Part shown: piece after piece, positions 1 through 64,000 of the stretch
How the letters are laid out: every line of letters starts with the position of its first letter
Position numbering within the stretch: position 1 is the first letter of the stretch
Assembly (NCBI GenBank): GCA_963770835.1
Contig: CAVYRH010000005.1
Span: 224,001-288,000 of the forward strand
DNA: 64,000 bases
Direction of reading: 5' to 3'
From: an uncultured Pseudomonadota bacterium
Lineage (GTDB): Bacteria; Oederibacteriota; Muellerivitia; Muellerivitales; Muellerivitaceae
Notes under the pieces: model-generated
What the model saw: the letters and a program-made list of their open reading frames with translations, nothing else
Told to the model about the DNA's origin: nothing
Database searches by the model: none
Position numbers and translations under genes: made by a program

Positions 1-941
1 CACTGGATAACGAACTCGACCAGAGCTTGGAGGAGGTTTTACCACTTTTTTTCAGGCAATATTACGTTGCCGGGCTTTTTATTCCAGATGAGGTTTTGGT
101 TTCCAGGGAGCTGACGCTGGATCCAGACATCGGCAGGAGGATTTCCCAACCCGGGGGGACTCCTATATCCCTGAAAAAGGCGGAAGGAGAATGGCGCCTC
201 AATTTAATGAACATGGCCGAAAAGAACGTTTTAATGGCATTGAAAGAAGATGTTCAACGCGCCCAGATTTTGAAAGAATTACAGGAGTTGCTGGGACTTA
301 AGGTCCTCCCTAGGGGTATTGCGTGTTTTGACATTTCAACCTTGCAGGGCACCTTTACGGTCGGGTCGGCTGTTTTTTTCAAGGATGGGGTCCCCGAAAA
401 AAGCCGTTACCGCAAATTTAAAATAAAGGAAGTTCAAGGTCAGGATGATTTCAGGTCCCACCAGGAAATGATGCGGCGATATATCCGATTGGTGGAAAGG
501 GAAGGGAACCCACTTCCGGATTTGTTTTTGATCGATGGAGGAAAGGGTCAATTGAGCGCAGTTCGGGTGGTTTTAGATAGAGAATTAGGAGAGGTTTACG
601 GATTGGCAGCGTTGGCCAAAAGGGAAGAGGAGGTTTTTGTCCCAGGGCAAACCCATCCAGTTGATTTCAAGGGCCACTTAAAAGCCAGGCATTTGCTTCA
701 GCGGGTGCGGGACGAATCCCACCGTTTTGCCGTTGGATATCATCGGATTATCCGAGACCGGCAAGCGGTAACTTCTATGCTTCAAAAAGTGCGGGGAATT
801 GGCCCTTCGCGGTTACGGGCTTTGTTAAATCGGTTTGAATCGGTGAAAGGCGTCCAAGAGGCTGCTTTGGAGGATCTCACGGCTGTTCCTGGGTTTTCCA
901 AAGAACTTGCCTATCAACTATTTAAAGCCTTAAACCCTTAG
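1..941 (+). CDS. uvrC: Excinuclease ABC subunit C, C-terminal part (truncated at window start)
   Basis: RNase H-like endonuclease motifs FDIS..QG, DDF, PDLFLIDGGKGQL, LQRVRDESHRFA, and C-terminal HhH motifs (VRGIGP, VPGFS). Confidence 0.95.
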   Translation, partial: LDNELDQSLEEVLPLFFRQYYVAGLFIPDEVLVSRELTLDPDIGRRISQPGGTPISLKKAEGEWRLNLMNMAEKNVLMALKEDVQRAQILKELQELLGLKVLPRGIACFDISTLQGTFTVGSAVFFKDGVPEKSRYRKFKIKEVQGQDDFRSHQEMMRRYIRLVEREGNPLPDLFLIDGGKGQLSAVRVVLDRELGEVYGLAALAKREEEVFVPGQTHPVDFKGHLKARHLLQRVRDESHRFAVGYHRIIRDRQAVTSMLQKVRGIGPSRLRALLNRFESVKGVQEAALEDLTAVPGFSKELAYQLFKALNP

Positions 942-1000
942 AGCTAAGTTGTTTTGAAAGCTTTCTTAAAACTCCCTCTTTTCTTCCATGAGTCCTAAGC

Positions 1001-1064
1001 GTCAAAAATTTCACAAAGAACTCACAAGGTGTTATGATTTGACCATAAAGTCAGTAAAATGACA
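1001..1064. promoter_or_regulatory. Three imperfect GTCA-N5/6-TGAC palindromes, candidate enhancer-binding-protein (UAS) sites
   Basis: GTCAaaaattTCAC (1001), GTTAtgattTGAC (1031) and GTCAgtaaaaTGAC (1050), directly upstream of an operon encoding an NtrC-family regulator. Confidence 0.35.
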
Positions 1065-1113
1065 AATTGCTCAAAAAGAAAGATTAAGTTTCCCCAATTT
1101 GTCGTGAGGCGAA

Positions 1114-2988
1114 ATGAAACATAATCCAGTTTTCTTTCGAGGCAGTGTCCTGGCCGAATTGGTCAGTCGTACCCTTTTTGTTGGCATTGTAATTCTTTTT
1201 GTTTACGGTGGTTTTGCCTATTACGTTTCCAAGCGGACCTTTGACGCGGAATTGGGGGACAGGCTGCTGGCCATTGCCCGTCTATCGGCGGGCCAAACTA
1301 AATTCGAATGGCTTCCTTTTTTAAATGGCAAAGGAGAACTTTACGAAAGGTTCCGCGAATTTTTAGATGAAAAAAAGAATGAGAGCCAGGCTCGAAACCT
1401 TTTTATTTTGGATCTGGATGGACGCGTCTTGGTGGATGCCAACGGTCAGTATGAATTTAAAGAAAACAACTGGCTTCGGGATCTGGATTCTGAACCTTTC
1501 TTGATGGCGAAAAAGGGAATCCCCTCTGCTTCCATTCTGTTTCCAGAAAGTGACGGAGGGATTTACAAAATCGGATACGCGCCCATCTACAAGAACAAGA
1601 AAGTCATAGCGATTTTGGGCGTGGAAGCGAGCGCTAAGTTCATCTCAGGTCTCAATCAATTCGCAAAAGTCTTGTTTAGTTTTGGCCTTGTATGCCTCCT
1701 ATTAATGGGTGGTCTTTTATTTGCTTTTGGTCAAAGGTTCATTTCTCCCATTGAAGAAATGGCTAAAGCTGCTCAAAGGGTTGCCGAAGGCGACTTTAGC
1801 CAAAGGATTTTGGTCACATCGGCCAATGAATTAGGAGCACTGGCCCAGGCTTTTAATGAGATGACCCGACGACTCCAAAGCCACAACGAATATATTTTAG
1901 AAAGCATGTCGAATGGATTACTTGTCATTGATTTAAGCGGTAATGTCACCACTTTTAACCAAGCGGCTGCCCAAATACTGGAAATACCCCAAGAGAAAGC
2001 CGTTCACGGGAACTTTGAGAATGTTTTTTCCGAGTATCCCACGTTCTTAAGCGCCATAAAAACGATTCGTTCGGGCCGCCAACAATTGGAAAACAAGGAA
2101 ATCAATCTTTCCGAGGAAGCACCAAAATTTATTCGGATACGGAGCGCACCCTTATTGGGGCCGGACGCTCAAGAGCTTGGGACTGAAGTCCTTTTTACCG
2201 ACGAGACCCAATTGAGGAAATTACAAGCCCAAATCAAAACATCTGAAAAAATGGCCACAATAGGAGAATTGGCAGCGGGTATCGCCCATGAGATCCGGAA
2301 TCCCCTGGGGGCCATGAAAGGATTCACGGAAATACTTCAAAAGAAATTAAAGCGCCAGCCGGAGGAACAAGAAATGGTGGCCGATATTGCCTCGGAAATT
2401 GAGATTTTAAATAAAATTGTAACCAATTTCCTGGTTTTTGCGAAACCGACGTCCGTTGAACCCCAAGAAATCGAGTTATCGGAGGTGGTCCAAGGAATAC
2501 TCCCATTGGTGAAAAAAGAGGCCGAGACCAAGAAAATAAAGGTTGTTTTTAATCCAAAATCAGGCCTTTTAACGCGTGTCGATGTGGAACAATTCCGCAG
2601 AGCCGTCTTGAACTTGGCTTTGAACGCTATTCAAGCCTCTCCCCCGGGTCGTGCCATCACCATTGGAATACAAGGTTTTTCAAGAACAGAGCTTCTCCGT
2701 TTTTTGAAGGAAAAGGGCCTTGAAGAATTGTTCCCTGTTGAAACCGAACCACAATGGGCTTCACTTTGGGTGTCGGATGAAGGCTCAGGCATTGCTCCGG
2801 AAAATATGAAAAGATTGTTTACGCCTTTTTTTACAACCAAAACAGAAGGCTTCGGGCTTGGCTTGTCGATCACGAAAAAAATCGTGGAATCCTTGGAAGG
2901 AAACGTGGCGGCCGCGAACCGCAAGGAGGGTGGGGCCATGTTTTTGATCTTATTACCCGCTGTGGAGAAAAAAAAGGAGGCTGCTTAA
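1114..2988 (+). CDS. Membrane sensor histidine kinase (HAMP-PAS-HisKA-HATPase)
   Basis: Two TM segments, HAMP (ELGALAQAFNEM), PAS, H-box AAGIAHEIRNPL, N-box NLALNAIQA, G-boxes DEGSGI, FFTTK and GLGL. Confidence 0.93.
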   Translation: MKHNPVFFRGSVLAELVSRTLFVGIVILFVYGGFAYYVSKRTFDAELGDRLLAIARLSAGQTKFEWLPFLNGKGELYERFREFLDEKKNESQARNLFILDLDGRVLVDANGQYEFKENNWLRDLDSEPFLMAKKGIPSASILFPESDGGIYKIGYAPIYKNKKVIAILGVEASAKFISGLNQFAKVLFSFGLVCLLLMGGLLFAFGQRFISPIEEMAKAAQRVAEGDFSQRILVTSANELGALAQAFNEMTRRLQSHNEYILESMSNGLLVIDLSGNVTTFNQAAAQILEIPQEKAVHGNFENVFSEYPTFLSAIKTIRSGRQQLENKEINLSEEAPKFIRIRSAPLLGPDAQELGTEVLFTDETQLRKLQAQIKTSEKMATIGELAAGIAHEIRNPLGAMKGFTEILQKKLKRQPEEQEMVADIASEIEILNKIVTNFLVFAKPTSVEPQEIELSEVVQGILPLVKKEAETKKIKVVFNPKSGLLTRVDVEQFRRAVLNLALNAIQASPPGRAITIGIQGFSRTELLRFLKEKGLEELFPVETEPQWASLWVSDEGSGIAPENMKRLFTPFFTTKTEGFGLGLSITKKIVESLEGNVAAANRKEGGAMFLILLPAVEKKKEAA

Positions 2989-4379
2989 TGAGTACAATAT
3001 TGCTGGTCGACGATAAATCTAGTATGCGTAAGGTACTGAAACAAACACTCGAAAGCGAACAAAAAACAATTTTGGAGGCGGAAGATGGGGAAAAAGCCCT
3101 GGAAATCATCAAGGCCAAACACGTGGACGTCGTATTAACCGACATCAAAATGCCAAAACTCGATGGAATGACGCTTCTCAAGATGATCAAGGAATTGGAT
3201 TCGGAAATCGTGGTCATCATTATGACGGCCTATGGAACAATTGAAACTGCCGTGGAGGCTATGAAATTGGGGGCTTATGATTACATTACAAAACCGTTTT
3301 CCACTGAACAAGTTAAGTTGACCGTCGAAAAAGCCATTGAGCGCCAAAAACTACTTTATGAGAATAAGTACCTCCGCGAAAAGTTGAATGACCAATACAA
3401 TTATAAACGTATTGTTGGTAACAGTCCGGCTATGCAGCCAGTTTATGAGCTCATCGAGAAAGTGGCTCCGACCGATACGGCCGTGCTCATCCGCGGGGAA
3501 TCGGGGACCGGAAAAGAGCTTGTCGCCCACGCCATTCATTTCAACAGTCGCCGGAAAGAAAAACCTTTCATCAAGGTTAATTGCGCGGTTTTGGCCGAGG
3601 GTGTTCTGGAAAGCGAGCTTTTTGGTCACGAAAAAGGATCTTTTACTGGGGCGGCGGGGAAACGGATCGGCCGTTTCGAGCTGGCGAACAGCGGCTCTTT
3701 ATTCCTGGATGAAATCGGCGATATCAGTCCTGCCACGCAGGTAAAACTCCTACGGGTGTTGCAGGAAAAGGAGTTTGAGAGGGTGGGCGGAACTGAATGT
3801 ATCCATTCGGATGTTCGCGTTATTGCAGCCACGAATAAAAATCTGGAAGAAGCTATTAAGAAGGGACAATTCCGTGAAGATTTGTTCTTCCGTTTGAACG
3901 TTGTTCCCATTCAGGTTCCGCCTCTTCGGGAGCGTCGGGAGGATATTGAAAGATTGGCGGCGCATTTTTTGAACCGGTACAGCCTAGAGGCCAATAAAAA
4001 AATATCCAAAATCGATAAAAAGGCCGCTGACCTTATGACCCGTTACAATTGGCCGGGGAATGTTCGAGAACTCGAAAACGCCATCCAAAGGGCTGTTGTT
4101 TTGGCCGATGCCGATACAATTTATCCATCCAACCTTCCCCTTGATATCCAGACTTTCCAAAAAGACGAATATCTTCATTACTTGAAGGAAGATGCGAGTC
4201 TTACCGAAAAAGTTGAAAATTATGAAAAAGAATTGATCTTAAAGGCTATGGAAAAAGCCGATCGGGTCCAGACCAAAGCCGCAAAGTTACTCGATATCAA
4301 CCGAACGGCACTCATTTATAAGTTAAAAAAATATGGGCTTTTAAGCGAAGCGGTTGAAGGGAACGGCCAGCCGGAATGA
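2988..4379 (+). CDS. Sigma54-dependent response regulator (NtrC/AtoC/ZraR family)
   Basis: REC domain (LLVDD, DIKMP), Walker A GESGTGKE, GAFTGA-like GSFTGA, LFLDEIG, WPGNVRELEN, C-terminal Fis-type HTH. Confidence 0.95.
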   Translation: MSTILLVDDKSSMRKVLKQTLESEQKTILEAEDGEKALEIIKAKHVDVVLTDIKMPKLDGMTLLKMIKELDSEIVVIIMTAYGTIETAVEAMKLGAYDYITKPFSTEQVKLTVEKAIERQKLLYENKYLREKLNDQYNYKRIVGNSPAMQPVYELIEKVAPTDTAVLIRGESGTGKELVAHAIHFNSRRKEKPFIKVNCAVLAEGVLESELFGHEKGSFTGAAGKRIGRFELANSGSLFLDEIGDISPATQVKLLRVLQEKEFERVGGTECIHSDVRVIAATNKNLEEAIKKGQFREDLFFRLNVVPIQVPPLRERREDIERLAAHFLNRYSLEANKKISKIDKKAADLMTRYNWPGNVRELENAIQRAVVLADADTIYPSNLPLDIQTFQKDEYLHYLKEDASLTEKVENYEKELILKAMEKADRVQTKAAKLLDINRTALIYKLKKYGLLSEAVEGNGQPE

Positions 4380-5353
4380 AAAAGACTTGTGTCGTTCTTT
4401 TGCTGGGAACAGTTTTGCTGGGTTTTACACCCGTGTGGCCGCAAAAGACTGTGCCCGAATCTTCGGATTCAATTGGCAATTTGAATGATTTGCAGTGGAA
4501 GACCATCGCATCTCAATTCGAGGAATCGGTTTCTTCAATTTCCAAGTGGCTAGATAGCTGCCAAGCGGAAATGAAAAGCCTCCAAAATGATATTGGAAAA
4601 CTAGAGAAGAAAATCGCCCGTTTGCGTGAAGAAAACCGAAACGGGTCAGGGGTTATCGATGAATTCCGCCTAAAGGGGTTATTGAATGAATTGAGGGATA
4701 AACTGGAAAAGAATTCGGATTTGCAGCATCAATGGGATGAAAAGCAAAAAGAGTTCGAACAAAAGGCGATGTCACTGATCTCTCTCTACAACAGTCGGAT
4801 CGATAACGACCTGCAAGGAGCTGATCTTTCTTCCCAACCCTCCCAGCTCAATCTCACTCTGAACGAATTGGTGTTATTGATCCAAAAACGGAATCAAACC
4901 CTGGCTTTGCTAAAACGATATCCAAATAACGCCGTAGGCGAAAATCCCCTTCCGATCACAACCGTTGGGGCCCTCAAATTCGACGACCGGGAAGGCCTTC
5001 TCTTAACCTTGGATTTGATACGGGACCGAAAAAAAAGCCTGGAAGACCAGTTGGAAAAGTGGTCCATTGAGACGGATGAGGCGAAAAATGAGTTGAAGCT
5101 CCAAGGAAAAATGCGGGAATTTTTGGACGATGTTCAAAGGATGAATGAAGATTCCAGCTTTCCCCACGGCAGTTTAAAACGTAGTGATTTGGGGGATGTG
5201 GCAGGTGATAAAGAACGCAAAAGATTGCAATCTCGATTGGACAATCTTCAACAGATGACGGACCACAGTCGGGCAACGTTGACCCAACTCGATCAAATCA
5301 TGCAAAAAGTCCAAAATCACCTGAGCGCTTTAGACGAGAGGAAAGACAAATGA
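4376..5353 (+). CDS. Hypothetical secreted coiled-coil protein
   Basis: N-terminal signal peptide, heptad-rich helical sequence, ATGA overlaps with both neighbours. Confidence 0.75.
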   Translation: MKKTCVVLLLGTVLLGFTPVWPQKTVPESSDSIGNLNDLQWKTIASQFEESVSSISKWLDSCQAEMKSLQNDIGKLEKKIARLREENRNGSGVIDEFRLKGLLNELRDKLEKNSDLQHQWDEKQKEFEQKAMSLISLYNSRIDNDLQGADLSSQPSQLNLTLNELVLLIQKRNQTLALLKRYPNNAVGENPLPITTVGALKFDDREGLLLTLDLIRDRKKSLEDQLEKWSIETDEAKNELKLQGKMREFLDDVQRMNEDSSFPHGSLKRSDLGDVAGDKERKRLQSRLDNLQQMTDHSRATLTQLDQIMQKVQNHLSALDERKDK

Positions 5354-6432
5354 AGAAAAAATGGCTATTACTATTTGCCCTTTTTGGCATTCTTCCAATA
5401 CTTGGATTTTCACAAGAAACGAAAAATCTTTCTGACGTTAAGTTTGCGGCTGATTTGATTCCCCTCGAATTTGGCTTTCAATTTGGCGACAACGTATTCC
5501 AATCACCCGACCTTGGCGGAAGATTATCGGATGAAATTTATGTCTTAAACGGTGGGGCCCATGTGGGTTCGTCTTTTGGTATTCTCAAAGGCGATTTGGA
5601 TTATCACTTAGGCGCCGATCAATACCAGTTTTATTCGATCTTGAACAACATTAAGAACCGATTTGATCTTTTGTTGGCGGCGGAACCAGGGGATTTTATT
5701 TTTTATTACAAGAAAGAGTATTTCGTTCGGGACAGCCAATATGAGCAGTTTAATTACTGGGATGACGACAATCTATTTGGCGCCCAGTGGAACCCATCCG
5801 GCCCGTGGAGCTATGAAGTTAAGGGGAAGAACTTCTCGCGTCAATATTACGGAACCGATTCGGCGATTCAGGCGGAGAATTTTATCGATCAAGGGGTTTT
5901 GGCAGGAATTGGGAGGGAAATCGATGAAAGAGTATCGGTGAAGTTAGAAGGAAGTTATAACAATCGGCAGTTCAACAGATGGGCGGTTACCGAAAACGCC
6001 GCCATTCCCGGAACCATTCAAACGGATGAAACCTGGTCCCTGCTTTTAAACGCCCACCTCTATTTTGAAAATATCCTCCAGGACGTGAATTTCGAGCAAC
6101 AACGGACAAACTCTAACAGTTATGGTTTTTCCAATACGGTTCAAAGCGTTTCCTGGGCCGCGGTTGTCCGCCCTTCGCCGTCGATTTATCTTCAACTGCT
6201 ATTCAGACTTTTTTCCAAGACCTATGATGTCCAACCCCTGGTAAATTCCGATCTCCATATTGGATTTATTGACGAGGACAGTCAAGACTTGCTCTCTCTC
6301 AAAGCAACATGGGAATGGGCACCCCAGTGGTCAGCCAGCCTCAGTGGAAGCCGGTTTAGAAACGAATACATTCAACCTGGGCAATATTATATCGAAAACC
6401 TTTTGACAGCAACGGTGCAACGGAACTTTTGA
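5350..6432 (+). CDS. Hypothetical outer-membrane beta-barrel protein
   Basis: Signal peptide, alternating aromatic/polar beta-strand pattern, C-terminal Phe (ATVQRNF). Confidence 0.7.
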   Translation: MKKKWLLLFALFGILPILGFSQETKNLSDVKFAADLIPLEFGFQFGDNVFQSPDLGGRLSDEIYVLNGGAHVGSSFGILKGDLDYHLGADQYQFYSILNNIKNRFDLLLAAEPGDFIFYYKKEYFVRDSQYEQFNYWDDDNLFGAQWNPSGPWSYEVKGKNFSRQYYGTDSAIQAENFIDQGVLAGIGREIDERVSVKLEGSYNNRQFNRWAVTENAAIPGTIQTDETWSLLLNAHLYFENILQDVNFEQQRTNSNSYGFSNTVQSVSWAAVVRPSPSIYLQLLFRLFSKTYDVQPLVNSDLHIGFIDEDSQDLLSLKATWEWAPQWSASLSGSRFRNEYIQPGQYYIENLLTATVQRNF

Positions 6433-6483
6433 AAAGTGTTTTGATATCTTTTAGATGTTGTTGCTTATTCGAAGTTGGGTTCG

Positions 6484-6513
6484 TTGACAAGTTTCCGCCG
6501 GGCTTTATATGAT
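6484..6513 (+). promoter_or_regulatory. Sigma70-type promoter
   Basis: TTGACA-N18-TATGAT upstream of the ORF at 6542. Confidence 0.65.
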
Positions 6514-6541
6514 GATCGGTAAGAAATAAGAAGGCGAGTTC

Positions 6542-7465
6542 ATGCGAAAGCCGGATGACGATTTAAAGATAGATATCGCGGATCTTTTCGGCGGGGACCT
6601 TTCTGGCCCTTCGGAAAAGCTGGACGAAGCTTCCGCGCTTATGGACTCACCGGCGGGATTTCCCGCTCAAACGCTTTCCTCTCCCGAAGCCGATAACCAT
6701 TTCAAGGAATGGATGAACAGCCGCAACGTTGAATTGGAAGCCAAAAGCCAGGAGCTAGAAAAAAAGTTTCTGGAAACTTCCGCTGCGGAAATGGTACCTG
6801 CCGAAAAATTTTCGGGTTCTGAAATTTTGACAGCTTCATCTGATGCTGAGAACTCCACTAACTCGGCCTCCACTTCCCCAATTGATTTTAACGCACCAAT
6901 TGCGCCCCCTTTCATGGGGATGGCCCTCCCCTCCCCCCCTCCCCCGGAAACCGAACCTTCGATTCCGGCGGAGGCTCCTGTAGCGGCCCTTAACACGGAA
7001 GAATTAAAAAAGCTCCAGGGTGAATATGAGTTTTTAATGCTTTATGATGAGTTTCGAAACATCATTCTTTTCGAGTTAAAAGACTTAGTGGGGGAAAGAA
7101 AAACTTATACCATGTTGGGCCGGACTGTGGAATTGGCGCGAGAAAAATTTCCAGAGATTTTCCGAAACGCAAACTGGGACTCTGCCGGCAACTTGCTTGA
7201 AGACGGTTCGGTGGATAGCCAGCGTCTCATTGAGAATAAAAATACCTTGAACTTCCAGAAGGCCGATGAGGTCCTGGACGCGGCCCTGGCGGTCTTGTTG
7301 AAACTTCGCCTCCAAGCGGTGGAAAAAGGACTTGGGCCCGGCTTAAAAAATAAAGTTCGCGCTCATCTCTACCAATGGATTAGCGAAAAAACACAAAAAG
7401 CGGTCCAAGACGGCAAAAATGCCGTGAACCTGAAAAGGTTGAGTGGATATGTGGCATCGACTTAG
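6542..7465 (+). CDS. Hypothetical protein with acidic/Pro-rich disordered N-half and helical C-terminal domain
   Basis: 307 aa ORF with its own promoter; no recognisable motif. Confidence 0.75.
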   Translation: MRKPDDDLKIDIADLFGGDLSGPSEKLDEASALMDSPAGFPAQTLSSPEADNHFKEWMNSRNVELEAKSQELEKKFLETSAAEMVPAEKFSGSEILTASSDAENSTNSASTSPIDFNAPIAPPFMGMALPSPPPPETEPSIPAEAPVAALNTEELKKLQGEYEFLMLYDEFRNIILFELKDLVGERKTYTMLGRTVELAREKFPEIFRNANWDSAGNLLEDGSVDSQRLIENKNTLNFQKADEVLDAALAVLLKLRLQAVEKGLGPGLKNKVRAHLYQWISEKTQKAVQDGKNAVNLKRLSGYVAST

Positions 7466-7606
7466 GCGACAAGTTGACATGGCGAATAGAGAAAGATAAA
7501 ATCCCTTTGACTTGAAATTGAAATTACCTATGGAATTCTTTGGAACCCCGTCTGCCATAAGCGCAAGATGGGGTTTTTTCTTTCCTAATCATGGGATCAA
7601 GAGGGT

Positions 7607-8308
7607 TTGATGACCGGCAAAATAAGACCTATACAATTTATTCGATCCTACACCCAGTATGCGGAAGGATCGGTATTGGTATCGATGGGTCAAACGAAAG
7701 TTTTGTGCAACGCTTCGGTTTCAGAAGAAGTTCCACCTTTTTTGCGGGGAAAAGGAAAAGGATGGGTTACCGCCGAGTATTCCATGCTTCCTCGAAGCAC
7801 GGCGGAACGTAGTCCCCGCGATTCGGTAAAAGGGAGAATCAATGGGCGGACCCACGAAATACAACGTTTAATTGGAAGATCTCTCCGGTCCGTTGTGGAT
7901 TTAGAAGCCTTGGGGGAGCGGCAAATCGTTCTGGATTGTGATGTCCTACAAGCCGACGGTGGAACTCGAACGGCTTCCATTAACGGAGCTTATGTGGCTT
8001 TGGTGGATGCCTTGGGAAGCTTGGGGAAAAAGAAACAACTAAGCCGAAAACCAATTCGAGAACCCATTGCAGCAGTCAGCGTTGGCATTGTCAAAGGCAA
8101 ATCGATCCTCGATTTATGTTATGAGGAAGACTCACAAGCGGATGTCGATTTCAATGTGGTCATGACTGCCTCAGGAAAGTTTGTTGAAATCCAGGGAACC
8201 GCTGAAAAGGAACCATTCAGTAAGCAACAACTGGAGGAACTTTTGAAGCTTGCCGAAAGAGGTATTTATCAAGTGATCCAAGCTCAATCACGGGCGCTTC
8301 ACAAATGA
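7607..8308 (+). CDS. rph: Ribonuclease PH
   Basis: [52 protein letters not shown]. Confidence 0.97.
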
Positions 8309-8904
8309 AGAAGTTGGTTATTGCAACTCAAAACCGAAATAAGTTTAAAGAAATGAAGGAAGCTTTGACTGGAATCCCCTGGGATATCCTACCCGCTTTT
8401 GATTTTCCCAACGTTCCGGATGTTTTAGAAGATGGGCTGACATTGGAAGAGAATTCACTGAAAAAGGCGAGGGAGATCGCTCTTTTTACGGGCTTGACTT
8501 CTTTAGCGGATGATACGGGCTTGTTCGTGGAAGCCTTGGGCGGCCAGCCCGGGATTTATGCGGCGCGATTCGCTGGTGAGAATTGCACTTATGAGGATAA
8601 TGTAAAAAAATTATTGAAACTTCTTGTGAGCACACCGGATGATCGTAGGAATGCGTACTTTAAAACTGTTATTACTCTTTTTTCTCCCAACGATTCTTTT
8701 GACCAGGTGATTGGCGAAGTTGAAGGGTCCATTATCCGTGAACCGAGAGGGAATAGTGGATTCGGTTACGATCCCATATTTTTACCTTCGGGGTACTATA
8801 AAGTCTTTGCGGAAATGTCTTTAGAAGAAAAAAATTGGATTAGCCACCGAGGTAAAGCGGCTCAAAAGGCAAAAGAATTATTAGAGCACAAAAAAGGTGT
8901 TTAA
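8305..8904 (+). CDS. rdgB: Non-canonical purine NTP pyrophosphatase (RdgB/HAM1)
   Basis: [29 protein letters not shown]; usual position after rph. Confidence 0.95.
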
Positions 8905-9048
8905 ATTTTATCTCAATATTAAATTGCCGAGGCCTGGTGGAGAGAATAGTTGTAAACGTACGAATTTAATTGAGGATTTGCTCGATTAGCTTTGCCGGCG
9001 CTGTGGTATTGGGTTTAGGTGGGTGACACAAAAGTCTGATTTTCAGGC

Positions 9049-9123
<75 letters not shown>

Positions 9124-9197
9124 GAAAACCAGTCAAAATCTAAATTTTGGAAAATTTCTCCTCATCTTCTCTAGTCAATTTCAATTTTGTTTCTGAT

Positions 9198-9274
<77 letters not shown>

Positions 9275-9289
9275 TATTTTTCAACGGTT

Positions 9290-10405
9290 CTACAACTTCG
9301 CTTCTTGGCTGGTGCCCGCCCGTGTCATATCCGTGTCAAACTGCCGCTCAACCTGCTTCAGCGCGTTCACCCGGTCTTTCCGGTCAATCCGGTTATACCG
9401 TTTGAACATCGCGTAGGTCTTATGGCCCGATATGGACATGATGACCGAATCGCTTACCCCCGCTTTTCTAAGATTCGTAACCGCGCAATGCCTGAGATCG
9501 TGGAACTTGAAATTTCCGATCCCTACCATGCGGCACGCCCTCAAAAAAGCTGTCTTGACGCTCCGGATGCGCTTTCCCCTATGGGTGAAGATATAAGGGC
9601 TTCCCAGGGTCTTAGGCGTCCGTTTCAAGAGGTCTAACAAGCCCTCCGTCAACGGGACTTCCCGTTTCTCCTGGGTCTTGGTGTCCGCGGCTTCCAGGTT
9701 GACCACCTTGTTTTGGAAGTCCACCTGATCCCAACGCAACCCCAAAATTTCCCCTTTCCTCATGCCGGTCCAATAAGCCAATTGGACTATGACACTTAGG
9801 CGGGGGGCGCAATGGGGCAAAAGCGCCTCGTATTCCTCCGGCGTCAAGGTGCGGTCGCGGGATTCTTCCCGGAAAGGCCTTACCCTCTGGATCGGGTTTT
9901 TCTCAACCAAGTCGTTGAGGACCGCCCGATTCACGATTGACTTGAGAGTCCCAAGGTCCCGGTTGAGGGTGCAGTTAGTCAGCACCTTCCCGCTACGGCC
10001 TTGATTCGTGGATTGGTTTCCAGCCTTCCTCCGTTGGGTTAAAAAGCCCTCAACTATGTCCGGCGTTAAGCTCCTCAAAGGCCTGCTACCAAAATAAGCC
10101 TTGAGCCGCTCGACTATCTGAGAATCGTTCTTGTGGCTTTTCCTTCTTGCTTCGGAATAGGCCAGGAACGAATCCGCCGCCTCGTTGAAGGTGACCTCCG
10201 GTTTTTCCACAGCCAGAAACTTTCCTGCCACAATTTCTTGCGTGTGTTGGGCTAGTATCTTCTTGGCCTGGGTTACCGGTATTTCTCCCAATCGGACCCG
10301 CTTGCGTTTCCTCAATCCTCCTTCCTGGATGAAATAATCCAAAAAATACCCTTTTTCATCCTTGCGGAGAAATTGGGGCAATCCATGAACATTAGGTCTA
10401 CTCAT
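9290..10405 (-). CDS. Tyrosine recombinase / site-specific integrase
   Basis: Catalytic R (TGMRKGE), K (KTQ), HxxR (FHDLRH), H (SGHKT), Y (KRYN); basic N-terminal arm-binding-like domain; AGGAGG RBS. Confidence 0.96.
   Translation of the reverse strand: MSRPNVHGLPQFLRKDEKGYFLDYFIQEGGLRKRKRVRLGEIPVTQAKKILAQHTQEIVAGKFLAVEKPEVTFNEAADSFLAYSEARRKSHKNDSQIVERLKAYFGSRPLRSLTPDIVEGFLTQRRKAGNQSTNQGRSGKVLTNCTLNRDLGTLKSIVNRAVLNDLVEKNPIQRVRPFREESRDRTLTPEEYEALLPHCAPRLSVIVQLAYWTGMRKGEILGLRWDQVDFQNKVVNLEAADTKTQEKREVPLTEGLLDLLKRTPKTLGSPYIFTHRGKRIRSVKTAFLRACRMVGIGNFKFHDLRHCAVTNLRKAGVSDSVIMSISGHKTYAMFKRYNRIDRKDRVNALKQVERQFDTDMTRAGTSQEAKL
9322..9342 (+). repeat. Putative arm-type integrase sites GTGTCATATMCGTGTCAAACT
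   Basis: Same 21-mer (tandem GTGTCA, 11 bp apart) at 9322 and 13512 in element 1 and at 17415 and 22136 in element 2. Confidence 0.75.
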
Positions 10406-10983
10406 TTGTCCCTCCTAATGTCCCCAGCAATTTGAATACTACCAGGGACTAAGATTTTTTCAAAAGAACTTTCAACGAGAGTTACGAAAAACTCGAAAAG
10501 TTCAATACCGTACTCGAAGCATTGAAAGCGTGGTTTTTTGCTGTTTGTTTTGATTTTTGTTTGGATGAAAGAAGTAGTCGTAAATATTTCCGCAATATGG
10601 GCGGCATACCGAACCAAGAGGGCAGACCCCACTACCGATTTCCTGGATAAGAACTTGATCCAGGGGGAGTGGGGTCTGCCGTCGCAGGTGAGCAATCCGC
10701 CGCCCATATTGCGGTTTTTTCTTGGAAAAGGATGTGAGTCTGAGTCAAGTTCCGCTTTAACCTGTTTTAAGTTCCGTTTAAAGTCGGTTGAGGTTCTCTT
10801 TGGAGAAGTTTGAAAAATGGATTGGCTGTGGTCGAAGCCTTGGGTGATTTTGCCTTCGGCCTTTTTCCTATTTGAACGTTCTAGCAGGGAAGGGTCACAA
10901 ATTGGCAAGGCGAGATCTTCGGCCCGTCTATCGGCCTTTAAATGCAAAAGCTCAAATTCAAGGTTCTCGATCATGACTAACAT
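10402..10983 (-). CDS. Possible leader ORF coupled to the integrase start (coding status uncertain)
   Basis: 193 aa ORF whose stop overlaps the int ATG; the homologous region in element 2 is split into two ORFs (18805-19071, 18483-18818) and shows no clear third-position bias. Confidence 0.25.
   Translation of the reverse strand: MLVMIENLEFELLHLKADRRAEDLALPICDPSLLERSNRKKAEGKITQGFDHSQSIFQTSPKRTSTDFKRNLKQVKAELDSDSHPFPRKNRNMGGGLLTCDGRPHSPWIKFLSRKSVVGSALLVRYAAHIAEIFTTTSFIQTKIKTNSKKPRFQCFEYGIELFEFFVTLVESSFEKILVPGSIQIAGDIRRDK
10590..10714 (+). ncRNA. Candidate structured RNA (hairpin A), element 1
   Basis: Nested 16-bp, 13-bp and 7-bp inverted repeats; compensatory changes versus the copy at 18671-18795. 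Confidence 0.6.
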
Positions 10984-11050
10984 CCCGTAATGAGATCGAC
11001 TTCTTGAATTATCTTGAGAGCCCGTGATTATCTTTTCAATGTATTTTATT

Positions 11051-11110
11051 TTCGACTGTCACTAACCGCCACTAGCCGTTCTTTACCATGCTTTACCATG
11101 GATTACCGTC
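11051..11110 (+). repeat. Six 10-bp phased repeats (consensus about nyTkACCryn)
   Basis: TTCGACTGTC|ACTAACCGCC|ACTAGCCGTT|CTTTACCATG|CTTTACCATG|GATTACCGTC; related array near attR at 13531-13580. Confidence 0.7.
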
Positions 11111-11313
11111 ACAAGATTTTTTTAGTGTCGAAAGGGGAATCGAGGCGATCAATCGGCGGTTTGGGTGGTTTAAAAACACTCGTGAAATCATTTAAGCAAG
11201 AATTGATAAGGGTTTGGATGATGTTCCATGGAAGTGAAACTTCCGCGCCATGGAAGTGAAATGTCCTACAGTAGGACATGGAAAGCCAATGTTTTTGATT
11301 ATTTTGGGTGGGT

Positions 11314-11404
11314 TTTTCCATTCTCCGATGGCGAACCCCCCTATCTGCGCATCAAGGTTAGATGCGAGAAACGATAGGGGGGTTCGCCCTCTCCGAATGG
11401 AAAA
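11314..11404. other. Long conserved hairpin B, element 1
   Basis: GGCGAACCCCCCTATC/GATAGGGGGGTTCGCC 16-bp stem plus inner CGCATC/GATGCG and outer TTTTCCATTC/GAATGGAAAA; copy at 19399-19494 differs almost only in unpaired positions. Confidence 0.65.
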
Positions 11405-11707
11405 CTCTGATTGCAATCTGTCAAAGGTAACTGATGATGAAACTGATTAAAAATTAAGATGAAGACCAAAAGACAAGCTGTGGTAGGGGTCAGAAGTGCA
11501 GGGGTGGAATGTAAGTGGTAATGAAAATTGGCGGGGTGGTGATAAAAAAAGCGGGTTATAAGTTTAGGGGTGCGAGTCTTTTGGTGGTTGGGTTAACTGG
11601 GTATTGCTTGTTTAAAATGCTGTAGTAAAATCCACCTTAGAAGCCCGGTTTTGGTTTAAGGTCTTGTTTCCGGGTTGAATCGGCTATAATAATTTTTGAG
11701 GTATTAA

Positions 11708-11943
<236 letters not shown>

Positions 11944-11944
<1 letters not shown>

Positions 11945-12297
11945 TGAAGTTCAAAATCGATGAAAACCTTCCCTCTGAAATCAAACGCCTTTTAATTCAA
12001 GCTGGTCATGATGCCCTTACAGTTAAAGACCAAGATTTAACCGGCCAATCCGATGCAAATTTAGCCGTTGTTTGTTTGGGAGAAAGCCGGGTATTCATAA
12101 CTGCCGATCTGGATTTTTCTGATATTCGGGCTTACCCACCGGAGAAGTATCCTGGAATAATGGTTATCCGGTCTGACCGCCAGGACAAACCAACGATGGT
12201 TGAATTGTTTCGTCCCGTGTTGGATTTATTGACAAAAGAACAGATAAACCAGAGGTTGTGGATCATTGAGCAAGATCGGGTAAGAGTACGGGAATAA
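11944..12297 (+). CDS. DUF5615-family PIN-like toxin
   Basis: MKFKIDENLP, HDALTV, SDANL, RVFITADLDF; TGATG coupling to the DUF433 gene. Confidence 0.88.
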
Positions 12298-12314
12298 GTC
12301 TTCGATACCGAAAG

Positions 12315-13454
12315 TTGGAGGGTGCATTGTCTTCAATGAGAAGCCACTTGATGTTAAAAAAGTCCTTTTATAATGCCATTCTTTTTTTAATAACTCTTTT
12401 ATGTTGTTCTTTTGGATCATTTTCTCAAGCCCTTCCGACTGATGTTGTTATGGGTAATCCAATCAAAGGTGTTGAACTTGGAAAAATTGATGAAGCTTCA
12501 GGAACTTTTATTTTTCGTTCAAAGAAATACGATGGTTTTGTAGATATTGTTAGAAAAAATATGCCTGATGGTGCTGAATTTGGCGAACCCACAAAACGGG
12601 GCGCAAAAGAAAATCACTTAGGTTGGATACCGATTTATTTGGCGGATTTGGCGGGAAACGGGAAAAAGGAAATTTTTCTAATGGCCCCGGACAAAGAATC
12701 TGGTCAAAGAATGTTAATGGTTTTTGATGAAGATGGAAAATTGCTTGATCAACTTCCTTTTGAGAGTATTTGGCCATCATACATGGATTTCGGGTTGATA
12801 AAAAAAGGCGGGCCTATTTGTTTCGGCCTCCATTGGTGCGCGTTGGCGGCTGGGTCTTGTGAAGCGGAATTTTATGTTTTTTGCAATGAAAAAATAAAAC
12901 CAGCCTTAAAGGGTGGAGATATAAGCGAAGATGGGAATTTTACCACGCCAGAATTTAATGATATTAATTACGATGCCATTAAAAGGGGCGATGCTGGAAA
13001 CCCTACTCCATTTGTCCGGAATTACAAATGGCTTAATCCTAATGTAGAAACTTGGAAACATTTGAAAAAAGGTAAGGAGTATTACCACGCGCAAGATTAC
13101 AGAAATGCTATCCAGGAATATATGGCGGCGACTTCGTGCGATGACAAAAACTATGAGGCGTGGGGTTTGATGGGTTATTCTTATTTACGACAAAAGGGTG
13201 CTGCTTATGCTTATGAAGCGTCGCAAGCCCTACAAACCTCAGTTCGAATTAAACCGGATTATTTAATGGGCCATTACAATTTAGCCATCGCTTATTGGGC
13301 ATGGAATCAACCGATATTGGCTGTCAGAGAGGTTGCGAAAGTCGTTCAATTAGATCCAAAGTATCAAGAAGTCATAAACAAAGATCCACAATTTATCCAA
13401 ATCTTGAAATCGGATGTTTACCAGACTTGGAAGAAAACTAATGTTTTACCTTGA
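12315..13454 (+). CDS. Secreted protein with C-terminal TPR repeats (start uncertain, 12327-12351)
   Basis: Hydrophobic N-terminus, DLAGNGKKE Ca-loop-like motif, TPR motifs (AWGLMGYSY, GHYNLAIAY). Confidence 0.75.
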   Translation: MEGALSSMRSHLMLKKSFYNAILFLITLLCCSFGSFSQALPTDVVMGNPIKGVELGKIDEASGTFIFRSKKYDGFVDIVRKNMPDGAEFGEPTKRGAKENHLGWIPIYLADLAGNGKKEIFLMAPDKESGQRMLMVFDEDGKLLDQLPFESIWPSYMDFGLIKKGGPICFGLHWCALAAGSCEAEFYVFCNEKIKPALKGGDISEDGNFTTPEFNDINYDAIKRGDAGNPTPFVRNYKWLNPNVETWKHLKKGKEYYHAQDYRNAIQEYMAATSCDDKNYEAWGLMGYSYLRQKGAAYAYEASQALQTSVRIKPDYLMGHYNLAIAYWAWNQPILAVREVAKVVQLDPKYQEVINKDPQFIQILKSDVYQTWKKTNVLP

Positions 13455-13697
13455 AGAGCCCAAAATGGGAAGCCACTGCATAAAATGCAATAGGTCGTTC
13501 AATTAAAATCGGTGTCATATACGTGTCAAACTCAGTCATGTTTTACCGTGCTTGACCATCCCTTGCCGCCGTTGACCGCCACTTCAAAAAAAAGCCCTTG
13601 CCCTCGCTGGTTATAAAACCGTTGAAGACAAAGGCCTTTAAAAATCTGCTGGGGACTGTGAAATTTTAAAACTACTCGAAACAACTTATCGAATTAA

Positions 13698-13742
13698 CTT
13701 CTAAGCAGTGGGTCACCGGTTCGACTCCGGTCAGGCGCACCA
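13698..13742 (+). repeat. attR of element 1: displaced 3' half of tRNA-Arg(TCT)
   Basis: CTTCTAAGCAGT identical to 9230-9241, then an intact T arm ACCGG-TTCGACT-CCGGT and CAGGCGC-ACCA. Confidence 0.9.
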
Positions 13743-14001
13743 TTTTTTCTTAACAAATGGTAATAATGGAATGGGAGTCGTGAATTTGAAGAGCCGATTG
13801 ATGTAATTGTGTTTTTGTGTAAGCCCTTTCAGCCTTGGAAGAAATTTTCCCAGTCATTCCCGGCAAAACCAAATAAACCTTTACATTTTTCAAGGGGACT
13901 TTTACACTTTTAGGGCTTTTCACCCGAAATCCGGTTGATTTGATTTGGATTGGGGGTTGAAAAGGAAGCCCCTGAGACGACCTCGCGGTGCGGAAGTACA
14001 T

Positions 14002-14079
14002 GGTGGGAGTAGCTCAATTGGTTAGAGCACCAGATTGTGGATCTGGGGGTTGCGGGTTCGATTCCCGTCTCTCACCCCA
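14002..14079 (+). tRNA. tRNA-His(GTG)
   Basis: G-1, anticodon arm CCAGA-TTGTGGA-TCTGG, discriminator C plus CCA. Confidence 0.95.
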
Positions 14080-14221
14080 TTCGTCATTATTCGGAAGATG
14101 AATAAGAGGAATGGGGTCGTGTGCCTTCTATGAAACTTTGAATAGAAAACGACACGCCCCATTTGACGTGGCGATCGCCGAGTTTGGATCGTCCCTGGAT
14201 GGCTTGGGAGTGATGGCGGAT

Positions 14222-14298
14222 GCGCCTGTAGCTCAGTTGGATAGAGCGACAGATTCCGGATCTGTAGGTCAGAGGTTCGAGCCCTCTCAGGCGTACCA
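14222..14298 (+). tRNA. tRNA-Arg(CCG)
   Basis: Anticodon arm ACAGA-TTCCGGA-TCTGT, T arm AGAGG-TTCGAGC-CCTCT, CCA. Confidence 0.95.
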
Positions 14299-14309
14299 TT
14301 TAAAGGAAT

Positions 14310-14385
<76 letters not shown>

Positions 14386-14505
14386 TTTTATCTTTTAATT
14401 AAAGTTGGTTTTGATGGGAGTTATTTGCCTTCCTTAAATAATAATGTTTTGCTGGACTGGATTCATTAACCCAAGCCTTTATTCCATAAATAAAAAAGGG
14501 GAATT

Positions 14506-16845
14506 ATGCGTTACGGTTACTTCGACGTTGCGAACAAAGAATATGTCATTGAGCGGCCGGATACACCCGTGCCCTGGATGAACTATCTTCACAACGATGA
14601 ATATTGCGCCCTTATCTCCAACAACGGTGGCGGCTATAGCTTCCACCTTTCAGCCAGGGACAAGCGCATTTTAAGGTATCGGCTTAACAATATCCCAATG
14701 GACCGACCCGGCCGATATATCTATCTTCGAGACGAAAAAACCAAGGATTTTTGGTCGGCCACCTGGCAGCCGGTTTTGAAGGACCTTTCGGAATATAAAA
14801 CCGAAACCCGCCATGGGTTTGGATACACCCGCGTCACTTCCACTTATCAAGGAATCACTTCAGATACCCTTTATGTCGTTCCGGTAGAGGACAACCTGGA
14901 ACTTTGGAACATCACCCTCACCAATCGGACTTCCTCCGTTAAAAATCTCACCCTTATTTCCTATGCGGAATTGTGTCTTTTCTTCGCTCAAAACGACATG
15001 ATCAATTTTCAATACACTTACAACATTGCCAAGGCATATGAAAAGAACAACACCATCCACCATGCCACGATGATTGAAAATGCAGGCCATTATGCTTTTT
15101 TCTCGGCCGACAAGAAGTTTGAATCCTTTGATTGCGATCGGGAGGCCTTCATGGGCCTCTACCATTCGGAAGCCAACCCCAAGGCGGTTTTAGAAGGGAA
15201 ATGCTCCGGTTCCACGGCGGATGGGGGCAATCCGGTGGCTGCGACCTCCCTTTCGATAACACTTAAACCAGGCGAATCCAAGTCTGTGACTTATATTCTG
15301 GGCGTAGCCTCTTCCATCGTGGCTGGCGAAAAATTGATTTCGAAATATAAGAAGGTTGGAGCGGTCGGTAAAGTCATGTCCGACCTTCAAAAACATTGGG
15401 AAGAGAAATTAAACGCCTTTCAAGTTATTACCCCCGATAAAGACATCAACTTAAGCTTGAATCAGTGGAATGCCTACCAGGTGCATACGACTTTTAGCAT
15501 GTCACGCGGGCCCTCTATCTATGAAGGCGGCATCGGCCGTGGAATGGGTTTTAGGGATAGCAACCAAGATGTCTTAAGTGTTATTCACACCGTGCCCCAG
15601 AAGGTCAAAAAACTGATTACCGATTTAGCCAAAAACATGTTCAAAGACGGAACGGCTTATCATCAGTTCTTCCGTCTGACCGGGGAAGGGGATGGAAAGG
15701 GCTATTCCGATGATCCCCTCTGGATCATTCTTTCCACGACTGCCTACGTTAAAGAAACAGGGGACTTGAAGTTCTTGGGTGAAAAAGTGAAATGGGCGGA
15801 CGGAGGTTCGGCCAGCATGTATGATCACCTCAAGGCGCCTCTGGATTATACCTATAAGAATGTTGGTACTCACCGAATCCCATTGATGGGTTTTGCCGAT
15901 TGGAATGATACCCTTCATATTAATGGTCCCAAGCCGGGTGAAAGCGTTTGGGTGGCCCAATTTTTGGTCAAGTGTGCGAGGGATTTTGCAGAACTGGCCG
16001 AAACCCTCGGTAATGCCTCCGACGCCAAGAAGTATCGTCGAATGGCGGAGGATATGTCGGCCCGCGTGAATAAGGTCTGCTGGGACGGTAAATGGTACGC
16101 CATGGCTTTTGATGGATGGGGAACCATGTTGGGGTCGGACAAACAACCTGAAGGAAAGGTCTATTTGAATACCCAAACCTGGGCTGTTCTTTCAGGAGTT
16201 GCGGATTCCAAGCGAGGCCCTGTTTGCATGGATGCGGTTAAAGAATATTTGGATTCCAAGTACGGTGTGGCCCTGATGTATCCGGGGTTCAAACACTTCA
16301 GCCCGCGACTTGGTGGCGTCAGTACCTTCCCGCCGGGGCTTAAAGAAAACGGTGGTATTTTTTCTCACGCAAATCCTTGGGCCGTAATTGCCGAAACCCG
16401 CTTAGGCCGGGTCGAAAACGCCATGAAATATTATCGTCAGCTTTTGCCGTCGACCAAAGACCAGATTCAAGATGTCCACAGGGCCGAACCCTACGTTTAT
16501 GCCCAAGCCATCGCCTCGCGGGAACACCGTGATTTTGGCTTTGCGCGTAATTCCTGGTTAACAGGCGCCGCCACCTGGAACTTCGTTGCGGGCACCCAAT
16601 ATATACTGGGAATCCGTCCGACCTACTCTGGGTTGATGGTGGATCCGTGCATCCCCAAGGATTGGGGTAAGTTCACAGTCACCCGTAGGTTCCGCGGTTC
16701 AACCTACCATATCGCCGTTAAAAACCCTCGGCATGTTAGCAAGGGTGTATCATCCCTAAGTGTGAATGGTAAGAAGATTACTGGGAACATCATTCCTGCT
16801 CAACGCTCACCGAAAACGATCGAAGTCGAGGTGGTTCTAGGTTAG
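14506..16845 (+). CDS. GH94 glycoside phosphorylase (cellobiose/chitobiose phosphorylase family)
   Basis: MRYGYFD..EYVI..PDTP.PWMNYL, GRGMGFRDSNQD, DWND catalytic Asp, PPGLKENGGIFSH, NSWLTG. Confidence 0.93.
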   Translation: MRYGYFDVANKEYVIERPDTPVPWMNYLHNDEYCALISNNGGGYSFHLSARDKRILRYRLNNIPMDRPGRYIYLRDEKTKDFWSATWQPVLKDLSEYKTETRHGFGYTRVTSTYQGITSDTLYVVPVEDNLELWNITLTNRTSSVKNLTLISYAELCLFFAQNDMINFQYTYNIAKAYEKNNTIHHATMIENAGHYAFFSADKKFESFDCDREAFMGLYHSEANPKAVLEGKCSGSTADGGNPVAATSLSITLKPGESKSVTYILGVASSIVAGEKLISKYKKVGAVGKVMSDLQKHWEEKLNAFQVITPDKDINLSLNQWNAYQVHTTFSMSRGPSIYEGGIGRGMGFRDSNQDVLSVIHTVPQKVKKLITDLAKNMFKDGTAYHQFFRLTGEGDGKGYSDDPLWIILSTTAYVKETGDLKFLGEKVKWADGGSASMYDHLKAPLDYTYKNVGTHRIPLMGFADWNDTLHINGPKPGESVWVAQFLVKCARDFAELAETLGNASDAKKYRRMAEDMSARVNKVCWDGKWYAMAFDGWGTMLGSDKQPEGKVYLNTQTWAVLSGVADSKRGPVCMDAVKEYLDSKYGVALMYPGFKHFSPRLGGVSTFPPGLKENGGIFSHANPWAVIAETRLGRVENAMKYYRQLLPSTKDQIQDVHRAEPYVYAQAIASREHRDFGFARNSWLTGAATWNFVAGTQYILGIRPTYSGLMVDPCIPKDWGKFTVTRRFRGSTYHIAVKNPRHVSKGVSSLSVNGKKITGNIIPAQRSPKTIEVEVVLG

Positions 16846-16854
16846 GGGGCTTGG

Positions 16855-16883
16855 TTGACAGCCCCCAGTACCCGTGATATAAA
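16855..16883 (+). promoter_or_regulatory. Sigma70-type promoter
   Basis: TTGACA-N17-TATAAA with a TG extended -10. Confidence 0.65.
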
Positions 16884-16930
16884 AACCAGGGTAACGTGTT
16901 TGAGGAGCGGAGGGAAAGAAGGAGCCACTC

Positions 16931-17212
16931 TTGGTAGGGATCATGACGCTCAAGGTCGCCGCAAAAAGTAATCCCTCCACCGTAGCTGGGGCTATTGCGA
17001 ACAACGTCCGGGACGGCAAAAGTGTGGAGATCGTAGCCATGGGCCCCGAAAGCATCAATAACACGGTCAAAGCCATCGCCATCGCTCGGGGGTTTTTGAA
17101 AGGCGACGGGATGGACGCCAACTTCAAGCCGGAATTCATTCATTTGATGATTGATGGCGAAAAGAAAAGCGCCATCAAATTTTTTTTAAATATCGAAAAA
17201 AATTCAAAGTAA
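16931..17212 (+). CDS. spoVS: SpoVS family protein
   Basis: LKVAAKSNPSTVAGAIA, VKAIAIARGF, SAIKF. Confidence 0.9.
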   Translation: MVGIMTLKVAAKSNPSTVAGAIANNVRDGKSVEIVAMGPESINNTVKAIAIARGFLKGDGMDANFKPEFIHLMIDGEKKSAIKFFLNIEKNSK

Positions 17213-17237
17213 GTCCACGGTTTTTAAAGATGATTTC

Positions 17238-17276
17238 AAACCCTAGCCGTTTTAAACGAGCTAGGGTTTCTTTTTT
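17238..17276 (+). terminator. Intrinsic terminator-like hairpin
   Basis: AAACCCTAGC...GCTAGGGTTT followed by a T tract. Confidence 0.6.
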
Positions 17277-17290
17277 ATGCAGAGAAAATC

Positions 17291-17367
17291 GGGCGAATAG
17301 CTCAGCTGGTTAGAGCACCTGCTTTACACGCAGGGGGTCACAGGTTCAAATCCTGTTTCGCCCACCA
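17291..17367 (+). tRNA. tRNA-Val(TAC); attL of element 2
   Basis: Acceptor GGGCGAA/TTCGCCC, anticodon arm CCTGC-TTTACAC-GCAGG, CCA. Confidence 0.96.
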
Positions 17368-17382
17368 TACTTTTCAACACTT

Positions 17383-18486
17383 CTACGACTTCACCTCTTG
17401 CCCGGAAACGGCCCGTGTCATATCCGTGTCAAACTGCCTCTCGACTTGTTTCAGCGCGTTCACCCGGTCTTGCCGATCAATCCGGTTGTACCGTTTGAAC
17501 ATCGCGTAAGTCTTGTGGCCCGATATGGACATGATGACCGAGTCGTTCACCCCCGCCTTCCTCAAGTTCGTCACCGCGCAATGCCGGAGATCGTGGAACC
17601 TGAAATTCTTGATCCCGGCTTTGCGGACGGCCTTCCAGAAGGCGGTTTTGATATTCTTGATGCGCTGACCCTTGTAGGTGAAAACATAGGGGCTTCCAAG
17701 GGTCCTAGGCGTCCTTTTGAGGAGGTCCAAGAGCCCCTCCGTCAGCGGCACCTCCCGTTTCTCCTGGGTCTTGGTGTCCGCGGCTTCCAGGTTGACGACC
17801 TTGTTTTGGAAGTCCACCTGTTCCCACCGCAGTCCCAAAATCTCCCCCCGCCGCATTCCCGTCCAATAAGCCAATTGGAGAATGGTATTCATGCGTGGGG
17901 AACAATATCCCAAAAGTGCTTGGTATTCCTCCTGCGTCAAGGTGCGATCCCGTGATTCTTCCCGGAAGGCCCGAACCTTCTGAATCAGATTTTTCTCCAA
18001 CAAACCGTTGAAGACCGCCCGGTTCATGATGCATTTGAGAACCCCAAGGTCCCGGTTCAAAGTGCAGTTAGACAGAGGCTTTCCCCCAAAGGCAATGTTG
18101 CCCGCCTTCCGCCGTTGGGTCAAATAACCCTCAACGATGTCCGGCGTCAAGCTTCTCAGAGGCCTATTACCAAAATAGCCCTTAAGCCTGTTCACCATGT
18201 GGATGTCGTTCTCATGGCTTTTCCTTCTTGCCTCGGAATAGGCCAGGAACAAATCTGCCGCCTCGGTGAAGGTAACTTCCATTTTTTCCTCGTCCAGAAA
18301 CTTACCCGCCACGATTTCCCGCGTGTGTTGGGATAAGACTTGCTTGGCCTGGGTCAAAGGAATCAACCCTAACCGCACCCTTTTGCGCTTTCTTATACCT
18401 CCTTCCCGGATGAAGTAATCCAGAAAATACCCTTTGTCGTCCTTGCGGAGAAATTGGGGCAATCCATGAACATTAGGTCTACTCAT
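17383..18486 (-). CDS. Tyrosine recombinase / integrase, close paralog of 9290-10405
   Basis: TGMRRGE, FHDLRH, SGHKT, KRYN; near-identical N- and C-termini to integrase 1. Confidence 0.96.
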   Translation of the reverse strand: MSRPNVHGLPQFLRKDDKGYFLDYFIREGGIRKRKRVRLGLIPLTQAKQVLSQHTREIVAGKFLDEEKMEVTFTEAADLFLAYSEARRKSHENDIHMVNRLKGYFGNRPLRSLTPDIVEGYLTQRRKAGNIAFGGKPLSNCTLNRDLGVLKCIMNRAVFNGLLEKNLIQKVRAFREESRDRTLTQEEYQALLGYCSPRMNTILQLAYWTGMRRGEILGLRWEQVDFQNKVVNLEAADTKTQEKREVPLTEGLLDLLKRTPRTLGSPYVFTYKGQRIKNIKTAFWKAVRKAGIKNFRFHDLRHCAVTNLRKAGVNDSVIMSISGHKTYAMFKRYNRIDRQDRVNALKQVERQFDTDMTRAVSGQEVKS

Positions 18487-18670
18487 TCGTCCCTCCTAAT
18501 GTCCCCAGCAATTTGAATATTAGCAGGGGAAAAGATTTTTGCAAATGAACTACCAAGAAAAGTAAAGCCAAACCTGAAAAGCCCAATCACGTCCCAAAAG
18601 TACCGCAAGCATGGTTTTTGATGTTTGTTTGATTTGTTTGAATGGATTAAAGATGTGGTCGTAATTATTT

Positions 18671-18795
18671 CCGCAATATGGGCGGCATAGTGAACCAAGA
18701 GGCCAGCCCCCACTACCTCTTTCCTGCCATCACAAAGTGATGCAGGGGGAGTGGGGGCTGGCGTCGCAGGTGAGCAAAACACTGCCCATTTGTGG
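18671..18795 (+). ncRNA. Candidate structured RNA (hairpin A), element 2
   Basis: GCCAGCCCCCACT/AGTGGGGGCTGGC stem with compensatory changes; outer stem kept through G-U pairs on the + strand. Confidence 0.6.
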
Positions 18796-19398
18796 AATAT
18801 TTCCTTAATTTTCATCACAACCTGCTTGTGGTTCCGTGTAAAGCAGCTTTACGTTCCGATTTACCCTGGATAAGGTTCCGCTTGAATTTTTCGGGAGCGA
18901 AAAAACAGATGCGGACTGAACCAAGGCATGGGGTATTCCCCAAGGCAACAAGTCTGAATTTGAGCGTTGGGATTTTGAAGAGGGACAAACTGGTTTGGAG
19001 GGATCTTCGGGCCGTCTATCGGCCTTTAAATGCAAAATCTCTGATTCAAGGTTTTCGATCATGTTAGTCATCCTGTAATTAAATCGACTTCTTGAATTAT
19101 CTTGAGAGCACGCGGTTATCTTTTCAACGAATTTTATTTTGCGTTGTCACTGACTGCCACTAGCCGTTCTTTACCATGCTTTACCATTGATTACCGTCAC
19201 AAGAATTTTTTAGTGTCGAAAAGGGCATCGAGGCGGTCAATTAGCGGTTTGGGTGGTTTAAAAACACTCGTGGAATCATTTAAGCGAGAATTGATAAGGG
19301 TTTGGATGATGTTCCATGGAAGTGAAACTTCCGCGCCATGGAAGTGAAATGTCCTACAGTAGGACATGGAAAGCCAATGTTTTTGATTATTTTGGGTG

Positions 19399-19494
19399 GG
19401 TTTTTCCATTCTCCGATGGCGAACCCCCCTATCACCGCATCAAGTACGGATGCGAGAAACGATAGGGGGGTTCGCCCTCTCCGAATGAAAAACC
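19399..19494. other. Long conserved hairpin B, element 2
   Basis: Same 16-bp stem as 11330-11388. Confidence 0.65.
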
Positions 19495-19721
19495 TCGATA
19501 GCAATCTGTTGAAGGTTACGGATGATGAAACTGATTAAAAATTAAGACGAAGACCAAAAAAAACTGTAGCAGGAGTCAGAAGTGGCAGGTTGGGATGAAA
19601 GGGCCAGGTGAAAATTGGCGGGAGGCTGAAAAGAAAGGCTGGCTTGGAAGGGTTAGACGGGGCAAAAGCTTGGGAAAGGAAACATGTCATTGTGTGGTTT
19701 GTTTGGCATGTATAATGACGC

Positions 19722-20051
19722 ATGGATTTATTTAAGTTCGACAAAATTCTTATCTCGGAGTTTCTTGAAAAGGGCTATTTCGATTGGAGATTGCATGCCT
19801 TAGAAAGGGCGGCGGAACGAAGTATTTCGCAGGATAAAGTGCTGGAGATACTTCGCCAATGGGATGTGCTGGAAAAGGAATATAATCGAAAGCCTTTTCC
19901 AACGGCCTTGGTTATAGGCTGGAATGGACAACAGCCGATTCACGTTGTTGTTGCCATAGATGAAGCCCTGGAATGGGTGTATATTATTACCGTGTATGAA
20001 CCGGACTTGGACCATTTTGAGCCAGGTTTCCGGGCGAGGAAAAAGCCATGA
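19722..20051 (+). CDS. DUF4258-family protein (putative toxin)
   Basis: HALERAAERSI, PFPTALVIG, PIHVVVA, IITVYEPD...F..R; paired with a YgiT-type Zn finger gene. Confidence 0.85.
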   Translation: MDLFKFDKILISEFLEKGYFDWRLHALERAAERSISQDKVLEILRQWDVLEKEYNRKPFPTALVIGWNGQQPIHVVVAIDEALEWVYIITVYEPDLDHFEPGFRARKKP

Positions 20052-20284
20052 CGACAAAAACAGCCGGAAAAATCTGCCCCCTTTGCGGGGGAACCAAAAA
20101 ACCTGGGAAGGCCACTTTCACTGTTGAGACGGGGGAAGGGGTTGTTGTGGTTCGAAATGTTCCAGCCGAAATTTGCGATTTGTGCGGGGAAGAATGGATT
20201 GCCGCCAATGCCGCGAAAGAACTTGAAGCCCATGTTGAAAGCGCCCGCCAAAAACACCTTCAAGTTGAAGTTGTGCCTTTTTGA
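20048..20284 (+). CDS. YgiT-type zinc finger protein (MqsA N-terminal-like, putative antitoxin)
   Basis: CPLCGG...VVVVRNVPAEICDLCGEE. Confidence 0.88.
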   Translation: MTTKTAGKICPLCGGTKKPGKATFTVETGEGVVVVRNVPAEICDLCGEEWIAANAAKELEAHVESARQKHLQVEVVPF

Positions 20285-20323
20285 TTTAATTCCCGTTTAG
20301 TCCGCTTGTAATAGGAGTAAATA

Positions 20324-22120
20324 TTGGTTCGGAAATTTCTCCTAATTCCTTTATTTCTTTTTTGGGGGATTCCTTTTCAGGCCGAATCTCAGTCTGGCGA
20401 AGTTGTCAAACCGACTTTAGACCCATTGATATACATAAAATCAAAAGAAGGTGTTTTGCACCAGGATGTCAGGAACATTCGGGATATTGCCTTGGACTTC
20501 GCCGGCAATATTTTCCTCTTGGATTCCTTTCACCTGGGTGTTCAAAAGTTTACCAATGATGGCCATTTTTTAACGAATTGGGGTGCGACGACCGATAAAT
20601 CCAAACGTATAGGTGATAGCCTAGCCATCGACCCAAAAGGAAACCTCTATCTTTTAACGATGAAAGGTGTTGTTTTTAAATACACGAATAAAGGTGTTCC
20701 TCTTCAACAATATGCCCCAAAGGAAATAGAGCCGGGACAGTATGAGGGGACTACTTCCATCCGTTTTTCGAACGGACACTTTTTTATTTTGGACAGGTAT
20801 CATTGTAAGGTCCAGATTTTTGACCAGGATTTCCATTATCTATCCTCCTTTGAACTTCCATCCGAACTCCGTGATTCAGGCCGCATGAAATACTGCCTTT
20901 GCCGCAATATGGCCGTAGACAGCTTGGAGAATATCTACCTGGACAGCAAAGGGGAGATCGATAAGTACGATAAGAACGGGAAACTCCTAAAACGGGTTGG
21001 TTATCCAGGCAACGGGCATGGGGAATTCATGGGGATTAATGGGATAGCTGTTGGTTCGATGGATCGTATTTATGTTATCGACCGGGGCCGAATCCAGGTT
21101 TTTGACGATGATTTAAATTTTTTGATGCAATTCAAACCCCGTGAAATGGTCCAACACCTAGCCATTGATGGCCATGGCTACATTTACACTGCCGGTTTGG
21201 AAGAGAGTGTGGAGAAGTTCGCTAAGTATGACGGCCCCTTCATTCTGAAAAATGCAGAGGAATTTACAAAGTATTCCGATGACCACAATAGCCCGGATTA
21301 TCCACTCCTCGAAGTCGGTCCGGACGGAAAAATCCCGCCGACCTTTTGGAGATACTCTCCTAGGATAGAAAAAGTCACCAGCGAACTTAAAACAGTTAAT
21401 TCAAAAGATGATTTGATCGTATTTGGGAAAAAATATTCCAAATTCAGTGGCCAGGATAGCGACGAAGATACTTCTCCGGACAAGGGTGAATTCTTAAAAA
21501 AGCTCAAAGAGATGGGGTTCATCCCGGAAGCGGGAACCGAGTCCGGTTTCTTCCAGTTCAAAGAAATCCAAAGCCCCCATCTTTACTACTGGTGTTTCAA
21601 CGATTTGGTTTATGGGATTTTCCCCGAAGACCCACATCAAGCGGTGGAAATAACCCGGTTTCCCGGTAAATTTACCGGAGTTTGGCGTATCAACGAAGTT
21701 ATTTCTGCGGAAAAAATGGGGCCAGGCTGTTACCGATTTTCAAAGAGTGAATCAGGGAAATACGAGCCGAGCTCCACCCTAACGATTTCGGACGTGGATT
21801 TGAACCGGAAGAAAATGGATGCTTATTCATCCGAAGGTTATCTGAAAGACCTGGATCATAACGGCAAGAATGAGTGGATTTATTACTTGAGCACCGGGGA
21901 CAAGTTTGAAATTTTCCTTTGGCCCTATGTCTTTTCCTGGGACGGACAATCTTGGGCAAATGTCAGCGCCACTTACCCCATCTTTTATAAGACTGAGGCC
22001 TTTGAAAACCTGAAATCTGTTGAAAAATGTTGCGTCGGCCAATATTACACTGACCCGAAATTGGTTGCCTTGTTGGAACAGGCCGCCTTGGCGGGCGGCC
22101 CCAGCGCGTTTAGTAAATAA
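20324..22120 (+). CDS. Secreted NHL-repeat (beta-propeller) protein
   Basis: Signal peptide, NHL repeats (DIALDFAGNIFLLD, GEFMGINGIAV..DRIYVID), C-terminal DLDHNGKNE motif. Confidence 0.8.
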   Translation: MVRKFLLIPLFLFWGIPFQAESQSGEVVKPTLDPLIYIKSKEGVLHQDVRNIRDIALDFAGNIFLLDSFHLGVQKFTNDGHFLTNWGATTDKSKRIGDSLAIDPKGNLYLLTMKGVVFKYTNKGVPLQQYAPKEIEPGQYEGTTSIRFSNGHFFILDRYHCKVQIFDQDFHYLSSFELPSELRDSGRMKYCLCRNMAVDSLENIYLDSKGEIDKYDKNGKLLKRVGYPGNGHGEFMGINGIAVGSMDRIYVIDRGRIQVFDDDLNFLMQFKPREMVQHLAIDGHGYIYTAGLEESVEKFAKYDGPFILKNAEEFTKYSDDHNSPDYPLLEVGPDGKIPPTFWRYSPRIEKVTSELKTVNSKDDLIVFGKKYSKFSGQDSDEDTSPDKGEFLKKLKEMGFIPEAGTESGFFQFKEIQSPHLYYWCFNDLVYGIFPEDPHQAVEITRFPGKFTGVWRINEVISAEKMGPGCYRFSKSESGKYEPSSTLTISDVDLNRKKMDAYSSEGYLKDLDHNGKNEWIYYLSTGDKFEIFLWPYVFSWDGQSWANVSATYPIFYKTEAFENLKSVEKCCVGQYYTDPKLVALLEQAALAGGPSAFSK

Positions 22121-22332
22121 ACTGGATGTGCAGCCGTGTCATATACGTGTCAAACTCAACCATGCTTTACCGTGCTTGACCATCCCTTACTGCCATTGAC
22201 CGTCACTTGAAAAAAAGGCCCTTGCCCCCGCAGGTCGTAAAACCGTTGAGAACAAAGGCCTTTAAAAATGTGCTGGGGACTGATAAATTTTAATAAACAA
22301 TCTAAAAGAGCTTCCGAATATGGTCCGTGTGA

Positions 22333-22377
22333 TTTACACGCAGGGGGTCACAGGTTCGAATCCTGTTTCGCCCACCA
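22333..22377 (+). repeat. attR of element 2: tRNA-Val 3' half
   Basis: TTTACACGCAGGGGGTCACAGGTTCGAATCCTGTTTCGCCCACCA. Confidence 0.95.
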
Positions 22378-22568
22378 AGTTTTGCTTCCTGATTCGATAT
22401 GAAAGTTGACGAAGTTTGGCCCCTTCGGCCTTGGTGAAGGAGAGGCGGCCTTTGATTGCAGCTAAGGTTGACGAACACTTTTATATTCCCCGGTTTGGCT
22501 TGTTTTTTTGGGGGTTTTCGTTAAAATTGCAAACCTCGGATTTGAGCCGAGAAGTGATGTTTAAGGTT

Positions 22569-22644
22569 GGGGGCGTAGCTCAGCTGGGAGAGCACTTCCA
22601 TGGCATGGAAGGGGTCGTGGGTTCGATCCCCATCGCCTCCACCA
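22569..22644 (+). tRNA. tRNA-Ala(GGC)
   Basis: G3-U70 pair, anticodon arm CTTCC-ATGGCAT-GGAAG, CCA. Confidence 0.96.
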
Positions 22645-22673
22645 ATCATTATTAAAATGGTTTTTTAGTTAAT

Positions 22674-22698
22674 GCCCGCTAGTCCGGCGGGCTTTTTT
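22674..22698 (+). terminator. Intrinsic terminator after tRNA-Ala
   Basis: GCCCGC-tagtccg-GCGGGC-TTTTTT. Confidence 0.7.
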
Positions 22699-25345
22699 GT
22701 TACGGTTGATTTGGAGAATTATGGACCAGCGGAATCAGGCTTCGGGCATTCGGTCGACAGCCGGGTTTTGGCTATTCCTTATTTGGCTAATAACCTGCCT
22801 ATTTCTTTTCTTCTGGAAGATACCGCCGCATCCCATCCAAAGTTTCCTCTACCTGATTTACTCCTTCAAATATTCCGAGTGGACCTGGCCTTCAGTGCTT
22901 ACCGCTTGGATTCACCACGGCCTGTTTTTAATTTCCTTCATTGGAACATTCCTTGTTTTCAGCCGGACCGGCAATCATCTCTTGCAGTGGATCCGCCCGG
23001 AGAATTGGATTCACCTTGAGACTTGGGTATGGTCTCTTGCATTGGGATTCGGGTTTTGGGGGCTTTTGGCGGAAAGCCTAGCTTTTGAAAATATTTTGTA
23101 TCCCGTGTTATTGAAGGCCCTCATGATACTGGCCTTAACTGTTTTTCTTTTATTTGAGCGGAAGAAGGCCTTTCAAGGGTGCTGGCCCTTCATTGGAAAG
23201 CTCGAAATGCCGTCCTTTTGGTTATGGCCCCTCGCCGTGGTTATCCTTTTAAGCCTTTCCAATTTATTGGCTCCGGAAATGAGTTGGGATGCCATTACCT
23301 ATCAGCTGATCCTTCCGAAGTTTTATCTCATGAAGCACGGTTTTTATCCGGTAACCGGTATTGTGCCCGCTCATTATCCGTCATTGGGGCAGATGATTTT
23401 TTCTTGGGGACTGCTTTGGAACGACGATTCTTTGGCCCGGTCCTTTGGTTTTTTGGCCCATCTAGGAACCGCATTGGCGCTGGCATCTATTGGAAGCCGT
23501 CTTTTAACACCCAAGATTGGTTGGACCGCAGGAATCTTCTACTGGGTTTTTCCTTATTTGAATATCTTTTCGACGCGTGGATATGTTGATCTTTTCGTGG
23601 GCTTCTATTCAGTCTTGGGTTTGGGCTATCTGATGGTTTTTAAGAAATCCGGAAACAATATTGAAAATAACTCCTGGGGGATGCTTGCGGTTACCGCATT
23701 AGGCTTTATTTGGGCTATTAAATACAACGCCGTTTCATTCTGGCTGGCGGGCATCCTGCTTTTTCACGTTGCCGCTAAGGGCTACAAGACTAATTTACCC
23801 ACGGCCGTTTGGTTGTGGGGAACACCCTTATTTTTCTTTGGGCCTTGGGCGCTTAAAAGCTTGGTTTACACCTCGAATCCCATTTATCCTCATCTTTCGG
23901 GGTTGTTCCATACCTTCGATTGGACCGCGTTTGATGCCAAAACATCAGCCATAAAATTTCATGTTGAGGGCTTGGAAGGTTTAGCGAAACTCCCATCCAT
24001 GGTTTGGAAAATTGTTTTTGAAAATTATGCAGGGGCGCCAAATGAAGAGGTGAGTCTTGTTCCGCTCGTTCTTTTGCCGGTGCTGTTAACATTGTTGGTT
24101 TTTAAATGGAGGGAGCTTCGCTGGAAGTGGCCGTTTTTGGTGGCAATTGGGATACCTTTCTTTTTTTGGCTAATCACTACCCATCAATTGCGATTGATAT
24201 CGGGAACCATTGCTTTGGCCTCGATTCCACTAGCGGTGGCTTACCAGTGGGCCGTAAACCGACGGGCACCCTTTGAGAGGATATTGAATGTGCTGATGGG
24301 GGGGGTATTTTGGGTTTGTACTTTTTACCTATTCCAAGGGCTTGCCAACCAGCCGACCCCTTTTGCCTGTTCCCTGGGTTTTCAAACCCGGGATGAATTC
24401 CTGAGCCGAGTTTTGCGGCCCGAGGGCTATGTTTCGGTCGCCAATACCCTCAACCAAACATTGCCCTCCGACGCTAGGGTTTTGATCATCGGACAACAAA
24501 ACGGTTATTATTTGGACCGGATATCCTCTTACGACTTTGACTATACCTATCCGGTTTTAAAAAAATGGTCCGAGAAGTCATCTAGTCCTGAAGAGCTTTA
24601 CCGGAAATTCAAGGAAAATGGCTTTACGCATATCCTTTACAATGCCAATGCCATGCTGGGAACCGCCATACGGGTAGATGAGTTGGGTGTGGATCGCTAT
24701 CCTTGGACACCGCTGGAGCTCAAGAACTACGAGCAATTTTTCCTGAAATTTACCCGCAAAATTCCTTTGCCGGTAGGAAATGGCTATTCTCTTTATGAAG
24801 TTAGGCCGAGAGAGGGATTTTCGGATCTTCCTGACTTTCTCCCCGGAACGGAGCGTTATTACGTTAAAAATATGCAGGAAGTCATGGGTTTGCCCCGCGT
24901 GTCGGATCTTGTCGGGAAACCGATCCCTTCCGATGTTTACCTTCAAACTTACCTGCGGGTGTCTAACCAGTACCCGGAAATAGGCCTTCCGTGTTTTCAA
25001 TCGGCTTTTGGCACTTTGGGTGTTTCCCCGGCGGATACTCGCCAAGCGTTGCAAATGGGCCGCAAGGGATTTGAGAGAAACGGCGATGAATCGGCGTGGG
25101 ACGCCTTGCAGGGGGATTATTGCTTGGCTCAAAAGAAAACATCACAAGCCGTTACATTTCTGGAACGGGCTCAGCATTTGAGCCCGGAAAGGGAGGACGT
25201 CGCTAGGAATTTGGCGGTCGCTTACTATAATGAGCACAACCTGCAAAAAGCAGTGGAAGAAGCAGATCGGGCTGTAGCCTTGGCACCCTTTTCACAAGAA
25301 TATCAAGAGCTAGCCCAACAGTTGCAATCTTTGATGAAACGTTAA
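22697..25345 (+). CDS. Multi-pass GT-C-type (PMT/ArnT-like) glycosyltransferase with C-terminal TPR
   Basis: Many TM helices, PEMSWDAITYQL loop, YVDL, KY, NPIYP motifs; TPR tail. Confidence 0.65.
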   Translation: MLRLIWRIMDQRNQASGIRSTAGFWLFLIWLITCLFLFFWKIPPHPIQSFLYLIYSFKYSEWTWPSVLTAWIHHGLFLISFIGTFLVFSRTGNHLLQWIRPENWIHLETWVWSLALGFGFWGLLAESLAFENILYPVLLKALMILALTVFLLFERKKAFQGCWPFIGKLEMPSFWLWPLAVVILLSLSNLLAPEMSWDAITYQLILPKFYLMKHGFYPVTGIVPAHYPSLGQMIFSWGLLWNDDSLARSFGFLAHLGTALALASIGSRLLTPKIGWTAGIFYWVFPYLNIFSTRGYVDLFVGFYSVLGLGYLMVFKKSGNNIENNSWGMLAVTALGFIWAIKYNAVSFWLAGILLFHVAAKGYKTNLPTAVWLWGTPLFFFGPWALKSLVYTSNPIYPHLSGLFHTFDWTAFDAKTSAIKFHVEGLEGLAKLPSMVWKIVFENYAGAPNEEVSLVPLVLLPVLLTLLVFKWRELRWKWPFLVAIGIPFFFWLITTHQLRLISGTIALASIPLAVAYQWAVNRRAPFERILNVLMGGVFWVCTFYLFQGLANQPTPFACSLGFQTRDEFLSRVLRPEGYVSVANTLNQTLPSDARVLIIGQQNGYYLDRISSYDFDYTYPVLKKWSEKSSSPEELYRKFKENGFTHILYNANAMLGTAIRVDELGVDRYPWTPLELKNYEQFFLKFTRKIPLPVGNGYSLYEVRPREGFSDLPDFLPGTERYYVKNMQEVMGLPRVSDLVGKPIPSDVYLQTYLRVSNQYPEIGLPCFQSAFGTLGVSPADTRQALQMGRKGFERNGDESAWDALQGDYCLAQKKTSQAVTFLERAQHLSPEREDVARNLAVAYYNEHNLQKAVEEADRAVALAPFSQEYQELAQQLQSLMKR

Positions 25346-25361
25346 TGTTTTAGGAACCCAA

Positions 25362-26507
25362 ATGAGAACTCGCGAACAACTTGAACAATTGGAAGACCAG
25401 GCTTTGGTTTCCTACGCCCAAAGGTCCAGCCAAAGCCGGGGCCGTCAATACCCGGAACCGGAGCATGCGTATCGCACAGCCTTCCAACGGGACCGCGACC
25501 GTATTATTCACGCTTCCGCCTTCCGCCGCCTTCAATATAAGACCCAGGTGTTCGTCAACCACGAGGGGGATTATTACCGCACCCGCATCACCCATACCAT
25601 GGAAGTGGCCCAGATCGCCCGGTCCATTGCGAGGAGTTTGGGGTTGAACCAGGATTTAACCGAGGCCATCGCCCTGGCCCATGACCTAGGCCATACCCCT
25701 TTCGGCCATTCGGGCGAAAAAGTCTTGAATGAGATCATGAAAAACGACGGCGGGTTCGAGCATAACGCCCAAAGCTACCGGATTGTCACTCACTTGGAGG
25801 ACAAATATCCCGATTTTAAAGGCCTAAATCTTTCCTACGAAGTTTTGGAGGGAGTGGACAAACACCGAACCCGTTACGATCGTCCCGGTGGGGACGGAGA
25901 GCAATACACCATGGAAGCCCAGATCGTGGACTTGGCCGATGAAATCGCCTATACCTCCCACGATGTCGACGACGGACTCACTTCCGGCCTTTTGGAATTT
26001 GAAGGGTTGGAGGCGCTTGCACTTTGGAAAAGAAACCTAGAGAAGGTGAAATCGCAGCATCCCCATTTGGTCCGGGATAAGGTCAAGTATCAGACGGTAA
26101 GATTTCTCATCAATGAACAGGTAACGGACTTATTGGAAGAAACGGGCAAGCGGATCGAAAAGTTCGGGGTCAAATCCATGGAAGAGGTAAGGCGTTGTCC
26201 GGAAGAATTGGCTGCCTTTTCTCTTGAATTTCGCCAAGAGTTTTTGGAGATGAAGCGATACCTGTTCCAGAATATGTACCGTCATTCTCGGGTTACCCGA
26301 ATGGAGGGAAAGTCGGCCAAGGTTATACAGGAACTGTTTAAAATTTATGAATCCAATCCCGGTATCCTTCCCAACAACACACGTGAAAAGATCAAGGCCA
26401 ACTCAGAGCCGCTCCGCCGCATCATTTGTGATTACATCGCGGGTATGACCGACCGTTTCGCCATTGAGGAATATGAAAAACTGACCGAACCGTCCATTCG
26501 GGTTTAA
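25362..26507 (+). CDS. dgt: dGTP triphosphohydrolase
   Basis: RTAFQRDRDRIIH, KTQVF, HDLGHTPFGHSGE, DYIAGMTDRFA. Confidence 0.96.
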   Translation: MRTREQLEQLEDQALVSYAQRSSQSRGRQYPEPEHAYRTAFQRDRDRIIHASAFRRLQYKTQVFVNHEGDYYRTRITHTMEVAQIARSIARSLGLNQDLTEAIALAHDLGHTPFGHSGEKVLNEIMKNDGGFEHNAQSYRIVTHLEDKYPDFKGLNLSYEVLEGVDKHRTRYDRPGGDGEQYTMEAQIVDLADEIAYTSHDVDDGLTSGLLEFEGLEALALWKRNLEKVKSQHPHLVRDKVKYQTVRFLINEQVTDLLEETGKRIEKFGVKSMEEVRRCPEELAAFSLEFRQEFLEMKRYLFQNMYRHSRVTRMEGKSAKVIQELFKIYESNPGILPNNTREKIKANSEPLRRIICDYIAGMTDRFAIEEYEKLTEPSIRV

Positions 26508-26528
26508 AACCCCTCTGTTTTTGGCGGG

Positions 26529-26557
26529 TTGACAGCCCCTTTCCGGGACATTAAGAT
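26529..26557 (+). promoter_or_regulatory. Sigma70-type promoter of the arg-lysA operon
   Basis: TTGACA-N17-TAAGAT. Confidence 0.65.
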
Positions 26558-26569
26558 GCCTTCCTAGAT

Positions 26570-26628
26570 AAAAGTCCCCTGTAGCAAGGCGCCTTCGGCG
26601 TCGCGCTACAGGGGGCTTTTTCATTTTT
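26570..26628 (+). terminator. Terminator-like hairpin in the argD leader
   Basis: AAAAGTCCCCTGTAGC...GCTACAGGGGGCTTTT plus T tract. Confidence 0.6.
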
Positions 26629-26645
26629 CGGCACAGGAAAAAGAC

Positions 26646-27848
26646 ATGGATACGACCCAGATTATCCAAAGCGGCGATGACTATCTCCTACCGGTCTACA
26701 ACCGGCAAAAGATCGTCCTTATGCGCGGGCAGGGGGCCCATGTTTACGACTCCGAAAGGGCGGTTTACCTGGATTTTTTCTCGGGTATCGCGGTCAACGC
26801 CCTGGGCCAAGCCTACCCCGAGGTGGTGGAAGCCATCATCGAGGAAGCCAAGAAATTGGGCCATGTTTCCAACGTTTACTACAACGAACCCAACGTAAAG
26901 TTGGCCAAGCTTTTGTGCGACATTTCCTTCGCCCAAAAAGTGTTCTTCTGCAACTCGGGGACCGAAGCCATTGAGGCGGCCCTCAAATTGGCCCGGAAAC
27001 ATTTCAGAAGGGAAGGGAAGGATAAATTCGAAATCGTCAGTTTTTATCATTCCTTCCATGGAAGAACCTATGGTTCCATCTCAGCCACCGGGCAAGTGAA
27101 ATATCAGGAAGGCTTGGAGCCCCTCCTTCCGGGGATCAAGTTTGCCACTTTCAACAACATTGAGAGCGTCAAAGGCCTGTTGGGCGATAAAACCGCAGCT
27201 GTCCTGATCGAACCTATCCAATGCGAGGGTGGCATCCAGCCGGCCGACCCGAAGTTCATGAAAGAATTGCGGGAATTGACGCTCGAAAAAGGAGTTCTCC
27301 TCATCCTGGATGAGGTCCAAACCGGTATCGGCCGCACGGGCAAGATGTGGGCTTATGAACATTATGGTATCGAGCCCGACATGATGGCGTCGGCGAAAGC
27401 CCTTGGCGGCGGACTTCCTATGGGGGCCTTATTGGTCACCAATCAGGTGTCCCACGGCTTCAAGCCGGGGGACCATGCCTCTACCTTTGGGGGCAACCCT
27501 ATTGTGAGCGCGGCGGCTATTGCCAACATCGAAGCCATCATCGGCAAGGACCTCCTAGTTTTGGCGACCAAGCAGGGTGCCTATCTCAAACAAAAACTCC
27601 AAGCGGTTCAGAACGAATTCCCCCAGCTTTTTACCGAGATCCGGGGAATCGGCCTGGTTTTGGGCATGGAAATGACGCGGAAGGCCGCCTCTATGGTTTC
27701 CCAATGCGCCAGGCAGGGATTATTGGTTGGCTCCGCCCACGAGAACGTCCTTCGGTTCACGCCACCCTTAATTATCACCCAAGCGGATATCGACCAAGCC
27801 ATCGAAAAACTCCGCAAAGCGGCAATTGAAGAACTCAAGACGGCTTAA
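26646..27848 (+). CDS. argD: Acetylornithine aminotransferase
   Basis: FCNSGTEAIE, SFHGRT, DEVQTG, SAKALGGG, HASTFGGNP. Confidence 0.92.
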   Translation: MDTTQIIQSGDDYLLPVYNRQKIVLMRGQGAHVYDSERAVYLDFFSGIAVNALGQAYPEVVEAIIEEAKKLGHVSNVYYNEPNVKLAKLLCDISFAQKVFFCNSGTEAIEAALKLARKHFRREGKDKFEIVSFYHSFHGRTYGSISATGQVKYQEGLEPLLPGIKFATFNNIESVKGLLGDKTAAVLIEPIQCEGGIQPADPKFMKELRELTLEKGVLLILDEVQTGIGRTGKMWAYEHYGIEPDMMASAKALGGGLPMGALLVTNQVSHGFKPGDHASTFGGNPIVSAAAIANIEAIIGKDLLVLATKQGAYLKQKLQAVQNEFPQLFTEIRGIGLVLGMEMTRKAASMVSQCARQGLLVGSAHENVLRFTPPLIITQADIDQAIEKLRKAAIEELKTA

Positions 27849-27857
27849 GGATCATTC

Positions 27858-28793
27858 ATGCCCACCTCTCCCCGGCATTTATTGACATTGGAGGAATTTT
27901 CCCCAAAAGAGGTTATGGCCCTCTTGAGCCTGGCGGCGAAAATTAAAAAGTCGCCGGCGAAGTATCAAAAAGTCCTGGCGGGCCAATGCCTGGCCATGAT
28001 TTTCGACAAGAGCTCAGCACGGACCCGGATTTCCTTCGACGTCGGGATGTACCAGCTAGGCGGCCACGCCCTTTTCATCAATGGAAGCGAAATCCAAATC
28101 GGGAAGCGGGAATCCGTGGGCGACACGGCGAAAGTCTTGTCCCGCTATGTCCAGGGCATCATGATCCGGACCTTCGCCCATTCGATCGCGGAGGATTTGG
28201 CTAAGAATTCTGGAATCCCCATCATCAATGGATTGACCGACAGCCATCATCCCTGCCAAGTGCTGGCCGATCTCCAAACGGTCCTAGAGAAATTCGGAAA
28301 ACTGAAGGATCTCCAGTTGGTTTACGTCGGGGACGGAAACAACATGACCCACAGCCTCATGATCGGCGCCGCGAAAACGGGAATGCATTGCCGGGTCGTT
28401 TGCCCGCCGGGGTACGAACCGGATTCCATCATTCTGAAGTCGGCTCAAAAAGAAGGAAAACAAACCGGAAGTCGTATCGAGATTACCCATGAAATAAAGG
28501 GTTCGGCCAAGGGCGCGGATGTGGTTTATACCGACGTCTGGGCCAGCATGGGCCAGGAATCCGAAAAAGAAAAACGAGTCCGGGATTTCCAGGGGTACCA
28601 AGTGGATGAAAAACTAATGGCCGAATGCCCCAAGGCGCTTTTCCTTCATTGCCTGCCGGCGCACCGGGGCGAGGAAGTTTCGGCGGGGGTCATCGACGGT
28701 AAGCAATCCAAGGTTTGGGACCAGGCGGAAAACCGCCTGCATGCCCAAAAGGCCGTGCTGGTGACTTTGATGGGTAAAAGAGGTAAGTCATGA
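27858..28793 (+). CDS. argF: Ornithine carbamoyltransferase
   Basis: [30 protein letters not shown]. Confidence 0.96.
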
Positions 28794-30001
28794 AATCACA
28801 AGTGAAAAAAGTCGTATTGGCCTACTCGGGGGGGTTGGACACGTCCATCATTATTCCCTGGTTGAAAGAAAACTACCGTTGTGAAGTGGTGGCTTTTATC
28901 TCCGATGTTGGCCAGGGCAAAGAAATCGGCCCGGCAAAAGCGAAAGCCCTCCGGACCGGCGCGGTCAAGACGGTCGTCAAGGACCAGCGCAAGGAGTTCC
29001 TGGAGGAGTTTTGTTTTTCCGCGCTTCGCGCCCAGGCCAAGTACGAGGGTTCCTATCTTTTAGGAACCTCACTGGCAAGGCCTGTTATCGCGAGGGGACT
29101 TGTGGAGACCGCCTTGAAAGAAGGGGCAGATGCTATTGCCCATGGCGCAACGGGAAAAGGGAATGACCAAGTTCGCTTTGAGCTGACGGCGATGGCACTG
29201 GCGCCTCATTTAAAAATTATCGCGCCCTGGCGGGAATGGAAGATCAAGTCCAGGGAAGACGCCATCGATTACGCGGCCAAACACGGGGTTGAGGTTCCCG
29301 TGACGAAGAAAAGACCCTATTCCATGGATGGAAATCTCTGGCACCTGAGCCATGAGGGCGGGGAATTGGAAGACCCCTGGAATGCGCCTTCCAAGCATGT
29401 TTTTCTTACGACGAAAGACCCCGCCCAGGCCCCCAAAAAGCCCTTGAACCTCATTGTGAGTTTCAAAGGTGGCATTCCCGTTGGGTTAAATGGCAAAAAA
29501 ACGGCCTCGGTGGAGATCGTGGAGATACTGAACAAACAGGCGGCCGCCTATGGCATCGGCCGTATCGATCTGGTGGAAAACAGGCTAGTCGGAATGAAAA
29601 GCCGGGGTGTCTATGAGTCCCCTGGCGCCACGGTGCTTTATGAGGCCCACCGGGCCCTTCAAAGCCTGACAGTTGAAAGGGAGACCCTCCACTATGGCCA
29701 GGTGCTTTCGGTGAAATACGCCGAGTTGATCTACTACGGGCAATGGTTCTCGCCCCTGCGGGATAGCCTGGAGGCTTTCTTTGAGACAGCCCAGAAGAGC
29801 GTGACAGGTGACGTTCGGGTGGAATTGAATCCTGGCCGCGTGGTGGCCACGGGTGCCAGGTCGCCTTATTCCCTTTACCAGCAGGATTTGGCGACCTTTG
29901 GGGAAGATGCGGTTTATAACCAAAAAGATGCCGAGGGGTTTATCCGGTTGTTCGGATTGCCCATGAAAGTCGTGGGAATGGTGAAAAGGAAAAAGAAGTG
30001 A
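28790..30001 (+). CDS. argG: Argininosuccinate synthase
   Basis: [31 protein letters not shown]. Confidence 0.97.
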
Positions 30002-31401
30002 AAAAAACATGGGGTGGGAGATTCAAAAAACCGACCGACCCACAAGTCGAAGCCTTTACCGAATCGATTTCTTTCGACCACCGGTTAGCGGCCTTTGACA
30101 TCGAGGGAAGCCTGGCCCATGTCCAAACCTTGGTTAATGCCAAAATTTTGAAACCGCAAGAAGGGAAAAAGCTCGCGGCGGGGCTACAAAAAGTAAAGAA
30201 ACTACTGGAAAGCAAAAAACTCCCGCTGGATTCGAGCTTGGAGGATATCCACACCGCTGTTGAAAGGGCACTTACGAATATCGTCGGCCCTTTGGGGGGA
30301 AAACTCCATACCGGGCGTTCCCGGAACGATCAAGTCGCCACGGATTTCCGGCTTTACTTGCGCCACGCCGTTAAGAAAGCGGTCGAAGCAGGAACCCATC
30401 TCATCGGGATTTTGAGCCAGATAGCCTTACGCGAAAAAGAAACCCTGATGCCCGGCTACACCCATCTCCAAAGGGCCATGCCTATCACACTGGGCCACCA
30501 CCTTTCGGCCTATGCCTTCATGGTTACTCGTGACATGGACCGGTTCCTTTCGACCTGGGACAGGGCGAATGCCCTGCCTTTGGGATCAGGAGCATTGGCA
30601 GGTACCAACCATCCTTTTGACAGGAAATTAACGGCGAAGATACTTGGGCTCAAATCGGTCCTTGAAAACAGCCTGGACGCAGTTTCAGACCGGGATGTTT
30701 ACGTGGATTTCCTGTCGGCGGCGGCCATTACTCAAATGCACCTCTCGAGGCTTTCCGAAGATTTGATCCTTTGGGCCAGTAGTGAGTTTGGTTTTATTGA
30801 GATGGACGATGCCTTTGCCACCGGTTCCAGTTTGATGCCGCAAAAGAAGAACCCAGACGTGGTCGAGTTGATCCGCGGCAAAGCGGGCCGGACGATTGCG
30901 AATCTGACCGGCCTCTTGGCGGTTTTAAAGGGACTACCTCTTTCTTATAACCGGGACCTGCAAGAAGACAAACACTATGTTTTTGACTCGGCGGATACGG
31001 TGATCGCTTCCCTGAAGACCATGGCCGGCTTCTTGTTCACCTTGAAATTTAAAAGGGAACGGATGGAAGAGGCGGCGGACAAGGACCTGACCTTCTTGGC
31101 CACCGACCTGGCCGATGTTTTGGTGAAACAGGACGTTCCCTTCCGCTTGGCCCACGAAGTCGTGGGGAGGGTGGTTCACTACTGCTTGGAAAAAGGGAAG
31201 CGGATGCAAGATTTAACAGATGCGGAACTGGGGAGATTCTCTGACTTGTTTCCAAAGGGAACCGCTCAACATCTTTCAGTGCTTCACTCCGTGAACGCTA
31301 AACAGGCCGTGGGGGGAACCTCACCGCAAAATGTGGAGAAACAAGTTAAAACCTTAATCTTGGAAATCACGAAAATTAGAAAAAAAACATCCCAATTATG
31401 A
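29998..31401 (+). CDS. argH: Argininosuccinate lyase
   Basis: [35 protein letters not shown]. Confidence 0.97.
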
Positions 31402-31410
31402 GGAGATAGC

Positions 31411-32658
31411 GTGATCGGATTTCATTTTAAAAATAACCGTTGGTACTCGGACGGCGTAGCTCTTTCCAAGATCGCTGAAAAGGTCGGCACGCCCTGTTAC
31501 GTTTACAGCCTTCCGGCTTTTGAAGACCGGTTCAAGGAAATCGACGATGCTTACAAATCGATTCCTCATCTGGTGGCCTATTCGATTAAAACCAACGACA
31601 ATTTGTCGGTGGTCAAGGCCTTGGCCCAGCGAGGCGCGGGAACCGACGTGGTTTCAGGCGGGGAACTGTTCAAGGCTCGCAAGGCCGGCGTGCCAGCGGA
31701 TAAGATCATTTTTGCAGGGGTGGGGAAAACAGACGATGAAATTGCTTATGCCCTTAAGGAAGGAATCCGCTATTTAAATGTGGAATCCATTCCCGAAATC
31801 GAAGCCATCAATAGTGTGGCCAAAAAAATGCGTAAAATTGCGCCTATTGCTATCCGTTTTAATCCTGATGTGGATCCTAAAACCCATCACTTCATTACGA
31901 CGGGTAAAAAAGAAACCAAATTCGGGGTTTATCTGGGGGACGTTGATAAGGTGATGAAAGTTGTCCGCAACTGCCCCTCGGTGCATTGGACCGGAGTGCA
32001 TGCCCATGTCGGAAGCCAAATGACCCAGATTAACTCGGTCGGCCAAGCCGCCAAGGTTATTGAAAAACTGGTACTTCAACTTCGGCGGGAAGGTTTTCCC
32101 ATCCACACCGTCAATTTGGGCGGCGGTTACGGCATTGATTACCATGGCGAAGAGCCTCCCAAGCCTTCCCAGTATGCGGCATTGGTGGTTCCTGTTATCA
32201 AGCGCCTCAATGCCACGCTGGTGTTGGAACCTGGCCGCTATATATCCGGCAATTCGGGAGCGCTCTTAACCCGCGTTACTTACGTGAAACAAAGCGGCAC
32301 CAAGACCTTTTATATTGTGGATGCGGGAATGGGTGAGCTCATCCGCCCCGCCCTTTATGAGGCTTATCACCGCATCGCCCCGGCTGAGGGACCCCAAAAA
32401 CCGCTTAGAAAAGTGGATGTGGTGGGGCCCATTTGCGAATCCACGGACTTCTTTGCCAAGGGCCGCCAACTACCCAACATGAAACGCGGAGATTTGATGG
32501 TTATTTTCTCCGCTGGGGCTTATGGCAGTGTCATGGGGAGCACTTATAACTCCCGGCCCCTGCCACCGGAAGTGGTTGTCCGCGGCAACAAGTTCTCGGT
32601 GGCACGCCGGCGGCAGACTTGGCAGGATTTGGTCCGGCTGGAAAAAATCCTCTCCTGA
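31411..32658 (+). CDS. lysA: Diaminopimelate decarboxylase
   Basis: TPCYVY, DVVSGGE, HVGSQ, EPGR, GPICESTD, GAYG. Confidence 0.95.
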   Translation: MIGFHFKNNRWYSDGVALSKIAEKVGTPCYVYSLPAFEDRFKEIDDAYKSIPHLVAYSIKTNDNLSVVKALAQRGAGTDVVSGGELFKARKAGVPADKIIFAGVGKTDDEIAYALKEGIRYLNVESIPEIEAINSVAKKMRKIAPIAIRFNPDVDPKTHHFITTGKKETKFGVYLGDVDKVMKVVRNCPSVHWTGVHAHVGSQMTQINSVGQAAKVIEKLVLQLRREGFPIHTVNLGGGYGIDYHGEEPPKPSQYAALVVPVIKRLNATLVLEPGRYISGNSGALLTRVTYVKQSGTKTFYIVDAGMGELIRPALYEAYHRIAPAEGPQKPLRKVDVVGPICESTDFFAKGRQLPNMKRGDLMVIFSAGAYGSVMGSTYNSRPLPPEVVVRGNKFSVARRRQTWQDLVRLEKILS

Positions 32659-32778
32659 CTTAGCCCCCCGCAAACTTTACTTGCGATGACTGTCAAAATT
32701 TCCTAATATAACTTTCCAACAACATTAACCCCCGCTTGGGGGTTTTATTATTTTGGGTGCAAAGGATCGGTAAAAAGA

Positions 32779-33675
32779 ATGTTTCGAGGTGCCTACACCG
32801 CGCTGGTGACGCCTTTCAAAAACGGGCTGGTGGATTATGCCGCCCTGGAAGCCTTGATTGAAAACCAAGTTTCCAAGGGCATTGACGGCCTCGTGCCCTG
32901 CGGCACGACGGGCGAATCGCCCACTCTCAACGAAAAAGAACATGGGGAAGTCATCGCCTTCACGGTGAAGACCGTCCACAAAAGGGTCCCTGTCATCGCC
33001 GGAACCGGATCCAATTCCACAGGAGAAGCCATTGAATTAACCAAGCGCGCTAAGCAAGTCGGGGCGGATGCCGCCCTTTTGGTTTGTCCCTATTACAACA
33101 AACCCAGTCAGAAGGGTTTGATCGCGCATTTCACAGCCGTTGCCGACGCCGTTGAGATCCCCCAGATCCTCTACAACATTCCGGGACGATCGGTTGTCAA
33201 CATGGCCCCCGAAACGATCGCGGAGCTTTCCCGTCACGGCAACATCGTGGGGGTCAAGGAAGCCAGCGGAAACCTTGAACAAATGATCCGGATTAAGGCT
33301 CTTTGCGACCCCGATTTTTCCCTCATTTCAGGTGACGACACCTTGACCCTTCCTATCCTTTCGGTGGGCGGCGTTGGCGTGATCTCGGTGACATCTCACT
33401 TGATCCCGGCGGAAACCTCCCGGATGGTCCATTCCTACCTAGAAGGAAAGACCGAGGAGTCCCGCGACCTATTCATGAAGTACTTCGACCTGGTCAAGGC
33501 TGTTATGACCGCAGACGCCAATCCGGTCGGAATCAAGACCGCGCTGGCCCTGCGTGGCCAAATCAAGGAGGAACTCCGCCTGCCTTTGGTTCCTCCCTCA
33601 ACCGAAGCCCGGGAGGCTATCCGAGTCCAACTGGACCGGCACGGATTACTGGCACCCGCCGGGCAACGCCGATGA
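32779..33675 (+). CDS. dapA: 4-hydroxy-tetrahydrodipicolinate synthase
   Basis: TALVTPF, GTTGES, PYYNKP, YNIPGR, KEASG, SGDD. Confidence 0.96.
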   Translation: MFRGAYTALVTPFKNGLVDYAALEALIENQVSKGIDGLVPCGTTGESPTLNEKEHGEVIAFTVKTVHKRVPVIAGTGSNSTGEAIELTKRAKQVGADAALLVCPYYNKPSQKGLIAHFTAVADAVEIPQILYNIPGRSVVNMAPETIAELSRHGNIVGVKEASGNLEQMIRIKALCDPDFSLISGDDTLTLPILSVGGVGVISVTSHLIPAETSRMVHSYLEGKTEESRDLFMKYFDLVKAVMTADANPVGIKTALALRGQIKEELRLPLVPPSTEAREAIRVQLDRHGLLAPAGQRR

Positions 33676-34493
33676 ACCTCCGGCTCGCCGTTTCCGGCGC
33701 TACCGGGCGGATGGGCCACACTATTCTGGAATTGGCCTCCCAAGACCCCCAGTTTGAGATCGCGGGTGCCCTCGAAAATGCCTCCCATCCTTCTATCGGC
33801 AAGTCCTTGAATGAAGTTTTGCCCTCCGTTGCCAAGGTCAAAAATCCGGTTGCAGCGGTTTTGCCGCAAATAACTCCCAAACCTGATGTTTTGGTCGACT
33901 TCACCCAGCCCCAAGCCACCATGGGTTACCTGCATGAAGCCATGACTTTGGGTATCAATATGGTTATTGGGACAACGGGATGCAACGAAGGGGAGAAAGA
34001 ACAAATCCGCGAGGCCTCCACGAAAATTGCGATTGTCATGGCCTCGAATTTCAGCATTGGAATGAACGTTCTTTTCGCCCTGGTTGAGGAAGCTGCGGCC
34101 AAATTAGGTCGGAATTACGATGTTGAAATAATGGAAGCCCACCACCATTTCAAGAAAGACGCCCCTTCGGGTTCCGCTTTGAGCCTTGGGGAAGCCGTGG
34201 CCCGGGCTTGGAAAGTGAATTTGAAGGATGTGGCCACCCATGGACGGCAGGGACAGGTAGGGGAACGAAAGAACGGCGCCATTGGTTTCCACGCGATCCG
34301 GGGCGGGGACATCGTGGGAGACCATACGGTTCTTTACGCCGGACCGGGGGAAAGGTTGGAATTGACCCACCGTGCCCATAGCCGGGAAGCCTTTGCCCAG
34401 GGCGCCCTCAAGGCCACCCTTTTTGTTGCGGGTAAGAAGAACGGTCTTTACGACATGGGGGACGTCCTTGGCCTGCGTTCCGCCGATAAATAA
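33672..34493 (+). CDS. dapB: 4-hydroxy-tetrahydrodipicolinate reductase
   Basis: GATGRMG, DFT, GTTG, EAHHHFKKDAPSGSA. Confidence 0.96.
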   Translation: MNLRLAVSGATGRMGHTILELASQDPQFEIAGALENASHPSIGKSLNEVLPSVAKVKNPVAAVLPQITPKPDVLVDFTQPQATMGYLHEAMTLGINMVIGTTGCNEGEKEQIREASTKIAIVMASNFSIGMNVLFALVEEAAAKLGRNYDVEIMEAHHHFKKDAPSGSALSLGEAVARAWKVNLKDVATHGRQGQVGERKNGAIGFHAIRGGDIVGDHTVLYAGPGERLELTHRAHSREAFAQGALKATLFVAGKKNGLYDMGDVLGLRSADK

Positions 34494-34519
34494 TTCCACG
34501 ATCTTAAGGCCGAAATTCC

Positions 34520-35299
34520 ATGAGAATTGCAAGACTTCTTCATAACAACAAACCTCGGTGGGCAATGCTGCTGGAATCGGTGGATACCTACCGTTGTTTT
34601 ACCTCGGATGAGCCCTGGAACGATCCAACAATGGATTCGAAATCCAACCCCCTGAAGCCCTTCCAATTGCTGGCTCCGGCCACTCCCACCAAGATCGTTG
34701 CGGTCGGCCTAAATTACCAGGATCACATCCAGGAAATGAAGCACGAGGACCATAAGGATCCTGTTCTCTTCTTGAAGCCCCCTTCCTCTTTATTGAATCC
34801 CGATGGCAAAATCCTGTATCCTCCCTCATCTTCCCGCGTGGACTACGAGGCTGAATTGGCGGTGGTTTTGAAGTCCAGGCTGAGGAATGCGTCTCCGGAG
34901 GAGGCTTTGGAGGCAGTTTGGGGGTTTACCTGCTGCAACGATGTGACCGCCCGCGATTTGCAGAAGACCGACGGCCAATGGACCCGGGCCAAGGGTTTTG
35001 ATGGTTTTTGTCCGCTGGGACCCTGGCTAGTGACGGATTTCAGGGAAGGGAACCAAAGAATCCTCACCCGCGTGAATGGAGAAGTGAAACAGGATTCCAG
35101 GATTTCCAAAAGGATTTGGAACACCGCCCAGCTTCTTTCCTTTGCCTCCCAGGTCATGACTCTGGAACCTTTGGATGTTTTCACAACTGGTACTCCCTCA
35201 GGCATCGGGCCTGTTAAACCCGGTGACACGGTGGAAATTGAGGTCGAGGGAATCGGCGTGCTTCGTAATATGATAGCCCTCAATAATCTCGGAGGATGA
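34520..35299 (+). CDS. Fumarylacetoacetate hydrolase family protein
   Basis: VGLNY..H, FLKP, DYEAEL, NDVTARD, TGTPSG. Confidence 0.92.
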   Translation: MRIARLLHNNKPRWAMLLESVDTYRCFTSDEPWNDPTMDSKSNPLKPFQLLAPATPTKIVAVGLNYQDHIQEMKHEDHKDPVLFLKPPSSLLNPDGKILYPPSSSRVDYEAELAVVLKSRLRNASPEEALEAVWGFTCCNDVTARDLQKTDGQWTRAKGFDGFCPLGPWLVTDFREGNQRILTRVNGEVKQDSRISKRIWNTAQLLSFASQVMTLEPLDVFTTGTPSGIGPVKPGDTVEIEVEGIGVLRNMIALNNLGG

Positions 35300-35300
35300 A

Positions 35301-36464
35301 ATGGATTTTCCCCAGGCCGACCGCTTAAAAAAACTCCCTCCCTATCTCTTCATCGAAATGGACCGGAAAAAGAAGGCCGCCATCGAAAAGGGAGTGGACA
35401 TTATCAGTCTGGCTATCGGCGATCCCGACTTGGCCACGCCGGATTTCATCATTGAGGCTCTTTACAAGGCCGCCAAAGACAAAGCCAACCATCAATATCC
35501 ACTGGGGAGCGGCTTGCCGAAGTTCCGGGAGACCGTGGCCCATTGGTATGACCGCCGTTTCGAGGTGAATCTGGACCCCAAGGATGAAGTGGTGGCCCTG
35601 ATTGGTTCAAAGGAAGGCATCGGCCACTTACCCATCGGCGTCATCAACCCGGGAGACGTGGTTCTGGTGCCTTCGCCGGGATACCCGGTTTACCACGCCG
35701 GTACCCTCTTCGCGGGTGGTGAGTCCTTTTTCATGCCTCTTTTGGAAAAGAACGGTTTTTTGCCCGATCTAGACGTTATTCCTGCCGACGTTTTAAAACG
35801 AGCTAAGCTGATTTGGACCAATTCACCCAATAATCCCACCTCCGCCTTGGCCGGCAGGGATTTTTACGCCAAGGTGATCGAGTTCGCGAAAAAACACAAC
35901 TTAATCGTGGCGAATGACGCGGCTTACACAGAAATTTATTATGACAATCAAAAACCCGTGAGCTTCCTGGAACTGCCCGGTGCCAAAGAAATCGGAGTGG
36001 AGTTCCACTCTCTTTCCAAAACCTTCAATATGACCGGCTGGCGCATTGGTTTCGCGGTGGGGAACAAGAGCATCGTGAAGGCCCTGGCCGAAGTGAAGGG
36101 AAACCTTGATTCGGGCGTTTTCAATCCCGTTCAATACGCGGGTATCGCGGCATTGGAAGCCCCCGATTCCGTCACCGATAACATTCGCAAGATTTACCAG
36201 GAGCGCCGGGATATCTTTGCCGCCGGCCTTAAGAAGCTGGGCTGGAAGTTCCAAATCCCCCAGGCAGCCTTTTATATGTGGATAAAGGTTCCAAATGGAA
36301 TGTCCTCGGCTGATTGGTGCGGGAAAGTACTGGAGGAAGCGGGCATCGTGGTCACGCCGGGCAACGGTTTTGGCAAGGAAGGCGAGGGCTATTTCCGTAT
36401 GACCATCACCGTGGACAAGGCGCGGTTGGAAGAAGCGCTTCAACGCTTGTCGAGACTAAAGTAA
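35301..36464 (+). CDS. dapL: LL-diaminopimelate aminotransferase (class I/II aminotransferase)
   Basis: LPPYLF, GSKEGIGH, PNNPT, HSLSKTFNMTGWRIG; lies in the dap operon. Confidence 0.8.
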   Translation: MDFPQADRLKKLPPYLFIEMDRKKKAAIEKGVDIISLAIGDPDLATPDFIIEALYKAAKDKANHQYPLGSGLPKFRETVAHWYDRRFEVNLDPKDEVVALIGSKEGIGHLPIGVINPGDVVLVPSPGYPVYHAGTLFAGGESFFMPLLEKNGFLPDLDVIPADVLKRAKLIWTNSPNNPTSALAGRDFYAKVIEFAKKHNLIVANDAAYTEIYYDNQKPVSFLELPGAKEIGVEFHSLSKTFNMTGWRIGFAVGNKSIVKALAEVKGNLDSGVFNPVQYAGIAALEAPDSVTDNIRKIYQERRDIFAAGLKKLGWKFQIPQAAFYMWIKVPNGMSSADWCGKVLEEAGIVVTPGNGFGKEGEGYFRMTITVDKARLEEALQRLSRLK

Positions 36465-36537
36465 GTCGGCAGTCGTCAGTCGACGGTCGACAGGTTAAAT
36501 CTTAAGGCTGTCGACTGTGAACTGTCGACTGTGGACT
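36464..36537. repeat. Inverted heptamer tandem repeats
   Basis: AGTCGGC AGTCGTC AGTCGAC GGTCGAC ... CTGTCGA CTGTGAA CTGTCGA CTGTGGA. Confidence 0.75.
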
Positions 36538-36545
36538 GGTGTCAA

Positions 36546-37031
36546 ATGGCGACGGTTTATCTATCCTTAGGCTCCAACCTGAGCGAGCGTGAAAAATACC
36601 TGGCGCAGGCGCGCAAGGCTATCGAAAAGTCCTTCAACCTTCCCCGTTTTTCGAAAATTTACGAAACTGAACCCGTGGACTTGCTGGATCAGCCCTGGTT
36701 TCTCAACCAAGTGGCCGAATTCCAAACCGATTTGGCGCCGGAATCTTTGCTAGAATGGGTTCGGTCTTTGGAGGCGCAGGCGGGAAGGCAAAGGCAAATT
36801 CCCAGGGGTCCTCGGACCCTGGATGTCGATATCCTCCTCTACGATGATTGGGTCCTGGAGGTGGATGCATTGGTTTTGCCCCATCCCAGGCTGGAACAAC
36901 GGCGGCACGTTCTGGTGCCCTTGGCCGAACTGGCGCCGGAACGCTGCATCCCGGTAAGCCAGCGGACGGTTTTGGAAGCCCTGGAACAGGTTATCGACAA
37001 GGCACAGGTCAAACCCCATGCTTCAACATAA
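36546..37031 (+). CDS. folK: HPPK (2-amino-4-hydroxy-6-hydroxymethyldihydropteridine diphosphokinase)
   Basis: YLSLGSNL, YETEP, FLNQV, GPRTLDVDIL, PHPR. Confidence 0.95.
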   Translation: MATVYLSLGSNLSEREKYLAQARKAIEKSFNLPRFSKIYETEPVDLLDQPWFLNQVAEFQTDLAPESLLEWVRSLEAQAGRQRQIPRGPRTLDVDILLYDDWVLEVDALVLPHPRLEQRRHVLVPLAELAPERCIPVSQRTVLEALEQVIDKAQVKPHAST

Positions 37032-37662
37032 ATACATCGCAATCGAGGGCCCAATCGGGGTGGGGAAAACCAGCCTGGCCGATATCCTCGCCAAAAAATT
37101 GAACGCCCGCCTGGTCTTGGAAGGGGCCGAGGACAATCCGTTCATCACCGATTTTTATAAAGACATCCAGAAACACGCTTTCCAGACCCAAATGTTCTTC
37201 CTCCTCTCCCGGTTCAAGCAACAGCAGGAACTGGCCCAAAACGATCTTTTCCAACAGGGACTTGTCAGCGACTACGTCTTCGCCAAGGACCGAATTTTCG
37301 CCAACCTGACCTTGGACGACAACGAATTGAAACTTTATGAGCAAATTCATAGCATCTTGGGTGGCCGCGTTTTAAAACCCGACTTCGTCATTTACCTGCA
37401 GGCTTCCACGGATGTTTTGTTGAAACGCATCGCCATGCGGGGGAGGAAGTTTGAAACCCAGATCACGGCGGACTACCTGGCGGAATTAAACCAGGCTTAC
37501 AATTATTATTTTTTCCACTATCAGGAAACCCCTTTGATGGTGATCAACACCAGTGAAATTGATTTCGTCCACCGGGATGCCGACCTGGACGATCTCCTCA
37601 ACCATTTGGGCAAGGTCACCCGGGGCACGGTCTATTACCAGCCCATTAGCGTGAAAAAGTGA
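37018..37662 (+). CDS. Deoxynucleoside kinase
   Basis: IAIEGPIGVGKT, FLLSRF, KDRIFA, RGR.FE. Confidence 0.93.
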   Translation: MLQHKYIAIEGPIGVGKTSLADILAKKLNARLVLEGAEDNPFITDFYKDIQKHAFQTQMFFLLSRFKQQQELAQNDLFQQGLVSDYVFAKDRIFANLTLDDNELKLYEQIHSILGGRVLKPDFVIYLQASTDVLLKRIAMRGRKFETQITADYLAELNQAYNYYFFHYQETPLMVINTSEIDFVHRDADLDDLLNHLGKVTRGTVYYQPISVKK

Positions 37663-38492
37663 CATCCACCGCCAAAGAACCCAGAAAGGCATTAACCAAG
37701 ATGGAAAAAAGAACAACCATCCTCGACTTCCAAACCAAATGCGACCGGGGTGAAAAACTCGTGGTGGTAACCGCTTACGACTACTCCATGGCCCTGGCCG
37801 TGGACGCCGCCGGGGTCGATGCCATCCTGGTGGGCGACAGCCTTTCCACGACCATGTTGGGGCGCCCCAACACCCTTTCCACCACGATGGACGAAATGCT
37901 TCACCATACCAAAGCGGTAACCCAAGGCGTGAAAAAGGCCCTGGTGATCGGCGACATGCCTTTTCTTTCCTACCAACTGGAACTGGAACAGGCCCTGGAG
38001 AACGCGGGTGAATTCCTGACGGAAGGCGGTGCCCAGGCGGTGAAATTGGAATGGTGCCCCCAAGCCCCGGAAGTCACAGCTTTCCTGGTGGAAAATGGGA
38101 TTCCTGTCATGGGGCACGTTGGTTTTACCCCCCAGCATGTCAACCAGTTTGGCGGCTACCACCAGCAAGGCAAGGGGAAGGCCGGTGCGGCACGGCTGAT
38201 TCAACAGTCAAAAATCCTGGAAAAGGCCGGTGCTTTTTCGATTGTTCTTGAACTAGTCCCTGCCGAGGTTGCCCAGAAGATCACCCAAGCCGTGAAAATC
38301 CCGACCATCGGCATCGGCGCGGGGCCCCATTGCGATGGACAAGTCCAGGTCCTCCACGATATGCTCGGACTCTTACCGGATTTTCATCCCAAGCACGCCA
38401 AGGCCTATTTAAAACTGCACGAATCCATCAAAAAAGCCGTTCAACAGTACGCCGGGGAAGTCCGTGGCGGCAAGTTCAATCCTGGTTCATGA
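37659..38492 (+). CDS. panB: 3-methyl-2-oxobutanoate hydroxymethyltransferase
   Basis: TAYDY, LVGDSL, DMPF, VKLE, TIGIGAG, DGQVQV. Confidence 0.96.
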   Translation: MTSTAKEPRKALTKMEKRTTILDFQTKCDRGEKLVVVTAYDYSMALAVDAAGVDAILVGDSLSTTMLGRPNTLSTTMDEMLHHTKAVTQGVKKALVIGDMPFLSYQLELEQALENAGEFLTEGGAQAVKLEWCPQAPEVTAFLVENGIPVMGHVGFTPQHVNQFGGYHQQGKGKAGAARLIQQSKILEKAGAFSIVLELVPAEVAQKITQAVKIPTIGIGAGPHCDGQVQVLHDMLGLLPDFHPKHAKAYLKLHESIKKAVQQYAGEVRGGKFNPGS

Positions 38493-39340
38493 AAATAATG
38501 AAGGTTTTCGACGATCCTCAACTCATGCAGGCGCAGTCGCGGAATTGGCGCCATGCCAAAAGCAGCATCGGCTTCGTACCAACTATGGGGGCCCTTCATG
38601 AGGGGCATTTGGAACTGGTGCGGGCTTCCCGCAAAAAAAACAACATCACGGTTGTTTCGATCTACGTGAACCCCCTTCAATTCGGCCCCAAAGAAGACTT
38701 TAGCCAATACCCCCGCACCCTTGAAGCGGACTTGGAATTGTTGAAGGCGGAAAAGGTCCACACCGTCTTCACCCCCTCGGATAAGGAAATGTACCCGAAG
38801 GGTTTTTCCACCTTGGTCGAAGTGAAGGGAACGTTGGTGCAGGGCCTCTGCGCGCCTTTCCGGCCCGGCCATTTCAACGGCGTAGCCACTATCGTGGCCA
38901 AGCTTTTGGGAGCAGTCATGCCCGACCGGCTTTACCTCGGGCAAAAGGACGCCCAGCAGTTGGCCGTCCTGCGGCAGGTGATCCGGGATCTTAACATCGC
39001 GGTGGAAACGGTGGCCTGCCCCACGGTTCGGGAACACGACGGATTGGCCATGAGTTCCCGTAACAAACGGTTGACCTTGGAGGGACGCCAAACGGCCCCG
39101 GTCCTCTATAAAGCCTTGAAAGTGGGGAAGAGCATCGTCGAATTGGGCGAAAGTAACCCCGAAAAAGTCCTGGAGGAAATCCGGAAAGTAATCGAGGTGG
39201 AAAAGAGCGTGAAGATCCAGTACTTGGAAGCGGCCGACGCCGAAACCCTCGTTCCGGCCACGGAAATCCAGCCCGGCACTATGATCGCCTTAGCCGCCTA
39301 CCTTGACAATGTCCGCTTGATTGACAATATTATTATTTAA
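38489..39340 (+). CDS. panC: Pantoate--beta-alanine ligase
   Basis: FVPTMGALHEGH, RPGHF, GQKDAQQ, GLAMSSRN, RLIDN; ATGA overlap with panB. Confidence 0.96.
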   Translation: MKIMKVFDDPQLMQAQSRNWRHAKSSIGFVPTMGALHEGHLELVRASRKKNNITVVSIYVNPLQFGPKEDFSQYPRTLEADLELLKAEKVHTVFTPSDKEMYPKGFSTLVEVKGTLVQGLCAPFRPGHFNGVATIVAKLLGAVMPDRLYLGQKDAQQLAVLRQVIRDLNIAVETVACPTVREHDGLAMSSRNKRLTLEGRQTAPVLYKALKVGKSIVELGESNPEKVLEEIRKVIEVEKSVKIQYLEAADAETLVPATEIQPGTMIALAAYLDNVRLIDNIII

Positions 39341-39454
39341 CGATTGCCATCTACCCCAAATCATCCCTTGAAAATATTGGATCGGATTTCTTGGCTCTGG
39401 ATGCACTGTTAATTTTAGGTTACACTGTCGCCCATTCTCCACAAGGGATTAAGC

Positions 39455-39820
39455 ATGGCAAGGGTTTTCGTTAAATCCAAAATTCACAAAGCCACCGTCA
39501 CCCAGACCGACCTGGAATATGAGGGAAGCATCACGCTGGATCCGGGACTCATGAAAGCGGCCGATATCGAGCCGTTTGAGCAGGTCCATGTCCTTAACCT
39601 CAACAACGGCAACCGCCTGGAAACCTACGCGATCAAGGGAAAAGCCAACTCGGGGGTGGTTTGCCTCAACGGGGCTGCGGCCCGGCACGCCGAAAAAGGC
39701 GACCAAATCATTATTTTGACCTATGAAAGCTTTGGGGGGAAGCCGCCGGCCGGGTATGCCCCGACGGTTGTTACGGTGACGGCGAAGAACAAGGTTTTAA
39801 AAGTGAAAGGGGGACGGTAA
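39455..39820 (+). CDS. panD: Aspartate 1-decarboxylase
   Basis: KIHKATVT, YEGSIT (Gly-Ser cleavage site), RLETY, LNGAAAR. Confidence 0.96.
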   Translation: MARVFVKSKIHKATVTQTDLEYEGSITLDPGLMKAADIEPFEQVHVLNLNNGNRLETYAIKGKANSGVVCLNGAAARHAEKGDQIIILTYESFGGKPPAGYAPTVVTVTAKNKVLKVKGGR

Positions 39821-39822
39821 CC

Positions 39823-40758
39823 ATGTCACTCGATCTTTTTTTGGATGATGAGGAACTGATCGCCCGCATCAAGAAACTCAAGAAAGAACGCAACGCTGTC
39901 ATCCTGGCCCATAGCTATGAGAGGCCGGAAGTCCAGGATATCGCCGATTACGTGGGGGACTCCCTGGAGCTTTCGCGGCTGGCCGCCAAGACGGACGCGG
40001 ACGTGATCGTGTTTTGCAGCGTGCATTTCATGGCTGAAACCGCCAAAATTCTCTCGCCCCAAAAAACGGTTCTCTTGCCAGCTTCGGAGGCGGGTTGCCC
40101 CCTGGCCGACATGATTACTCCCGCCCAATTGGAGGCCGAGAAAGCCAAACATCCACAGGCCGCTGTGGTGGCCTATGTGAACTGTTCGGCGGAGATTAAG
40201 GCCATGGCGGATGTCTGCTGTACCTCGGCCAACGCCCTGCAAGTGGTGAATTCCATGCCTCAGGAAGAGATTCTTTTCGTCCCCGACCAGCACTTGGGCC
40301 GCTTCGTCCAAAAACAGACCCATAAGAAGATGATCCTTTGGGCGGGCTGTTGCCCCACCCACCAGCGCATGAAGGTCAAGGATATCCTCGATTTGAAAAA
40401 GCAATATCCTGACGCCGAAGTGGTGGTCCATCCGGAAAGCAACGAGGATATCTGCAATATGGCGGACGCCATCCTCTCCACTTCCCAGATGCTCCGCTAT
40501 TGCCAGGCTTCCATTGTCAAAACTTTTATCATCGGCACGGAGATGGGCATGCTCCACCGCCTTCGCACCGCCATGCCGGATAAAACCTTTCTCCAGCCCA
40601 GCAAGGGGCTCATTTGCCCCAACATGAAGATGACCCAACTCGAGGATGTTTATGAGTCCTTGAAGGAATTGAAACATCCCATCGAAATCCCCGAGCCCAT
40701 CCGCGTGAAAGCCCTGAAAGCCTTGGATGGCATGCTGGCGGCGGTCCCCACGAAGTGA
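39823..40758 (+). CDS. nadA: Quinolinate synthase
   Basis: ILAHSY, VHFMAE, AGCPLA, CCTSAN, HPE, CPNMK. Confidence 0.95.
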   Translation: MSLDLFLDDEELIARIKKLKKERNAVILAHSYERPEVQDIADYVGDSLELSRLAAKTDADVIVFCSVHFMAETAKILSPQKTVLLPASEAGCPLADMITPAQLEAEKAKHPQAAVVAYVNCSAEIKAMADVCCTSANALQVVNSMPQEEILFVPDQHLGRFVQKQTHKKMILWAGCCPTHQRMKVKDILDLKKQYPDAEVVVHPESNEDICNMADAILSTSQMLRYCQASIVKTFIIGTEMGMLHRLRTAMPDKTFLQPSKGLICPNMKMTQLEDVYESLKELKHPIEIPEPIRVKALKALDGMLAAVPTK

Positions 40759-41585
40759 AGCATCCAATTCCGAGGCGCCTCGGGATTGTTGGCTGCGGGG
40801 CCATCGGATCGCTGGTATCCCGGCTTCTCGAGAAAAAGAAATCCTCTTTCCGCGTGACGGCCGTCCTAGACAGCCTTCCTTCTTCCGCCCTGAAACTTTC
40901 CAAGAGCCTAAAATCCCGTCCCCTCGTCTGTACAAAGCTGGGCCAACTTCTGTCGAAATGCGACTTCGTCCTGGAAGCGGCGTCGGTGAAAGCCGCCCTG
41001 CCAGTTGCCGAAGCCGCCTTGAGGCGCCGCAAACCTATCGTCCTGATGAGTACGGGGGGATTTCTCCTTAACCAGAAAAAACTGTCGGTCCTAGCGCGCA
41101 AGTACCGCACCAAAATTTACCTGCCCTCGGGCGCCCTTTGCGGTTTGGATGGGCTTAAGGCCGCCCGCCAAATCGGGAAAATCAACGAATTGAGGATTAC
41201 CTCCACCAAGCCGCCCGCCGGGTTTCAGGGTGCCCCGGGACTCACCCCCGCTCAAAAACGTTTGCTTTACAAATCCAAGTCGGCTTTTTATCTTTATAAG
41301 GGTGATGTGTGGGGCGCCGTCCGGCGCTTTCCGGCCAACGTCAATGTAGCCGCCACCACCGCCTTAGCCTCCGGCAACCCCAAGAAACTCAAGGTGCAGG
41401 TTATGGCCGACCCCAAGATGAAGTCCAACCAACACGAGATCCACGTTTCGGGGGATTTTGGGGAACTTACCGCCGTAACCCGGAACCGCCCTTCCCGGCA
41501 AAACCCCAAAACCAGCGCCCTGGCCATCCAATCGGCCCTCGCCTTATTTGAGCGGCTCGAAAGCTATGTCGAGGTGGGAAATTGA
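40755..41585 (+). CDS. nadX: L-aspartate dehydrogenase
   Basis: GIVGCGAIG, EAAS, PSGALCGLD, FPANVNVA, NPKTSALA. Confidence 0.9.
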   Translation: MKHPIPRRLGIVGCGAIGSLVSRLLEKKKSSFRVTAVLDSLPSSALKLSKSLKSRPLVCTKLGQLLSKCDFVLEAASVKAALPVAEAALRRRKPIVLMSTGGFLLNQKKLSVLARKYRTKIYLPSGALCGLDGLKAARQIGKINELRITSTKPPAGFQGAPGLTPAQKRLLYKSKSAFYLYKGDVWGAVRRFPANVNVAATTALASGNPKKLKVQVMADPKMKSNQHEIHVSGDFGELTAVTRNRPSRQNPKTSALAIQSALALFERLESYVEVGN

Positions 41586-42562
41586 GCGCGGATGCCGCCG
41601 AGGGCCTTTCCTGCGCCATCCGTATCCGCGACCTCTCCAAAACCTACAAAACCGGTTTTTGGTTCACTCCGAAAGTCACCCAGGCCCTGAAGAACGTCCA
41701 TCTCGACATCTATGAAAGCCAAGCCTTTGGCCTGATGGGCCTGAACGGCGCAGGGAAGACCACGTTGATCAAGCTGGTCTTAGGCCTTCTTAGGCCGACC
41801 ACGGGCTCCGTCGTTGTTTTGGAAGGGTCCATTTCCCAACGTGCGGTGCGGCAACAGATTGGTTACCTTCCCGAGCTGCCTTATTTCTCAAAGCAGCATA
41901 CGGGCAGGGAACTTTTGGGGTATTTCGGTTCCCTTCATGGTTTGTCCGGATCCGCCCTCCGGCACCGGGTGGATGAGATATTGGAGCTCGTCCGAATGCG
42001 TCCGGCGGCCGGCCAAAGGGTGTCCGGATATTCCAAAGGAATGCTCCAGCGAATTGGCATCGGCCAGGCCCTTATCGGGAAACCTAAACTCCTCATTTGC
42101 GACGAGCCCATGAGCGGTTTGGACCCGGTGGGCTACAAGGAAATGCGGGATATTTTCATCGATTTGAAAAAAACGGGAACCACCATTTTCTTGAACACCC
42201 ATATCCTGGACGAGGTGGAAAGAATCTGCGACCGGATCGGCATCCTCCATGAGGGGGTGTTGAAGGAAGTGGTTCCGATCTCCAAGATCCTGGAATCTTC
42301 CGTGCCGGTGGATTACTGGGTGGACGTGGACCGTAAGGAAGTTCCCAAACTTTCCGGGTTACCTTTCCAGGAACCGATCCAAAAAAACGGAGGTGTCCAG
42401 GTTTCAGGCCTCGTTTTAGCGGAAACCCTCTCGCTTTTGACTTCGCGGCAGGCCCAGATCAACGGGGTTCGGCCCCTTTCCTCCCTCGTGGAGGCTTATT
42501 TTCTCAAGGCGATCGGGGCGCAGGAGCACTTGAACCGCCCCCAGGAGGGGAATAAGGCATGA
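41582..42562 (+). CDS. ABC transporter ATP-binding protein
   Basis: GLNGAGKTT, YSKGMLQR, DEPMSGLDP, H-loop. Confidence 0.93.
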   Translation: MSADAAEGLSCAIRIRDLSKTYKTGFWFTPKVTQALKNVHLDIYESQAFGLMGLNGAGKTTLIKLVLGLLRPTTGSVVVLEGSISQRAVRQQIGYLPELPYFSKQHTGRELLGYFGSLHGLSGSALRHRVDEILELVRMRPAAGQRVSGYSKGMLQRIGIGQALIGKPKLLICDEPMSGLDPVGYKEMRDIFIDLKKTGTTIFLNTHILDEVERICDRIGILHEGVLKEVVPISKILESSVPVDYWVDVDRKEVPKLSGLPFQEPIQKNGGVQVSGLVLAETLSLLTSRQAQINGVRPLSSLVEAYFLKAIGAQEHLNRPQEGNKA

Positions 42563-42751
42563 ACCGATTTTCATTTGTTAACATCCGGAAACGGAAATCG
42601 GCTCAATACCGACTTCCTTATTCGTTTCCCACAAACGGAGAGTCGGCATGCGCCGATTCTCCTTCACAAAGGACAATGAAATCGGTGCTATGCCAACTTC
42701 TTTTCAAAAGCTTTTCCAACGGAGAGTTGGCATGAAACGAATCCTTTCCGT
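42556..42751. repeat. Degenerate palindromic repeat cluster with ~42-bp period
   Basis: GGAAATCGG..CCGACTTCC; GGAGAGTCGG..CCGATTCTCC; GAAATCGG..CCAACTTC; GGAGAGTTGG. Confidence 0.55.
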
Positions 42752-43508
42752 TACCTCGTTTACTTTCCGGGAACTCATCCGGAGCCGTCTGTTGTTCGTG
42801 TGGCTCATCAGCGTGGTCGTGCTTTGCGGCTTGGCCTACCTTATTTCCATCCTTAGCTTCGGAAGCATTCTTGAAATCTTCATGGACCTGGGATTGACGG
42901 GGATGGAATTCGCGGGCACTTTGGTGCTTCTTTTAGCGCTTGCGGTCACCTACAACACTGAAATGGACCAAAAAGCCATCTTCCTTCATTTGGCCAAACC
43001 CCTCACCCGGGGGGAATATCTTCTGGGCCGCATCCTTGGATTTTGGTTAGTGATCAGCCTGGTGATCCTGGGAATGGGTTTGGTAGTGGTCGGACTGGTT
43101 GTCTTTGCAGGGGGCGGTACGGTCCCCCCACTCTTTTACGACTGCGTTGCTTTTATGCTCCTGGAAATGTTTGTTTTGACCGTCCTGGGCCTGACCTACC
43201 AGGCAATCGGCACCTCCATGGTGGGTGTTGTTCTTTATGCCTTTTTCACCATTTTCCTGGGGCACTGCGTGGGAGTGGTCCAATGGCTTTTGAACCAGCA
43301 ATTGGCCAATTGGGTCATGGACCTCTTAAAGACGATTTATTACCTGCTGCCAAACTTGGAGGCCTTCAACCTCAAGGACCGCCTCTATGACCCGAATTTA
43401 ATTTTAGGCTGGCCCCAATGGCAGGAAATCATTCTTTACACCTTTTCCTATTCCTTTGTGGTTTTTCTCATCGGTTGGATCAACCTTGAAAAAAGGGAAT
43501 TCAAATGA
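42732..43508 (+). CDS. ABC-2 type exporter permease
   Basis: TFRELIRSR, LAKPLTRGEYLLGR, YYLLPNL, six TM segments; GGAG RBS before ATG 42732. Confidence 0.88.
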   Translation: MKRILSVTSFTFRELIRSRLLFVWLISVVVLCGLAYLISILSFGSILEIFMDLGLTGMEFAGTLVLLLALAVTYNTEMDQKAIFLHLAKPLTRGEYLLGRILGFWLVISLVILGMGLVVVGLVVFAGGGTVPPLFYDCVAFMLLEMFVLTVLGLTYQAIGTSMVGVVLYAFFTIFLGHCVGVVQWLLNQQLANWVMDLLKTIYYLLPNLEAFNLKDRLYDPNLILGWPQWQEIILYTFSYSFVVFLIGWINLEKREFK

Positions 43509-44218
43509 GGGCGGGCATATCGGAAGGGGTCTTGAAAACGGTGCCGTGGCTTATCCTGTTTTTTTTCATCTTCCAGGCTCTCCTTTCCTCCCGCCTCCAG
43601 GATTGGGTGCATCCCACCCCCTTCGCGGTCAGCCAAGTCCAGGGGGTAGACAAAAAGATCACTTCCACCCTCCGGGCAGTGGCCTTATTGACGGGCAACA
43701 AGGTTTTGGTGGGCCATGTTTTTTGGATCCAAGTTATTCAATACTATGGGGACGACGACAACGCGGCCACGCGCTTCGACAAGCTTTATAATTATTGTTG
43801 CCTGGCGTCGGACTTGAACCCCCAGTTTATTTCCATTTACACCTTCGGGGCGAACGCCTTGGCGTTCCATTTGAAACGCTACGACCAGGCGGCCCGCCTA
43901 CTGGAAAAGGGCATTAAGGCAAACCCCCACGCCGAGCGGTTGAAGTACCTCTTGGCCGCCATCGGCTTCCAGAATTCGGGCAAGGCGGACTTAAAGTTGA
44001 TCATTCCCGTTTTGGAGGAGGAAGCCAGCCGGCCCGACGCTCCCCCCACCATGGTCAATATCCTGGCCAACACCTATCAAAAAGTGGGTCGCTACCAGGA
44101 GGCGGTCCGGGTGTGGCAGAAACTTTTGAAGGAAGGCGAAACCGACGAACAAAAGATTGTCGCGGGCCAAAAACTCCAGGAACTTTACGCAATTCTTAAA
44201 AACCAAAACGGACATTGA
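43505..44218 (+). CDS. Membrane-anchored TPR protein associated with the ABC exporter
   Basis: N-terminal TM, WIQVIQYYG, LNPQF..IY, LLEKGI..NP. Confidence 0.75.
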   Translation: MRAGISEGVLKTVPWLILFFFIFQALLSSRLQDWVHPTPFAVSQVQGVDKKITSTLRAVALLTGNKVLVGHVFWIQVIQYYGDDDNAATRFDKLYNYCCLASDLNPQFISIYTFGANALAFHLKRYDQAARLLEKGIKANPHAERLKYLLAAIGFQNSGKADLKLIIPVLEEEASRPDAPPTMVNILANTYQKVGRYQEAVRVWQKLLKEGETDEQKIVAGQKLQELYAILKNQNGH

Positions 44219-44326
44219 ATCGCCAAGGGCGCCAAGAGAAACGAATGATAACGATGGTAAAACAGGGAAATAAAATGATGTTTAGCAAATTTTTTCTTGG
44301 TGCCCCTTGTGCCTTTGGTGGTTCAA
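44215..44326. repeat. Inverted 9-mer-type repeat element
   Basis: TTGAATCGCCAAGGGCGCCAAG ... CTTGTGCCTTTGGTGGTTCAA; related to 49433-49543. Confidence 0.6.
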
Positions 44327-47034
44327 ATGTTCTTTTTCTTTTGATGGTTTGCCTTCTTCCTGGGGTCGGGTTCGCCCAGGTCAAAACCGATTCCTCCCCA
44401 AAATCCGTCTCGCCACTGACTACCGAAAGCCTGCCTAAGGTAAAGCCCGCTGACCCCTTTTTGGCCCATTCCCGGCATTCGTTTTATTTCCAGGACACCC
44501 TGGCCAGCGTCCTGCTGAAATATACCTCCAGCCCGGATTTCAACCCCCAGGACCCGGCCTCGGTGAACGACCTCGGTTATATTTACTATTATTTTGGCGA
44601 ATACGCGGACGCGGCCACCCAGTTCAAAAAAGCGCTGGACTTGAACCCCGCTTTCGCAGACGCCTATATCAACCTGGGCGTGACGGCCTATAAGACGGGC
44701 GACACCGACCTGGCCCAACAATACCTGAACAAGGCCTATCAAATGGATTCCTCCCGGGGCGAGGCTGCTTATGACCTGGGTCTCTTGGCTTTCGAGCTAA
44801 ACCAATTCTCAAGGGCCACGGGATTCTTCGAGGAGGCCTCCCAGAGCCTTTCCCAGGACCCCAAGGTATGGAACAACCTGGGTTGCGCTTATTTTCAGCA
44901 GAAAAACTACGCCCAGGCCTACCAGTGTTTTAAGGAGGCCGTGGATAAGGGAGCGGGCTTCTACCACGCTTATTACAACCTGGCGGTGGCCTCGGTGCTT
45001 TCCGGCAACTACGAGGGCGCAGTAGAGGACACCCAGAAAGCCGTCGAACTGGCTCCCGCCAACCCGGACGCCTATAACCTTTTAGGGTTGGCCTACCTTT
45101 TCAATCAAAGTTATTTGAAAGCGTCGGTAGCCTTGGCCCATGCCATCCAATTGGACCCACGCAACGCCGGCTATTTCAACAACCTGGGCCGGGCTCAACT
45201 GGGCCTGGGCCACACCAGGGAGACCGAGAAGGCGCTTAATCAGGCGCTTCTTTACCAGCCGGACTTAAAGCCAGCCCTCTGGAATATGGGTGATTTGAAA
45301 TTGCGCCAGGGCAAGTATCCGGAAGCCCTGACGCTTTATGAAAACGTTGCGGATTGGGAACCGGCCATGGAAAGTCCGGTTTTCCAGTACAACTGGGGCG
45401 TGGCTTATTACAAAACGGGGGATAAGGACAAAGCCAGGGAACTTTGGGAAAAAGCCAGGGGCATGGACGCCCAATACATGGAGCCCCTTTATGGCCTAGC
45501 GGTCTTATATGAGAACCAAAAAGATTACGAGAAATCCTCCGCCCTTCTTCGGCAGGGGGAAACATTGGAACCCCAATCCTCACGCTGGGTGCGGCTGGAA
45601 GGCGACCTGGACATGGTCCAGGGAAAATCCGCCGAAGCCTTGGCCGCCTATGAGAAGGCGAAAGCGATGGGCCAGAAAGATGCCGATCTTTTCGCCCACA
45701 TTGAACAGCTCAAAAATACGGATGAGTCTCCCTCCGCGACGTCGCAACCGGAAGAGGCCAATGACGAGGCGGGCTACCATGCCCAGGTTCTTCACCTGGA
45801 AGACGCGGGAAACCTGGACGAGGCCCTGGCCCTGGCCAGAAAAGCGGCTGACCAGTGGGGCTCCAAGCCGGAAGTTTGGGAAGACCTTTCGGACGTTTAT
45901 TTGAAGATGGATCAAAAACCCCAGGCGCTGGAGTCCATGGAAAAGGCCCAACGCCTCTCCCCCCAGGACGGGCATTACCTGGAGGAATGCGGCCACATCG
46001 CCTATTTGAGCGATAAGTTCGAGATCGCCGAACATTATTTTGGGGAAGCCGCCCGGACAACTTCCTCTACTTGGCAGACCGCCCTGGGATTGGGCTCCTG
46101 CTACTACCGCCAGAACCTTTTTACGGAAGCCATCGCCTATTGGGAGAAGGGAGCAGCCGCCTACCCGCACCAGCCGGAGTTTGACTACAACCTGGGCCGG
46201 GCCCATTATCAGAAGGGGGAATTCGCCCAAGCCGCTTTTTATTACAAAAAGGCGTTGGAACTCAAACCCAATTATCCCGAAGACATCACCAACCTGGCGG
46301 CCCTGGAACTGGACCAGGAAAATCTGGTGGAAGCCGGGCAAAACCTGAAGAAGAGCCTGGCCTTGGACCCCCAATTAGCCGAAACTTATTTCAATTTGGG
46401 GAACCTGGAAATGAAAACGGACCATTTCGACGACGCGATGAAATATTACCAGCAGGGCCTGCGGATAAATCCGGATGACGCCCAAGGTTATTATTGCCAG
46501 GGTGTGGCCTGTTTGAGGCAGGGCCAATGGGTGAAGGCCGAAACCTTCCTCGAAAAAACCCTGGAGAAGGACCCGTTAGATGCCGACGCCCTTTACAACC
46601 TCGGCAAGGTGGCCGTGGAACTGAACGATTATTCCACTGCCCGTAGATACTTCGAGGAATCCCTCAAGTACAAGCCGGGCCAGGATGACGCTTATTTCGG
46701 CATCGGCCTGGTGTATTATCACGAAGGGCAGTACAAGGATGCCCAACTTTATTTCGTGAAGGCTCAAACCAGCTTCAAAGTCGCCCATGAGGCGGCCTTT
46801 TACCTGGGCCAGACGGAGGAAAAAATGGGTGATCCGGATTCGGCGGAAGCCTTTTACCGGCAGGCCATCCAGTTGAAGCCGGGTTTCGGCATGCCCCATT
46901 TGGCCTTGGGCGATCTTCTCAAACAAAAGGGAAGGCTGATGGAAGCCCGCATGGAATACCAGAAGGCTGCGATCCAACAGGAATATCCCGAAGTCGCCAA
47001 AGTGGCGGAAGACCGGTTGGCCCAACTGCAATAA
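44276..47034 (+). CDS. Large secreted TPR-repeat protein (start uncertain)
   Basis: Signal-like N-terminus and roughly 20 TPR motifs (AYINLG, VWNNLG, TYFNLG). Confidence 0.88.
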
Positions 47035-47037
47035 ACG

Positions 47038-47122
47038 CAGATATTAGATGTTAGCGGTTCGATTTTGGCTTCGACTTTGGAGTTGTTTTGGCTAATAGTT
47101 AACAGCTAACCGCTAATGTCTG
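47038..47122. repeat. Inverted heptamer repeats
   Basis: CAGATATTAG ATGTTAG CGGTT ... GCTAATA GTTAACA GCTAACC GCTAATGTCTG. Confidence 0.55.
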
Positions 47123-47136
47123 TCTTTCGAGGTTTT

Positions 47137-48060
47137 ATGATTCACTTAGTCACCCTGAACCCGGCACTCGATTTGGAACTGGAGCTGAAAGACCCAGCCC
47201 AGGGGAAAATCGGCGAGGTTCTTCATTCGGATGTGGAAGCAGGCGGGAAGGCCCTCAATATCGCCCGTTTTTTAGGAAAAAAGGGGGCTGCCTGGACCGC
47301 TTGGCTGGGCACGGGCGGCGGAAGCCATCCAACCCATGTTCTTTTAAAAACCCTTTTAAAAAGGGAAGGCATTCCAGTTAGATATCTCAGTTCCAAAGCC
47401 CCCATCCGATTGAACGTCGTCGTGGGAACGGGGGAGAAAAAGCAAAAGTACAATCACTCCGGCTTTGAACTGGACCTTACCGATTTTGGACAATTGGACC
47501 GGTCGGTTAAAAGGGGCGACCTCCTGGTTTTGACGGGCCGCCTGCCCCATGGGATGAACCCGGGCCTTTACCGGGCCTGGGTTGACGCCTTCAATCGAAA
47601 AGGTGTTTGGACGGTGGTGGATACCTCCGAGAAGGCCCTTTATGAAGTTCTTCAAGCCAAACCCTGGTTTTTCAAGGTGAACTTGGAGGAACTGTCCGAA
47701 GCCATGGGATGGACGGTGCCGGGCCTTTTTGCCGTCCCAACCTTAAGGCGGACGGTCCTGGTCAAGGCGGGCTTGGTGCACGGGGCGGTCACGGATGGCG
47801 CCAATGGCGCGGTGGTTTGGAACGAAGAGGAAATCCTTTCGGTGAAGTATTCAGGGAAAGCGACGAAGGGTTTCGTGGTGGGAGCCGGGGACGGCTTCCT
47901 GGCGGGCTATTTGAGGGGGATTCACCAAAATAAAAACCTGAAGGATCGCGCCAACCTGGCCTGCGCTACCGCCACCGCTGTGGCCCAGACGGGGATTATG
48001 GGATTCAATCCGCAGATGGTTTCGAAATTGATCCAAGGTGTAAAGGTTACAAAGTTTTAA
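47137..48060 (+). CDS. PfkB-family carbohydrate kinase (1-phosphofructokinase-like)
   Basis: VTLNPALD, AGGKALN, VVDTS, KVNLEEL, VGAGDGFLAG. Confidence 0.9.
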   Translation: MIHLVTLNPALDLELELKDPAQGKIGEVLHSDVEAGGKALNIARFLGKKGAAWTAWLGTGGGSHPTHVLLKTLLKREGIPVRYLSSKAPIRLNVVVGTGEKKQKYNHSGFELDLTDFGQLDRSVKRGDLLVLTGRLPHGMNPGLYRAWVDAFNRKGVWTVVDTSEKALYEVLQAKPWFFKVNLEELSEAMGWTVPGLFAVPTLRRTVLVKAGLVHGAVTDGANGAVVWNEEEILSVKYSGKATKGFVVGAGDGFLAGYLRGIHQNKNLKDRANLACATATAVAQTGIMGFNPQMVSKLIQGVKVTKF

Positions 48061-48072
48061 GCACAAATTCTT

Positions 48073-48142
48073 ATCTGTGTGCATCTGTGGCTTAAAATAT
48101 CCTTGCCTTACTCTGTGTCACTCTGTGAACTCTGTGGTGAAA
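48073..48142 (+). repeat. TCTGTG 9/10-mer tandem repeats
   Basis: ATCTGTGTGCATCTGTGG ... CTCTGTGTCACTCTGTGAACTCTGTGGTG. Confidence 0.6.
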
Positions 48143-48149
48143 AGGTTTT

Positions 48150-49427
48150 ATGAACGGCGAATCCCGCGTTATCTATTCCGTCACTGAACTGGTCCAGACC
48201 GCCCGGGCGCTTCTAGAGGCCAAGTTTCCCTATGCCTTGGTCCAAGGGGAAATCGGCCGGTTCATCAAACACCCCTCCGGCCACATGTATTTCGACCTCA
48301 AGGACGAAAAATGCCTTGTCTCCTGTGCCTTCTTCAAGGGAAGCAACCAGGGACTGACCTTCCAGCCGGAACAGGGCATGAAGGTCATCGCGGGCGGAGT
48401 CCTAACCCTTTACGAAGCCAGGGGCCAGTTTCAGCTCAATGTCCGCACCTTGGAGCCCGTGGGAGTCGGCGGTCTCTTGCTGGCCTTCGAACAGCTCAAG
48501 AAAAAACTCCAGGCCGAGGGCCTGTTTGATGAATCCCGCAAAAAAACCGTGCCAGAACATCCCCATCGCATTGCGCTCATTACTTCCCCCACCGGCGCGG
48601 CCATCCAGGACTTCATGAAAATCCTGGAAACGCGGGTGGGAATTGATGAAGTGGAATTGTTTCCCGTAAAGGTGCAGGGGACCGAGGCCCCGGAGGAGAT
48701 CATTGCCGCTATTGAAGAAGTTTCTAAAAGGGAAGAACACGACGTCCTGGTCCTGACCCGGGGCGGGGGAAGTCTGGAAGATTTGGCGGCCTTCAACGAC
48801 GAAGGAGTCGTGCGGGCCTTGGCCGCTTGTTCCATTCCCACCATTTGCGCGGTCGGGCACGAGGTGGATTTCAGCCTTTGTGATTTCGTCGCCGACCGCA
48901 GGGAACCCACCCCCACCGCCGCGGCGGCCCACCTGGCGCCCGGCAAGGACGAGGTTCAGGAGCAACTGCAATATCTCCAACATCGGCTTCGGGAAGCCCT
49001 GGAAAGCCTATTGGACGGCAAAAAACGGGACTTGCAGGAACTTCTTAAGACCCTCAAAAGCCGCCGCCCTGACCTCCTCTTGGACCAAGCCCGGCAGGAC
49101 CTCGACCGACGCATGGACGACCTGCAAGAAGCCTTGCGGAACTCGCTTCAGGACAAGCAACTCCAACTCCAGCGCCTTTCCGATTTCCTGGCCCGCGCCA
49201 CTCCCTTGCAGGTGATGAAGCCCTTCCGCGAAAAGCTCAAAGGCTTGGAAGCCCAATTGCAGGCCTACCATCCCCACGGCCCCTTGAAGAGGGGTTATGC
49301 CATCGTTACCGAGAAAGAAAGCGGTTCCATCGTGCGGGATGCGGCCCAAGTCAAAAAAGGTGACCGGCTTATGATCCGGGTGAAGAAGGGCCGGGTGGAG
49401 TCAGAAGTGGTTTCGAAAGAAGAATAA
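48150..49427 (+). CDS. xseA: Exodeoxyribonuclease VII large subunit
   Basis: GEI, SGHMYFDLKD, TSPTGAAIQD, RGGGSLEDL, GHEVD, TPTAAA. Confidence 0.96.
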   Translation: MNGESRVIYSVTELVQTARALLEAKFPYALVQGEIGRFIKHPSGHMYFDLKDEKCLVSCAFFKGSNQGLTFQPEQGMKVIAGGVLTLYEARGQFQLNVRTLEPVGVGGLLLAFEQLKKKLQAEGLFDESRKKTVPEHPHRIALITSPTGAAIQDFMKILETRVGIDEVELFPVKVQGTEAPEEIIAAIEEVSKREEHDVLVLTRGGGSLEDLAAFNDEGVVRALAACSIPTICAVGHEVDFSLCDFVADRREPTPTAAAAHLAPGKDEVQEQLQYLQHRLREALESLLDGKKRDLQELLKTLKSRRPDLLLDQARQDLDRRMDDLQEALRNSLQDKQLQLQRLSDFLARATPLQVMKPFREKLKGLEAQLQAYHPHGPLKRGYAIVTEKESGSIVRDAAQVKKGDRLMIRVKKGRVESEVVSKEE

Positions 49428-49432
49428 GGCAT

Positions 49433-49543
49433 TTGAACCACTAAGGCACAAAGGGGACTAAGAAAAGCCGAAGCAGTTTAGGATTTCGAACATTTAATCT
49501 TTTCTTTGTCTTCCTTTGTGCCCTTGGTGTCTTTGTGGTTCAA
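49433..49543. repeat. Inverted 9-mer-type repeat element
   Basis: TTGAACCACTAAGGCACAAAG ... CTTTGTGCCCTTGGTGTCTTTGTGGTTCAA. Confidence 0.7.
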
Positions 49544-49580
49544 TAGGTTTTCCTTTTAGGCCTCAAATTTCGGAGGAACC

Positions 49581-51539
49581 ATGAAAAGCTTGAATCTTGC
49601 CCTGATCCGGTCGATGCTGGCGGCTGTCTTTTTACTCGCTGCCGGGGCTTACGCGGAGGATTCAACACCCGTGGGACATTATAAAAACTTCAAAACAGCC
49701 ATCTACATCACGGTCGGTTCAACCAAATCCTTCACCGATGCCCAACGATTGGAAAAGGAATTCAACCGGGCCATGGGCCAGGTGAAGTTCGACAAGGTCT
49801 ACCTGGAAGTCTACCGGGACAAGAACTTTTGCGATGAATCCACCCTGGATGGCATCAAGAAATTCTTCACCGACCACGGGGTAGAGGTTTGGGGTGGCAT
49901 CACCCTCTCGGCCGGAGGGGGCAAGGGCGGCCAATTCGGGACCTTTGACTTCGAAAAGCCCGCCGACCGGGCGGAATGCAAGAGGGCGGTAGAGATCGCG
50001 GCTCGGCATTTCGACCACGTCATCCTGGATGACTTTTTCTTTTATACCAGCAAGTCCGACGCGGACATCAAGGCTAAGGGAAAGCGGTCCTGGACCCAAT
50101 ACCGCCTGGACACCATGCGTGAGGCTGCCCGGGACCTGGTTCTGGGACCCGCCCGCAAGATCAACCCCAACATCAAGATGATCATCAAGTACCCCAACTG
50201 GTACGAGCATTTCCAGGGCCTGGGCTACGACCTGGACAAGGAAGCCCAGATGTTCGATTACATCTACACTGGCACCGAGACCCGCGACCCTTACATCACC
50301 GACCAGCTCCTGCAACAGTACGAAAGTTATGAGATCTTCCGTTACTTCAGCAATATCCGGCCCGACGGCGGCAACTTGGGGGGCTGGGTGGATACCTATA
50401 GCACCCGCTATGTGGACCGCTACCCGGAACAGTTGTGGGACACCCTGTTGGCGAAGTCGCCGGAAATCACTCTTTTCAATTGGTACCCCGCCGCCGAATC
50501 CAAGGGAGTGGAACCGGGTGACCGGGAGGCCTGGAAGAACCTCGATACCAGCTTCAATTGGGACGAGATGGTCAAGAGCTTTAAGCCCATGGGGGGCGAC
50601 ACGGCCCCGGCCGGCTGGGGGAGGGTGGCGGGATACGCCTTGGAAAAGATCGACCGGGTTTTGGGTAAGCTCGGCAAACCCATCGGTATCGCCAGCTACA
50701 AGCCTTACCAGTCCACGGGCGAGGACTTCCTCCACAACTACCTGGGCAATTGCGGTATTCCCATCGAGCTTTATCCCCAATACCCGAAGGACGCGGATAC
50801 CATCCTGCTCACCGAGTCCGCCAAGTTCGACCCGCAGATCGTTTCCAAGATCAAGAAGAGTTTGGCAGAAGGGAAGAACGTCTTCATTACCTCGGGGTTG
50901 TTGGGCGCGCTCCAGGACAAGGGCATACGGGACATCGTGGAGGCGGAGCCCACGGGCCGCATCGTCTCCATCCATGATTTCATCAACGGGTTCGGCGCGG
51001 GGAATGGGGCCTACTTGAACGACCCCAAGCAAGACAATCCTTCCATCCTGTTTCCGGAAATCCGCTTTTTCACTAACGACGCTTGGGGCATCATCCGGGG
51101 CGTAGCCTCGGCCAAGGGTTATCCCATCGTACTGATGAACCACTATTCGAAGGGGATCATTTATATCCTGACGATCCCTGAGAATATTTCCGATCTTTAC
51201 AACATGCCCCGGGAGGTGTTGGCCGCCATCAAGGGTTATCTTCAAGCCGATTTCCCGGTGCGGATTGACTCGCCGGCCCAAGTGGCCTTGTTCGCCTACG
51301 ACAACAACAGCTTTGTCGTGGAATCCTTCCGGCATGACCCCTGCGAAGTCACCCTAACCCTCCCTGGCGCGGATGGAAAGGTCAAGGATGCTGTGACCGA
51401 TGAATCCCTGGCGCCTTTGCCCCGGCCCACTCCGGACCCCAAAAATTGGTGGGCCAGGCAGAATCCTCCGGCTCCCAAAACGGATTTCAATGTCTCGATT
51501 CCGCCGCACTCCTATAAGGTTTTCACCATTGAGAAATGA
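49581..51539 (+). CDS. Secreted hypothetical protein, possibly a TIM-barrel glycoside-hydrolase-like enzyme
   Basis: Signal peptide, GGAGG RBS, ILDDFFF, IIKYPNWYEH and GTETRD motifs; function not established. Confidence 0.7.
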   Translation: MKSLNLALIRSMLAAVFLLAAGAYAEDSTPVGHYKNFKTAIYITVGSTKSFTDAQRLEKEFNRAMGQVKFDKVYLEVYRDKNFCDESTLDGIKKFFTDHGVEVWGGITLSAGGGKGGQFGTFDFEKPADRAECKRAVEIAARHFDHVILDDFFFYTSKSDADIKAKGKRSWTQYRLDTMREAARDLVLGPARKINPNIKMIIKYPNWYEHFQGLGYDLDKEAQMFDYIYTGTETRDPYITDQLLQQYESYEIFRYFSNIRPDGGNLGGWVDTYSTRYVDRYPEQLWDTLLAKSPEITLFNWYPAAESKGVEPGDREAWKNLDTSFNWDEMVKSFKPMGGDTAPAGWGRVAGYALEKIDRVLGKLGKPIGIASYKPYQSTGEDFLHNYLGNCGIPIELYPQYPKDADTILLTESAKFDPQIVSKIKKSLAEGKNVFITSGLLGALQDKGIRDIVEAEPTGRIVSIHDFINGFGAGNGAYLNDPKQDNPSILFPEIRFFTNDAWGIIRGVASAKGYPIVLMNHYSKGIIYILTIPENISDLYNMPREVLAAIKGYLQADFPVRIDSPAQVALFAYDNNSFVVESFRHDPCEVTLTLPGADGKVKDAVTDESLAPLPRPTPDPKNWWARQNPPAPKTDFNVSIPPHSYKVFTIEK

Positions 51540-51623
51540 GTCCTTGGAAAGCTTCCAGTGGTGGGAGACTTTTCAAGTATTTTCAAAACGGTTAAGATGT
51601 CCTAGCTTTCCTGGGAGGGTTCA

Positions 51624-51905
51624 ATGGTTGAAAATAGGCCGCTTTTTCATGAGGCCTTCCTGCAGGTGTTTTTTCGAGTTTGGGGCGTTCTTCTAGCCCT
51701 TGCGATGTTTGCTTATGCCTTTCAACACCAAGAAATAATTTTGGCTTTGATCTCTCTCGCATTAGTTCTATTTGGAGGTTATCTATTAACGGGAAGAGCC
51801 AAAAAATATGAGAACCAGATCCGAAGAATAGTAATTATTTTTCAATTTATTTTTGTTTTTATTTTCATTGCACAATGGGTTCTATCACTCATTAACAAAA
51901 GATAA
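51624..51905 (+). CDS. Small AT-rich membrane protein (3 TM)
   Basis: GGGAGG RBS, three hydrophobic segments. Confidence 0.65.
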   Translation: MVENRPLFHEAFLQVFFRVWGVLLALAMFAYAFQHQEIILALISLALVLFGGYLLTGRAKKYENQIRRIVIIFQFIFVFIFIAQWVLSLINKR

Positions 51906-51914
51906 GGTATTATC

Positions 51915-52139
51915 ATGCCCAATAAATCAACCTTTGAAGACTCGCTCGTTAAACTCGAATCCATCGTCGAAAAGATGGAATCGGGAGACCTCAAACTCGA
52001 GGATTCCCTGAAGCTTTTTGAAGAGGGGATGAAACTAACCGCCGAGTGTAATCAGCGGTTGAATGAAATTGAAAAGAAGGTCAAAACCCTTCTCAAAACC
52101 GCAACGGCAAAATCCAAAGACGAAGAATCAAAAACCTAA
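51915..52139 (+). CDS. xseB: Exodeoxyribonuclease VII small subunit
   Basis: FEDSLVKLESIVEKMESGDLKLEDSLKLFEEG. Confidence 0.95.
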   Translation: MPNKSTFEDSLVKLESIVEKMESGDLKLEDSLKLFEEGMKLTAECNQRLNEIEKKVKTLLKTATAKSKDEESKT

Positions 52140-52157
52140 ATGAACCGGCAGAACCTT

Positions 52158-52260
52158 CACCCTCACCCCGACCCTCTCCCCTCAAGGGAGAGGGGGAAGG
52201 CTTTCAAGACTTTCGCATTCCTATCCCTCTCCCCTTGCGGGAGAGGGCAGGGTGAGGGGT
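52158..52260. repeat. REP-like double palindrome (CCCTCACCCC..CCCTCTCCC..GGGAGAGGG family)
   Basis: Two inverted CCCTCTCCC/GGGAGAGGG hairpins flanked by CCCTCACCC/GGGTGAGGG. Confidence 0.8.
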
Positions 52261-52267
52261 GATTTTT

Positions 52268-53164
52268 ATGCCTTTCAACATCGAAGCCTACCTCAAAAAA
52301 AACCGCCTTGTCGTGGACCGGGCCCTTCAACAGGTCTTTCGCAACGGTTCCAACTGCCCTAAAACCCTCTGGGCCAGCATGAAATACAGCGTCTTCGCGG
52401 GCGGCAAGCGGCTACGGCCTATCCTTTGCCTGGCCTCCGCCGAAGCCGTGGGGCTCCCTCAAGTAGAAGCCCTGCGGATCGGCTGCGCCTTGGAACTCAT
52501 CCACACCTACAGCCTCATCCACGACGATCTGCCAGCCTTGGACAACGATGATTACCGCCGGGGCCGCAAGACCAACCACAAGGTTTTCGGAGAAGCCATG
52601 GCCATATTGGCCGGTGACGGCCTCCTGACCTTGGCTTTTGAGTGGGTTTCCATTCCCACCGCCTATGATGCTTCCTACCGAAAGAATCTGCCGCAAGTCG
52701 TCCACGAACTCGGCCATTACGCTGGCTATCCAGGCATGGTGGGGGGGCAAGTCGATGACGTCCTCGCCGAAAGACAAAAGCCCACCTTGCCCAAGGTTCT
52801 TTCCATCCACCGCCGCAAAACGGGGGCCCTGTTGCTCTCTAGCGTCCGTCTTCCGGCTTTATTGGCCGGGGTTTCGCGTCCAAAGCTCAAGGCCTTTACC
52901 GACTTCGGCTGGGCGGCGGGACTGGCCTTCCAGATCGTGGACGACATCTTGAATGAAACAGGGGACAGCAAGGCCTTGGGCAAGAAGGCCGGCAGCGACC
53001 GGGAGAGGGGCAAAATGACCTATCCCGCCGCCATCGGGTTGGAAAAGTCGAAAGACGAAGTCGCGAACCTCACCCAAAAGGCGCTCCTGTCCTTGAGGCC
53101 ATTCGGACTCAAGGGAAGGCCTTTGATGGAACTGGTAATTTATATGGCCCGGAGGACGAATTAA
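52268..53164 (+). CDS. ispA: Farnesyl/geranylgeranyl diphosphate synthase
   Basis: GGKRLRP, SLIHDDLPALDNDDYRRG, KTGAL, FQIVDDIL. Confidence 0.92.
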   Translation: MPFNIEAYLKKNRLVVDRALQQVFRNGSNCPKTLWASMKYSVFAGGKRLRPILCLASAEAVGLPQVEALRIGCALELIHTYSLIHDDLPALDNDDYRRGRKTNHKVFGEAMAILAGDGLLTLAFEWVSIPTAYDASYRKNLPQVVHELGHYAGYPGMVGGQVDDVLAERQKPTLPKVLSIHRRKTGALLLSSVRLPALLAGVSRPKLKAFTDFGWAAGLAFQIVDDILNETGDSKALGKKAGSDRERGKMTYPAAIGLEKSKDEVANLTQKALLSLRPFGLKGRPLMELVIYMARRTN

Positions 53165-53166
53165 CC

Positions 53167-53622
53167 TTGAAACCCCTGGATCAAAGAGGAAGTCTTAATA
53201 TTCTTTACGTGACAACGGCGGCTTGGGCCGTTGCACAAGGATTGAAGGTTGCTATATATTATGTGCGCCATCGGAAGTTCAACTTTCGCTTGTTTGTTGG
53301 TACGGGAGGCATGCCCAGTTCCCATTCGGCTTTTGTGTGCAGCCTGGCAACCGCCATTGGGATCGAAAGCGGCTGGAATTCACCGGTTTTTTTGCTCTCC
53401 GTTGGGATGGCCCTGGTCATCATGACCGACGCGGCGGGTGTGCGCAGGGCGGCCGGTCAGCAGGCCAAAATCCTCAATGAAATCGTTGACGACATGTATA
53501 GCTCCAAGCCTGTTCCGCCTGAACGGCTGAGGGAACTGCTGGGGCACACGCCCACGCAAGTGTTTGTAGGGGCCTTTCTCGGCATAGGGCTGGCTTTCGC
53601 CTACTACGCCCTGGCAAGGTGA
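53167..53622 (+). CDS. Divergent PAP2 / DUF212 family membrane protein
   Basis: GGMPSSHSA, DAAGVRRAAG, LGHTP. Confidence 0.92.
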   Translation: MKPLDQRGSLNILYVTTAAWAVAQGLKVAIYYVRHRKFNFRLFVGTGGMPSSHSAFVCSLATAIGIESGWNSPVFLLSVGMALVIMTDAAGVRRAAGQQAKILNEIVDDMYSSKPVPPERLRELLGHTPTQVFVGAFLGIGLAFAYYALAR

Positions 53623-53627
53623 AAGGC

Positions 53628-53724
53628 AATTATAAATTTTGAGTTCTCGATTTTAAATTGTTGAGGATTTCCGCTTGGCGGAAATAGCCTTAATTTAAAA
53701 TTTAACATTCAAAATTAAAAATTC
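53628..53724. repeat. AT-rich inverted heptamer repeats around a TTCCGC-TTG-GCGGAA hairpin
   Basis: AATTATA AATTTTG AGTTCTC GATTTTA ... TTTAAAA TTTAACA TTCAAAA TTAAAAA. Confidence 0.55.
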
Positions 53725-53742
53725 GACGAAGTTGGAGAAAGA

Positions 53743-55656
53743 ATGTACGAGTACCTCGATAAAATCCAAACACCCGCCCACCTAAGGGCCCTCCCCGTGG
53801 AGGCCCTGCCTAAGGTGGCGGAGGAGTTGCGGGACTTTCTGGTGACCTCTGTTTCCCAAACGGGCGGGCACCTGGGCTCCAGCATGGGCGCGGTGGAGCT
53901 GACCTTGGCCATGCATTACGTTTACGACACCCCCCAGGACCGCATCGTGTGGGACGTGGGGCACCAGGCCTACGGCCACAAGGCTTTGACGGGCCGCCGG
54001 GATAAATTTCCCACCCTGCGCCAGTTCCAGGGCCTTTGTGGCTTTCCCAAGCGCAATGAAAGCGAATACGACACCTTCGCCGTGGGCCACGCCGGCACGG
54101 CCCTTTCGGCGGCTTTCGGCATGGCCATGGCCCGGGACATCCAAAAGAAGAATTTCCACGTCCTGGCGGTGGTGGGCGACGCCGCCATCCCCAACGGCCT
54201 TTCCATGGAGGCCTTGAACAACATCGGTGACCACCCGGAACTCAACATGACCGTCATCCTGAACGATAACGAAATGTCCATTTCCCCCAGCGTGGGGGCC
54301 ATGACCAGTTACCTCAACAAGATCTTGGCGGGCAAGTCCTATAACGAAGCCAAAACCCACGTGGAGCGCTTCATCAACGGCATCCCCAAGGTCGGGCACC
54401 AGATGCTGCAGATGACCCACCACGCGGAAGAGGCCCTGAAGGGATTCATGACCCCCGGCACCCTCTTCGAGGAACTGGGCCTCCGCTATTACGGCCCCAT
54501 CGACGGCCACGAAATCCGGACCCTGGTGGAAATCTTCAAGAAGGTCAAACAGCTGAAGGGACCCATACTCCTACATGTCGTAACCCAAAAGGGCAAGGGC
54601 TACGCGCCAGCGGAGGAAAATCCCGAGAAGTACCACGGTGTGACGGTGTTCGACAAGGAAACGGGCAAGAGCACGGCGGTGAGCGTGCCCGGCGCGGCGC
54701 CGGCTTATACCAAGGTCTTCGGTGACGCCATGATCGAACTGGCCAAGGCCAACCCGAAATTGGTGGCCATCACCGCGGCCATGCCCGACGGCACGGGCCT
54801 GAAGAAGTTCGGCGAAACCGTTCCTGACCGCTATATCGATGTGGGCATCGCGGAAGGCCACGGCGTCTGCATGGCGGCGGGGCTTGCCTGCGAGGGCATC
54901 AAGCCCGTGGTGGCGATCTATTCCACCTTCCTCCAAAGGGCCTACGACCAGATCATCCACGACGTCTGCCTGCAGAAGCTGCCGGTGGTCTTTGCGCTGG
55001 ACCGCGGCGGCCTGGTGGGAGAAGACGGTGAAACCCACCAAGGTGTTTATGACTTGTCCTATCTTCGCTGTATTCCCAATATGACGGTGATGGCGCCCTC
55101 GGACGAGAATGAACTACGCAACATGCTTTACACCGCCGTCGAGCACAATGGCCCCATTGCTTTGCGCTACCCGCGCGGCAACGGGGAAGGCGTAAAGATC
55201 GAGGAAGGCTTCAAAAAGCTGGAAATCGGCAAGGGGGAACTCCTGCAGGATGGGAAGGACTACGCCCTTCTCGCCGTGGGCCGCATGGTGGGTGTGGCCA
55301 AAGCGGTGCGCGAGATTTTGAAGAAGGAAGGCCTTGAGGGCGCGGTGGCGAATATGCGCTTCGTGAAGCCCTTGGACGAAAAATTGATTCTTTCCATATC
55401 GGAAAAGAATAAAGTGCTTCTGACCCTGGAAGAAAATTCGGTCATCGGCGGGTTCGGCAGCGCCGTCTTGGAAGCCCTCCAGAGGCACGGCGTCACCGAT
55501 TGCGCGGTGAAGTGCCTGGGCATCCCCGACCGCTACATCGAGCACGGAAAGCCCCAACTGCAGAGGGAAATGTGCGGCCTGGAGCCGGCCCAGGTGGCTG
55601 ATGCGGTCCGGAAGATGCTGAAAGACCAGCAGCCGTTGCTGGGAGTTGTGTCCTAA
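53743..55656 (+). CDS. dxs: 1-deoxy-D-xylulose-5-phosphate synthase
   Basis: GGHLGSS, DVGHQAY, NDNEMSI, GIAEGH, YSTFLQRAYDQ, DGETHQG. Confidence 0.97.
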   Translation: MYEYLDKIQTPAHLRALPVEALPKVAEELRDFLVTSVSQTGGHLGSSMGAVELTLAMHYVYDTPQDRIVWDVGHQAYGHKALTGRRDKFPTLRQFQGLCGFPKRNESEYDTFAVGHAGTALSAAFGMAMARDIQKKNFHVLAVVGDAAIPNGLSMEALNNIGDHPELNMTVILNDNEMSISPSVGAMTSYLNKILAGKSYNEAKTHVERFINGIPKVGHQMLQMTHHAEEALKGFMTPGTLFEELGLRYYGPIDGHEIRTLVEIFKKVKQLKGPILLHVVTQKGKGYAPAEENPEKYHGVTVFDKETGKSTAVSVPGAAPAYTKVFGDAMIELAKANPKLVAITAAMPDGTGLKKFGETVPDRYIDVGIAEGHGVCMAAGLACEGIKPVVAIYSTFLQRAYDQIIHDVCLQKLPVVFALDRGGLVGEDGETHQGVYDLSYLRCIPNMTVMAPSDENELRNMLYTAVEHNGPIALRYPRGNGEGVKIEEGFKKLEIGKGELLQDGKDYALLAVGRMVGVAKAVREILKKEGLEGAVANMRFVKPLDEKLILSISEKNKVLLTLEENSVIGGFGSAVLEALQRHGVTDCAVKCLGIPDRYIEHGKPQLQREMCGLEPAQVADAVRKMLKDQQPLLGVVS

Positions 55657-55670
55657 ATTAGATTTGTAAA

Positions 55671-55859
55671 CTGTCATTGCGAGGAGTGGCCGCCGAATAG
55701 GCGGACGGTTACGACGAAGCAACCTCAGTCTTAATAAGACTTACACCACCCATGAACTGGGGAGTGCGGTTGTAGTTGGCCCAAAGGGCCAACCACGGTA
55801 GGCCGAATTTCGGCCTACCGCTTCAAGCTTGCCCCGAAGTTCGTGGCTCGCAATGACAG
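55671..55859. repeat. Palindromic MITE/RPE-like element with internal GTAG-type hairpins
   Basis: 13-bp terminal inverted repeat CTGTCATTGCGAG/CTCGCAATGACAG; internal CGGTAGGCCGAA-T-TTCGGCCTACCG. Confidence 0.75.
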
Positions 55860-55883
55860 CAAATTAAATTTTGAGGTTGAATT

Positions 55884-56882
55884 TTGCTTTTTAACCGCCG
55901 TGTGGTTCTCTTCCTAATCCTGGACGCCGTGATCCTTTTGGGCTTGATGGGGGTCTTCGCGGCGGTCAACCACGCATTTGTCCCAGGGTCCTCCCAACAG
56001 CCCCCGGTCAGCGTGGCCGACACCGTCAAAATCACCCCCACTATCCAAGCCATCCCCCCAACAATCGCCGTGCGAAAACCCGCCGGGACCATCGCCGAAG
56101 CCACCACGGCCGACGTTTTCGATTTGAAGAAGATCGTCTGTAAGACCGTCAAAGTGACCGTCCATACGGTCCAGATGGGGGAGAACTACTGGACCATCGC
56201 CAAGAACAACAACCTGGACGTTTATTCCCTTATCGGTGCCAATCCCACCATGCCCTTCAGGGCCAAGATCAAACAGACCATGAACCTGCTTTCCCGCAAA
56301 GGGGTCCTGCACGTGGTGGCCAAGGGGGAGGAACTCGCCAAGATCGCCCTAGATTACGGTGTGGACGAGAAGACCCTCAAGATCGAGAACGGTATCCACT
56401 GGTGGCATAACTTGCATGAGGGGGACGTGGTTTTCATTCCCAACGCCAAACCCCTCCTCATGGTCAAGGAATGGAAGGACTATTTCAGCCGGCGGGGCAT
56501 TTTCGGCGACCCACTGGGCCATTGGGAGAAGATCAATTCGCCCTTCGGGGTCCGGGTGGATCCCCTGACGGGTGATACACGCCATCACGGGGGAGTGGAC
56601 CTGCACGCCAAATACGGCGACCCGGTTTATGCGGCAGCCAACGGCAAGGTGGTCTTCACGGGCGTCTCGGGCGGTTACGGAAACCTCATTGTGGTGGCTC
56701 ACGGCAACGGATTACAAACTTACTACGGCCATCTTTCGAAGATTTACGCCAAAACGGGCCAGCGGGTGCATCGCGGTACGCTGATCGGCCGGGTCGGGGC
56801 CACGGGGCGCGTTACGGGTCCGCATTTGCATTTCGAGATCCGCAAAAACGGACGGGCCCAGGATCCGCTGTTGTATATTTGA
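55884..56882 (+). CDS. LysM + M23 family metallopeptidase
   Basis: N-terminal TM, two LysM motifs, HGGVD, YYGHL, TGPHLHFE. Confidence 0.93.
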   Translation: MLFNRRVVLFLILDAVILLGLMGVFAAVNHAFVPGSSQQPPVSVADTVKITPTIQAIPPTIAVRKPAGTIAEATTADVFDLKKIVCKTVKVTVHTVQMGENYWTIAKNNNLDVYSLIGANPTMPFRAKIKQTMNLLSRKGVLHVVAKGEELAKIALDYGVDEKTLKIENGIHWWHNLHEGDVVFIPNAKPLLMVKEWKDYFSRRGIFGDPLGHWEKINSPFGVRVDPLTGDTRHHGGVDLHAKYGDPVYAAANGKVVFTGVSGGYGNLIVVAHGNGLQTYYGHLSKIYAKTGQRVHRGTLIGRVGATGRVTGPHLHFEIRKNGRAQDPLLYI

Positions 56883-57034
56883 TCGTCACGAAGTCCACAC
56901 CCCCGGTTAAAAATCCGTCTTTCGAAATAAAGCTGAAATTTCCGGCATATTTGGGCGCAGGTTCAAACAAGCCAGTCATTGGTCCGGATTGTGAACTTTA
57001 ATTTGTCCCCCCCTCATGATATGGTGTTGACCAC

Positions 57035-60000
57035 ATGGACCCTCGATTTATCAAAGAAAAGGGCGTTGAAACCTATACCGGCAACGAGCTGATTCTCAAG
57101 GGCGGCCTGGAAGCGGGGTTAAACCTGCTGACCGGTTACCCCGGCTCACCTGTCGCGGATGTCTTCGAAGCCGCCGCCAACGCCACCCCCTACCTCAAAG
57201 AACACGGCATCCTCGCCCAAATCGCCAACAACGAAGCCCTCTCGGCCGCAAGGCTTAACGGCGCCCAAATGGCGGGCTTGAGAGCCATTACGGTCATGAA
57301 ATCCGTAGGCTTCCACGTGGCCGCCGACGCCTTGGTAGCCGCCTCTCTTGCCAAAAAGGGCCACCAGGGGGCCGGTGTTATCGTTATCGGGGACGACCCC
57401 TGGAGCGACACCACCCAGGTTCCGGTGGATTCCCGCCGCCTGTCCGACCACCTCTTTATCCCCGTTTTGGAGCCAGCGACTTTCCAGGAGATCAAGGATT
57501 GGGTTAAGGTAGCCTTCGAGCTCTCCGAGGAAGCCGACCTCTTTATCGCCTATCTCCTCATCACCTATACGGCCGAGGGGGGCGGAAGTGTGGAAGTCTA
57601 TCCCAACCAGCCGCCCAAGGGCTTCAGCACGCTCAATAAGGCCACCCTGGACAGCTCCAAGTTCGACATCACCCATTCCATCGTCTTGCCGCCCCATACC
57701 GTGCCCCTGGAGCAGGAAGCCTTGGAAGTCAAATTCCCCCGGCTCCTGGCCGCGGCCCGCAAGAAGGGAATCAACAAGCTCATACCGCCCAGTTCTTCCT
57801 CTGGCAAAAATGATAAAGAAAAATCGGGCATGTCCCATTCTCTTCTGGATCATGAAAACAATGGAAATGGGTCGGCCAAAGGCAAGGCTCCTTTTGCCTT
57901 CATCACCGCCGGGGCCTCTTATACTTACCTGGAACAAGCCCTTTCCGAATTCGGCATGACCGGCCATTTCCCGATCTTGAAATTGGGCCTTACCTATCCG
58001 GTGGACCCCGAAGCCATCCAGGAGGTTTTGAAATACACGAACACCCTCGTCGTGGTGGAGGAGAAGCGTCGTTTCATTGAAAGCCAGGTCCGCAACATCG
58101 TCATGGATCTTCATCAATCCGGCAAGATCAAGGAAATGCCGACGGTCTGGGGCAAGACCTTCCCGGCAGACTTGACCGGCTTCCCGGCCGACCAGGGTTT
58201 GAGCCCCGCCGTGGTCATGCGCACCCTGGCCCCGCTTTTGGCGCACACCGGACTTTCGACCCCCCAGGTGAAAAAAGAAATCCAGTTCATGGACAGCCTG
58301 GAACAATTCGAGGTCGCCATCCCCAAGCGCACGGCATCCTTTTGCCCCGGCTGCCCGCACCGCGACTCTTCCTCGGTCTTCCTCCAGCTGGTGGCGGACT
58401 TCAAGGACAAGGACTACATGAAAAAAAAGCACAAGCGGGAACCGCTGGATATCCTCTTCCACGGCGACGCAGGTTGTTACGTCCTGCTCTTCATGCCCCC
58501 CAACGGGCCCCTCATGCACAACTATATCGGCATGGGCCTGGGCGGCGGCACGGGCGCGGGCCTTTCACCCTTTTCCACCAACAAGTCGGTTTGCTTCATC
58601 GGCGATTCCACCTTCTTCCACTCGGGGCTGGCTGAAATCTCGGACTCCATCAAGAACAACCAGGATGTGCTTTACGTGGTCTTGGACAACAAGACCACCG
58701 CCATGACCGGCCACCAGCCCCACCCGGGCATGGAAAAGGACCTCATGGGCAACCCCACCTTCGGGCAGGACATCGAAAAGGTGCTCCACGGCCTGACTGA
58801 GGGCGAGGATGTCTCCATCGCGCGCGTAAACCCCGAGCTTCGGGACGACTACCGGGAAATCCTGGAGGACATGATCCTGGAGCCCGGCGTGAAGTTCGTT
58901 ATCGCCGACAAGGAATGCGGCATCACCTTCCACCGCCGCAAGCGGCTGGAAGTAAGCCGCCAGAAGGCCAAAAGGGGCTATCTACCCGTGCAGAAGCGCA
59001 TCAACGTGAACGACCACACCTGTGAGTATTGCCTGGAATGCACGCGCCTGACCGGCTGCCCGGGCCTGGCCATCGAGGACAGCCTCTACGGCCCCAAGAT
59101 GTCCACCGACCTTTCCTATTGCGTGTCCGACATGGCCTGCACCCGCGTCAAGGCCTGCCCGGCTTTCGAGGAACTCACCATTATCCGCAAGCACAAATCC
59201 GCCAACCCCATCCTGCCCGACCCATCCCATCTTCCCGTGCCCGAACCCTATAAGTTCGACGAGGATTGGCGGGCCTACGTGGCGGGCGTGGGCGGCATGG
59301 GCATCGGCAGTTCCACGGCGGTTTTGGTGCGCGCGGCCCTGAAGCACGGCTACCACGTGACCTTCTGCGACAAGAAGGGAATTGCCATACGGAACGGCGG
59401 GGTTTATTCCCAAATCACCTTCTCCAAACAAAAGAAGGTGGTGGCGCCCCTCCTGCCCCAGGGCAAAGCCAACCTGCTCTTAGGGCTCGATATCCTGGAA
59501 GCGGCCCGGGGCCTGGACCCGCGCATGACCTTCCGGGTCGGGCTCCAAGGAATACACCCATTCGGTGGTCAATACCCACAAGACCCACACGATCCTGACC
59601 CTCATGGGCCTGGATGACTTTGACACCGCCCAATTGTCTGAGATCTTCAAGCGGTACACCAAGGATTACTTCGGCGCGGACATGAGCAAGATCGCAGAGG
59701 ATTACCTGGGCAACAAGGTGTTCGTGAACATCCTCCTCTTGGGCGTGGCCTTCCAACGCGGGCTTTTCCCCCTCACCCTCCACGAGATCACCGACGCCAT
59801 CAAGGACAACTTCAGCCCCAGCGCCGCCAAGCACAACATCGACGCCTTCCATTTGGGGCGGGATTTGGCCGTGCACCCCGAAAAGTACAACGCGGAAGTG
59901 CGCATGAGCTTCCAAGAAATGATGATGAAAAAAGCCTCGCTACTGGGCGGCAACCGGGCCAGTGCCTACCTCGCCATGGCGGGGGATTTCCTGCAGGTTT

Positions 60001-60665
60001 GGGAGGGGGACAAGGAAACCCGCGTGCAGTTCGTGAACCGGCTCTACGACCTGATCGAATTCGAGAATTGGCGCTATGCCCAGAAATACGTGAACCGGGT
60101 CATGGCCACCCTGAAGAAGGACACCAAAGCCGCTGAATTCTCCGGCACCAAGGCGGTCGTGAAGTACCTGCATAAGGTCATGGAAATCAAGGACGAGGTC
60201 TACGTGGCCCATCTTTTGACCAGCCCGGAGAAATATGAGAAGGACGCCCGCCGCTACAAGGTGGATTTGGCCGGTGGGGACAAGATCGTGTACAAGCACT
60301 TCAACCGCCCCGAATTCGACGTCCTGGGCATGAAAATCCGCTTTGACATGAAGAGCCGCGACTGGATGCTGAACGCCATGAAACACATGAAGTTCCTGCG
60401 CCGCTTGTTGCCCCAATGGCACAAGAAGGAAAAGGCCTTTAGGGCCTGGTATGAGGCTTTAGTGGACCGTTTTGAATACACCAGCCCCGAGATGTACGAG
60501 CGCTGGGTGGCCGCCCTTTCTCTCCCCGAGGAAGTGCGTGGATACCGTGGTATCAGGTACCCGAAGATGGAACAGGCCATGGATCAAGCCGAGAAGATCC
60601 TGTCGGGAAAAACCTCGCCCGCCGTCAATCCTACAAACTCGCCTAAACAACTTTCAAAAGTTTAA
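57035..60665 (+). pseudogene. Fused indolepyruvate/2-oxoacid:ferredoxin oxidoreductase family protein, split by one frameshift at about 59540
   Basis: GYPGSP, FCPGCPHR, GDSTFFHSG, TTAMTG, CEYCLEC, GVGGMG in 57035-59617; continues in the next frame (SKEYTHSVVNT...KDEVYVA) to 60665. Confidence 0.75.
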
Positions 60666-60695
60666 GCGCGTAAGATTCTTTTGATAAAACCCATC

Positions 60696-61436
60696 ATGCT
60701 CCGGCCTAAACTAAAGCAAATCCTTCTTCTTCTCCTTTTTTTGATCGCCATTGGCCTTTCTCCCAAACCCACATTCCCATTCCTTGAATCTGTTCTTAAT
60801 GCCCAGCCGACGCCAAATTTTCAAGATCCTGCCTTGGAAACCACGTTTAAGAAATATCCAATTGTCACTCCTAAAAAACTGGAACTTACCAAAGAATACT
60901 GCCAACAGCATTACGGATTGGATTCTTACAAGCTTGAAAATCCACAAATGATTGTCATTCATGACACTGAGATATCCACTCTTAAAGCATCATTACAGGC
61001 CTTCAAAGCCGATGAGGTCCTAGGTTTCAGGAAGGAGTTGGTCGGACATGGCAGGGTAAATGTTGGAATTCATTTTGTCGTGGACCAAAACGGGGATATT
61101 TATAGCCTTCTTCCAACCAATATCGTCGGCCGGCATGTCATCGGGTTTAACCATGTTGCCCTGGGGATTGAAAACGTGGCGAGTGACGAAAACCACTTAA
61201 CGGCCCAACAAGTGGAGGCTGACGTTAAGCTTGTGGAAATTCTGGTCAAAAAATTTCCGTCGGTTCAATATATGATCGGCCATTACGAATACATGCACAC
61301 CGAATTACCGCATTTCAAGCTCTTCAAAGAGCTGGAAAAAGATTACAAACCCACGATTAAAAGTGACCCGGGTGGAAAATTCATGCATGATTTGAGGGAA
61401 GGGCTGAAAAAGGACGGTTTAACTTTACAAGATTAA
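60696..61436 (+). CDS. N-acetylmuramoyl-L-alanine amidase (Amidase_2 type)
   Basis: IVIHDT, HFVVDQNG, RHVIGFN, GIENV, GHYE, KSDPG; N-terminal TM/signal. Confidence 0.88.
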   Translation: MLRPKLKQILLLLLFLIAIGLSPKPTFPFLESVLNAQPTPNFQDPALETTFKKYPIVTPKKLELTKEYCQQHYGLDSYKLENPQMIVIHDTEISTLKASLQAFKADEVLGFRKELVGHGRVNVGIHFVVDQNGDIYSLLPTNIVGRHVIGFNHVALGIENVASDENHLTAQQVEADVKLVEILVKKFPSVQYMIGHYEYMHTELPHFKLFKELEKDYKPTIKSDPGGKFMHDLREGLKKDGLTLQD

Positions 61437-61453
61437 ATATAAGTGAGGCATTT

Positions 61454-63010
61454 ATGGGAGAGCGGAAATGGCTTTATATCTTTTTGGGAGTGTTTCTTTT
61501 AGCCGGTTTTCAAAACGTTTCGGCGCAAACCGATCCATTTCGGGAAGTCATTGATTATCTCAACAATAAACCGTACACAGCTGACAAGGCCGACCTGACG
61601 AAAGCCGATTTGAAAGTTGGCGATGAAGTCGATCAGGCACTGACTGATGTCGGTCTTTCCGTCTACACGCTCCTTCGAAACGAACCTTTTGCCCGTCACG
61701 GCTACCTCTTCAAGGATATGATATTACAGGACATTTTCTCCCAAACTAATTGGTATAAAGGGAACCCGGATTTCCAGTTCGGACAACTGAGCCCCCAAGA
61801 GAGCAAGAACGTCGAGTTCATCAAGTCCATCGAAAGCAATTACGATTACGATAATATCGCGAATTCCTTGAAAACCCTTAATAGCTCGCTTCTCGACGAT
61901 GATCTTTACAGCGCCATGTCCCTGCCCTTTCCCCACGATGTTTTGATGTCGCTCCACCACGTTCGGTTGAACCCGTCCCGCCTGTTGCGGAACCTGATCT
62001 TTGCGAAACGCGGGTACATCTTTAACGAGCCATTGCTTAAAAATATTTTCTCAAGGACGGACTGGTATTCGCCGAAATCCGGGAATATCGCGGATATCCT
62101 TCCACAGATGTCCAAGACGGAAGTAAGGGATATCGAATTGTTGCGGAAAAAAGAGTGGGTCGACATTTTAGACTCCGTGAATTTCACGCTGCCCAAGGGC
62201 ATGTTTTTCATTCCCACCATCGGGTTTAACGCCCTGTTCATCCGTGAATTGACGTTTCAAGGCGAACCCTACTATTACAGTTCTAGCTTGTTCGACTTCG
62301 CCGAGGCCGCGGACGCCGGGATTTTGGATGGCCACAAAACAAACGCGGAAGAGCTGGTGGCCCCGGATGTCATCGCCAAGATTGAAGCCGAACCGGATCC
62401 GGCCAAGAAACTCGTTCTGTTTTTTAACAATAAGAAATACAAGGGCTACGCGGATACGATCGTTTTCAACCATAGCGACATGCAAGTTCCCACCTATCTT
62501 CAGGAGGCGGTCAAGGATTATGGCGTGGATTACCTGGTTTTGCTCCGGAAGGAAATCCACGCCAGGGTCGGCGTCAAGTTCGCGGACCAGAGAAGTTTCA
62601 ATATATTTTCTAAATGCGGTTGGTACAAAGCTCGGTATGACTTGACGCCTTTCACCGAAAGCCGTTTTCCCCCGGAAGCGAAAATCAGCAAAACCGAAAT
62701 CCGGAACTTCTCCCTATTGGAGGGGGTAGAGCTGGCTCCGAAAGCCTTGCTTTACAGGGATAAAAACATGGTCGCGGACCTTAAAAACGATAGTTTTGTT
62801 TTCGTTAAGGTTGGAAGAGTGAAGATTCCCAGTTCGGAGTCCGATGAAGAATCCGACGAAGAAATGGAAATCGGGTCTGAATATCCAACCCTGGAAGCCT
62901 ATGAGAAGGGGTCCTTGCAATCGGTAATCGACGATATTTTTAAGCGAATCAGAATCGATGGGAACGAGTATAAGGAACAAGAAGTGGGGTATACCGCCAG
63001 AGGAATGTGA
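61454..63010 (+). CDS. Secreted protein with three YARHG-like domains
   Basis: LRNEPFARHGYLF..WY, LRNLIFAKRGYIF..WY, LRKEIHARVGVKF..WY. Confidence 0.85.
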   Translation: MGERKWLYIFLGVFLLAGFQNVSAQTDPFREVIDYLNNKPYTADKADLTKADLKVGDEVDQALTDVGLSVYTLLRNEPFARHGYLFKDMILQDIFSQTNWYKGNPDFQFGQLSPQESKNVEFIKSIESNYDYDNIANSLKTLNSSLLDDDLYSAMSLPFPHDVLMSLHHVRLNPSRLLRNLIFAKRGYIFNEPLLKNIFSRTDWYSPKSGNIADILPQMSKTEVRDIELLRKKEWVDILDSVNFTLPKGMFFIPTIGFNALFIRELTFQGEPYYYSSSLFDFAEAADAGILDGHKTNAEELVAPDVIAKIEAEPDPAKKLVLFFNNKKYKGYADTIVFNHSDMQVPTYLQEAVKDYGVDYLVLLRKEIHARVGVKFADQRSFNIFSKCGWYKARYDLTPFTESRFPPEAKISKTEIRNFSLLEGVELAPKALLYRDKNMVADLKNDSFVFVKVGRVKIPSSESDEESDEEMEIGSEYPTLEAYEKGSLQSVIDDIFKRIRIDGNEYKEQEVGYTARGM

Positions 63011-63026
63011 AACCTCCGGCAAATTA

Positions 63027-63106
63027 TTAACGGAATCTTAATATTGAAATACCGGCCATGACCGGCCTTAAGCGCCGGTGTCTGTTCCAAACTTCCGGCA
63101 TTCCTT
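63027..63106 (+). repeat. 80-bp direct repeat, copy 1 (copy 2 at 63707-63786)
   Basis: Gapless alignment sharing TTAAC.GAATCTT, GAAATACCGGCCAT, CGGCCTT, CTTCCGGCAT.CCTT. Confidence 0.75.
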
Positions 63107-63171
63107 CAGGAAAATACGGGATAATAAGGGAATTCGACGGTAGAAGATTTTTAACCCATAAGGCGGACCCA

Positions 63172-63669
63172 ATGGCCAAGGTTTTAGGTTTGATCTGGTT
63201 GGCTCTTTTTGTTTCCTTGATGGTTTATTTCTATTCATCCATTGACGGTTTACCCGACCGGCTGGCGGTTCATTTTGACGCCGGCGGGAATCCCAACGGG
63301 TTCCAAAGCAAAACCGCGTTTACGGGCACTTTTCCACTGTTTGTGCTGCTGATCAATGGTCTCTTGGCGGTTTTTTGCTGGGCCATCCATAAAATCCCGG
63401 CCCAGTTCATCAATGTCCCCTGGAAAAGCTATTGGCTGTCCACACCCGATAGAATTTCTCAAATGAACGAGAGGATGCCGGCAGCCATGATGTTGGTGGG
63501 GCTTTTCGTCAACGTCGTCTTCTTTTTCGCGGTTCACGCCATCGTGCAGGCCAACAGCAAGGAAGCGGGGATCAACATCCCCATCAACGCCGGCGTGTTG
63601 GGGATTTTTGTGCTTTCCCTTTTTTTATTGGCGGCACTCTTGATGATCTTTAAGCCTCGTGGCGAATAG
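63172..63669 (+). CDS. DUF1648-domain membrane protein
   Basis: LPDRLAVHFDAGGNPNGF motif, INVPWK.YW, four TM segments. Confidence 0.85.
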   Translation: MAKVLGLIWLALFVSLMVYFYSSIDGLPDRLAVHFDAGGNPNGFQSKTAFTGTFPLFVLLINGLLAVFCWAIHKIPAQFINVPWKSYWLSTPDRISQMNERMPAAMMLVGLFVNVVFFFAVHAIVQANSKEAGINIPINAGVLGIFVLSLFLLAALLMIFKPRGE

Positions 63670-63851
63670 CCGTTCCTTTTGCCCCCGCAAACCAAAACCC
63701 CAAGTTTTAACAGAATCTTCACATCGAAATACCGGCCATATTCGGCCTTGAAAGCTCATGCCCGTCCCTCGCTTCCGGCATACCTTGCTTATTCGTTCCA
63801 GAAAGCGCATGATGCTCATCCGGCCGTTCTCTTCGCCGAAGGAGCCACCCC

Positions 63852-64000
63852 ATGAAACAAGTCCGATACCCCGAAAGCATTTTCTGCGCGGAATGCGAAA
63901 GCCATGTCGAAATGCGCAACTGCAGGATCCTGGACCGAAAAACCAAGGGGAAGACCCAGGTGGAATTCGACTACGTCTGCGTCACCTGCGGCCACCGCGC
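63852..64000 (+). CDS. Small CxxC...CxxC zinc-ribbon protein (runs off window end; not in ORF track)
   Basis: AAGGAG RBS; MKQVRYPESIFCAECESHVEMRNCRILDRKTKGKTQVEFDYVCVTCGHR. Confidence 0.65.
   Translation, partial: MKQVRYPESIFCAECESHVEMRNCRILDRKTKGKTQVEFDYVCVTCGHR

Follow-up and report, generated by a model that had tools for sequence, protein, structure and literature searches.

A covarying nested hairpin on relaxase-less genomic islands of an uncultured bacterium as a candidate MOB_C-type origin of transfer

Two Small Islands Carry a Predicted Origin of Transfer

We analyzed a stretch of 64,000 nucleotides from an uncultured bacterium (hereafter the window) and find that a nested inverted repeat at 10590-10714 is probably, at odds of roughly three to one (0.75), the core of a MOB_C-type origin of transfer (oriT) residing on relaxase-less hitchhiker islands; nicking and transfer are predicted. 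By analogy, the hairpin likely works like the MOB_C oriT of the pAD1 type, in an atypical position and with a predicted nick. Two such islands lie in the window. Both are tRNA-integrated, span 4.5-5 kb and comprise a tyrosine integrase gene (int), some 1.3 kb of non-coding sequence, a likely toxin-antitoxin gene pair and a single cargo gene. Neither contains a relaxase, an MPF or an excisionase gene. Relatives of the integrases come mostly from genomes titled candidate division FCPU426. Judging from its sequence, each island likely keeps two such predicted origins on opposite strands, each with two different palindromes. The features are as follows.

Island 1
9198..9274, + strand: tRNA-Arg(TCT), left junction
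9290..10405, - strand: tyrosine integrase, 371 aa
10402..10983, - strand: 193-codon frame through the palindromes and hairpin A1, its end overlapping the int start; no Pfam match
10590..10714, + strand: type A nested inverted repeat (hairpin A1), predicted oriT core, from stems, fold and family alignment
10616..10620, + strand: 5' side of the conserved internal loop, whose other side is 10681-10686
10669..10679, + strand: region of the predicted nick (3' arm of the 13-bp stem), by homology with the type C repeats and with the nic motif of CloDF13
10733..10749, no strand: palindrome slot 1, W-type, predicted site of the relaxase winged helix-turn-helix (wHTH), centre +67 from the predicted nick
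10755..10771, no strand: palindrome slot 2, V-type, second predicted relaxase site, centre +89 from the predicted nick
11226..11278, no strand: 22-bp-period array beside hairpin B1, palindrome centres 11270 and 11248 plus a partial unit
11314..11404, - strand: type B paralogous inverted repeat (hairpin B1), second predicted oriT, predicted nick near 11337/11336
11711..12297, + strand: DUF433 and DUF5615 (PIN-like) gene pair, likely toxin-antitoxin
12315..13454, + strand: cargo gene, 379 aa, TPR-containing
13695..13742, + strand: tRNA-Arg 3'-half copy, right junction

Island 2
17291..17367, + strand: tRNA-Val(TAC), left junction
17383..18486, - strand: tyrosine integrase, 367 aa, 80% identical to that of island 1
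18483..18818, - strand: frame of 111 codons that crosses hairpin A2, its end overlapping the int start
18671..18795, + strand: type A inverted repeat (hairpin A2), predicted nick 18755/18756
18815..18853, no strand: two palindromes, that centred on 18823 of a type absent beside the relaxases examined, that on 18845 K-type
19314..19366, no strand: 22-bp-period palindrome array beside hairpin B2, centres 19358 and 19336
19402..19492, - strand: type B inverted repeat (hairpin B2)
19722..20284, + strand: DUF4258 and zinc-finger (weakly MqsA-like) gene pair, likely toxin-antitoxin
20324..22120, + strand: cargo gene, 598 aa, NHL/beta-propeller
22330..22377, + strand: tRNA-Val 3'-half copy (96%), right junction

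Complete type A elements carry a HTH_17/MerR-like excisionase candidate (xis) between the hairpin and int. Three excisionase candidates are found elsewhere in the genome and none in the window; by gene content, the window islands have lost the excisionase-like gene. Frames through type A hairpins start over the relaxase stop codon in complete elements and end over the int start in the window. The encoded peptide is poorly conserved, low in complexity and variable in length, without a match in Pfam. We rejected a conserved protein; what is conserved is only the openness of the frame. Ribosomes probably translate across this region before they reach xis and int.

Several further observations concern the islands and their surroundings. 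The tRNA-Arg half at 13695-13742 differs from the intact tRNA 3' half (9227-9274) beyond a 12-nt core and is identical over 46 nt to the tRNA-Arg of a relative (L001). Short direct repeats at 9300-9320, 17415-17435 and 13512-13531, near both island ends, resemble integrase arm-type sites. The segments 13512-13669 and 22136-22293 are 89% identical. Near the end of the window, 63067-63310 on the minus strand gave a weak integrase-like match (E 0.025).

The Hairpin Is a Selected Fold with a Large Family

A first-pass annotation of this DNA, made from the letters alone, had described the repeat as three nested stems that covary with a second copy at 18671-18795. The stems are there (outer 10590-10605/10699-10714, 16 bp and perfect; middle 10621-10633/10668-10680; inner 10642-10648/10658-10664), and so are the compensatory swaps in the second copy. 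Folded as RNA, the plus strand reaches -81.1 kcal/mol in copy 1 (z -9.8) and -79.2 kcal/mol in copy 2 (z -8.4), and 0 of 200 shuffles were as stable in either case. The minus strands reach -79.9 and -69.2 kcal/mol, respectively. Two finer points needed correction. The outer stem of copy 2 indeed contains two G-U pairs on the plus strand, but these are not its only changes, since an end pair is lost and a 1-nt bulge is present as well. Likewise, the strands of the internal loop are invariant between the two window copies, but over the full set of 75 distinct copies conservation is limited to AGAG and R-T-C-G-S-A, while the remainder of the loop varies and pairs. Fold and family alignment together support a selected, covarying single-strand fold with the plus strand favoured in the window. 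The annotation also did not recognise a known family, in agreement with our Rfam scan of the window, where the matches at gathering score were seven tRNAs. A permissive scan of 10400-11600 against Rfam 15, ribozymes included, returned seven sub-threshold matches (E 1.1-8.9) and nothing else. Comparison by eye with the consensus of integron attC sites, IHF sites, T-boxes, SRP RNA and hairpin, pistol and hammerhead ribozymes gave no fit. Two features had escaped the first-pass annotation, namely a paralogous minus-strand hairpin in each island and the palindromes with a 22-bp period beside each hairpin.

A profile built from the two window copies was searched over the genome and 39 integrase loci and gave 30 matches, among them the paralogous type B; a pattern scan of metagenomes added 74 stretches. 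In viral contigs we obtained 0 pattern matches and no relative of the relaxase described below, and the plasmids of PLSDB contained no DNA match to the hairpin and no match to the divergent relaxase. The family has at least 75 distinct copies. The set used here comprises 75 after removal of duplicates (37 type A and 38 type B); copies near contig ends or containing N were left out. Within the host's family the covariance model matches 22 of 30 further genomes; in other families of the phylum it matches 1 of 68 genomes, and that one weakly. On this sequence sample, the hairpin family is nearly confined to one family of FCPU426 bacteria.

Pairing in the family is close to perfect. A core of 17 pairs is 99.9% paired over 70 aligned copies, which are kin and not independent, with a single mismatch; controls in which the arms were slid against each other gave 44-51%. 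Eleven core pairs never vary, six change on both sides, none changes on one side and no G-U pair occurs. With DNA parameters, the strand carrying AGAG folds better in 37/37 type A and 35/38 type B copies; with RNA parameters the figures are 33/37 and 26/38. Isolated mismatches are G-T in 10 cases versus A-C in 3, a weak signal. Two loci deserve a separate mention. L005 (3141-3303) has, where other copies have the internal loop, a sequence perfectly complementary to the 5' arm, which suggests copy-correction between the arms. At L041 a type A hairpin adjoins int and the start of a type B relaxase gene is also present, possibly an intermediate towards two-origin islands.

The Fixed Partner of the Hairpin Is a Relaxase-Like Gene

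The first-pass annotation had placed the hairpin opposite the int leader. The family does not support this tie: the distance to int ranges from about 190 to more than 5000 nt, on either strand (two unanchored matches left out), and side and strand are fixed with respect to a relaxase-like gene. In view of the variable distance and strand we rejected an antisense role on the integrase leader. The fixed partner is a gene of 260-300 aa that ends just beyond the hairpin on the opposite strand. Among 51 relaxase rows, many of which were fetched via the hairpin itself, the hairpin lies downstream and opposite in 45, and 43 of these 45 have it 143-266 nt from the stop codon. The remaining six comprise one row with the hairpin upstream and five that lack a hairpin within 3 kb. 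Of these five, one has a disrupted gene, one lies at a contig end, two belong to a single element on contig C9 of this genome, and one is a divergent type. In the C9 element the hairpin is found 19 kb downstream of the relaxase, again on the opposite strand. When 30 loci were fetched by the relaxase alone, 24 had, within 330 nt, a fold at least as stable as -34 kcal/mol and six had none. Furthermore, all 13 distant hairpin-relaxase pairs on the same contig, read by eye, are downstream and opposite (13/13); one further relaxase on G051:C13 was excluded from this count, as the hairpin of that contig has its own adjacent relaxase.

Structure comparison places a wHTH at residues 16-95 of the partner protein (Z 10.4, rmsd 2.3, 76 aligned residues). 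For its C-terminal domain the top structural matches are all PD-(D/E)xK nucleases, the best with a middling Z of 8.2 (rmsd 4.4, 135 aligned), and the protein has an invariant P-D...E-x-E. The gene is usually found behind a VirD4-type coupling protein gene, which one subgroup (L001-like) lacks. Against the Pfam family Replic_Relax, the partner relaxases stay below the cut-off (2/24 at E<=0.1, best 0.0098). Full-length homologues, of which 47 were scanned out of 79 found, gave 21 matches at E<=0.01, and nine of them pass the cut-off. The relaxase of pTEF1, typed as MOBC, passes as well, with 28.5 bits. A direct profile comparison between the partner family and the pTEF1 relaxase showed no similarity (probability 0.3%), no sequence match to the PDB was significant, and Foldseek returned nothing at E<=0.001. 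The pAD1 relaxase TraX is absent from the fold-match lists, which is uninformative, as the table of PMC12857230, in the excerpt used here, gives no structure id for it. Taken as modelled, the partner of the hairpin is likely a MOB_C-like relaxase and not the integrase. According to an excerpt of PMC5704250, those few mobilisable plasmids that have a VirD4 of their own encode a MobC relaxase.

VirB4-like genes occur on the same contigs as the relaxase, in relatives and in this genome (C12), and the linkage of hairpin and relaxase is also seen in VirB4-bearing elements. The C12 locus (L113, G000:C12:6000-22000) encodes Rep-like, ParA and ParB-like proteins and a coupling protein, with an RNase H-like gene between the coupling protein gene and the relaxase gene. 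It has a type C repeat with a near-perfect 36-bp stem, and the VirB4-like gene lies upstream on the same contig. In another element with VirB4 and VirB6, a second tyrosine recombinase (L177 9654-10970) is located upstream of coupling protein and relaxase; the internal tyrosine recombinase of one VirB4 element could be another relaxase type. Within the C9 element (L114 2664-11879, G000:C9) a 3071-codon gene with NHL/kelch-like and Thr/Pro-rich repeats forms cargo between the relaxase and its distant hairpin. At G000:C19:418856-419647 a type B relaxase gene has its 3' end cut by an unrelated coding sequence, with no hairpin nearby.

A Predicted Nick and Palindromes at a Fixed Offset

Six distinct divergent relaxases that fell outside the query profile have a homologous long repeat (type C) in the same place, and the covariance model aligns these repeats to types A and B. 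The 3' arms of type C read G-G-G/G-T-C-G-G-G (slash, predicted nick), so that the CloDF13 hexamer is exact in 6/6 copies; types A and B depart from it by one to three letters. By this homology, our best guess for the nick point of island 1 is 10673/10674, with the loop edge at 10680/10681 as an alternative. Type C has no conserved internal loop, and the oriT reading does not account for this loop.

Outside the hairpin, a palindrome of 17-19 bp sits at a fixed offset from the predicted nick, 67 bp in type A and 66 bp in type B; in type C a palindrome at 67-68 is present in 3/6 copies. At this offset type A copies have a mean of 5.75 of 7 possible pairs against a background of 1.69 +/- 0.57 (n=36), and type B copies 4.63 of 7 against 1.76 +/- 0.48 (n=38).

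The type of palindrome goes along with the relaxase next to it. In the predicted recognition helix, a single residue (V, K, W or T) agrees with the palindrome class for 30/30 type A relaxases on the tree, 11 of which were added from whole genomes after the pattern was first noticed. Two of 32 relaxases (L139 and L162) are off the tree, having no tree anchor, and both fit; the frameshifted L031 was shortened for the tree, which was built on the nuclease domain. This domain lies between the helix and the palindrome, and K-type relaxases occur at three places on its tree. Counted as independent pairs, the agreement amounts to three for K and three for V (sign test, p 0.25). We regard this helix-palindrome code, read from sequences, as suggestive.

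A second, different palindrome 22 bp further on is found in 14/14 relaxase-less type A copies versus 1/26 relaxase-bearing ones, in varied combinations, a contrast between copies that are not independent, as the relaxase-less ones look like one clade. Relaxase-less type B copies mostly have one palindrome, and two in 3/23. In island 1, W and then V types stand at hairpin A and two types at hairpin B. Relaxases of matching type are encoded elsewhere in this genome: C1 has a W-type relaxase with a coupling protein, the W-type palindrome being present in island 1, and the palindrome of the relaxase element on C9 is the second one at hairpin B of island 1. In a related contig precisely one unit of 22 bp is missing, at 11226.

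Alternative Explanations

The first-pass annotation had listed a single-strand origin, an antisense regulator, a protein-binding RNA and a ribozyme. Its alternative of single-stranded DNA names the right molecule; as a function, however, a transfer origin is a better fit than a single-strand origin, an antisense RNA or a ribozyme. If the oriT were elsewhere, the hairpin on the transferred strand could recruit host RNA polymerase or primase, as a start of second-strand synthesis or for early expression of int. This arrangement has a precedent in sso1 of ICEBs1, which is stem-looped, orientation-specific and immediately downstream of the relaxase gene (PMC4595007, excerpt). It would account for the strand bias under DNA parameters (37/37 A, 35/38 B), on what we infer to be the displaced strand, and close to the apex there is a conserved T-T-G-A-T similar to a -35 box, on a strand that, in type A, is the template strand of int. 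However, a signal read by host enzymes needs neither a palindrome that tracks the relaxase helix nor a CloDF13-like motif, and the hairpins contain no -10-like hexamer at promoter spacing and no sigma-70-like pair in a search that covered promoter-type signals. No other non-coding stretch of island 1 is common to type A elements that bear a coupling protein. One VirB4 element was examined from a point 2.5 kb upstream of the coupling protein gene as far as the contig end, and the hairpin was the sole long close repeat there. The segment 10889-10960, tried as an alternative oriT, was rejected, being shared by elements without a coupling protein upstream of xis and not found in type A elements with one; it is likely an int/xis leader. 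We consider a single-strand origin or promoter unlikely.

A non-coding RNA from the plus strand, be it an antisense regulator, a protein-binding RNA, a ribozyme or a mobilisation RNA like the sgm-sRNA of SGI1, strikes us as slightly less probable again. Strong folding and covariation would suit it, as would the T-run after the outer stem of copy 1, and an RNA role would explain why the purine-rich internal loop, with its G-G and G-A appositions, is conserved; in SGI1 an island-encoded sRNA near oriT is essential (PMC9299015, excerpt). Against this stand 0 one-sided (G-U) changes in 17 core pairs x 70 sequences. Such an absence is unusual for RNA helices. In addition, no sigma-70-like promoter was detected on the plus strand in 10380-11720, L005 and type C have perfect pairs in place of the loop, no ribozyme or sRNA of Rfam matches, and the palindrome at fixed distance outside the fold is left unexplained. 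Least probable to us, and quite improbable as the main function, is control at the level of the mRNA, with the hairpin in a relaxase/xis/int transcript acting as an attenuator through which ribosomes translate. The frame on the relaxase/int strand is open across type A hairpin and palindrome in 42/44 copies (40 in one frame; 0.18 expected from shuffles), and it ends over the int start in both islands. Against this, type B copies lack such a frame (13/44), the int strand folds less well, and selection for an open frame is equally expected if ribosomes merely pass a site that acts as DNA. Such control may still be a secondary role of the hairpin.

A Proposed Route of Transfer

With the hairpin read as an oriT core, transfer might proceed as follows. 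An island would be excised by its own integrase and an excisionase from another element. A dimer of the relaxase of a co-resident element would bind the palindrome 66-67 bp downstream through its winged helix, a single helix residue (V, K, W or T) setting the specificity. The nuclease domain would then nick the plus strand within the 13-bp stem, on its 3' arm and most likely at 10673/10674, and the nicked strand would pass via the coupling protein into the helper's VirB4 channel. In the recipient, leading and trailing ends could re-anneal through the inverted repeat into a perfectly paired, sealable nick. This step is speculative; the two pieces on either side of the predicted nick co-fold at -44.9 kcal/mol. 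Re-annealing of this kind would explain why pairing is conserved without conservation of sequence and why the core has no wobble pairs, and, equally speculatively, such a clasp would show how the strand can be closed by a relaxase that forms no covalent link. With two origins on opposite strands, and two palindromes at each, a single island would be able to exploit several helpers. The full combination, that is a self-closing clasp without covalent relaxase, a one-residue code and combinatorial "skeleton-key" arrays with two opposite-strand origins that hijack helpers, is a tentative proposal that we hold to be rather doubtful as a whole.

Several of the observations above argue against the reading as a MOB_C oriT, among them the relaxases below the Pfam cut-off, the middling Z, the departures of types A and B from the CloDF13 hexamer, the small number of independent helix-palindrome pairs and the six relaxase-selected loci without a fold. 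A further one is position: described MOB_C oriTs lie upstream of the relaxase gene and the hairpin lies downstream of it, which is atypical. The oriT of MOB_C elements is placed before the coupling protein in an excerpt of bioRxiv 10.1101/2024.01.30.577996 and between MPF and relaxase in one of bioRxiv 10.64898/2026.01.13.699239, while the oriT of pAD1 is located between ORF53 and ORF57 (PMC3084688, excerpt).

Significance

MOB_C is among the least understood relaxase families: a covalent intermediate has yet to be observed, and the recruitment of the strand and its re-ligation are stated to be open questions (PMC12857230, excerpt; PMC6736028). The 75 natural variants, with a predicted nick, a perfectly paired stem and a helix-palindrome code, allow cheap and direct tests of specificity and end-joining. 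Screens for oriT that are confined to regions upstream of relaxases would miss such a family, and the case cautions that covarying hairpins in mobile DNA can be mistaken for RNAs. In the literature searched we found neither this hairpin family nor a MOB_C origin placed downstream of its relaxase nor a helix-palindrome code of relaxases described, although subscription papers and bioRxiv supplements could hold cases; no paper found in this search paired FCPU426 with "conjugative". The islands give a first picture of conjugative hitchhiking in an uncultured phylum.

Comparison with Known Systems

The sso1 of ICEBs1 resembles the hairpin in being stem-looped, strand-specific and immediately downstream of the relaxase gene (PMC4595007, excerpt). 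It differs in consisting of three stem-loops read by host enzymes, and the excerpt describes no palindrome matched to the relaxase. A motif search of ICEKp1 returned nothing relevant. In the pWBG749 family, too, a single residue tracks oriT specificity (the F7K switch of SmpO) and non-autonomous elements carry mimics of the site; there the reader is a separate accessory factor (PMC8136818, excerpt), whereas here it would be the winged helix of the relaxase itself.

The closest parallels are with the MOB_C systems of pAD1 and pTEF1. The primary work on pAD1 reportedly considered that the repeat may help to join the ends of the transferred strand. In the oriT2 of these plasmids, short repeats adjoin a nested inverted repeat that is similar in size to the hairpin (142 nt in pTEF1), and their relaxase (TraX, MOB_C) combines a wHTH with a restriction-nuclease-like domain and comes with its own coupling protein. 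TraX of pAD1 has a winged helix at its N-terminus; its binding sites are five direct repeats that lie some 70-120 bp downstream of nic, and no covalent intermediate was seen (PMC12857230, excerpt). The palindromes found here, which are predicted sites, lie at +67 and +89 from the predicted nick, compared with about 70-120 bp for the pAD1 binding repeats. The transfer region of pTEF1 is homologous to that of pAD1 (PMC3084688, excerpt). In pTEF1 the 12-bp repeats begin 68 nt after T-G/G-T-C-A-G-G in the 3' arm of the 142-nt nested repeat; going by the distance in the review, this motif would correspond to the nick position of pAD1. Sequence similarity is absent, however, and the covariance model scores neither the pTEF1 nor the CloDF13 record at E<=1, so that the likeness to both is one of architecture and a short motif only. 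Moreover, the origin here is downstream of the relaxase gene, while that of pAD1 is between coupling protein and relaxase; the binding sites are palindromes at a 22-bp period in place of five 12-bp direct repeats; and types A and B have a conserved internal loop. The nic site of CloDF13 (MobB/MobC, MOB_C) is GGGTG/GTCGGG (PMC5935869, excerpt, citing Nunez and de la Cruz 2001). Type C arms match the 3' hexamer and the preceding G of this motif, and in both cases the nicked strand, here by prediction, is antisense to the mobilisation genes. The CloDF13 site differs in being upstream of its mob genes.

As elements, the islands are most readily compared with iOriTs, which are att-delimited, bear an integrase and have an oriT but neither relaxase nor MPF, the smallest being just over 4 kb (bioRxiv 10.64898/2026.01.13.699239, excerpt). 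Similarly, the hairpin and palindrome types of the window recur beside relaxases on C1 and C9 and on VirB4 elements of relatives, with the oriT deduced from this recurrence. According to the same excerpt, iOriTs come from six nosocomial species and from regions upstream of relaxases, whereas the hairpins described here lie downstream of theirs, in an uncultured phylum, and the window islands differ further from the iOriTs of that excerpt in having two divergent predicted origins on opposite strands, both with two-key arrays.
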